Source: Candidatus Xenobia bacterium
GTDB lineage: Bacteria; Vulcanimicrobiota; Xenobia; Xenobiales; QWHO01
Assembly: GCA_045863235.1 (NCBI GenBank)
Contig: BTUM01000081.1
Coordinates: 1-35,919 of the forward strand
Length of the DNA: 35,919 bases
Direction: 5' to 3'
In this document: positions 1-35,919 of the stretch, piece by piece
Numbering within the stretch: position 1 is the stretch's first letter
Layout of the letters: every line of letters begins with the position of its first letter
Notes under the pieces: generated by a model
Told to the model about the DNA's origin: nothing
Databases searched by the model: none
What the model saw: only the letters and a program-made list of their open reading frames with translations
Position numbers and translations under genes: made by a program

Positions 1-22
1 TGGACAGCTCCCTGCTGGGCAG

Positions 23-2785
23 GTGGGTGGCGGACAGCCCGTTGGACAGCTGCCGGGCGGGCAGGTGGGTGGCGGTGCGCAGCTGCCTGGTGGCGGGCAG
101 CTTGGTGCTCAGATGCCTGGTGGGGAGCCGGGCGGGCAGACGACAGGCGGGATCGTGGGCAGTGTGGGCAGCCCGAGCAGCAACGTTGTAGGCGGTGGGC
201 CGGGAATTGGATCTCCTCAGGGCGGAGAGCTCGGCGGAACGGTTCAGCCCGGTGGTCAGAGCTTACCTGGTGGAGGAACGCCTCTGAGTCAGACTGGCGG
301 TGGACTACCTCAGGGTGGTCAGCTCGGCACGGGAACTCCCCAGGGAACTGGCCAGAGCGGGGGTCTCGGTGGTGGCGAGTTGGGAGCCGTGATCGGGGTG
401 GACCCGGCCAGCTCTATCGCTGGGCCGGCGCCCGTCGGTCCCCGGTTCACCCCTCTCAATTCCTCGGTCATGCCAGGCAGTGAGGCGCCGCCGATGCCTG
501 GTGCGGGTCCTCTGGCACCGGCTTCGGGATCGGTCACCCCGTCCGGTTCAAGCTTGTTGCCTTCCCCAGGGATCCCCGGTCAGGGCCCGGCTCCACAGGC
601 AAATGCTCTCACTGGCGGAATGCCAGTGGCCGCCGGGTCGGGCGGCGCATCGGCAGCTTTCAACACGCCTGGCGCTCAGGGTACACTCGGCGCTCAGGGC
701 ACTCCCGGCGCTCAGGGCACTCCCGGCGCTCAGGGCACTCCCGGCGCTCAGGGCACTCCCGGCGCCCAGGGCACGCCTGGCGCCCAGGGCACACTCGGTG
801 CTCAGGGCACGTCCGGCGCTCTGCTCACGCCTGTCGCCCAGGGCACACCCGGTGCTCAAGTCACGCCTGGCGCTCAGGGCGCTCCCGGCGCTCAGGGCAC
901 CCCTGGCGCTCAGGCCATTACCGGCGCCCAGGGCACCCCTGGCGCTCAGGCCATTACCGGCGCTAAGGGCACTCCCGGCGCTCAGGGCATACGCGGCGCC
1001 CAGGACACACTCGGTGCTCAGGGCACGTCAGGCGCTCTGCTCACGCCTGGCGCCCAGGGCACACCCGGTGCTCAAGTCACGCCTGGCGCTCAGGGCACTC
1101 ACGGCGCCCAGGGCACCCCTGGCGCTCAGGCCATTGCCGGCGCTAAGGGCACTCCCGGCGCTCAGGGCACGCCTGGTGCTCAGGGCGCTCACGGCGCCCC
1201 TGCCGCTAAGGGCATCTCCGCTGGCCAGGGCACTCCCCCGGTTGGCGCCGGCAGCTCTCCGGGGCAGCCCCTCGTGGCTGGTGGCTCATCGAGTGCCCAG
1301 GGCGCCTCCGCAGGCCGAGGGAGCCGGGCGAATCAAGTCGCTCCCACCTCTGCGAAAGCGCAGGGAATTGCTCCTTCAGGTCGCGGCACCGCCAAGGCCC
1401 AGGGCACCCCACCCGGCCCAGTCTCTTTCCCCGGCTCGGGCATCCCCCTGGCTCCGGCTGGCCGCGGTGGCACCCCCGCAACGCCCGCTCAAGCTCTAAG
1501 CGGCCCCGCCGCCCAGGGCACCCCTGCCAAAGCTCAAGGCGCCATCGCCGCCAAAGCTCAAAGCGGCACCGCCGCCCAGGGCGCCCCTGCCAAAGCTCAG
1601 GGCGGCACCGCCGCCCAGGGCACGCCCCCTCCCACTACGCCCAAACCGGGCAGAACGGGCCAGACCCGCGAGACCCAGAGACCTGGCCAGACCCAGTCCA
1701 AAGTGCCCATCTCGCGCTATCCTCGCGCTACCAGCAGCGAGGCCCCTCGTCCCGAGATGGTCCTGCGGCCCCGTCCCACCGAGGGGGGCTTCCAGAGCCT
1801 GTTCAAGACGCCCGCCCCGGAGCCTATGTTCGACTTCCACGAGCCCGCGCCCGAGGCCGATTACATGGAGAATCTGCTCGAGCGCGACCTGCCTGAGGTG
1901 GAGCGTCCCACCACCGCACGCATCGGAAGGCCAGAGTCCCAGGCTCCTGCCCCGCGTTCCGCGCCTACGCCGCGCTCCACGGCCAACACTCCCCACCTGG
2001 CCTCGGCCGTGACGCCTGGCCCGGCGGCTCCGCCGGTTCAGAAGGAGACACCACCCCAGACCGTGCAGCCGGCCCGCCCGCGGCCGGTGGAGAGCAAGGC
2101 TACCACCACTCCCCCGGTAACGAAGCCTCCGGTCGAAACCCCCGGAGCCCAGGCGAACCAGCCGCCGCGCACCTCCTCCATGCGCTCCAAACCGCGCCTC
2201 AACCTCAAGGCCCAGAGCGAGCAGGCGGCCCAGAGCGGACAGGCTCAGACGGCCACCGGCCGCATGTTCATCAAGGCCGCTCCCGTCGAGGCCATCGACG
2301 GCATCAAGGGTGGCAAGAGCAGCCAGTTCGCAGCCAGTTGGGCGGCGGCCGTCTCGCGTCCCAAGGAGCCTCCGCGCAAGACCCTGTCAGGTCTCTCCTT
2401 CAGCGAGCGGATGGACGAGCTCGATCCGCTGGAAAACGGCCTGCCGCTTCGTCCCAAGCCCGAGTTTCGACCCGGCGAGGTGCATCCCGAATCGCTGCTG
2501 CGCTATATCAGCCATTGCTGCGAGTGCGGCTTCAAGATCCTCCAGCGCCTCTACCTGTGCCTGCAGTGCGCCTCCGAGGAGCGGGTGGTGGTGATGCAGT
2601 CCGAAGTGCGCTTTGCGCGGGACGGATTCTACTTCCGCAGCCATTCGGACGCGGTCGAGTTCAGCCCCCTGGCTCGCCAGCTCTTCGCCGAAGGCGGAGT
2701 GGAGGATGTGCTGTCGCTGCGTCGTCCGCCCATGTATCCTCAGTTCCGCGAGATGCTGGCGCTGGGCTATCAGCGGCCGGCCTGA
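23..2785 (+). CDS. Large low-complexity G/P/Q/A/T-rich protein with collagen-like (GAQGTP)n tract and C-terminal Cys-rich (putative Zn-binding) domain; 5' end probably upstream of window
   Basis: Frame open from window start; 920 aa; Gly-X-Y repeats; globular C-terminus with CCECG...CLQC. Confidence 0.65.
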   Translation: MGGGQPVGQLPGGQVGGGAQLPGGGQLGAQMPGGEPGGQTTGGIVGSVGSPSSNVVGGGPGIGSPQGGELGGTVQPGGQSLPGGGTPLSQTGGGLPQGGQLGTGTPQGTGQSGGLGGGELGAVIGVDPASSIAGPAPVGPRFTPLNSSVMPGSEAPPMPGAGPLAPASGSVTPSGSSLLPSPGIPGQGPAPQANALTGGMPVAAGSGGASAAFNTPGAQGTLGAQGTPGAQGTPGAQGTPGAQGTPGAQGTPGAQGTLGAQGTSGALLTPVAQGTPGAQVTPGAQGAPGAQGTPGAQAITGAQGTPGAQAITGAKGTPGAQGIRGAQDTLGAQGTSGALLTPGAQGTPGAQVTPGAQGTHGAQGTPGAQAIAGAKGTPGAQGTPGAQGAHGAPAAKGISAGQGTPPVGAGSSPGQPLVAGGSSSAQGASAGRGSRANQVAPTSAKAQGIAPSGRGTAKAQGTPPGPVSFPGSGIPLAPAGRGGTPATPAQALSGPAAQGTPAKAQGAIAAKAQSGTAAQGAPAKAQGGTAAQGTPPPTTPKPGRTGQTRETQRPGQTQSKVPISRYPRATSSEAPRPEMVLRPRPTEGGFQSLFKTPAPEPMFDFHEPAPEADYMENLLERDLPEVERPTTARIGRPESQAPAPRSAPTPRSTANTPHLASAVTPGPAAPPVQKETPPQTVQPARPRPVESKATTTPPVTKPPVETPGAQANQPPRTSSMRSKPRLNLKAQSEQAAQSGQAQTATGRMFIKAAPVEAIDGIKGGKSSQFAASWAAAVSRPKEPPRKTLSGLSFSERMDELDPLENGLPLRPKPEFRPGEVHPESLLRYISHCCECGFKILQRLYLCLQCASEERVVVMQSEVRFARDGFYFRSHSDAVEFSPLARQLFAEGGVEDVLSLRRPPMYPQFREMLALGYQRPA
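670..1210 (+). repeat. In-frame 18-bp tandem repeat (ggcgctcagggcactccc, GAQGTP) with a higher-order 216-bp duplication
   Basis: Repeated units read directly; block starting 785 recurs at 1001. Confidence 0.9.
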
Positions 2786-4071
2786 GCCACCCGCTCGGCC
2801 GTGCTGCGAGCCTGCTCGATCACGTCCGGCACCCCCACGCCGCGGTAGGCGCTGCCGGTCAGAAACAGCCCGGGCGGCACATGGCGCTCGAGCTCGCTGA
2901 CCAGCTCGCCGTGCCCCACCCGGTAGACCGGGTTCTCCCAGCGGAAGACGCGCGCGAGGCGGGGCTGGCCGATCAGCTTGAGCAAGGGGCGCAGCTCCTG
3001 CACCACGGCTTGCACCAGCTCCTCATCGGACTCCTGCGGGTTGCGCACGTAGGCGCGCAGCAGCACGCAACTCGCGGGCACCCGCCCCGGGAACTTCGAA
3101 CTCGACCAGGTGCAGGCGCTGATCAGCCCGGCCTGCCGGGTGGGCACCACGAAGCCGTGACTGTCGAGCGGATGGATCACCTGGCGGCGGTGGAAGCCCA
3201 GCGCCACCGTGGCCACCTTCTGGTAGTCGATCAAGGCAAGTTGCTGGCTCAGGGCCCCCGGACCCAGCAAGCGGGCCGTCTGGGGGGCGGGGGTGGCCAG
3301 CACCACCGAGTCGGCCTGGAGCCACTCCCCGCCGACTCGCACCTGGCCGGGTAGCACTTGCTCCACCTGCTGGCCCACCCTCAGGCGTCCGTTGACCCGG
3401 GCCTGCAGGGCCTCGGTCAGGCCGGACATGCCCGAGCGCAGGCCCAGCATCTCGGGCCCTCGGGGGCGCGAGGGCTGACGCAGCACACCGGCGATCAGGC
3501 TGCGGTGCTTCTCCTCCAGGGCCAGCAGGCGGGGAAAGAGGCAACGGGAGCTGAGGCAGTCGGCCGGAGCGCCGTAGATGCCCGCCAGCAGGGGATCGGC
3601 CAACCGCTCCACCACCTCGCCGCCCAGACGGCGTCTCAGAAACGCACCCAGGGATTCCTCGCTTGCCTCCCGACGGGCGGGCAGCCACAGGTCGGCCAGC
3701 ATGCGCAGCTTGCCCGTCCAGGAGAGCAGGGGAGTCAGGGCCATGGGCAACCACTGGCTGGGGATGACCCCCATCAGGCCCTCGGGCACCGGGGTGAGAC
3801 GGCCCTGGTGCAAGACCAGGCTGCGGGGGCGAGCGGGCAGGGTCTCCATCAGCTCCAACCCCAGCTCTTTGCACAGCTCCAGGGCGGCCGGCTTGTAGGT
3901 GACGAAGGCGTCCGGCCCGCCTTCGAGCAGGAACCCGTCGCGGGCCTCGGTGAGCAGCTTGCCTCCGGCCCGGGGCGAGGCTTCCAGCACCGTGACCTCG
4001 GCTCGCTGGCCCAGAAAGTAAGCGGTGGCCAGCCCGGCCAGGCCCCCTCCGACCACGATCACGCGGGACAT
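2770..4071 (-). CDS. hemY: FAD-dependent protoporphyrinogen/coproporphyrinogen oxidase (HemY/CgoX)
   Basis: VVGGGLAGL FAD motif, EASPRAGG, EGGPDAF, GIYGA, WSSSKFPGR, GSAYRGVGVPD; GGAGG before ATG at 4071; overlaps upstream radical SAM gene. Confidence 0.9.
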   Translation of the reverse strand: MSRVIVVGGGLAGLATAYFLGQRAEVTVLEASPRAGGKLLTEARDGFLLEGGPDAFVTYKPAALELCKELGLELMETLPARPRSLVLHQGRLTPVPEGLMGVIPSQWLPMALTPLLSWTGKLRMLADLWLPARREASEESLGAFLRRRLGGEVVERLADPLLAGIYGAPADCLSSRCLFPRLLALEEKHRSLIAGVLRQPSRPRGPEMLGLRSGMSGLTEALQARVNGRLRVGQQVEQVLPGQVRVGGEWLQADSVVLATPAPQTARLLGPGALSQQLALIDYQKVATVALGFHRRQVIHPLDSHGFVVPTRQAGLISACTWSSSKFPGRVPASCVLLRAYVRNPQESDEELVQAVVQELRPLLKLIGQPRLARVFRWENPVYRVGHGELVSELERHVPPGLFLTGSAYRGVGVPDVIEQARSTAERVAQAGR

Positions 4072-5186
4072 GCGGCCTCCGGCTGGTAGGCGCACAGAGG
4101 CTCTTCCGCCAGCGGATCCCCCGTGCTCGCGTAGGCGCGCGAGCGCGAGCCTCCGCACACCGAGCGGAACTCGCACACTCCGCAGCGTCCCTTGAGGTCA
4201 GAGGTGTTGCGCATCAACTGAAAGAGCGGGCTGTGGCGGTAGAGGTCGACCAGGTTCAAGCGGCGCACGTTGCCCGCCGACAGGGGCAGAAAGCCGCTGG
4301 GGAAAACCTCGCCGCGGTGGGAGATGAAGACGAAGCCATCCCCCGAGTTGATGTGCATGGGCTTGCGGCGGGCCGCGGCGCGGGGCTGCCAGCCTTCTTC
4401 CAGAGCCAATCGGCGCAGCTCACGTCTGAGCTCGTTGTCCGGGCCCGGGTCGTCCTGGCGTTGGAGCAGCACACGCTTATAGTGGTGACCCTCAGTGGCC
4501 TTGAGGGGCAGATAGCGCGAGGCATCCACCAGAAAGTGCATGACCTCCTCGCACTCCTCGGGGCTGATGGCGTCTTGCTGTTGCGCTCGTCCGGTGGGCA
4601 CCAGGAAGAACACGCTCCAGGTCATCAGCTCGAGGGGGACCAGCAGCCGCACCAGGGCGGGCAGAGCGGCCAGGTTGTGGCGCGTGACGGTGCTGTTCAC
4701 CTGCAGCTTGAGCCCGAGCTCGCGCACCAGCGAGCAGCCCTGCATGGTCAGAGCATACGAGCCGCTCACTCCTCGGAAGGCGTCGTGGGCCTCTTCGCCG
4801 GGAGCGTCCAGGCTGAGCGAGATTGCCCGGGCTCCGCATTCCTTGAGGCGGGAGAGATTCTCGCGGGTCAAGAGGGGAGTCGCCGAGGGCGAGACGGCCG
4901 GACGCAGGCCCAGATCGCTTGCGTACTGCACCAGCTCAAAGAGGTCGGAGCGCTTGAACGGGTCGCCCCCGGTGAACACGAAGAGGGGGGGAGGGTCGGA
5001 GAAGCTGCGCACCTGCTCGAGCAGTTGCCGCGCCTGGGAGTGGGTCAGAGCCAGGGGATCATGCTCGGGTTGGGCGCTGGCCCGGCAGTGGCGACAGGCC
5101 AGGTCGCAAGCCTGGGTGGTCTCCCAGATCACCAGGAAGGGGCTCACGGCGTTGTCGGAGGCGGGATGTCGCAGAGCGCTGGCCAT
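4059..5186 (-). CDS. Radical SAM/SPASM heme-biosynthesis protein (AhbD/NirJ-like, TIGR04053-type)
   Basis: WETTQACDLACRHC (CxxxCxxC), FTGGDP, C-terminal CGVCEFRSVCGGSRSRAY...DPLAEEPLC; start chosen 6 nt after the predicted -10. Confidence 0.85.
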   Translation of the reverse strand: MASALRHPASDNAVSPFLVIWETTQACDLACRHCRASAQPEHDPLALTHSQARQLLEQVRSFSDPPPLFVFTGGDPFKRSDLFELVQYASDLGLRPAVSPSATPLLTRENLSRLKECGARAISLSLDAPGEEAHDAFRGVSGSYALTMQGCSLVRELGLKLQVNSTVTRHNLAALPALVRLLVPLELMTWSVFFLVPTGRAQQQDAISPEECEEVMHFLVDASRYLPLKATEGHHYKRVLLQRQDDPGPDNELRRELRRLALEEGWQPRAAARRKPMHINSGDGFVFISHRGEVFPSGFLPLSAGNVRRLNLVDLYRHSPLFQLMRNTSDLKGRCGVCEFRSVCGGSRSRAYASTGDPLAEEPLCAYQPEAACPA

Positions 5187-5221
5187 GCTTTGAATGTGCC
5201 TCATCAGGCCCCTGTGCTCCA

Positions 5222-5235
5222 ATGATCTGGATCAA
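5222..5235 (-). promoter_or_regulatory. Crp/Fnr-type box with -10 CACATT (5193-5198)
   Basis: TTGATCCAGATCAT; 23 bp to -10, 6 nt to ATG 5186. Confidence 0.75.
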
Positions 5236-5276
5236 CTGCGAATTCCGGCAACATCGGCCTGGTAGAGTAGGGGAGG

Positions 5277-6326
5277 ATGGACAAGCTGACCCTGAGCGCC
5301 GCCTCGCACGCCTGGCCGTCGTGGACCCCTCAGGCTCGCCAGGGGGAGGCGGGCCCGGTGGACGAGCTGGTTGTGACCCGTCGCCTGGTCAGCCAGGGCG
5401 AGCGCACCTGGCTCGTCGGGGTCGAGGTCAACGGGCAAGCGATGTCCGAGCTGCCCGGAATCGACGAGCGGGCCCGGGCCGTTCCCACCAGCCTTCCTCC
5501 CCAGCAGGTCTCGCCAACGCCCCCGGAGGTCGAGCGCGAGACGGCCATCTCGGCCCGTTACCTTCCGTCGGCCGACGGCTGGTTGCTCAGCGACCAGACC
5601 GCGCTCGTCTGCCAGAACGGACGACCCGTGGTCGAGGTTCGCGACCTGCGCCAGGGAGCGGGGTGGAAAGAGGAGCTTGCGGTCTACCAGGCCACCGGCT
5701 CGGAAGGCGAGCGGCGTCCCGCCGGCCGGCTCCGCGATGTGGAGCGCGACGGGCGCCTTCTCGACAGCGAGGTGGAGCGGGCCCGGGGCATGTCGGTTGC
5801 GGACGTGCTGGCCTGGGACGAAACGCGCGCCTGGCGCAGCGAGCTTTTGCGCGAGCGTTATGGACACTTGAAGGAGGCCCGGATTCTCGAGCTGGGACCT
5901 TTCGCCACGACCTACGTGCCCCGCGCTCTGGTCACGCAGGGGTCAGGCAACCGCTACCTCGGGGTCGACCTGAACGCCACGGCCCTGGCCCTGCAGCGCG
6001 AGGTGCTGGCCTCGGTGGGAGGCCCGGCTGCTCAGGGCTCGGGCCAGCACGTGGGTGACTTCTTCTCCCTGCCCGTGGAGGACAATTCGCAAGACCTGGT
6101 GGTGGCCTACGCCAGTTTCCCGATCGGTGCCCCCTCTCAGGACGCCATCGCCGCCCTGGAGGAGGTCCATCGCTCGCTCAAACCGGGGGGCGAGTTCCTC
6201 TGCGAAGGCTGGCCGCTCTATGATGTGGCGCCGGCCACGCTGGCCTACCTCAGCGAGAAGTTCGAGGTGGTGGGTGCCCCCGGCCCCGGCGCAGGCTTCA
6301 TCCTGCGAAAGAGCTATGTAGTTTAG
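5277..6326 (+). CDS. Class I SAM-dependent methyltransferase with uncharacterised N-terminal region
   Basis: ILELGP, YLGVDL, GDFFSLPVEDNSQDLVV, EVHRSLKPGG motifs. Confidence 0.75.
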   Translation: MDKLTLSAASHAWPSWTPQARQGEAGPVDELVVTRRLVSQGERTWLVGVEVNGQAMSELPGIDERARAVPTSLPPQQVSPTPPEVERETAISARYLPSADGWLLSDQTALVCQNGRPVVEVRDLRQGAGWKEELAVYQATGSEGERRPAGRLRDVERDGRLLDSEVERARGMSVADVLAWDETRAWRSELLRERYGHLKEARILELGPFATTYVPRALVTQGSGNRYLGVDLNATALALQREVLASVGGPAAQGSGQHVGDFFSLPVEDNSQDLVVAYASFPIGAPSQDAIAALEEVHRSLKPGGEFLCEGWPLYDVAPATLAYLSEKFEVVGAPGPGAGFILRKSYVV

Positions 6327-7402
6327 GCCACCTTCTGTCCCATGAACCAGTAGCTGGCCAGCCAGTCGGCCAGGTAGACGGCGTCCTCGCGAATGCCTCG
6401 CAAGAACTGGCTGCGGAAGGTACGCAGGCCCTGCAGCCCCAGGAAGAAGAGGCCCGGAACCTCGCTGCTCTCGGCCCCGTAGAGGGGCGGCAGGCCGGTG
6501 TCGGGGTCGGTCGAGACCAGCCCGGCCAGGTGTTTGAGGGCAGGGCGGTAGCCGGTGGCATAGATCACCAGGTCGAAAGGCACGTCCTGCCCGTCCTGGA
6601 ACACGACCGCCCGCCGCTCGAGCCGGGCCACGGCCGGGAAACGTCTCACCAGTCCCCACTCGAGCAGTTGTCGGGCCACTCCGCCCGGCATGCGGCTCTC
6701 CAGCGAGAGGGGAGTCCGCACGCCGGGCAGGTGCACCAGCGACTCTTCCAGGACGTAGCTGAAGGGGGAGAGGCAGGCCTGCAGCATGTCCGGAAGAGCA
6801 TAGCGGATGGGCGAGCGGTGAGACAGGCAGACCTCGTAGCCGGCCCGGTAGAGACCTTCGACGATCTCGCCGGCGGTGGTTCGATGACCCACCACCAGCA
6901 CTCGGCCCCGGTTTCCACCCAGCAGGCGGCGCACGGTATCAGGGTCTTGATAGGCGGCCGCGTGGACCTGAGGGATCTCGCTCTGGCTGGCGCCCGGTAG
7001 GTCGGGGATGTAAGGGTTGGAGAAGTAGCCGGTGGCATTGACCAGCACTCGGGATCGGAAGATGCCCTGATTGGTGAGCACCCGGAACTGGCCCGGCTCG
7101 CGCACGACCTGATCCACCTCCACCGAGGTGAGGTAATTCAGGTTGCGCTGGATGGCGTACTCGGTCAGATATTGAGCGTACTCCTCGCGCTCGGTGGGTC
7201 GCAGGGCGATGCGCCAGTTGGGCCTGGTGCCCGGTAGCACGGTGTTGATCCAGGGGCTCAAGGTCGTGTTGGAGGCCATGCTCCGGAAGGTGCTTCCCAG
7301 GAACGGGGCGCGCTCGAGCACGGTGTATTCGATCGCTCGCTCTTGCAACTGGCTGGCCAGGGCCAGCCCGGCCGGCCCGCCGCCGATGATCATGACGGAC
7401 AT
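6323..7402 (-). CDS. NAD(P)/FAD-dependent oxidoreductase, flavin-containing monooxygenase (CzcO-like) family
   Basis: IIGGGPAGL, NATGYFSNPYIP, HAAAY, DLVIYATGY, GLFFLG. Confidence 0.85.
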   Translation of the reverse strand: MSVMIIGGGPAGLALASQLQERAIEYTVLERAPFLGSTFRSMASNTTLSPWINTVLPGTRPNWRIALRPTEREEYAQYLTEYAIQRNLNYLTSVEVDQVVREPGQFRVLTNQGIFRSRVLVNATGYFSNPYIPDLPGASQSEIPQVHAAAYQDPDTVRRLLGGNRGRVLVVGHRTTAGEIVEGLYRAGYEVCLSHRSPIRYALPDMLQACLSPFSYVLEESLVHLPGVRTPLSLESRMPGGVARQLLEWGLVRRFPAVARLERRAVVFQDGQDVPFDLVIYATGYRPALKHLAGLVSTDPDTGLPPLYGAESSEVPGLFFLGLQGLRTFRSQFLRGIREDAVYLADWLASYWFMGQKVA

Positions 7403-7440
7403 CTCAGCATCAGGTTAAGCCAGGAGAGGGGTTGGCGTCA

Positions 7441-7454
7441 TTGACCTGGATCAA
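7441..7454 (-). promoter_or_regulatory. Crp/Fnr-type box with -10 TAACCT (7412-7417)
   Basis: TTGATCCAGGTCAA; 23 bp to -10; contains the TGA stop of the upstream gene. Confidence 0.8.
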
Positions 7455-8668
7455 GGCGGGAGACGGATCTGGTGCTCGCGGCTGTGCTGGTAGTCGAGGA
7501 AGACGTGCTCGGCGCTGAGCAACCGGTAGCCTCCCTGGCCGTCCGGTCGGCTGGTGTCCTTGAGCCGATAGGCGAAATGGCCGCAAGTATAGCACTGGTG
7601 GCGACTGAAGTGATGACACAGGCACATCTTGCCGGGCACGCTCTGTCCCTTCGGGGTCGCCTCCCAGGCCCGCACGTAGGCGCAGTCTCCAGAGCGATCG
7701 AGCATGTAGCCGTGCAGGCGGCACTTCGGCTCGACCTTCGAGTCCAGGCACGGGCTGGTGCTCAGCATGCGCATGAGGTAGCCGGTGGGGGAGGCAGAGT
7801 TGACCACCACCTCCTCCTCGCTGGCTCGAAAGTAGGCCTGCTTGACCGCGGCCGGAAGGCCGCATTCGCGGGTGACCGTGAACCGGGTGGCTACCTGGAC
7901 GGCGGCCGCGCCCGTCTGCAGGAACCGGGTGGCGTCGGTGCCGGTGAAGATCCCTCCGGCGGGGATGACCGCGATGGGCAGCTCGTGCTCGCGCAGGTAG
8001 GCCAGAATTTCGTCCACGATCGACTCGAGACGGTGCTGGGCCCAATCCTCTCCGAATCCGAGATGGCCTCCGGCCAGGGGACCTTCCACCACCACGTAGT
8101 CGGGCAGACGCTGGGAGCGCTGAGCGGCCCGCAGGAAGATCTCCAGGGCCCGGAGGCTGCTCACGATAATGCCCAGCTTGACCTCACGAAAGCGGGGGTG
8201 GTCCTCGATCAGCTTCAGGCTCTTGTGGTGCAGCCCGGCCGACAGGGTCACCCCGTCGATGCCGCCGTCCAGGGCGGCCGTGAGTCGGATTTTCAGGGTC
8301 TCGGACGCGTCCAGCATGGACAGCTTCTCCATCACGTTGAGGAAGACCAGGCCCGGGCCCACCTTGCGGTCCATGGCCGCGCAAACGTGGCGCAGCTGGG
8401 CATCCCGCAGCTCACCCGGGTCGAAGCGGTAGCGCGAGCGGTCGCTCTCCTGTCGGTAGCGCTTGAACTTGCCCAGGCTGTAGCGGGTTCCGAAGCGTCG
8501 ATCCGAGACCAGGCAAGCCATCGCGTCGGAGATGTGGCCTACCCCTCCCAGGCGGGCCGCCTCGAGGGCCAGCTCCATGGTGGAGATGTCCACCCCCATG
8601 CCCCCGATGACCAGGGGCACCAGCTCGTGGTTTCCGAGCCTCCAGCGGTAGTTGTCCAGGCAATCCAT
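7451..8668 (-). CDS. Nitronate monooxygenase (2-nitropropane dioxygenase)-family FMN protein with Cys-rich C-terminus
   Basis: PLVIGGMGVDIS, LSAGL, VVEGPLAGGHLG, IPAGGI, VQVATRFTVTREC; ATG 8668 has AGAGGA SD (in-frame TTG at 8725 also possible). Confidence 0.85.
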   Translation of the reverse strand: MDCLDNYRWRLGNHELVPLVIGGMGVDISTMELALEAARLGGVGHISDAMACLVSDRRFGTRYSLGKFKRYRQESDRSRYRFDPGELRDAQLRHVCAAMDRKVGPGLVFLNVMEKLSMLDASETLKIRLTAALDGGIDGVTLSAGLHHKSLKLIEDHPRFREVKLGIIVSSLRALEIFLRAAQRSQRLPDYVVVEGPLAGGHLGFGEDWAQHRLESIVDEILAYLREHELPIAVIPAGGIFTGTDATRFLQTGAAAVQVATRFTVTRECGLPAAVKQAYFRASEEEVVVNSASPTGYLMRMLSTSPCLDSKVEPKCRLHGYMLDRSGDCAYVRAWEATPKGQSVPGKMCLCHHFSRHQCYTCGHFAYRLKDTSRPDGQGGYRLLSAEHVFLDYQHSREHQIRLPP

Positions 8669-8761
8669 GGGGGCATCCTCTACGACAGGTTGAGCCACTA
8701 CAGACTGGTTTCGTGGCACGGTCAATGGGGCGAAGTTTACCCCGCGCGCAAGCGGGCGTCG

Positions 8762-8775
8762 TTGATCCGGATCAA
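8762..8775 (-). promoter_or_regulatory. Perfect Crp/Fnr-type palindrome with -10 TAAACT (8734-8739)
   Basis: TTGATCCGGATCAA; 22 bp to -10; contains the nnrS stop codon. Confidence 0.85.
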
Positions 8776-9956
8776 CCCGGCTTGCCGTCAATCCTCGGTC
8801 TGGTCAGGATGGGGAAGTAGACCAGCCCGTAGAGCCCGAAGGCCAGTGCCCAAAGGACGGCGGAGGAAGTCACCCACACGGTTCCGGGGGCCAGCATGGG
8901 CCCGAAGGTTCGCAAGACGGCCGCTAGCAAGAGCAATCCGAAGGCCGCCACCACCGCTCGAGGGGGCTTGAGAGCTCGACCGGTGTGGCCCAGGGCCACC
9001 CGGGCCATCATGCCCAGGATCATGACCCCGATGCAGCCCACCGTCAGGGCGTGCAGGGCCGGAAAGGGGCTCGCTCCGACCAGCCGGGCCCAACCCTTCA
9101 GCGCCAGGCCCACCGGCAGCCAGGCATAGCCCAGGTAGAGCACCCACAGCAGGGGAACCTTGATCAGTCGCCGGTCGAACCAGCCTGCCAGACGTGCCAC
9201 GTGGGGGATGGCGGCGGCCCAGCAGATGGCGCCCAGAGAGAGCCCGAGGGCCTCCAGAAGGGCCACCAGGGGCAGGCTGGCCAGGGCCAACCGCTCGACC
9301 CAGGGCCAGCTACGGGCCGGGCTCTCGGGCAGGGCAGCCCGGATGAAGAACGGGATCACCCGCCCCCCGATCAGGGCCACCAGCTGCAGGATGCAGAGCA
9401 ATCCCAGCTCCAGGCCCAGGGCCGCGGTTCCCGGGCGGCCGAGAGCCTCGGCCCACACCAGTCCGTTGGAGAGGGTGAAGACTCCCAGCACGGGCAGAAA
9501 CACCAGGTTGTGGGGCTTGCCCGCTTTGACCAGGGGGTAGGCCAGGGCTGCCGCCAGAGCGGGAAGGAACGCGAGGTCAACGGCCGCGGCCAGGATGGCG
9601 GGCACGGCGGAGCTCAGGATCAGCCCACGGCCCAGCAGCCAGAGGGCCACCAGTCCGCCCAGCAGGGCTCCCCGGGGGGTGGGGATGCCGGTCCAGTTGG
9701 GCACGGCCGTGAGCAGAAAGCCGGCGATGATCGCAGCGGTGAAGCCGAAGAGCATCTCGTGACCGTGCCACAGCATCGGGCTCAGGCCCGGGCGAAAGCT
9801 CAGCCATCCCAGGAAGATGGCCACCCACACCAGCACCGTCAGGACCCCATACCAGGATCCCAGCAGAAAGAAGGGCCGAAAGCCGAGGGCCAGCACGGCG
9901 GGCCCGGAGACGGCCGGCATCGGACGGGGGCCATTGACCACCGGGAGGGAGAGCAT
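8772..9956 (-). CDS. nnrS: NnrS family membrane protein (nitrosative-stress response)
   Basis: GFRPFFL, WHGHEMLFGF, GFLLTAVPNWTG, GGRVIPFF, HALTVG, MMARVALGHTGR. Confidence 0.95.
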   Translation of the reverse strand: MLSLPVVNGPRPMPAVSGPAVLALGFRPFFLLGSWYGVLTVLVWVAIFLGWLSFRPGLSPMLWHGHEMLFGFTAAIIAGFLLTAVPNWTGIPTPRGALLGGLVALWLLGRGLILSSAVPAILAAAVDLAFLPALAAALAYPLVKAGKPHNLVFLPVLGVFTLSNGLVWAEALGRPGTAALGLELGLLCILQLVALIGGRVIPFFIRAALPESPARSWPWVERLALASLPLVALLEALGLSLGAICWAAAIPHVARLAGWFDRRLIKVPLLWVLYLGYAWLPVGLALKGWARLVGASPFPALHALTVGCIGVMILGMMARVALGHTGRALKPPRAVVAAFGLLLLAAVLRTFGPMLAPGTVWVTSSAVLWALAFGLYGLVYFPILTRPRIDGKPG

Positions 9957-9991
9957 GGCTCAACCCTATCACGGGGGGAAAGCCCCGGGAA

Positions 9992-10005
9992 TTGACCTGC
10001 CTCAA
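9992..10005 (-). promoter_or_regulatory. Crp/Fnr-type box with extended -10 TGaTAGGGT (hexamer 9963-9968)
   Basis: TTGAGGCAGGTCAA; 23 bp to -10; 6 nt to nnrS ATG. Confidence 0.8.
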
Positions 10006-10393
10006 GTCGGTCGTCCACGCCGTCATGCTCGACGAGGGCGGCGAGATTTCACGAGAATCGAGGGCGTTTGCGCCCGAGCGTCCACGCGGCCCGGAGGAGC
10101 CCAACCCTGCCCTGGAGCCTGGTCCTGCGACTCGAGGAGTGAGCCTTTGGCCTGTCAGACAGCGGATACAAACTTCGTTCTTCCGGACCATTTGGCGGAG
10201 CTCGACCCTGATTCAGGCTGACCAGCCATGGCCGAGGCGAGTGGTTCCCTGACCTGACTGGCAACCTCAGCCTTGATCGCCGGCGGGAGGCTTGGCCGTT
10301 CTTGCCTGGCTGAGCGGCCCCTGCGCCGGCCTGGTTCGGCGCGGCGGCGAAGGGCCCACCAATCGGGAGATGAGACAGCCGACTCCGGGTCGC

Positions 10394-11893
10394 TCACACG
10401 TTTGACTCCGGGCTGCGCTCCTGAATCGCCTGCAGAACCTGATGCCTGGAAAAGGGCTTCTCCAGCACGGGGAGTTCGAAGTTCGCGCTGGCTGCCTCCA
10501 GAATCGAGTGCGGGAGCCCGGAGAGGAGTATCGTTCGGGCGCCAGCCTGGAGGACCGCAGAGGGATCTTCCTTCAGGACATCCAGATCGGCGAGCACCAG
10601 ATCGACCGGCTTGATCTCAAGCATTCTCTTGAGCTCGCAGGCGTGCTTGACTTCAATGACCTCCAATCCCAGACCCTCGAGTACCCGCCGCAACATCATC
10701 CGCTCGGAGGACTCGGGATCGAGAACGAGAGCGACCTGACCTCCCTTGAGATCTGCCAGGGGAGGCTCGACAAGACTGATGGGAAGAAAGAGACGAAAGG
10801 CGGTGCCCAGGCCCGGTCGAGAGTAGACCGACAACTCTGCTCCCATCTCTCGAGCCAGGGTGAATACGGTGGAGAGGCCCAGCCCCGTTCCTCTCGGCTT
10901 GGTTGTGAAGAACGGCTCAAAAATTCTTGCCAGGGCTTCAGGCTCGATCCCGCAGCCATTGTCGGCGACTGTCAGGACGGCGTAGGCGGGATGGGTCAGG
11001 CGAAGATCTGGGCCGAGGTAAGGGAACTGAAGCCACATGGCTGAGGTGGACAGGTAGATCTGCCCATCGCAAGAGAGGGCATCGACCGCATTGACCACCA
11101 GGTTCATGATGATCTGCTCGAGTGAGGTGGGGTTCGCCCTGACGTGCAGGGGGGAACGATCCGCAAGCGAGAGATGCAGCCGGATGCGATTGGCCAGGAG
11201 AGGACGAACAAGGGGCTGCAACTCCAAGAGCAGCTCATTGAGGTCGACGCGGGTCGCCTCGCGTACCTCATTGCGGGCAAACTGCAGGAGATGGCCGACA
11301 ACGTTGGAGGCCTTTTGCCCGGCCAGGAATATCTCTTCGACCGGAGTCACAAGTCGCTCCTCTCCCGGGGGTAAGAGACGCTTGAGGATCTGGCAGTTTC
11401 CAAGGATGATCGTCACCAGGTTGCGAAAGTCGTGGGTCATTCCGGCCGCCACCCGGCCCAGAGCCTCCATCTTCTGAGCCTGGTGGGCCTGAGCCAGGGC
11501 CTGGCGCGACACCTGGTCGACCTTTCGCCGCTCTACCGCGAACCTTATCGCCCGATAGAGCTCACCCTCCGGCAAACGCGAGAGAGCCATGTGCTCGTCG
11601 GCTCCCAGGCGCACTGCGGCAAGACCGAGCTGGTAGTTTGGGTCGGACGTCAGCGCGAGGATCGCCGATACAGAGGCCACAGGAGCCAGCTCCGCCAGGG
11701 TGTCCAGGTCCGTGTGGGAGTCAACCTGCACGAGGATCGCATCAAAGTTGCGACGCCCGAGCTCCGTTTTGGCCTCGATTCGCTCCCGGACCAGCACCCT
11801 GCAAACTGGCTCTCGCTCCAGAAGGGCCAGCGTGGCTTCCCTCAGTCGCCCTGGTCGCGCGACGAGCAAGATATCCAATGCCACAGAATACAT
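10394..11893 (-). CDS. Hybrid sensor histidine kinase (REC-HisKA-HATPase-REC), cytoplasmic
   Basis: [20 protein letters not shown]-box, [37 protein letters not shown]. Confidence 0.9.
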
Positions 11894-12031
11894 CGCTTAC
11901 CTCTGCAAACTGACGCAAACCCCCTTGGCCCTCCGCTACCACCAGATGTTTCGTGCCACGGCCGGACCTCAATAATCGCGCTGGAGAACCGGGTCAAGGG
12001 GTGGCCGCGCTCCTGGACGTTGGCCTTCGAT

Positions 12032-12928
12032 TCAGGAAAGAGCCAGCCGTATGCGGCGTGGGTGGAGCGATGGCAGGCCTTGCCAGATCTCCTGGGATGC
12101 AGGTGCGGCCGTGACCTCAAGGACGACCTCGTTCCAGGGACTCAACAGGCGGTACACGGCCTGAAATCCGTCCTGCTCATACTCGAGGTGGCTGAGCTGG
12201 ATGCCCGCTAGAGGGCGATTGTCCCTCAGCGACCGGGGCTCAGGAACCTCTAAGCAATACGGCGTACCATGCGGGAGAATGATGTCCACCTTCAAGCTGG
12301 AGGTCTCGAATCGGTAATGACGGAGTTGGGCGACCAACTCGGCTCGTCGAGACTTCCGCACATGGCCTGGAGCCACTTGAGCTCGGAGCTGAGTCGACGG
12401 CGCTGCCTCGCCGGTGAGCTGGCCGAGAAGCTCGACCACGGCGCTGTCGGGCTCGCACAACTCGACCCCGACCAGCCAGCGTTTCGGGTCCCGTTGCTTG
12501 CACCAGACCGAGCGTGCGGTTGTCCTCAGGGGAGCATCCACAGACTCAAGCTCAATCTCGAGAGCAAGCCTGGTGTCGGGTGAAACTGGCCCCTCCGTCT
12601 CGAGCAAGAACCCGCTGATGCTGCAATTTGAGGTTACCGCTCGGTAACCGGGCAACTGGGCTGACATGACCCGGCTTCGCAGGACAGTCCGCCCGTGACG
12701 CCTGATTCCCGGCGTAGAGTTCCTATCTGCAGTCGTGCCCGCCAGATCACGGGCCATTCCAGAAAGCACGTATCCCCCATCACTGTGAGGGCGGCAGCTC
12801 TCAACTTTGAGCCTGGCCTTCCCTTCCAGAGCCACCTCGCGGTCCCGGTCCACGGGGCGAGAGGAGAGCACGGTAGCTTTCTCTCCCCGGACTTCCAGCA
12901 AAGTAACTCGATTCTTCCATCGCAGCAT
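12032..12928 (-). CDS. PilZ-domain (c-di-GMP-binding) protein
   Basis: RRHGR (RxxxR) and NCSISG (D/NxSxxG) motifs, ARSVW...GVE; GGAGG SD. Confidence 0.75.
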   Translation of the reverse strand: MLRWKNRVTLLEVRGEKATVLSSRPVDRDREVALEGKARLKVESCRPHSDGGYVLSGMARDLAGTTADRNSTPGIRRHGRTVLRSRVMSAQLPGYRAVTSNCSISGFLLETEGPVSPDTRLALEIELESVDAPLRTTARSVWCKQRDPKRWLVGVELCEPDSAVVELLGQLTGEAAPSTQLRAQVAPGHVRKSRRAELVAQLRHYRFETSSLKVDIILPHGTPYCLEVPEPRSLRDNRPLAGIQLSHLEYEQDGFQAVYRLLSPWNEVVLEVTAAPASQEIWQGLPSLHPRRIRLALS

Positions 12929-12939
12929 GGCTTGCCTCC

Positions 12940-13059
12940 TCAGTGGTCAAAGGAATCGCTCCCACGGCAGCTCCAAGGGACAGCCGAGAAGCTGAAGGTT
13001 GCAGGTAGCGTCAGCATCAGGCTGACAACGAGAACGAGCAGCACCACTCCCTGCATCAT
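12940..13059 (-). CDS. 39-aa hydrophobic small protein/peptide, below the ORF track cutoff
   Basis: GGAGGTG SD then ATG; MMQGVVLLVLVVSLMLTLPATFSFSAVPWSCRGSDSFDH; TGA overlaps SD of the PilZ gene. Confidence 0.5.
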   Translation of the reverse strand: MMQGVVLLVLVVSLMLTLPATFSFSAVPWSCRGSDSFDH

Positions 13060-13119
13060 CGGGCTCTTCACCTCCGGATTCAGAGTACCGCGACCAGGTG
13101 AAGGCAGGGCAGTCAGGTT

Positions 13120-13177
13120 GATTAAATTTTTATTAACATATGCACGTTAATACGTGCAAATCTATTAACGTGTTAAG
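13120..13177. promoter_or_regulatory. AT-rich operator-like element with nested inverted repeats
   Basis: TATTAAC-N8-GTTAATA (13131-13152), TGCACGT-TAAT-ACGTGCA (13141-13158), TTAAC-GT-GTTAA (13165-13176). Confidence 0.5.
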
Positions 13178-13561
13178 TGGGAGCAAGTTTCTTTTCTGGG
13201 CGCGTGGTTGGAGCACCTGGGCACCCACCCGCCCAAGATCACCCGCCCCTGATCTCGATCCTGGCTTCCATCGGCTCAGGTTGAAGAACCAGGCGCCTTG
13301 AGCGCCTCACTTCACAGGCAAGAGGCAAACGCTGTCGGCGGTACAGGGAGCCGCCGGTCTTGTACTCGATGTGCAGGTCCTTGCCGCGAGGGTCGTGGGC
13401 CGGGTTGGCTCTAGCGCTGCGCCGGCTTGACAGCTCGCCGGTGTGCGATTTCGAGCCAGAACACTCTGCCTCCGGGGTATGCAGGGCCCAGCCGGGGGGC
13501 GGCCAGGATCACAGCTTTCTCGGAAGAGCCCGAGGTGCGCCTGACGGCCGCTCGTCTGCTT

Positions 13562-14002
13562 CTACTTCTGCTCAGGGACCAGGGTGGAGGCGAAACCGCC
13601 CCAGACGGCTCCCACCACGGCGCCGGTGAGGGCCGCGGCCAGGGGGCCTGCCTGACCTCCCGGGATGGTCAGGAAGAAGGCCGGCACGCCCATCAGGGCT
13701 CCCACCGCACGGCCTCCCGTCCCTCCGCCGAAGGTCTCCCCCAGCAATGTTGCGCCCACGGCCGCTCCGGCGACGCCCATCGCCAACTGGAAACCCAGAC
13801 CGGCCCAGTCGCCGGCGGCGGCATAGACCAGGGCCGTGGCGGCTGAGCTGGCCGCCCCGGCGGCGGCCCAGACGCCCGACCAGCGGGCCACGTGGTCGAG
13901 CGACGGGAGCGCTTCCTCGGGAGGCTCGGGCTCCTGGTCGCGGGGGGCGGGCGCGCTGGCGCGCACGGGGGTGTGCGTGGAGGGTGAGCAGGTGATCAAC
14001 AT
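13562..14002 (-). CDS. Small Gly/Ala-rich membrane protein (hypothetical)
   Basis: Several hydrophobic Gly-zipper-like segments; TGcTACCTT -10 lies 7 nt before ATG 14002. Confidence 0.6.
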   Translation of the reverse strand: MLITCSPSTHTPVRASAPAPRDQEPEPPEEALPSLDHVARWSGVWAAAGAASSAATALVYAAAGDWAGLGFQLAMGVAGAAVGATLLGETFGGGTGGRAVGALMGVPAFFLTIPGGQAGPLAAALTGAVVGAVWGGFASTLVPEQK

Positions 14003-14058
14003 GGACGGTAAGGTAGCACTCAGGTCCCGGGCGCCACGTTGCCCGAATGTTACCATCC

Positions 14059-14304
14059 GCCCTCGGCAGGCGACCCGACCCCCGAGTGCGGACGTGCCCC
14101 AGGTTTCGTCCTGGCCCCTCGGCAGGCGACCCGACCCTCGAGTGCGGACGTGTCCCAGGTTTCGTCTGGCCCCTCGGCAGGCGACCCGACCCCCGAGTGC
14201 GGACGTGCCCCAGGTTTCGTCCTGGCCCCTCGGCAGGCGACCCGACCCCCGAGTGCGGACGTGCCCAGGTTTCGTCCTGGCCCCTCGGCAGGCGACCCGA
14301 CCCT
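14059..14304. repeat. Intergenic tandem array, 4 units of 55-56 bp plus a partial fifth, each with two hairpins
   Basis: Units start 14061, 14117, 14172, 14228, 14283; CTCGG..CCGAG and CCAGG-TTTCGT-CCTGG stems. Confidence 0.95.
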
Positions 14305-14319
14305 CTGTTCGAAGTCTTC

Positions 14320-15048
14320 ATGGTGATAAAGGTGTGTGGCTTGATCCCTGCCTATGAGCCCCAGCCGGCCGTGGTGGACGCGGCGCGCGGATTGCTCGAG
14401 GGCGGCCTGGCTCGTCTGGTGGTGGTCGACGACGGCAGCCGGCGGCCCGGGACGGCCGAGATCTTTCAGGCCCTGCGCGAGCTGCCTCGCACCGAGGTGC
14501 TGGTGCACCCTCAGAATCGAGGCAAGGGCGCCGCTCTGCGCACGGGTCTTGCCCACATCCAGTCGACCGCCCCGGCCGGCGAGGTGGGAGCGGTCACCCT
14601 GGATGCCGACGGCCAGCATGCCGTGGAGGACGTGCTGGCCGTGGCCGACGAGTTGGAGAAGCACCCCCATGAGCTGGTGCTCGGCTGTCGCTCCTTCACC
14701 GAGGCCTGTGTTCCCGTGCCGCGCAAGATCGGCAGCGTGTTCCAACGGCTGGTGACCTTCTTGCTCTTGTTCAAGGACATCCGCGACGTGCAGACGGGTA
14801 TGCGAGGCATCCCCTTCGAGCTCTTCGGCGACCTGCTGGACATCAAGGCCGACCGCTTCGAGTGGGAGATGGAGATGATCTGGCGCTGTCGCAACCACCC
14901 GATCCGCCAGATTCGCGTGCAGAGCATCTACATCGGGAAAAACGAGAGCTCACACTTTCATCCCGTGCTCGATACGCTGAAGTTCTACGGCCGGCTGTTG
15001 GGCTTGCGCTTGCGCTCTCTGCTAGGAGCGCAGCCGCTAACCCCTTGA
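14320..15048 (+). CDS. Glycosyltransferase family 2 (polyprenol-phosphate glycosyltransferase-like)
   Basis: LIPAYEP, VVVDDGS, NRGKGAAL, TLDADGQH (DxD), DVQTGMRG, FEWEMEM. Confidence 0.9.
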   Translation: MVIKVCGLIPAYEPQPAVVDAARGLLEGGLARLVVVDDGSRRPGTAEIFQALRELPRTEVLVHPQNRGKGAALRTGLAHIQSTAPAGEVGAVTLDADGQHAVEDVLAVADELEKHPHELVLGCRSFTEACVPVPRKIGSVFQRLVTFLLLFKDIRDVQTGMRGIPFELFGDLLDIKADRFEWEMEMIWRCRNHPIRQIRVQSIYIGKNESSHFHPVLDTLKFYGRLLGLRLRSLLGAQPLTP

Positions 15049-15094
15049 CACGCCCACAAAGGTGTGCCAGAAATCCGGGCGCCTACAACATCTT

Positions 15095-15350
15095 GTGGTG
15101 GCGGAGGCGTGACGGGGGTCCCCGAGAGCGTATGGGCTCATTTCTAGCCAATGGTCAGCGGCCAAGCCCAGAGTCGGGCGTCCACTGATGGGGGGGGGCA
15201 GCCAGCTGGAACCGAGCGCAAGAGCTTGCAAGCACCCGGGCTGGCCTTGACCGATGGCCAGCCCGCGGTCAGGGCGACCCGCCAGTCCTGGAGGAACGAT
15301 GTCGTGCGGTCACCTCGAACCAGGAGCAGCAGCTTGCCTCCGCCTTCCAT
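15095..15350. ncRNA. Candidate ~250-nt structured non-coding RNA, family unidentified
   Basis: Intergenic; terminal helix GGCGGAGGCG (15100-15109)/TGCCTCCGCC (15335-15344); internal hairpins and possible pseudoknot. Confidence 0.4.
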
Positions 15351-15401
15351 GCCCGGCTGGGGAAGGACCCGAAGAGCTCCTCTGGGAAAGTCCGATCGAC
15401 G

Positions 15402-16481
15402 GTGTGCCCTTCGCGACAACAAGCAGCCCGAGGATTGGGATGCCTTCTCCTCCTGGCGCTCCTGGTAGGGGTGGCCCGGGCCGAGGATCCCGGGCCATCG
15501 ACCGTGACCGTGCTACGCCCCAACGGTCGACTGGTGGCCCACTACCTGCTGGATAAGGAGGGTGAGCGCCAGATCCGGGCCGGAACGGAGTCCCCCCACC
15601 TGGAATTTCTGCCCCGTTTCCTGGACTGGCACCACCAGGCCAACAAGCCGAAGCAGGTGGCATGGGATCCCGAGCGGCCTTCCCTGGGCCAGCTCCCCGG
15701 TGGCCACCTGCTGGTGCTCAAGAACGGCGAGCGCTTCGTGCTCGACGGCGAAGGGGTCCTGGGGCTGCTGGACCCTGCCGGCCAGTTCACGCCCCTCCTG
15801 CCCCACGCGCGGATCAGCGCCGGGGGCCGCAGCCTGACCACCGGCGAGCCTCAGTTCGCGGTGGCCGGCCTGCGGCTCTTCAGCGACTCCCCTGAGGGAG
15901 TCGTCTGCCGTCGCCTGCCCGATGGGGAGATCCTGTGGCGCTCCAACTGGCACCTCGGCCACGCGCGCTGGGACTGGGGTGTTTTCGAGGAGGAGGGAGC
16001 CCTCTACGCCGATACGACCCGGGGACTGGCCCGGATCGACCCCACCAGCGGCCGGGTCCTGTGGGTGTACCCGGATGCTGGCGAGCTCGAGAAGGTCCGG
16101 CTGGGTCCGGACGGGCTGCTTTACCTCACTTACCGCTACGCGGAACGGATCCGTCACACCCTGGGCAAGGCCGCGGTCGGTCGTTACGGCTGGCCCTGGA
16201 ACCCTGACGCCGCCTGGTTCGCGTTCAAGATCAACGTCGTCCCCTATCGCACGGGCTACTTTGGCCTCACCTACTACGATTCCAGGAAGGGCCCCCAGTA
16301 TCTCGACGAATGGCCGAACTGCCCGGGCGTCCTGGCCGTCTGGGAGTGCAAGGACGGCGTCTGGTCGTGGATCTTCGAGCTCAAGAACCCGGGCAAGCAC
16401 AGCCAGGACGCGCTGGACCGGATCTTTGCGCGCCATGGATTCTCTGGCTCGATGCGCAAGCGCCTGATGGAGTACCTGTAG
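15402..16481 (+). CDS. Exported hypothetical protein with PQQ-like beta-propeller repeats
   Basis: Signal peptide (LLLLALLVGVARA); DGEILW and IDPTSGRVLW propeller motifs. Confidence 0.65.
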   Translation: MCPSRQQAARGLGCLLLLALLVGVARAEDPGPSTVTVLRPNGRLVAHYLLDKEGERQIRAGTESPHLEFLPRFLDWHHQANKPKQVAWDPERPSLGQLPGGHLLVLKNGERFVLDGEGVLGLLDPAGQFTPLLPHARISAGGRSLTTGEPQFAVAGLRLFSDSPEGVVCRRLPDGEILWRSNWHLGHARWDWGVFEEEGALYADTTRGLARIDPTSGRVLWVYPDAGELEKVRLGPDGLLYLTYRYAERIRHTLGKAAVGRYGWPWNPDAAWFAFKINVVPYRTGYFGLTYYDSRKGPQYLDEWPNCPGVLAVWECKDGVWSWIFELKNPGKHSQDALDRIFARHGFSGSMRKRLMEYL

Positions 16482-16539
16482 GTCTCTCAACACATGAGAG
16501 CCCGAGATCGACCAGCTCACCTTCGGAGCAAGGCGCTGG

Positions 16540-17931
16540 TCAGGCCAGCAACCCGAGGCAGCGATCGATCTCCTCGGCCACCGGTCGCTCCACCTTGATC
16601 CCCGGAAAGGGACCGTAGAGTGCGCCCAGGGCGGCTCCCACCAGGGCCCCCAGCGAACTGGGGTCCATCGTGCCCCGGGTCGCCTGACGCAGGGCCTCGG
16701 GCGGATTGTCGGCGTGGCGCTCGAGCACGAAAAGAAAGCTGGGCACCAGCTCCAGCAGATACGGTCCCGAGCCCCACTCGCGCATGGCCTGGGCGGCGCT
16801 CAAGCCGCGGCTTCTTGCGTCGGGCAGCGCCAGGCGCACGAAGTCGGACAGGCGGCCCTTCCAGCCGTCGAAGCGGCGGGCCTGGGCCTCGTAGTGCTGG
16901 CTGGTCTCCAGCCCCTCCATCGCTTCCAGGAACCTTTGCGAGAACCACTCGGGATCGGGCGGTGCCCCCATGTTGGTCAGATCCCAGAGCAGAGCGGCAA
17001 AGCCCAGGCAGCTGGCCAGGGCGGAGCTATCACGATGCGTGAGCAGGCAGGCCACGGCCACATCCGACCACAGAGCTCGGGTCGACTGCCTGGCGTGCAG
17101 GGCCAGCACCGGGGCGATGCGCCGCAGAGCCCCGCAGCCGGCCGAGTGCGAGCCCAGCTCGAACCAGGGCATCCCGATGCGCTGGCGCATCATGCAGAAA
17201 GTGTGGCTGGGTCGCGGCACAGCGGTCCCGGCCAGAGCCTGAGAGAGCAATACCGGGTTCAGCTCGCCCTCCTCGGCCAGGCACGCCAGCGTGGCCATGG
17301 CCAGCATGCTGCCTTCGGCCTGGCCAGGCTTGCCCAGGCGCAGAATGTCACTCCAGGTGCGCGTCTGGCCCAGGCTCTCGCCGAACACCAGGCCCAGCAG
17401 CATGCCCCGCATGCGGTACTGACCTCCCCTTGTGACAGGGGGGCTCGTGGTCAAAAGCGGGCCCTCCTGGAGGGGGATCTGTCCGCGCCGTATCAGGGCG
17501 TTGAGCACCCTCTCACCGCCAGACTGCTTGAGCATGGTCGAGCCGCGACCGTGGCCGTGGCCATGCATGGCTGCCTTCTTGTGGCCCGAGCTGTGCTCCC
17601 CGCGCTCGATGGTGGCGATCAGGTCGCGTAGGGTGCGCGCATCGAAATCGCCCAGGTCAGGGGTCTGGAGCGCCTGTCTGAGCATCACCAGAGCCCCGGC
17701 CTCATCGTCCAGCAGAAGCTTTTGCATGGCCTCTTTGCGAGCCACGGCGATGATGGCGCTGGCCACCTGCTCGGCCACCTCCGGATGACGGGGCAGAGCG
17801 GCTCGCTCGCGGGCCGTCATGCCGGGCAGCTCCAGCGCGGCCTCGACGAGCTCTTCCTGGCCTGTCTCGGGGGACCGGTAATACAGCCTCAGCTTGAGCA
17901 AGGGGCCCCGGTACGAGCGAGGCGCGGCGGC
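16540..17931 (-). pseudogene. ADP-ribosylglycohydrolase-fold protein with degenerate metal site, probably 5'-truncated
   Basis: RGMLLGLVFGESLG, SAGCGALRRIAPV, LTHRD, LGALVGAALGALYG; frame open to a TAA at 17932-17934 inside a repeat; only a TTG without SD near the 5' end. Confidence 0.55.
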
Positions 17932-18012
17932 TTAGCTGGTTTGCCCTGCAACAGTCCGAATCATGTCGCGCACTTCCGGGGCTTTAGCTGGTTTGCCCTG
18001 CAACAGTCCGAA
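17932..18012. repeat. Two identical 29-bp direct repeats separated by 23 bp
   Basis: TTAGCTGGTTTGCCCTGCAACAGTCCGAA at 17932-17960 and 17984-18012. Confidence 0.9.
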
Positions 18013-18150
18013 CTGACAAACCTGAAGGATTCTCGTTCGACTGACCTGTGCAGCAGCCATCCGATGCGAGGGACGCCCCACCGGCTTGAGTTCTGCTGCG
18101 GGCCCGCGTGCGGTCAGGTGGTGGCCGAAGCCGGTCGTGATCGGGCTGCC

Positions 18151-19524
18151 TCAGGCGGGGGCGCAGGCGACCAGCTCGGGGGCCAGGCTGGCGCTAAAGT
18201 GGCGCAGGAAGGGCGGCTCGCGCAGGATGCGATAGCCGGGCAACTCGCTGGCCCGGGCCGCCACCCGCTCGGCCACCTCGATGACGTAGTCGATGTGGGC
18301 CTGGGTGTAGACCCGCCGGGGCACCGCCAGGCGTAGCAGCTCGAGGCGCGCGCCCGGGAACATGAGCGAGCCCACCTCCACGCCGCGCACCCCGCCCTCG
18401 AGGTAGAAGGCGGCTCCCAGGGCCTGGCCCGGGAACTGATCGGGGCGCAGGTGAGACAGCAGACGCCCGGCATCGGCGAACACGGCGTGTCCGCCGGGGG
18501 GGTGGACCACGGGAATCCCGGCCCGCTCCAGACCCTCGGCGAAGTAGGCGATGCTGCGCACTCGATAGCGCAGGTAGTCCTCGTCCAGGGCCTCGAGCAG
18601 GCCCACCGCCATGGCCTCCAGGTCGCGGCCGGCCAGGCCTCCGTAAGTGGGGTAGCCTTCCCCCAGGATCAGCTCGCAGCGAAACTTCTCGGCCCACTCC
18701 GGCAGGCGGGTGCAGAGCAGGCCGCCGATGTGCACGATGCCATCCTTCTTGGCCGACAGCGTGCACCCGTCGGCCAGGTCGAACATGCGCCGGGCGATCT
18801 CGGGCAACCGCCAGCGGTCGTAGCCGGGCTCGCGCACGTGGATGAACCAGGCGTTCTCGGCAAAGCGAGCGGCGTCGAGGAAGAAGGGAACCTCGTAACG
18901 CCGGCACAGGGCGCTGACCGACTCGATGTTGGCCATGCTGACCGGCTGCCCGCCCACGGCGTTGTTGGTCAGCGTGAGCATGACCAGGGCCACCTCCGAG
19001 CGACGCTGCTGCAGCGTCTCCTCCAGGATGGAAAGGTCCATGTTGCCCTTGAACGGGCAGGCGTGCATGGGATCCTCCGAGCCCGGGGTGGGCAGATCCA
19101 CCGCCGTGGCCCCGGCCTGCTCGACGTTGGCGCGGGTGGTATCGAAGTGGGTATTGTTGAGCACCAGTCGGCCGGGCTCGAGCACCGTGCGAGCCAGGAT
19201 GCGCTCGGCGGCCCGTCCCTGGTGGACGGGGAAGACGTGGGGGTAGCCGGTGAGCTCGTGCACCACCGCCTCCAGGCGCCGGAACGACCGGCTGCCAGCA
19301 TAGGTCTCGTCGCCCATCATCAGGGCGCTCCACTGCTCGGCACTCATGGCTCCCGTGCCCGAATCGGTCAGAAGATCGATGGTGACCTCTTCGGCCCGCA
19401 GTCCGAAGAGATTGTGCTCGGCCCGGGCCAGGGCCCGCTCGCGGGCTTTGCGGTCGAGCAGCGGGATGGGCTCCACGGCGCGAATGCGGAAGGGCTCGAT
19501 GATGGTGCGGAAGTCCCAGCTCAT
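18151..19524 (-). CDS. tnaA: Tryptophanase (tryptophan indole-lyase)
   Basis: IDLLTDSG, GDETYAGS, HFDTT, SAKKD PLP lysine, TYGGLAGRD, GVRGVEVGS, LRHF (TnaA-type D/H specificity residues); ATGA overlap with upstream gene. Confidence 0.9.
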   Translation of the reverse strand: MSWDFRTIIEPFRIRAVEPIPLLDRKARERALARAEHNLFGLRAEEVTIDLLTDSGTGAMSAEQWSALMMGDETYAGSRSFRRLEAVVHELTGYPHVFPVHQGRAAERILARTVLEPGRLVLNNTHFDTTRANVEQAGATAVDLPTPGSEDPMHACPFKGNMDLSILEETLQQRRSEVALVMLTLTNNAVGGQPVSMANIESVSALCRRYEVPFFLDAARFAENAWFIHVREPGYDRWRLPEIARRMFDLADGCTLSAKKDGIVHIGGLLCTRLPEWAEKFRCELILGEGYPTYGGLAGRDLEAMAVGLLEALDEDYLRYRVRSIAYFAEGLERAGIPVVHPPGGHAVFADAGRLLSHLRPDQFPGQALGAAFYLEGGVRGVEVGSLMFPGARLELLRLAVPRRVYTQAHIDYVIEVAERVAARASELPGYRILREPPFLRHFSASLAPELVACAPA

Positions 19525-20312
19525 GCGTGTCTGAGCCAGAACACGCTGGAGCGGGGCAGCGGGGTCAGGTCGAGCAGGGGCCGGACCAGGGGAAAGCTCC
19601 GCTGGGCCAGCCGGCAACAGGTCTCGCCCGAGATCCCCAGAAAGCGCCCCACGAAGGTGAGCATGGTGGCCAGGGAGGCCTCGCTGAAGGCCATGTCCCG
19701 CTCGACGGTGGCTTTCAGCCCGACGCTCTGGAAGAGGCGCATGTAGTGCTCCACCCGGCGGTAGCGGACGGGCAGGTCGTGGCGGATGGTGAGACGCGGA
19801 TAGGGCCATGGCACGGTGGAGACGCGCACGTAAGCCAGCCCGTCCGGCTTGAGGTGACGCCGCACGACCTGCATCAGCCCGGGCAGGTCGGGGTCGTCGA
19901 ACAGGCCCAGCGCCCCTCCCAGCACGACCAGGTCGAAGCGCTCCTCCAACGAGACCTCGAGCAGCGAGCCCACCTGGAACTTCAGGTGCTCCAGGCCGCG
20001 CTCTTTTGCCTGGCGGGCCGCCTCTTCCACGAAGGCGGGGGCGATATCGTAGCCCAGCCAGGAGCGCACCAGCGAGGACAGCTCGACGGCCCAGAGCCCG
20101 GGGCCGCAGCCCAGGTCGAGCACGGTGGGGGGCTCGGCCAGACGCAGGATCTCTTCGGCCAGGCGGTCGATCTGGCGCCGCCGGATGCTCCGGTGGAAGG
20201 CCAGAGGAAGCTGGGAGTTGTGGGCCGCCACCTGGTCGAGATCGATGGTGGCCTGGCGTGAGGCCTGATCCCAGTAGGCCTCACCGCGGGTTGAGTCGAG
20301 CGGGCGTGGCAT
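19521..20312 (-). CDS. Class I SAM-dependent methyltransferase
   Basis: VLDLGCGPG, GYDIA, FDLVV, HLKPDG. Confidence 0.85.
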   Translation of the reverse strand: MPRPLDSTRGEAYWDQASRQATIDLDQVAAHNSQLPLAFHRSIRRRQIDRLAEEILRLAEPPTVLDLGCGPGLWAVELSSLVRSWLGYDIAPAFVEEAARQAKERGLEHLKFQVGSLLEVSLEERFDLVVLGGALGLFDDPDLPGLMQVVRRHLKPDGLAYVRVSTVPWPYPRLTIRHDLPVRYRRVEHYMRLFQSVGLKATVERDMAFSEASLATMLTFVGRFLGISGETCCRLAQRSFPLVRPLLDLTPLPRSSVFWLRHA

Positions 20313-20371
20313 GGTTCAGTCGTCATCCTCCACGGGTGCAGCGGTGGCAGCTTCGGCCCGGATCTCCGGTG

Positions 20372-21403
20372 TCACGGGATATTCTCCACCAGATCGGCCA
20401 GTGCGCGCCGCGGTGGCGAGCGGTGCTCGTGCTCGGGGTAGCCCATCCGAAGCATCAGGTGCGGGGTCGTCCCCGAGGTCCAGCGCGCCAGCCAGGCGCG
20501 GGTATCGGGCAGCTCGAGCGGCTGGTTGAGGTAAGAAGCCTGCAGCCCGGCCAGGACGCCCTCGAGCAGGACGCGCTGGAGACCCTGGCCCACCATCAGC
20601 CAGTGGCACACGGTATCCCCCGGAGCGGCCAGAAGAGCCAGCAATGGCGCCCGGCGGGCAAGCTCCTGGTCACGCTCTCCGCGGGCCTGGCCGTTGCCCT
20701 TGAAGCGCATCAGCCAGCGGGGCAAGCTGGCCGCAAAGTCATCCAGAATGGTGATCTCGATCCCTTCAGCCACCTGCACCCCGTCGGCCTCGATGTGGGT
20801 GGTGATCCAGCGATCGAGCGCCTGACGATACAGCGGGTCGGTGGCCACCCGCACGTCCACCTCGCCGATCAGGCCGATGGCCTCGTTCTTCAGCTCTCCG
20901 GTCAGGGGGAGAAACCGACAGCCTTCGGTCAGACCCGCTTCCTGCATGGCCCAGAGGACATCGGACTCGACCTGCCTGTCCTGGAACGGAAGGCGATGGG
21001 TATGGCGGCGAGGGATGGCCGGCCAGAGGCGAGCCAGCGGACTTGCGCCGCTCGACTCGGTAAGATGCACGCGAGCGAGCAGGTCGCTGTCTGCTTCCTC
21101 CGGGAGCAGGTGAACTCTGCAGCCCAGGCCGTGGGCCTCCAGGGCGACCCGCAGGTTGAACAGGGCGGCCCCGCAGGAGATGGTCAGCTCGCGGTCCTGG
21201 GGATCGATAACCGGCAGACGGCGGCGCCGGTCGGCGCGGATGTCCACAAAGTCCTCGTGGAGACGAAAGAGCCAGGGCTGGGTGTTGTGGCCCGAGGGGG
21301 CCAGAATGGCGGCGTTCAACGCGAAGTGAAGCTTCTCGCGAGAGCTTCCCCGGGCTGGAAAGGCGAGTTTCTCCAGGTCAACGGCGTGCCGACGCGTCAT
21401 CAC
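20372..21403 (-). CDS. Acg-type (Rv2032/Rv3131-like) FMN-binding nitroreductase
   Basis: AILAPSGHNTQPW, DPQDRELTISCGAALFNL, IPRRHTHR, GQGLQRVLL, LNQPLE, LRMGY. Confidence 0.9.
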   Translation of the reverse strand: MMTRRHAVDLEKLAFPARGSSREKLHFALNAAILAPSGHNTQPWLFRLHEDFVDIRADRRRRLPVIDPQDRELTISCGAALFNLRVALEAHGLGCRVHLLPEEADSDLLARVHLTESSGASPLARLWPAIPRRHTHRLPFQDRQVESDVLWAMQEAGLTEGCRFLPLTGELKNEAIGLIGEVDVRVATDPLYRQALDRWITTHIEADGVQVAEGIEITILDDFAASLPRWLMRFKGNGQARGERDQELARRAPLLALLAAPGDTVCHWLMVGQGLQRVLLEGVLAGLQASYLNQPLELPDTRAWLARWTSGTTPHLMLRMGYPEHEHRSPPRRALADLVENIP

Positions 21404-21437
21404 AGATCCAAGCTAGCACTCGCGTCGGCAGCAGACG

Positions 21438-21451
21438 ATGATCTAGATCAA
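21438..21451 (-). promoter_or_regulatory. Crp/Fnr-type box with extended -10 TGcTAGCTT (hexamer 21410-21415)
   Basis: TTGATCTAGATCAT; 22 bp to -10; 6 nt to GTG 21403. Confidence 0.8.
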
Positions 21452-21547
21452 TTTTGCTCTCGAGCAAGGGGGACAGGACTTCGGCCCTGGCCATTGGACT
21501 CGGTAGTCACGCCTCGCAAGGCTGGGCTTCGAGGTGAGCCTGACCCC

Positions 21548-23389
21548 CTACTTGATCGTGGCGTAGACATCTGACAACGCCTTGATCAGCGCATCGCGCG
21601 GGATGAGCGGGTCGACCGGCGTGACCGGCGCATTATCCGGCCCGACCGGCGACTGCTGAGGGCTGGTCCGCCCGGACCCGAGCGCCGTCGAGTAGAGTCC
21701 GAACGCCTCCTGGTCGTGGTATCCATTGGGCATGCCGGGGTCGGCCGGTCCGCCGTTCCAGGTGGCTGCGCGGCTGGGGTCTCCCGGGAAGAGCGCATAG
21801 GGCGGCTGCTTCCACCACTCGTCCGAGAACTCGAAGTAGTAGACTCCGAGCACCAGGTCGTTGGCGAAGGCCTTGGTGACCATATCCGTGATCACCTTTG
21901 CTGCCTTGTCGTGCGTGGTGGCATCTTCATACAGCGAGTCGAGATCGTTTTCGTTCCGGTGGCCTACCCCGGGCCACCCGAACTCCGTGAAGATGACCGG
22001 CTTTTTGTTGGCCCCGGTCAGACTGCCGAAGCGCCCCGGAAGATTGCCCAGCAGCGGCTCCTCGAGCGTCTTGCTCTGGTAGGTATTGACCCCGTAGAAG
22101 TCGATGTCTGTGAGCTGCGTGAAGTAGGGATTCCCGGTCGGAACCGCGCTGCCGTAGTAAACGAACGGCTGGTTGTCGTGCGCCGCCCAGCCCACCAGTT
22201 TACCGGGAGCGACGCTCTTGATCGTGGCCGAATATTCCTTGAGCCTGCCGTAGTAAAAGTCGGAGTCTGCATTCTGCACTCCGCCGGTCGGGGGCTGACT
22301 CTGATTGACCTCGGGCCAGGCCGAGCGGTTCTCGTCGATCTCGTTGAAGAGCGTGAACCCGATCACCGCTGGATGATTGCCCACGTCCGTGGCCGTCTCC
22401 TTGAGCACGAACTCCCAGTAGGCCTTCAGCTCCGGCGTTGCTCCGCCGTAGCGGTAGAGCACTTCGGGAGGCATCGGAATGCCCACCAGCACGTAGAGCG
22501 GATCTTTGCCGTTGTTCCAGCACTTGTCCAGGAACTCTTTATGGGTGAAGTGTTGGAACGCGTCCGGCGGGCTGGGGACCTTGCCCGGCTGGAACGCCGG
22601 GTTCGCGTTCTCGTCGTAGACGAACAGCTGGCGCGAGAGCATGCAGTAGACACGAAGGCTGTTGCAGCCCAGCGCCCGGATCTTGCTCAGGTCGTCGCGG
22701 CCCTGCAACGATCTGTTATAGGGGAGACTTCCTTTGCCCCATAGCGCAAACCAGTTGTCGGCGTCGGGCGTGGTATCCCAGAACAGGTCGCCGATCGAGG
22801 GCGCGTCGACGTTCTTATACTGAATCGGGGCGGGGGAGTAGCACACACCCTTCAGCCTGACGGGGATGTCCTCTTTGCCCTGGACACCCCGGTTCCGGGT
22901 CACGTCCACGTCTTCACCGTCGATGGTGGTCGTCAGATTGAACCCGGCGCCGTCGTTCTGGACCTCCCAGCTCGTCGCGTGGGGGTCGACCGGCTGCTCG
23001 TCATGGTCGAGCGGGGTTACCAGCCCGACCCCGTTCACGATGGGGACCTCGGCGCGCAGCAGCAGGAAGCCGCCGTTACGGAGATAGTCGATCTCGATCA
23101 GGCCGTTCTGGATATCGGGCACCCCATCGAAATGCACTTCGGGGGCCAGCGGTTGCTGGATGGGGCCGTAGACCAGTTGGCCTGCGGCGTCGAAGATCTC
23201 GACTTCTATGGTGTCGGCTCGGTCCCCGGTCACGGTGGCCGGCTGGCCGTTGTCCACCAGGGTGATGCGGCCCTGGACGGGCTCCACTGGCTCCTGGTTG
23301 GCCGAGGTGTTGTTGGAGTCCGAGCAGCCGGTCAGTCCTGTGAACAGCACGCAGCCCAGAAGGGAGCCAAGGAGTAACCGATTCATCAT
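21548..23389 (-). CDS. Lipoprotein glycoside hydrolase, clan GH-A TIM barrel
   Basis: Lipobox LTGC; LKGVCYSP, GCNSLRVY, FNE acid/base, IFTEFG nucleophile, FEFSDEWWK; GAGGTG SD. Confidence 0.8.
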   Translation of the reverse strand: MMNRLLLGSLLGCVLFTGLTGCSDSNNTSANQEPVEPVQGRITLVDNGQPATVTGDRADTIEVEIFDAAGQLVYGPIQQPLAPEVHFDGVPDIQNGLIEIDYLRNGGFLLLRAEVPIVNGVGLVTPLDHDEQPVDPHATSWEVQNDGAGFNLTTTIDGEDVDVTRNRGVQGKEDIPVRLKGVCYSPAPIQYKNVDAPSIGDLFWDTTPDADNWFALWGKGSLPYNRSLQGRDDLSKIRALGCNSLRVYCMLSRQLFVYDENANPAFQPGKVPSPPDAFQHFTHKEFLDKCWNNGKDPLYVLVGIPMPPEVLYRYGGATPELKAYWEFVLKETATDVGNHPAVIGFTLFNEIDENRSAWPEVNQSQPPTGGVQNADSDFYYGRLKEYSATIKSVAPGKLVGWAAHDNQPFVYYGSAVPTGNPYFTQLTDIDFYGVNTYQSKTLEEPLLGNLPGRFGSLTGANKKPVIFTEFGWPGVGHRNENDLDSLYEDATTHDKAAKVITDMVTKAFANDLVLGVYYFEFSDEWWKQPPYALFPGDPSRAATWNGGPADPGMPNGYHDQEAFGLYSTALGSGRTSPQQSPVGPDNAPVTPVDPLIPRDALIKALSDVYATIK

Positions 23390-23592
23390 GCCACCTCGCC
23401 ACTAGTTCGCGCAGTGTTCGGGACTGCGGATTTTTCTTCCTCTGGTGGGTTTTGTCCACTGGACGCTAACTACACGGGAAGACCTGAGGGGGAGGTGAAA
23501 AGGTTCCGACTACCCCGGCGCCTCCTCGAGAAGCTTCACCTACGACATCCTGGGCCTCCCGCCTTGACTTCGCGACTGTCGTCGCTGAATTT

Positions 23593-24270
23593 TCAGGCGG
23601 CGACCACCTCGCCGGCCGAGTTGCGCAGCTCCTCCAGGTCGAGCAGTATGAACTTGCCGCCCCCCAGCGTCTCGAGCGCGCCGTCCTCGCGCAGGGTCTT
23701 GAGGGTGCGCGACAAGGTCTCGGCCGTGACCCCCAGCATGCGGGCGATCAGGAGCTGCTGGGCCGGAAGCTCGAGCTCGACGGGAGCTGTGGCCCCTTCC
23801 GGCAGCAGGCCGAGCAGGTAGCGGCTGATGCGCCCCCGCGCGTCGCGCAGGGTCAGGTCCTCGACCATGGCCACCATCCGGCGCAGCTTGAGGGCCATGC
23901 CGGCCATCATGCGCAGGGCCAGGTCGGGGTCGGCGTGCAACCTGCGCACGAAGGTGTCGCGCTCCACGAAGAGGAGCTCGCAGTCGTCCAGGCACTCGGT
24001 CGAGGCCGGGTAGCCGCCGCCCATGAATACGGCTGCCTCGGCGAAGGTCTGGCCCGGCAGGATGACCGCCAGCACCTGCTCGGTGCCCCGGGGCGAGGTC
24101 TTGAAGATCTTGACCGAGCCGCTGAGCACCACGTAGAACCCGCGCACCGGGTCGCCCTCGTCGAAAATTCGAGTACCGATGGCCATCTTGCGCTTCTGGA
24201 GCGCGGGCTGCAAAGCCTCGACGTCCTCCGGGCTGAGTCCGGAGAAGAGCGGGAGCCGGGTTATGTCCAC
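23593..24270 (-). CDS. Crp/Fnr-family transcriptional regulator (Dnr/HcpR-like, no FNR N-terminal Cys cluster)
   Basis: LPLFSGL, IFDEGD, GQTFAEAAVF, YPA, HTH LGVTAETLSRTL (ExxSR recognition helix); start GTG 24270. Confidence 0.9.
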   Translation of the reverse strand: MDITRLPLFSGLSPEDVEALQPALQKRKMAIGTRIFDEGDPVRGFYVVLSGSVKIFKTSPRGTEQVLAVILPGQTFAEAAVFMGGGYPASTECLDDCELLFVERDTFVRRLHADPDLALRMMAGMALKLRRMVAMVEDLTLRDARGRISRYLLGLLPEGATAPVELELPAQQLLIARMLGVTAETLSRTLKTLREDGALETLGGGKFILLDLEELRNSAGEVVAA

Positions 24271-24284
24271 TTGATCTGCCTCAA
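24271..24284 (+). promoter_or_regulatory. Crp/Fnr-type box between regulator and hemerythrin-like gene; -10 TACACT (24308-24313)
   Basis: TTGATCTGCCTCAA; 23 bp to -10; abuts the regulator start codon. Confidence 0.8.
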
Positions 24285-24325
24285 CGATCCTTCGGGTCTG
24301 GTGGGGGTACACTCCGCAGAGAACC

Positions 24326-24631
24326 ATGAACGATTTTGCATCGCAGCACGAACACCTGCGCTCGCTCCTGGTGGAGGGGGACTATCCAGCCTTCTTGAGA
24401 GAGCTCGAAGACCACGCCCGCAAGGAAGAGAGGGCCGTCTACCGCTGGCTCCGGCCCGCCCTGGACCCTATGGGTCCTCCGTGGCTCGAGCGCAGCCTGG
24501 TGTTTGCCGAGCTCCTGGAGCTGGCCGGTCGGGGCGATCAGGCGGCGCGAATGCTCTTTGAGCGATTGGTGGAGCTGGAGGAAGAGGTGCTCTTCCCGCT
24601 GGCCGACCGGTTGCGGCCCGGCTGGCGCTAG
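24326..24631 (+). CDS. Small hemerythrin/HHE-like protein
   Basis: QHEHLR, DHARKEE, EEEVLFPLA. Confidence 0.65.
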   Translation: MNDFASQHEHLRSLLVEGDYPAFLRELEDHARKEERAVYRWLRPALDPMGPPWLERSLVFAELLELAGRGDQAARMLFERLVELEEEVLFPLADRLRPGWR

Positions 24632-24699
24632 CGAAGTCCGTCTTAATCCTTTTGAGTCAAGCCACCAGCAGCGCGGAGAGCCCCCGCGAGCTCCGGGGT

Positions 24700-25788
24700 T
24701 CAAAGAGGATTGGCAGGACGAAGCACCTGAAGCGCTTCCGGCAGGGTCGTTTTCACCGGAGAGCTCAGGCGCGGCGCTCGAGCGGCACTGAGGACCATGC
24801 AGGCCTGAAAGGCCAGGATGGCGGCGGCGTTTCCCAGGGCCGCCAGAGGTCGTAGCTCCAGCGGACCCGCCAGGTCGGCCCAGACTCGCACAGCCAGGGA
24901 CAGGTGGAGCAAGAGCAGCGGGCCATAGAAGACCCGGCGATAGGGAATGCGAAGACCTGTCAGCGCCGGGAAGATCAAGGGCCCGTGTCCGAAGATCATG
25001 GCCATGACGAACCCCAGAAAGACGGCGTGCAGCGCGGCGTCGCGCCAGGGGCCCGCGGCCGGCAGCCCTCCTGTTGTGAGCAGCAGCCCTCCGAGACCCA
25101 GCCAGAAGTACCCGGTCAACAGGCAGACCGCGATATAGCGGGTCAGGCCCCGGGCCCGCACCGTGCGCCAGGCCAGGTCGAAACGCCCCAACCAGGCGGT
25201 CAGCCCCAGGAAGGCCAGGCCGACCAGGGCCGGGTCGAGCCACAGGCCCAGCAAAAGCAAGAGCACGCACGACAGGAAGGCGGCCCGGCTCCAGGCGGGA
25301 GGCTGGCGCAGGCGGGACAACTCCAGGCGCTCGGCGGCGATGGTCAGCACCAGAAACGAGGCCCACCACAGCACCACCTGACCGGGCGGGCGGCCGCTCG
25401 CCCACAGCAGGTTGCCCATCCCGAGAGCCAGCGTGCCCAGGACCATGGTATTGCTGGAGGTCGAGGGTTGGAGGCGGTGCAGGGCCAGGTTGGCGGCCAG
25501 GAGCACCAGGCTCCCGGTCAGGATGACAAAGCTGCCCGGATGGCCCGAGACCAGCAAGGCGGCCCCGCTCGTCATCAGGAGCGGGGCCAGGTAGGCCCAG
25601 CCCTGGCCCAGGGCCACGGCTCGCTCCAGCGCGATCAGGGTGCCAAGGAATCCAGCCGCCAGCAAAGGTCCGTGGAGTGCCGCAAGGTGCGCCGGAGTCA
25701 GTCCCCACCCCAGACGGTTCAGGCCGGTGGCCAGACCCAGCAGCAGCCAGAGCCCGGCCGAGAGCATCACCAGCAAACGCATCCTCAC
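24700..25788 (-). CDS. Polytopic membrane protein, NnrS-like
   Basis: HGPLLAAGFLGTLIALERAVA, LTIAAERLELSR, DAALHAVFLGFVMAMIFGHGPLIFP; GTG 25788 is 6 nt after -10. Confidence 0.75.
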   Translation of the reverse strand: MRMRLLVMLSAGLWLLLGLATGLNRLGWGLTPAHLAALHGPLLAAGFLGTLIALERAVALGQGWAYLAPLLMTSGAALLVSGHPGSFVILTGSLVLLAANLALHRLQPSTSSNTMVLGTLALGMGNLLWASGRPPGQVVLWWASFLVLTIAAERLELSRLRQPPAWSRAAFLSCVLLLLLGLWLDPALVGLAFLGLTAWLGRFDLAWRTVRARGLTRYIAVCLLTGYFWLGLGGLLLTTGGLPAAGPWRDAALHAVFLGFVMAMIFGHGPLIFPALTGLRIPYRRVFYGPLLLLHLSLAVRVWADLAGPLELRPLAALGNAAAILAFQACMVLSAARAPRLSSPVKTTLPEALQVLRPANPL

Positions 25789-25822
25789 CCTTGCAGCTTG
25801 CCTGAGCGCGAAGGTGGTTGCG

Positions 25823-25909
25823 ATGACCCGGATCAAGTTGACCTGGCTCAATGCGAGCTTGATGGGCCTGGCTCAGTTTTGCAGCTGGGATCAAGTTGAC
25901 CTGGCTCAA
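25823..25909. promoter_or_regulatory. Divergent promoter region with three Crp/Fnr-type boxes (25823-25836, 25838-25851, 25896-25909)
   Basis: ATGACCCGGATCAA and TTGACCTGGCTCAA x2; -10 CAAGCT (minus strand, 25795-25800) and TAGGCT (plus strand, 25932-25937), each 22 bp from a box. Confidence 0.8.
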
Positions 25910-25944
25910 TGCTCTCTCGAGCTTGATGGGCTAGGCTCAGTCTT

Positions 25945-27054
25945 GTGGCGAGCTGGGAGCGCATCCAGGAGCGAGGCCGGATTCTGCTGGTGCGAGACCG
26001 GCTGGAGCGCTATCAACTGGACGAGGCAGGGCGCCCGCTGGGCTGGGTCCGCGCAGGGCGCACCTATCGACGCGGGCTGGACGGCACGGTGCTCGAGCTT
26101 CGCCGGCGAGACGAGGGCCCGGATCGTTTCCACGACGTGCGCCGACTCGAGTCTCGTGAGCTCACCGAGCAACTCGAGCTGGTTCGTCATCGCCTTCGCG
26201 AGGCGGGCGAGAACGTGGAGCTTGACTGGGAAGCGGACGCAGCCCGCTTTCGCCAGCTGTACGGCCGGGTGGGCATCTTGCCGCCCGATCAGTATGCCAG
26301 CCTGGTGCTGCAGCTCACCCGGGGCTGCTCCTACAATCGCTGCTCGTTCTGTAGCTTCTTTCGCCAGGAGCGCTTTGAGATTCGCTCGGGCAGCCAGTTT
26401 CGCTCCCACCTGGAGGCGGCCCGGCGGGCCTTCGGGGCGGGCTTGACGGCCCGCCGGGGAACCTTCCTGGGCGATGCCAGCGCCGCCAGCATCTCGACTC
26501 CGGCCTTGCTCGAAGGATTGCGAGCCGTCCGGGAAGCCTTTCCGACCCCCACTCCTCAGAGACTGGACCAGGTGGGAGCCTTCCTGGATACCTTCACGAC
26601 GAGGCGCAGCGAGTCAGAATGGAGCGAGCTGGCCGCGGCCGGACTGCGGGAGGTCTATCTGGGGGTGGAGTCCGGCTGCAAGACCGTCCTCAAGCTGTTG
26701 AGAAAGCCCGGTCACCCGCGCCTGGTGGAGCAGCTGGTGGAGCGGCTGAAGGCCGCCCGACTTGGGGTGAACGTCATCTTGATGACGGGGGCCGGGGGGC
26801 GCGAGCTGGCTGATGAGCACACCAGAGCCTCGGCTGCACTGCTCGCGCGCCTCCCCCTGGGCCCGGGCGATCGGGTCTATCTCTCCGACCTCGAGGTCCA
26901 CCCCGGGAGCGATTACGCCGCTTTGAATCTGACCGCCCTGAACCGTCGCGAGTGCCGCCAGCAAGCCAGGGAGATCCGGCAGCTGGCGGGCTACGCGCCC
27001 CCTCCGCGGGGGCCGGGGGTGACCTTGTACGACATCCGGCAGTTTACCTATTGA
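25945..27054 (+). CDS. Radical SAM protein, function unknown
   Basis: LQLTRGCSYNRCSFC (CxxxCxxC), FLGDA, VYLGVESG. Confidence 0.85.
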   Translation: MASWERIQERGRILLVRDRLERYQLDEAGRPLGWVRAGRTYRRGLDGTVLELRRRDEGPDRFHDVRRLESRELTEQLELVRHRLREAGENVELDWEADAARFRQLYGRVGILPPDQYASLVLQLTRGCSYNRCSFCSFFRQERFEIRSGSQFRSHLEAARRAFGAGLTARRGTFLGDASAASISTPALLEGLRAVREAFPTPTPQRLDQVGAFLDTFTTRRSESEWSELAAAGLREVYLGVESGCKTVLKLLRKPGHPRLVEQLVERLKAARLGVNVILMTGAGGRELADEHTRASAALLARLPLGPGDRVYLSDLEVHPGSDYAALNLTALNRRECRQQAREIRQLAGYAPPPRGPGVTLYDIRQFTY

Positions 27055-27128
27055 CCATGCTGGGCCGTCAGACCGCAGGCAAAGCCGGGTTGAGAGGAAG
27101 CTGGAATTATTTATGGAACTACATACAT

Positions 27129-27362
27129 ATGCCGCAGCTGAATCTCCAGTTGACCCCTGAGTTTGAGGACAAGCTTCGTCGGTTCATGCAGGCTCGTAGG
27201 ATAAAGACCAAGTCTGAGGCGATTCGCGTGGCGGTTGAGGAGAGCCTGGAGCGCTCTTGTGAGGCTTTTCGATTTGACTGGGCACAGCTGCGCGGGCGTG
27301 GCCTGGGTGTCAACCCGAGCCCTCGCTTTCAATGCGACGACGACCTGTGGAGCGATGTTTGA
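27129..27362 (+). CDS. vapB: Type II antitoxin, ribbon-helix-helix (VapB-like)
   Basis: QLNLQL...KTKSEAIRVAV RHH pattern; stop overlaps toxin start. Confidence 0.75.
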   Translation: MPQLNLQLTPEFEDKLRRFMQARRIKTKSEAIRVAVEESLERSCEAFRFDWAQLRGRGLGVNPSPRFQCDDDLWSDV

Positions 27363-27733
27363 CGGTTGATAGCTCCGTGCTCCTTGCGATATTGTTCGCC
27401 GAGCCTCAAATGGCATGGGCGGAGGCCCAATTACAGGCTGCCGCAGGCCGCCTGGTCATGAGCACCGTGAACCTGAGCGAGGTTCTCATCCGACTCAAGG
27501 ATCGACGCGTCCCAGACTATTCCGAGGTTGAGGCCGCTCTCTTGAACTCAGGCATTCAGTTCATCCCCCCGGATGTCCACCAGGCAAGAATTGCCGCCCA
27601 GGCAAGACTGGACTTTCCTCTGAACCTGGGCGACTGTTTCGCCTACGCGCTGGCCAAAACCATGGATTGCCCGATCCTCACCCTGGATCGAGATTTCCGC
27701 GCCACAGACGCGGCAACGGTCTCGCCACCCTGA
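27359..27733 (+). CDS. vapC: Type II toxin, PIN-domain VapC
   Basis: VDSSVLLAILFAE, STVNLSE, LNLGDCFAYALAK, LTLDRDF. Confidence 0.9.
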   Translation: MTVDSSVLLAILFAEPQMAWAEAQLQAAAGRLVMSTVNLSEVLIRLKDRRVPDYSEVEAALLNSGIQFIPPDVHQARIAAQARLDFPLNLGDCFAYALAKTMDCPILTLDRDFRATDAATVSPP

Positions 27734-27820
27734 GCAGCTTGCTCATGGTATCCGTGTAGGACTGTCGACCGTTCCTCTCGTCGCTGAGAAACTCCCCTCC
27801 CCGACCCCGAGGCTACGCCC

Positions 27821-27889
27821 GAAACTTCTCGGTACGGCCCTGGCAAAGTGCGTATTACCGACCATTCAGCCCCGTACCGAGAAAGTTTC
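27821..27889. repeat. 17/18-bp inverted repeat downstream of vapC
   Basis: GAAACTTCTCGGTACGG (27821-27837) / CCGTACCGAGAAAGTTTC (27872-27889). Confidence 0.75.
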
Positions 27890-27940
27890 CCGGTAGACCG
27901 CTCACCCGCCCGACCCCAGGTATGACATCCGGCAGTTTGC

Positions 27941-29218
27941 TCACTGAGGTCGAGATCGCCGACTCAGACGGATCCCCCCCACGGCCAGGTAACCCAGGCC
28001 CTCTGAGATTGCGGCGGAGGGCCCGGCCTGTTGCGCGATCGCTTGCACCTGACGCAGCTCGCGGAAGTGCTCCTCGGCTCCCTCCTCAAAGCGCAGAGCC
28101 GAGTCGGGACGGGGTTTGTTGTCTTGCTCGAGCCTCTCCCAGTTGACGTAACCCTGGCCCAGGCTGATCTCCATGTCTTGCGCGTCCCGCAGCATCAGCC
28201 ATTCATAGCTCTGATGCAGCTCTTTGGCAAAGCCCAATCGCTCCCCGTTCAGAGCCCTGAGGGCTTCGGGGCCGGGCATCACGCGCTCTAAGAAGAGCTG
28301 CGCCAGCTCGGGATTGAACTGGCCCTTCGCCGTCAGCTCCTCCAAACCGGCCCGGGCCTGCTCGTAGTCCAGGCCCAATCGCCAGGGGCGACGCTGGGTG
28401 AGGGCGTCCCAGGTGTCGGCCAGGCCCATGACCTGAGCGGTCAGCGGAATGTCGTGGCCCTTGAGCCCGTCGGGATAGCCCTGACCGTCCCAGCGCTCGT
28501 GATGGTGGCGGACGATCTCGCGCACCCCGTCCTGGCGCGCTCCCTGCCCCATGGCGCTGAAGAGCTTCTCCACCACGGGGTCGCCGCCGTCCGGAAAGCG
28601 GTTGGTACGGACCAGGACGTGACGGGCGATCTCGCGCGCCTGCTCTTCGGAGAGCGGGCCCCGGGCGTCCAGAGCCTGGCTGGAAACGCTCACCTTGCCC
28701 AGGTCGAACATGTCTCCGGCTTCGGTCAGCGCTTTCTTCTCGTCTTCGAGCAGAGCGTAGCGGGTGCCGTCCAGGGCGGTGGCAAACCGGTTGGCGACCT
28801 GGGAGGCCACCTTCATGTGCAGCTCGGTGTAGCCGTTCTCGAGATGGTGGAGAGCATAGCGCCGGTCGACGTAGGCGCTGTTCGAGTCGTTCGGGAAGCG
28901 AAGCTCGGTGGGGAGGCAGGTCTCCCGGGCTCCGTGCCAGACTCCCCCCGAGAGCTGAGCGGCGCGCTCGGGCACGATGGAGGCCAGGAAGCGCTCGTGA
29001 GGGCTGTCGAGCAGAGGGGTCGGTGCGGCCTCGGGCTCCGGAGCGGGCGCTTCCAGCGGCACCGAAGCCGTTGGTATCGTCGAGGCCGAGGACGCTTTGC
29101 GCGGGGCTGAAAGGAAGACGGCGTCCTGCTGTTCGGGAACGGCTGAATCGAGGTTTGCGCCGGCCCGAACGGGCAGGCTGGGAGCCAGGCTCTCACTCCC
29201 GGAGATCGGTCGCAGCAC
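27941..29218 (-). CDS. HD-GYP domain protein with altered HD dyad
   Basis: HHHERWDGQGYPDGLKGHDIP, LADTWDALT..RPW, GQFNP; MFDLGK in place of LHDIGK; start approximate. Confidence 0.8.
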   Translation of the reverse strand: MLRPISGSESLAPSLPVRAGANLDSAVPEQQDAVFLSAPRKASSASTIPTASVPLEAPAPEPEAAPTPLLDSPHERFLASIVPERAAQLSGGVWHGARETCLPTELRFPNDSNSAYVDRRYALHHLENGYTELHMKVASQVANRFATALDGTRYALLEDEKKALTEAGDMFDLGKVSVSSQALDARGPLSEEQAREIARHVLVRTNRFPDGGDPVVEKLFSAMGQGARQDGVREIVRHHHERWDGQGYPDGLKGHDIPLTAQVMGLADTWDALTQRRPWRLGLDYEQARAGLEELTAKGQFNPELAQLFLERVMPGPEALRALNGERLGFAKELHQSYEWLMLRDAQDMEISLGQGYVNWERLEQDNKPRPDSALRFEEGAEEHFRELRQVQAIAQQAGPSAAISEGLGYLAVGGIRLSRRSRPQ

Positions 29219-29252
29219 CCTGCAAGATTCGCTGCGGTGCTGGGGGGCGCCT

Positions 29253-29951
29253 TCAGCTCGCGGGACTGGAGCGTGGGCGGGTGGGCAGGTGAGCGCCTCC
29301 CACCAGCACCCGCCCGTCCTGCTCTTCGACCCCGGCCCCGCGAGCCTGGACCCCCTCGAGCAGGCTGGTGACCTGCCCGCGGGCGCGCAGGGGATGGTCG
29401 TCGGCCAGGCCGTCGGTCGAGTCGATGTAGACCCCCATGACCGACGCCTGGTTGACGTGCTGGTAGCTCTCCAGGGTGTGCATTCGGCCCGGATTGCGGG
29501 TGGCAAAGGAGCTCTCCAGGACATACTTGAGATCGCGGCAGACCAGCGCCGGCTCAGCCAGGTTCCGCTCCACCCGTCTGCTGGCCATCCAGCCGGCCAC
29601 GGCGCCGGCCCCCACGGCCAGGGCCACCGGGATGGCCGCAAAAGTCAGGGCCACCGTGGCTCCCACGGCTCCGGCGGCCAGGATGCCCAGCCCCGCCTTG
29701 CGCGCCAGCGAAGCCTTCTGCTCGTGAGGGTGGGCCTGCAGCTCCAGGCGGCGGAGCAGGTCAGCGCGCTCGAGGGTCTGACCGTGCAGACCGGCCAGGA
29801 ACCGGTCGTGGGGTGCCTCGATCTGGAGCGGCCCGTCCGAGCTGGTGTAGAGCTCAATCTCGGCGGTGGAGCCCCGGCGCTCGAGGCGCAGCTGGTTGAC
29901 CTTCAAAGCCGGGTCGTGCAGGCCCCGGGCGCGAAAGACGGGGGAATTCAT
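29253..29951 (-). CDS. Hypothetical membrane protein
   Basis: Two adjacent hydrophobic Ala/Gly-rich helices; fills the gap between HD-GYP gene and gshA. Confidence 0.55.
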   Translation of the reverse strand: MNSPVFRARGLHDPALKVNQLRLERRGSTAEIELYTSSDGPLQIEAPHDRFLAGLHGQTLERADLLRRLELQAHPHEQKASLARKAGLGILAAGAVGATVALTFAAIPVALAVGAGAVAGWMASRRVERNLAEPALVCRDLKYVLESSFATRNPGRMHTLESYQHVNQASVMGVYIDSTDGLADDHPLRARGQVTSLLEGVQARGAGVEEQDGRVLVGGAHLPTRPRSSPAS

Positions 29952-30033
29952 CCTTCCATGGATACCACGCTCGGCTGAAAAGGCTCTCAAATGGGCGCAG
30001 GGTTCCCCCCGCTCGGCGTGAAAGCGCAGCCAG

Positions 30034-31245
30034 ATGGACCTGACACCCATCGCCCCCACTGCCGGGGCCACCCAACGCATGGGCCTGGAGGTCGAGATGC
30101 TCGGCTTCGATGCCCAGACTTTCGCCCCGCTGGGCCTGCCCGAGGCGCGCCTGAGCCCCCAGAGCCTGCTGACCCGGATGCACGAGCTCTCTCCGGGCAG
30201 CCATCTCAAGGTCGATTCCCCCACCGGGGTGGTGGTCGGCCTGGAGCTGGCGGGCGGGAACTTCAGCCTGGAGCCGGGCGGGCAGGTGGAGTACGCAACC
30301 AGTCCCCACGCCACGCTCTCGGAGCTGCTCGAGGACCTGGTCGGGGGCTTGCGCTTGCTGGAGGAGGCGGCCGCGGGGCAGGCGGTGTTCCTCGACCACG
30401 GCACCAACCCGGTGGCCGACGCCGAGCTGCCTTTGCTGGTGCCCAAGCATCGCTACCAGATCTTGACGCGCTACTTCGCTTCTCAGCCCGGTGGGCGGGG
30501 GATCGACATGATGCGCTATTCGGCCACCTCCCAGCCCAACCTGGACATCCCCGACGGTTGGGCCGACGCCGTGCGTCTCACCCTCGCCCTGACGCCGGCG
30601 GCTCGAGCGCTGTTCGCCAACTCGCGCTACTTCCACGGACGAAGGACCGGTCCGGGCTCGGAGCGACAGCGCATCTGGGCGGCCATCGACGCGAGCCGCA
30701 CGGGGATCCCTCCCATCGCCCAGGCCCCCGACCTGGCCCAAGCCTACGCCGAGTGGGCCGAGAACGCCTACGTCTTCCTGGTGGGGGACCTCCCGCTCGA
30801 GGAGCAGCCCCTCTATGGCGAGCTGCGCTTCAAGGATTGGGCCTCTGAGGGCTACCGGGGCACCCATCCCGGCGGTGCCGACTGGGAGACGCACCTGGCC
30901 ACCCTCTTTCCCGATCTCCGCCTGCGTCGCTTTCTGGAGATTCGCATGGTGGACGCCCAGACCTATGAGCACGCGCTGGCCCCGATGGCCTTCTGGGCTA
31001 CCGTGCTGCAGCAGGCCGAGCACCGCGAGCGGGTCTGGCGGCACGTTCAGGACGAGCCGATCAAGCTTCTCGAGCTGGCCGCCGAGCTGGCCCAGGACGA
31101 TCTGGCCAGCAAGAGCCTGCGGGCCTACCTGCGCTGGGTAGAGGCCCGCGAGCAGCTTGACTACCCTGCAGCCGGGCTCGATTTCGTGAAGGCGACGGCC
31201 ACTCGCTCTCCGGCCAGCCAGCTGCTTAGCGTCGTGGGAGTTTGA
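30034..31245 (+). CDS. gshA: Glutamate--cysteine ligase (GCS2 family, GshA/EgtA-like)
   Basis: GLEVE, FSLEPGGQVEYATSP, VPKHRY, DMMR, ALFANS, HLATLFPDLRLRRFLEIRMVDA. Confidence 0.85.
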   Translation: MDLTPIAPTAGATQRMGLEVEMLGFDAQTFAPLGLPEARLSPQSLLTRMHELSPGSHLKVDSPTGVVVGLELAGGNFSLEPGGQVEYATSPHATLSELLEDLVGGLRLLEEAAAGQAVFLDHGTNPVADAELPLLVPKHRYQILTRYFASQPGGRGIDMMRYSATSQPNLDIPDGWADAVRLTLALTPAARALFANSRYFHGRRTGPGSERQRIWAAIDASRTGIPPIAQAPDLAQAYAEWAENAYVFLVGDLPLEEQPLYGELRFKDWASEGYRGTHPGGADWETHLATLFPDLRLRRFLEIRMVDAQTYEHALAPMAFWATVLQQAEHRERVWRHVQDEPIKLLELAAELAQDDLASKSLRAYLRWVEAREQLDYPAAGLDFVKATATRSPASQLLSVVGV

Positions 31246-33031
31246 CCGGAATTTGGAGGGGTCGGAAGCGAGCCTGGAAGAAGCGCAGGGAGGCCGGCTC
31301 GTAGGTCATCTCCAGCCCCCCGATTAAGGCGCGCCGCTGCCAGACTCGCTCCACCCCGTCCGCCACCAGGTCCATGTGCGAGTAGGTGTACACCCTCCGG
31401 GGGATGGTCAGGCGCACCAGCTCGAGCGGGGAGTCGTGGTTGTGGCCGGTTGCCTGGTCGCGCCCGGCCGAGACCAGACCGCGCTCCATCGAGCGCACCC
31501 CTGACTCGAGATAGAGCTCGGCCGCCAGCCGCTGGGCCGGGAACTCTTCCTGGGGCAAGTGGCTGAGAAACTCGCGGGCATTGAGGAATACCGCATGCCC
31601 ACCCACCGGATGGACGATGGGGATGCCGCGCTCGGAGAGCAGCCGGCCCAGGTACTGAACCTGCTCCACCCGGTTGCGCAGGTAGTCGAAGTCGGTCATC
31701 TCGTAGGCGCCCAGGGCCATGGCCTTGAGATCGCGAGCGCCCACTCCGCCGTGGCTGATGTAGACCGAGGCCAGGCGCCGGGCGCGCTCGAAGACGTCCG
31801 CGTCGTTCGTGGCCAGGACGCCCCCGATGTTGACCAGCATGTCCTTCTTGGCCGAGATGGTGCACCCGTCCCCCAGGCTCATCAGCTGGCGGATGATCTC
31901 GCGAATGCTCAGATCCTGGCAGCCCGGCTCTCGGGTCTTGATGAAGTAGGCGTTCTCGGCCACCCGGGTGGCGTCGAAGTAGAGCGGGATGCGGTAGTAG
32001 CGGGCGATCTCGGAGACGCGCCGGGAAGCCGCCAGGCTGATCGGCTGACCGCCCGCCATGTTGACGTTGGTCTCCAGGCAGATGTAGGCGATCCGCTCGG
32101 GGCCCTGCTCGGTGATCAGGCGCTCGAGCCGGTCGGGATCGAGGTCTCCCTTGAAGGGACACTGGCTGTTCGGGTCGGTGGCTTCCGAGCGGATCAGATC
32201 CACGAAGATTCCCCCCGCCCGCTCCTGATGCTCGCGGGTGGTGGTGAAGTAGAGGTTGTTGATGACCATCTGGCCCGGCCGGATCAGGGTGCGCGACAGG
32301 ATGTGCTCCACCGCTCGGCCCTGATGGGCGGGCAGCATGAAGCGGAAGCCGAGCACGTCCTGGATGGCCCGCTCGAGGTCCTCCCAGGCCTCGGTCCGGC
32401 CTTCCGCTTCGCGCGAGGCGACCATACCCGCCCACTGCTCGCTGGACATGGCGTTGGTGCCCGAGTCGGTCAAGAGGTCGATATAGACCTCGCGCGAGGG
32501 GATCAGGAAGGTGTTGTAGCCCGCCTCCTCGAGCACCCGGGCGCGGCGGTCGCGATCGTTGAGGGCCATGGTTTCGACCACCCGATGGACGAAGGGCTCG
32601 GGCCGAGGCCGCCCGCCAGCTCCGAGCGGCACCTCTCCGCGCACCACCAGCTCGCAGCGGGGCTGGAACCGCTCGCCCTGGACCTGGAAGGGGCGCAGCC
32701 CCTTCCAGTGGGACAGCTCGGCCAGGGCGTCCAGCGCATAGACCAGCTGCATCTCGGTGTAGACGCGCCGGGGCACGCGCAGCAGCAAGAGATCGGGTGC
32801 CTCCTCGGGGAAGAAGCTGCCGGGAATGGCCGCCCGCACTCCCGAGGAGAGATAGAGGGCGGCCGCCAGGGCAGCCGCCCGGCTCCCCCGGCCCTTGAGC
32901 ATGCGCTCGGCCTCCAGGGCCACTCCGTCCGTGCCGGCCGAGGTCTGCACCGGCAGTCCCCGCTCATGCAGCTCCCGCACCAAGAAGTCGAGCTTGCGGC
33001 GCCGGAAGTGGTGGTAGCCCAGGTCGCTCAT
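31226..33031 (-). CDS. tpl: C-terminal part of a degenerate TPL fold fused to a full PLP-binding tyrosine phenol-lyase domain (~31226-32600)
   Basis: IDLLTDSGT, YFTTTR, NMAGGQP, DATR, SAKKD, GVRSMERG, RLTIPRRVYT, LRFF (TPL-type); GDEAYAGS motif absent. Confidence 0.8.
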   Translation of the reverse strand: MSDLGYHHFRRRKLDFLVRELHERGLPVQTSAGTDGVALEAERMLKGRGSRAAALAAALYLSSGVRAAIPGSFFPEEAPDLLLLRVPRRVYTEMQLVYALDALAELSHWKGLRPFQVQGERFQPRCELVVRGEVPLGAGGRPRPEPFVHRVVETMALNDRDRRARVLEEAGYNTFLIPSREVYIDLLTDSGTNAMSSEQWAGMVASREAEGRTEAWEDLERAIQDVLGFRFMLPAHQGRAVEHILSRTLIRPGQMVINNLYFTTTREHQERAGGIFVDLIRSEATDPNSQCPFKGDLDPDRLERLITEQGPERIAYICLETNVNMAGGQPISLAASRRVSEIARYYRIPLYFDATRVAENAYFIKTREPGCQDLSIREIIRQLMSLGDGCTISAKKDMLVNIGGVLATNDADVFERARRLASVYISHGGVGARDLKAMALGAYEMTDFDYLRNRVEQVQYLGRLLSERGIPIVHPVGGHAVFLNAREFLSHLPQEEFPAQRLAAELYLESGVRSMERGLVSAGRDQATGHNHDSPLELVRLTIPRRVYTYSHMDLVADGVERVWQRRALIGGLEMTYEPASLRFFQARFRPLQIPVKLPRR

Positions 33032-33908
33032 CTCGCGCCATGGCCTGCAGATCCCGGCCGGCCTGCCCGCCGTAAGTGTGCAGCCCCTCGAAGACGACCA
33101 CCAGGCTGCGCAGCGGCTCGAGGTGGTCGACCTGGCGACCGGCGATGAGGCCGCCGGTCTGGCAGAACGCGTCCTCTCGGCCCGAGAGGTAGACCAGGTC
33201 AGCCAGGGAGGTGTAGCTCCGCATCAACCGCTCCAGGCTCTCGGAGAGCTCCTCCATCTCGCGCAGGTAGTAGCAGGCGCTGCCGAGGCGGGTGGCGTCC
33301 AGGACCAGTGGGACGGCTCGCGAGCGACACCTCTGCGCCACCTGCTCGAGGTTGGACAAGGACAGCACGCTGCCCCCCAGCAGCGGAACCGAGGCCGTGG
33401 CCACCACCGCGGCCACCTCTTCGGTCGCCAGGGCGCGCTCCAGGCCGGCCAGGTCGAAGTCTCCCCCGAAGAGACCGGCGGACTGGCCGCACAGGTCGAG
33501 CACCGTGCCGCCCTGGTCGGTGGCCAGCGGCCTCAGCGTGGCCAGGCTCTTGTTGGTCAACACCACCTGACCGGGACGCATCAGGATTCTCAGCAAGAGG
33601 TTTTCGGCCCCACGCCCCGAGTGGGTGGGCACCACCCAGTCCAGGCCCAGTTGCTCGCGCACCGCTGCTTCCAGAGCATAGAAGCTCTCGCTGCCGGCAT
33701 AGGCCTCGTCGCCCATGGCCAGGGCCGCCCACTGCCGGTCGCTCACCGCCGCCGGCGAGGCGGCCGAGCCCAGGTCGAGATAGACTGACTTGCGGGCCAG
33801 CCGGTGCACATTCCAGCCGGCGCCCTCCAGGGCCAGGTGGCGTTGCTCGGGGCTGGGCTGGTGGATTTTTTCCACCATCTTGACGCGATAGGGCTCGGCG
33901 TAGTGCAT
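32964..33908 (-). CDS. N-terminal part of a degenerate TPL fold lacking the PLP lysine; frameshifts into the downstream ORF at ~33035
   Basis: AEPYRVKMVE, GDEAYAGSESFY, PTHSGRGAENLL, SGRED (for SGKKD), EGLHTYGGQAGRDLQAMA; GGAGG SD. Confidence 0.8.
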   Translation of the reverse strand: MHYAEPYRVKMVEKIHQPSPEQRHLALEGAGWNVHRLARKSVYLDLGSAASPAAVSDRQWAALAMGDEAYAGSESFYALEAAVREQLGLDWVVPTHSGRGAENLLLRILMRPGQVVLTNKSLATLRPLATDQGGTVLDLCGQSAGLFGGDFDLAGLERALATEEVAAVVATASVPLLGGSVLSLSNLEQVAQRCRSRAVPLVLDATRLGSACYYLREMEELSESLERLMRSYTSLADLVYLSGREDAFCQTGGLIAGRQVDHLEPLRSLVVVFEGLHTYGGQAGRDLQAMARDERPGLPPLPAPQARLLGAGAA

Positions 33909-33960
33909 GGCAAGGTCCTCCGTGGTGAGGCCATTCTAGGCGGGGTCCGGAGGGTGGAAA

Positions 33961-33974
33961 CTGATCCGGATCAG
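33961..33974 (-). promoter_or_regulatory. Crp/Fnr-type palindrome with -10 TAGAAT (33933-33938)
   Basis: CTGATCCGGATCAG; 22 bp to -10; contains the porin stop codon. Confidence 0.75.
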
Positions 33975-35539
33975 GGCAGCTTGAAGTTGTACTCGAGGAA
34001 GAAGAAGTTCCCGTTCGGATTGGCCGGGAAGCTCGACTGGATCACCGCTCCCCCGAAGACGTGCCCGAAGTAGGCCGACAGCTTGTGGTTGGAGTCGAAC
34101 TGGTGCTCAACGCCTATGTCCACGAGGTTGGCCAGCCCCGTATTGCCGCCGCTGGGCCGGCCAGCATAGCCATTGATCAGCGTGCGCCGGGTGGGTCCCG
34201 CTCCCACGTACCAGAGGTCGGCCGCCTGCGCGAGGCGCAGGTTGTGGAACTCGAGGCGTGCGGTGGTCTGGTCTCCGGGCTTGAGCATGAGCTGGACGAA
34301 CAAATCCTGCAGATTGGACTCGGTGTAGAACGGGGTCAGGGCATACAGCCGGATGGTGGGCAGCGGGGCCACAAAGGTGCCGTGCACGTTGTCGTTGGGG
34401 TTGGCGTCGCCCGAGTAGTAACTGTAGCCGCCCCGCAGCCAGGGCTCCCAGCCGGTTTCCTTGAACTTGTAGCCCAGCTCGGCGCTGAAGGCGTCGGCCC
34501 GGTGGGTCTGCTGACCCCAGCTGCCGCTCTGGTGGGCATACCAGAGCAGGGCGTCGCCGTTCTCGCCCAGCTTGTGGATGAAGTGCCCGCCCACGGTATC
34601 GATATGGTCGCCGCCTTCGGCTCCGATGAGGCCCCGCCGGGCGGGGGGGCGGTTGTCCACCTGGGGCACGTTGCGATCATCGTCGGCGTGCACCCAGAAG
34701 AGCTGGGCCTCACCGTCGCTCAGCAGCGCGCCGTTCTTGAAGGTGATGGAGAGATCGCTGATCAGGTTCTGGTTGAGCTCGGTCTGAAAGTCGGGCTCAA
34801 ATCCGCCCTGGGTGGGGATGGCCACGAATCCGGTCAGGTGCAGCTCCCCCGTGTCGCCATCCAGGCGCAGCCCGTCGAAGGTGCGGGCGAAGGGCGAGAA
34901 GTCGAAGGTGCCGATCAGGCGGTCCTTGAGGCGGGTGCGCTTGAGCCAGGCCAGGGTGGGATCCTTGGGCATGATCTCCGCCGCGCTGCCGAACTCCATC
35001 CTTCCCATCTGGGCCTGGAACCTGTCCGGGTCGCCCACTTTGAGATAGGCCTGTCGCAGCCCCAGCGAGCTGAAGTCGCTCTGGCCGGCGTGATTGTAAA
35101 GGATGGCGCCCGGGCCCATCTGCCCCACCGGGGCTGGCCCGATGGCGTTGTCGGGAAGCCCCAGGAGCTGTACGCCCTGCACCTCGACCATGCCCTCAAA
35201 GCTCTTGGGCTCTCGGTATCCGAGCCGGGCCCGCAGACGGGCGTGACCGAAGGTGTAGTCGTCCTGCAGGGGAGCCACCGGCTCGAACCAGTCCCAGCTC
35301 TCCCCGCGAAGGCGCAGGTCGCCTTCCAGGATGGCGGTGCCCGGGGCCGGCGAGGGCTGGGGGGCCGGCGAGGCCTCCGGAGCCGGCGAGGCCTGGGGGG
35401 CCGGCAAGGCCTCCGGGGACGGGGAGGCCTGGGCGGCCGGAAAGGCCTCCGGGGCAAGGGGTGAGGGTGCCGGCGACGGGGCCTGCCCCCAGGCCCCCAA
35501 CGAAAGGAGCGTCCACCACAACAACGCCAGCACCCTCAT
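33971..35539 (-). CDS. Alginate-export-family outer-membrane beta-barrel with Pro/Ala-rich linker
   Basis: Signal peptide, LRLRGESW, LRQAYL, GRMEF, RLIG, RTFDGLRL, YSGDANP, terminal FFFLEYNFKL strand. Confidence 0.8.
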   Translation of the reverse strand: MRVLALLWWTLLSLGAWGQAPSPAPSPLAPEAFPAAQASPSPEALPAPQASPAPEASPAPQPSPAPGTAILEGDLRLRGESWDWFEPVAPLQDDYTFGHARLRARLGYREPKSFEGMVEVQGVQLLGLPDNAIGPAPVGQMGPGAILYNHAGQSDFSSLGLRQAYLKVGDPDRFQAQMGRMEFGSAAEIMPKDPTLAWLKRTRLKDRLIGTFDFSPFARTFDGLRLDGDTGELHLTGFVAIPTQGGFEPDFQTELNQNLISDLSITFKNGALLSDGEAQLFWVHADDDRNVPQVDNRPPARRGLIGAEGGDHIDTVGGHFIHKLGENGDALLWYAHQSGSWGQQTHRADAFSAELGYKFKETGWEPWLRGGYSYYSGDANPNDNVHGTFVAPLPTIRLYALTPFYTESNLQDLFVQLMLKPGDQTTARLEFHNLRLAQAADLWYVGAGPTRRTLINGYAGRPSGGNTGLANLVDIGVEHQFDSNHKLSAYFGHVFGGAVIQSSFPANPNGNFFFLEYNFKLP

Positions 35540-35573
35540 GGCCAGAGTGTGCCCGCCCGCGGTCCGGGTCTCA

Positions 35574-35587
35574 TTGATCTGGATCAA
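35574..35587 (-). promoter_or_regulatory. Consensus Crp/Fnr box with -10 CACACT (35546-35551)
   Basis: TTGATCCAGATCAA; 22 bp to -10; 6 nt to ATG 35539. Confidence 0.85.
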
Positions 35588-35596
35588 GCCTTCGGT

Positions 35597-35919
35597 CGTC
35601 CCGACGGGGTGTGCATGGAGTTGCCCGCGCATGTGCCTGCATGTCCGTGCACATCGGGGGCGGCCCGATGGAAATGTGCATGGAGGTGCCCGCGCATGTG
35701 CCTGCATGTCCGTGCACATCGGTCGGCCCGACGGGAATGTGCCTGGAGTTGCCGGCGCATGTGCCTGCATGTTCGTGCACATGGGGCGTCCCGATGGGAG
35801 TGTGCATGGAGTTGCCGGCGCATGTGCCTGCATGTCCGTGCACATCGGGCGGCCCGACGGGGAATGTGCATGGAGTTGCCGGCGCATGTGCCTGCATGTC
35901 CGTGCACATCGGGCGGCCC
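35597..35919. repeat. Tandem array of 63-64-bp palindromic units (5 or more, runs off the window end)
   Basis: Units start 35601, 35665, 35728, 35791, 35854; core TGTGCATGGAGTTGCCGGCGCATGTGCCTGCATGTCCGTGCACA. Confidence 0.95.

Follow-up and report, generated by a model that had tools for sequence, protein, structure and literature searches.

The window, a 35,919-nt stretch covering contig BTUM01000081.1 of a Candidatus Xenobia bacterium, carries on its minus strand a gene for two fused tyrosine phenol-lyase (TPL) domains (Table 1). Two Pfam Beta_elim_lyase domains (PF01212) were confirmed in the gene product, and all motifs quoted in the initial annotation were recovered on this strand. The single ~900-aa open reading frame (ORF) assumed there is not present, since the gene is split between two frames, with a 314-aa ORF at 33908-32964 and a 601-aa ORF at 33031-31226, which rules out an intact single ORF in the window.

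In a genome of the same genus (G003), the gene is intact, encodes 898 aa and lacks the 11-bp deletion of the window copy. The 11 bases were also found in contigs of all four sequencing runs examined (4/4, from four studies), and one of these contigs differed at only 4 letters across some 1,140 bases. Because G003 and all four runs hold these bases, the lesion is either an assembly error, which is most likely, or very recent; if the deletion is real, the window copy is a pseudogene. As the bases are held in frame, a programmed frameshift and a true two-gene form were ruled out, and the latter is also disfavored by the ATG of the second ORF, which has no Shine-Dalgarno-like site. Across the 881 codons compared, the window and G003 differ synonymously at 99 and non-synonymously at 13, with similar values in both domains. 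Contigs from an RNA-library run cover the gene as well, which is no proof of transcription.

Table 1 Features of the fused TPL gene in the window (residue numbers follow TPL)
Feature	Position	Strand	Remarks
Fused two-domain TPL pseudo-dimer gene	31226..33908	-	intact in the relative G003 (898 aa), with a frameshift in the present assembly
GGAGG, Shine-Dalgarno-like site	33917..33921	-	8 nt 5' of the ATG at 33908; sequence
Domain 1, TPL-fold donor half	32654..33908	-	Glu69, Tyr71, Tyr291 kept; Glu replaces the PLP lysine; spans the frameshift
LGSAAS, domain 1	33756-33773	-	sequence
GDEAYAGS loop (TPL 67-74)	33690..33713	-	predicted to donate general acid Tyr71 and K+-site Glu69 to the domain-2 site; Tyr71 in 179/180, model contacts
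SLATLR, domain 1	33531-33548	-	sequence
VPLLGG, domain 1	33372-33389	-	sequence
SGRED, dead PLP-lysine motif of domain 1	33171..33185	-	K256R, K257E
VVVFEGLHTYGG loop (TPL 282-293) with Tyr291, second donated loop	33066..33101	-	Tyr291 in 180/180; modelled interface includes nearby residues
Site of the 11-bp deletion dividing the gene	33036..33037	.	comparison with G003; 4/4 runs with the 11 bases
RAAIPG, domain 1	32819-32836	-	sequence
Short interdomain linker	32603..32653	-	
Domain 2, PLP-binding catalytic half	31226..32602	-	Tyr71 replaced by Glu; Tyr291 loop 3 residues shorter
LLTDSGT, domain 2	32456-32476	-	sequence
SREAEGRT, degenerate Tyr71 loop of domain 2	32393..32416	-	faces the dead domain-1 site; equivalent residues in the modelled interface
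YFTTTR, domain 2	32234-32251	-	sequence
VNMAGG, domain 2	32048-32065	-	sequence
SAKKD, PLP Schiff-base lysine (TPL Lys257)	31841..31855	-	sole complete site
VYISHGG, domain 2	31745-31765	-	sequence
RSMERG, domain 2	31478-31495	-	sequence
VRLTIPRR, domain 2	31394-31417	-	sequence
LRFF, domain 2	31277-31288	-	sequence

Catalytic residues are divided between the two domains

In TPL, Tyr71 serves as the general acid and Arg381 as the base, with further roles for Thr124 and Lys257 (PMC10170061). The effect of losing Tyr71 varies by substrate (PMC3870968), and in E. coli tryptophanase the PLP of the neighboring subunit is bound by Tyr74 and Tyr307 (PMC2770544). The alignment of domain 2 of the window protein covers TPL 5-453 and is interrupted by a single gap, of 3 residues, that falls precisely in the EGxxxYGG loop; the domain has T49, S51, G52, R100, F123, T124, N185, D214, R217, K257, N262, M379, R381, R404, F448, and F449.

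We compared 188 fused homologues, 180 of which form the main family, with residues counted in a numbering set on a gap-free TPL reference. The reciprocal loss first noticed in the window proved to be non-random among these ~900-aa proteins and is conserved across the main family. Tyr71 is present in 179/180 domain 1s and 0/180 domain 2s, and Tyr291 in 180/180 and 0/180, respectively; Glu69 is kept in 178/180 domain 1s. Conversely, Lys257 occurs in every domain 2 (180/180) versus one domain 1 (1/180; P0181). T49, S51, R100, F123, N185, D214, R217, K257, and R404 are each found in 179-180 of the 180 domain 2s, and this PLP/carboxylate residue set is missing from domain 1 as a set, though D214 remains in 168/180. 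The residues that set tyrosine specificity are likewise held by domain 2 (T124 180/180, R381 179/180, F448 178/180).

The same division appeared among 54 representatives below 70% identity (domain 1 versus domain 2: Tyr71 and Tyr291 each 54/54 versus 0/54; Lys257 0/54 versus 54/54). Among 164 positions conserved to at least 95% in 72 single TPLs, 14 are far better conserved in domain 1 than in domain 2; the two neighbor-donated loops account for 11 of these 14 (Fisher p = 3.5e-11 on the 54 representatives, a value inflated by relatedness). Judged from the alignments, the reciprocal pattern is far beyond chance. A search with domain 2 as the query (120 listed of 869 long matches) yielded 59 new proteins, 57 of which show the pattern too; it is therefore no artefact of searching with domain-1 motifs.

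Single TPLs averaged 66% identity and domain 2s 59%, against 37% for domain 1s, and the donated loops of domain 1 are near-invariant despite the fast drift of the rest of that domain. Five conserved changes are specific to domain 1 (I28L, T216S, T248A, V403L, M417L), with T216S in 94% of representatives, and the 389-397 lid loop is deleted in most domain 1s. The initial annotation had argued from reciprocal loss to selection rather than decay. Purifying selection does act on the kept halves; neutral decay after fusion, however, would give the same loss, so the loss itself is no evidence that the asymmetry was selected for.

The pattern is broken in 8 of the 188 fused proteins. Six have Lys257 in both domains together with an altered domain-2 pocket, and two (P0124, P0125) show near-opposite polarity: their domain 1 has the PLP residues, a changed pocket, and neither donated tyrosine, while their domain 2 keeps the donated tyrosines but carries N185T and R217H.

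A duplicated gene in random decay, or a pair of separate adjacent genes, with no functional fusion in either case, would also fit the two reading frames of the window copy. This reading is refuted for the family, and we assign it a vanishingly small probability in view of the 188 fused homologues, the intact G003 gene, the 11 bases in every run, and the strong synonymous bias. A domain-1 profile search of 228-791-aa proteins (8,000 candidates scored) points the same way: the best 120 of 6,828 matches comprised only 10 domain-1-type pieces, all on contigs of at most 3.2 kb, followed by intact TPLs (110/110). No stand-alone domain-1 gene was found among these 120, the sole ambiguous case being P0184 (411 aa, one sequence on a 1.9-kb contig). 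Adjacent two-gene loci considered as split forms were rejected, as they are TPL and tryptophanase pairs with intact motifs.

Structural models place Tyr71 of domain 1 in the domain-2 site

AlphaFold2 modelled the whole chain with a pLDDT of 93.9 and a pTM of 0.92. Modelled as separate chains, the two halves paired with an ipSAE of 0.89 (best control 0.00), where the mark applied was reached by 116/157 solved pairs versus 2/215 mismatched pairs; this score may be helped by likeness to solved TPL dimers. Runs of the complex model shared at least 91% of contacts, with a partner pLDDT of at least 89. The most certain modelled contacts include Y71-T49, E69-G52, E69-N262, and A72-F36. The models support the proposal that the domain-1 tyrosine enters the domain-2 site, with Tyr71 predicted to lie on domain-2 Thr49 and Glu69 on Gly52 and Asn262. 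The modelled interface also includes residues 283-289 and 293-298, and Tyr291 itself is not among the residues named.

The models cannot discriminate between intra-chain and inter-chain pairing. Domain 1 of one chain might instead complete domain 2 of another, which would make a domain-swapped dimer or larger oligomer the functional unit. The linker is short in the main family (median 10 residues beyond two head-to-tail TPLs, 4-16 in 178/180), and the TPL tetramer is held by N-terminal arms (PMC10170061), so that the chain could bridge either interface. We nevertheless regard this arrangement as rather improbable: the single-chain pTM implies one confident domain arrangement, whichever interface it uses. 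The alignment lacked the depth for inter-domain covariation (853 columns against an effective 97 sequences), and a split into two subgroups dominated the signal.

Family assignment and substrate

Against the TPL model TIGR02618 (cut-off 720.7 bits), domain 2 alone scored 610.6, domain 1 alone 263.3, and a control single TPL 763.6; the whole chain reached 868.9 bits, above the cut-off only by summing two stretches. The tryptophanase equivalogs stayed below their cut-offs (TIGR02617 634.3 < 825.8; NF053783 682.6 < 750). The domain-2 pocket reads YFTTTR / MERG / LRFF, not the tryptophanase HFDTTR / xEIG / LRHF, and domain 2 clusters with TPLs in trees. It formed one clade in one tree (0.92) and two groups in two others (AU p 0.63 in one of these); from these trees, a single origin of the main family is neither shown nor rejected, and long-branch attraction may explain why all domain 1s group together. 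Each of the 10 fusion-bearing genomes examined, mostly incomplete assemblies, yielded no separate TPL gene (10/10), and 9/10 carried a tryptophanase-type gene.

The fused enzyme could instead be a one-site beta-eliminating lyase acting mainly on a compound other than L-tyrosine, such as a substituted tyrosine, cysteine, or S-alkyl-cysteine. Two family-specific changes lie near the domain-2 site (G101A in 100%, A181E in 96% of representatives), TPL also uses Ser, Cys, and S-methyl-Cys (PMC10170061), and the gene neighborhoods offer no pathway clue, with no conserved neighbor gene among 8 loci scanned (71 ORFs; L019 excluded as a near-copy of L018). A changed substrate is very unlikely in our estimate, because T124, M379, R381, F448, and F449 are retained in 178-180 of 180 domain 2s, Tyr71, on which C-C cleavage depends, almost never varies in domain 1, and the fusion takes the place of a TPL gene alongside a separate tryptophanase.

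The second site

The initial annotation left the dead site free for a regulatory or binding role; family-wide, this is unsupported, as no conserved new residue set marks a ligand pocket. Degenerate second sites are known from adenylyl cyclase and ABC sites. A second site that was retained or remodelled into an allosteric or ligand-binding pocket, with the composite site unchanged, would account for the D214 and T216S conservation in domain 1. It would also suit a 71-member subgroup that includes the window protein, in which domain-1 R100, R256, E257, D298, and R410 and domain-2 K11, E69, and R297 are kept together. We hold such a pocket to be distinctly unlikely, however, since the remaining 109 members have other residues in place of R100, D298, and R297, new conserved pocket residues are absent family-wide, the lid loop is gone from most domain 1s, and the kept charged residues may be read as interface salt bridges plugging the site. 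On sequence grounds, the residues retained in the dead site of the subgroup (G99 69/71, R100 69/71, R256 66/71, domain-2 E69 69/71) leave room for anion or ion binding.

A broader scenario, which we consider unlikely, is that fused TPL pairs divided labor repeatedly and in both directions (the 180-member, two-member, and six-member groups), and that the dead site of the window subgroup is a conserved anion- or ligand-sensing regulatory pocket. If true, the three groups would form a natural series from a homodimeric PLP enzyme to a one-site regulated pseudo-dimer and to new substrate specificities.

Discussion

The proposed fused tandem TPL with one composite site is supported by 180 homologues and the structural model of the domain-2 site. 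From the observed sequence pattern, its conservation, the co-inheritance of the halves, and purifying selection, together with the modelled interface, we consider it likely that the intact gene encodes a single-chain pseudo-dimeric TPL with a predicted activity at one composite site. Domain 2 would bind one PLP through Lys257, hold the carboxylate side of L-tyrosine with Thr49, Asn185, Arg217, and Arg404, and hold the phenol ring with Thr124, Arg381, Phe448, and Phe449. Domain 1 would pack on it like the neighboring subunit in TPL and provide Tyr71 as general acid, Glu69 as K+ ligand, and also Tyr291, so that tyrosine is converted to phenol, pyruvate, and ammonia at one site per chain. The mirror site, stripped of its lid loop, of its lysine and substrate residues, and of the two donated tyrosines, would serve as scaffold. 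The origin was most likely duplication-fusion followed by complementary decay, by which the halves would have become mutually dependent. We infer activity on this substrate, one PLP per chain, within-chain pairing, and a dimer of chains equivalent to the TPL tetramer.

The protein shares its fold with TPL (EC 4.1.99.2; Citrobacter freundii, Erwinia herbicola; PDB 2ez1, 1tpl, 1c7g; Foldseek TM 0.96-0.97 over the target, 54% identity). Domain 2 carries the full same-subunit set of catalytic and specificity residues and domain 1 the full neighbor-donated set, and a TPL-like catalytic-dimer interface is modelled. Known TPL is assembled from four identical ~456-aa chains and has four PLP sites; the fused protein is a ~900-aa chain of two unequal copies with one complete site, and each half is incomplete and scores under the family cut-off. 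With tryptophanase (tryptophan indole-lyase, EC 4.1.99.1), the fused protein has in common the PF01212 family, a two-subunit active site, and a PRK13238 match, but domain 2 has T124, R381, and F448, which all 17 tryptophanase-type controls lack (0/17), and the equivalog cut-offs are unmet. By these residues, the NCBI name tryptophanase on several fused members looks like a misannotation.

The closest precedent is eukaryotic serine palmitoyltransferase (SPT; LCB1/LCB2, SPTLC1/2) and its fused form in Emiliania huxleyi viruses (EhVs). In SPT, the PLP lysine is known only from LCB2. This fold-type-I PLP enzyme forms its active site at the interface of two paralogous subunits, with the PLP lysine named in SPTLC2 (PMC11307022), and most EhVs encode it as a single fused gene (PMC5371807). 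By analogy, not membership, the fused TPL would work like such a one-site pseudo-dimer, given its one-sided Lys257 and donated loops. Unlike SPT, an ancient alpha-oxoamine synthase mostly encoded by two genes, it is bacterial, its halves are still recognizably TPL, and no split form was found. Laboratory intersubunit complementation of fold-type-I enzymes (ACC synthase, aspartate aminotransferase hybrids) rebuilds one site from lysine-less and tyrosine-less subunits; whereas that required mutagenesis and separate chains, the fused TPL is naturally fixed in one polypeptide. No prior description of a fused TPL was found in the literature searched, which left most subscription journals outside its coverage.

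Although the one-site PLP pseudo-dimer principle is precedented in SPT, the fused TPLs offer a widespread natural case of an enzyme homodimer turned single-chain, one-site pseudo-dimer in environmental bacteria, in which each lost or kept residue can be interpreted against decades of work on TPL mechanism. They allow a direct test of the interdependence of the two TPL sites and of complementary decay locking a fusion in place. TPL is used for L-DOPA and tyrosine analogues, and a single chain lets the donor and catalytic halves be engineered separately. The family also gives a predicted phenol-producing capacity, often labelled tryptophanase, to many uncultured bacteria of sludge, soil, and sediment.

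The fused gene and its interrupted reading frame

A domain search placed two Beta_elim_lyase domains at the locus of the fused tyrosine phenol-lyase (TPL) gene, where every motif quoted in the initial annotation was recovered. The fused ~900-aa enzyme inferred there is not encoded by a single ORF; the window holds two ORFs in different frames (see table). In G003, a genome of the same genus, the gene is one 898-aa ORF (protein P0123) with 97–98% protein identity to the window's copy, and comparison revealed 11 bases missing from the window. These bases are present in contigs of all four sequencing runs aligned to the region (four studies), one contig showing just 4 other letter differences from the window over about 1,140 bases. 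Window and G003 differ by 99 synonymous and 13 non-synonymous codons (881 compared), alike on both sides of the break. Given the intact G003 ORF, the four runs and these codon differences, the frame break is either an error of the assembly or a lesion that arose very recently. Analyses beyond the window's own copy used P0123.

Nearby, the GCS2 gene is separated from the fused gene by about 1.2 kb in G003, and the HD-domain region perhaps reflects a recent insertion or loss.

Features of the window and of one Eisenbacteria locus
Feature	Position	Strand	Details
Two Beta_elim_lyase domains	31226-33908	minus	fused gene
First ORF	33908-32964	minus	314 aa
Second ORF	33031-31226	minus	601 aa, other frame than first ORF
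Missing bases	33036/33037		11 bases
Tryptophanase-type gene	~19524-18151	minus	intact, single-domain; 12 kb from fused gene; HFDTTR, EGYPTYGG, LRHF; 44% identity to domain 2
GCS2 gene	30034-31245	plus	glutamate-cysteine ligase family; convergent with fused gene, sharing 20 bases with its 3' end
HD-domain gene region	~27900-29100		no match in syntenic G003 stretch
63-bp tandem repeat	35592-35919		5.2 copies, 88% matches; upstream of alginate-export-family porin gene; runs off contig end
55-bp tandem repeat	14060-14303		4.4 copies, 96% matches
Long low-complexity ORF	23-2785	plus	collagen-like repeat
18-bp array in low-complexity ORF	671-1197		29 copies
Eisenbacteria locus L075	6968-11060		tryptophanase-type gene directly upstream of fused TPL gene

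Reciprocal loss of active-site residues

The TPL active site is placed where one subunit meets its neighbour's large domain, with Lys257 and Thr124, the general acid Tyr71 and the base Arg381 (PMC10170061). For the E. coli tryptophanase, two tyrosines, Tyr74 and Tyr307, are described as binding the phosphate of the neighbour's PLP (PMC2770544). We infer that these correspond to TPL Tyr71 and Tyr291. The K+ site of TPL comprises Gly52, Asn262 and Glu69 of the neighbour.

Querying proteins of 551-2000 aa with the first ORF yielded 161 matches; the best 120 of these, which we examined, measured 761-966 aa and all carried two TPL-like domains. Domain 2, searched against 806-2300-aa proteins, gave 869 matches, with 59 new proteins among the 120 listed. 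We split 188 fused proteins into halves and aligned these to 72 single TPLs and 17 proteins of the tryptophanase type, numbering residues on Citrobacter freundii TPL via a PDB alignment and one gap-free TPL.

In the main family (n = 180), neighbour-donated residues persist in domain 1 versus domain 2 as follows: G67 179 vs 12, E69 178 vs 71 and Y71 179 vs 0 in the Tyr71 loop, and L288 179 vs 0, Y291 180 vs 0 and G296 180 vs 14 in the second loop. Only one domain 1 lacks Tyr71, and its N terminus is truncated. Same-subunit residues show the opposite distribution (S51 1 vs 180, F123 0 vs 180, T124 1 vs 180, N185 1 vs 180, K257 1 vs 180, R381 12 vs 179, R404 0 vs 179, F448 5 vs 178); residues 123-124 and the 389-397 loop are deleted in most domain 1s, while D214 and G52 are retained in both domains. 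Single TPLs share 164 conserved positions. Domain 2 retains 94 of them much better than domain 1, and the reverse holds for 14. Of these 14, 11 fall in loops 66-76 and 283-297, and the 14 include none of the 21 same-subunit site residues. Mean identity between members is 37% for domain 1, 59% for domain 2 and 66% for single TPLs. The pattern recurs in 57 of 59 proteins newly retrieved with domain 2 and is unchanged in 54 representatives below 70% identity, bearing out across 180 of 188 homologues the earlier claim that loss is reciprocal and not random.

Modelled geometry of the proposed composite site

The AlphaFold2 model of the 898-aa chain (mean pLDDT 93.9, pTM 0.92) had TPLs as its best PDB matches. 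Modelled as separate chains with PLP, the two domains gave an ipSAE of 0.89 in three runs (best control 0.00), the mark for this score being reached by 116/157 solved and 2/215 mismatched pairs; contact agreement between runs was at least 91% and partner pLDDT at least 89. Resemblance to solved TPL dimers would be expected to yield such a high score, which is no proof of binding; the model is informative for its geometry. Of the 25 most certain contact pairs, 24 could be mapped, and 20 link loops donated by domain 1 with the site of domain 2, including Y71-T49, E69-G52, E69-N262 and A72-F36; Tyr291 is not among the residues named in the interface list. The degenerate domain-2 loops face the dead site of domain 1 in the model.

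Exceptions and distribution

Eight exceptions mean that the claim covers only the main family. Six proteins (P0046, P0052, P0053, P0055, P0059 and P0062; source names include Sericytochromatia and Pantanalinema) carry Lys257 in both domains, four of them also Tyr71 in domain 2. Their domain-2 pocket has lost R381, with T124, F448 or F449 changed, and they are possibly lyases for another substrate. Two further fused TPL pairs, P0124 and P0125 (the latter labelled Chroococcales cyanobacterium), show near-opposite polarity: domain 1 keeps T49, S51, F123, N185, D214, R217, K257 and R404 with Y71F, Y291C and an altered pocket, and domain 2 keeps both tyrosines with N185T and R217H. The exceptions suggest repeated origins. 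In the tree, domain 2 places among TPLs and the domain subtrees mostly mirror each other; tree tests neither establish nor reject one origin of the main family.

Fused genes made up 8 of 80 loci retained in a genome scan, from Myxococcota-type Deltaproteobacteria, Nitrospiraceae, Gemmatimonadota, Planctomycetota, Eisenbacteria and Acidobacteria; source names of protein matches add Elusimicrobia, Schekmanbacteria and others. No neighbouring gene was common to eight loci compared. Within the window's genus, two of five genomes carry the fusion and a third a single TPL. Searching ten fusion-bearing genomes, most of them incomplete (the window's is 97.6% complete), with intact TPL revealed no separate TPL and one tryptophanase-type gene in nine. 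No stand-alone domain-1 family appeared among the best 120 of 6,828 matches (228-791-aa proteins).

One probable live site and one probable dead site

The fused protein retains the defining residues of TPL and, by sequence, would work like it, but divides them over two domains, and thus falls outside the TPL subunit definition. Tryptophanase identity was rejected because domain 2 has TPL-type residues and tryptophanase cut-offs were not reached. We found no description of a fused TPL in open-access literature. Serine palmitoyltransferase is a precedent for the one-site design: its site is formed where two paralogous subunits meet (PMC11307022), and most E. huxleyi viruses carry these subunits as a fusion (PMC5371807).

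The initial annotation had also suggested a regulatory or binding role for the dead site, which the family as a whole does not bear out, as no new pocket is conserved family-wide. A 71-member subgroup including the window's protein keeps R100, R256, an acidic residue 257 and domain-2 E69 and R297. These may bind an anion, which makes a regulatory role possible within this subgroup, though it is improbable; the same residues may instead plug the site.

Residue pattern and model agree on the composite site proposed earlier; selection for asymmetry itself need not be invoked. One chain most probably corresponds to one catalytic dimer of TPL and has a single live site: domain 2 would hold PLP and tyrosine, and domain 1 would contribute the acid for C-C bond breakage, a K+ ligand and a phosphate ligand. 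Following duplication and fusion, damage to one site would leave all parts of that site, whichever domain carries them, free to decay, and the parts of the other would remain under selection, so that the pattern would arise without any gain from asymmetry.
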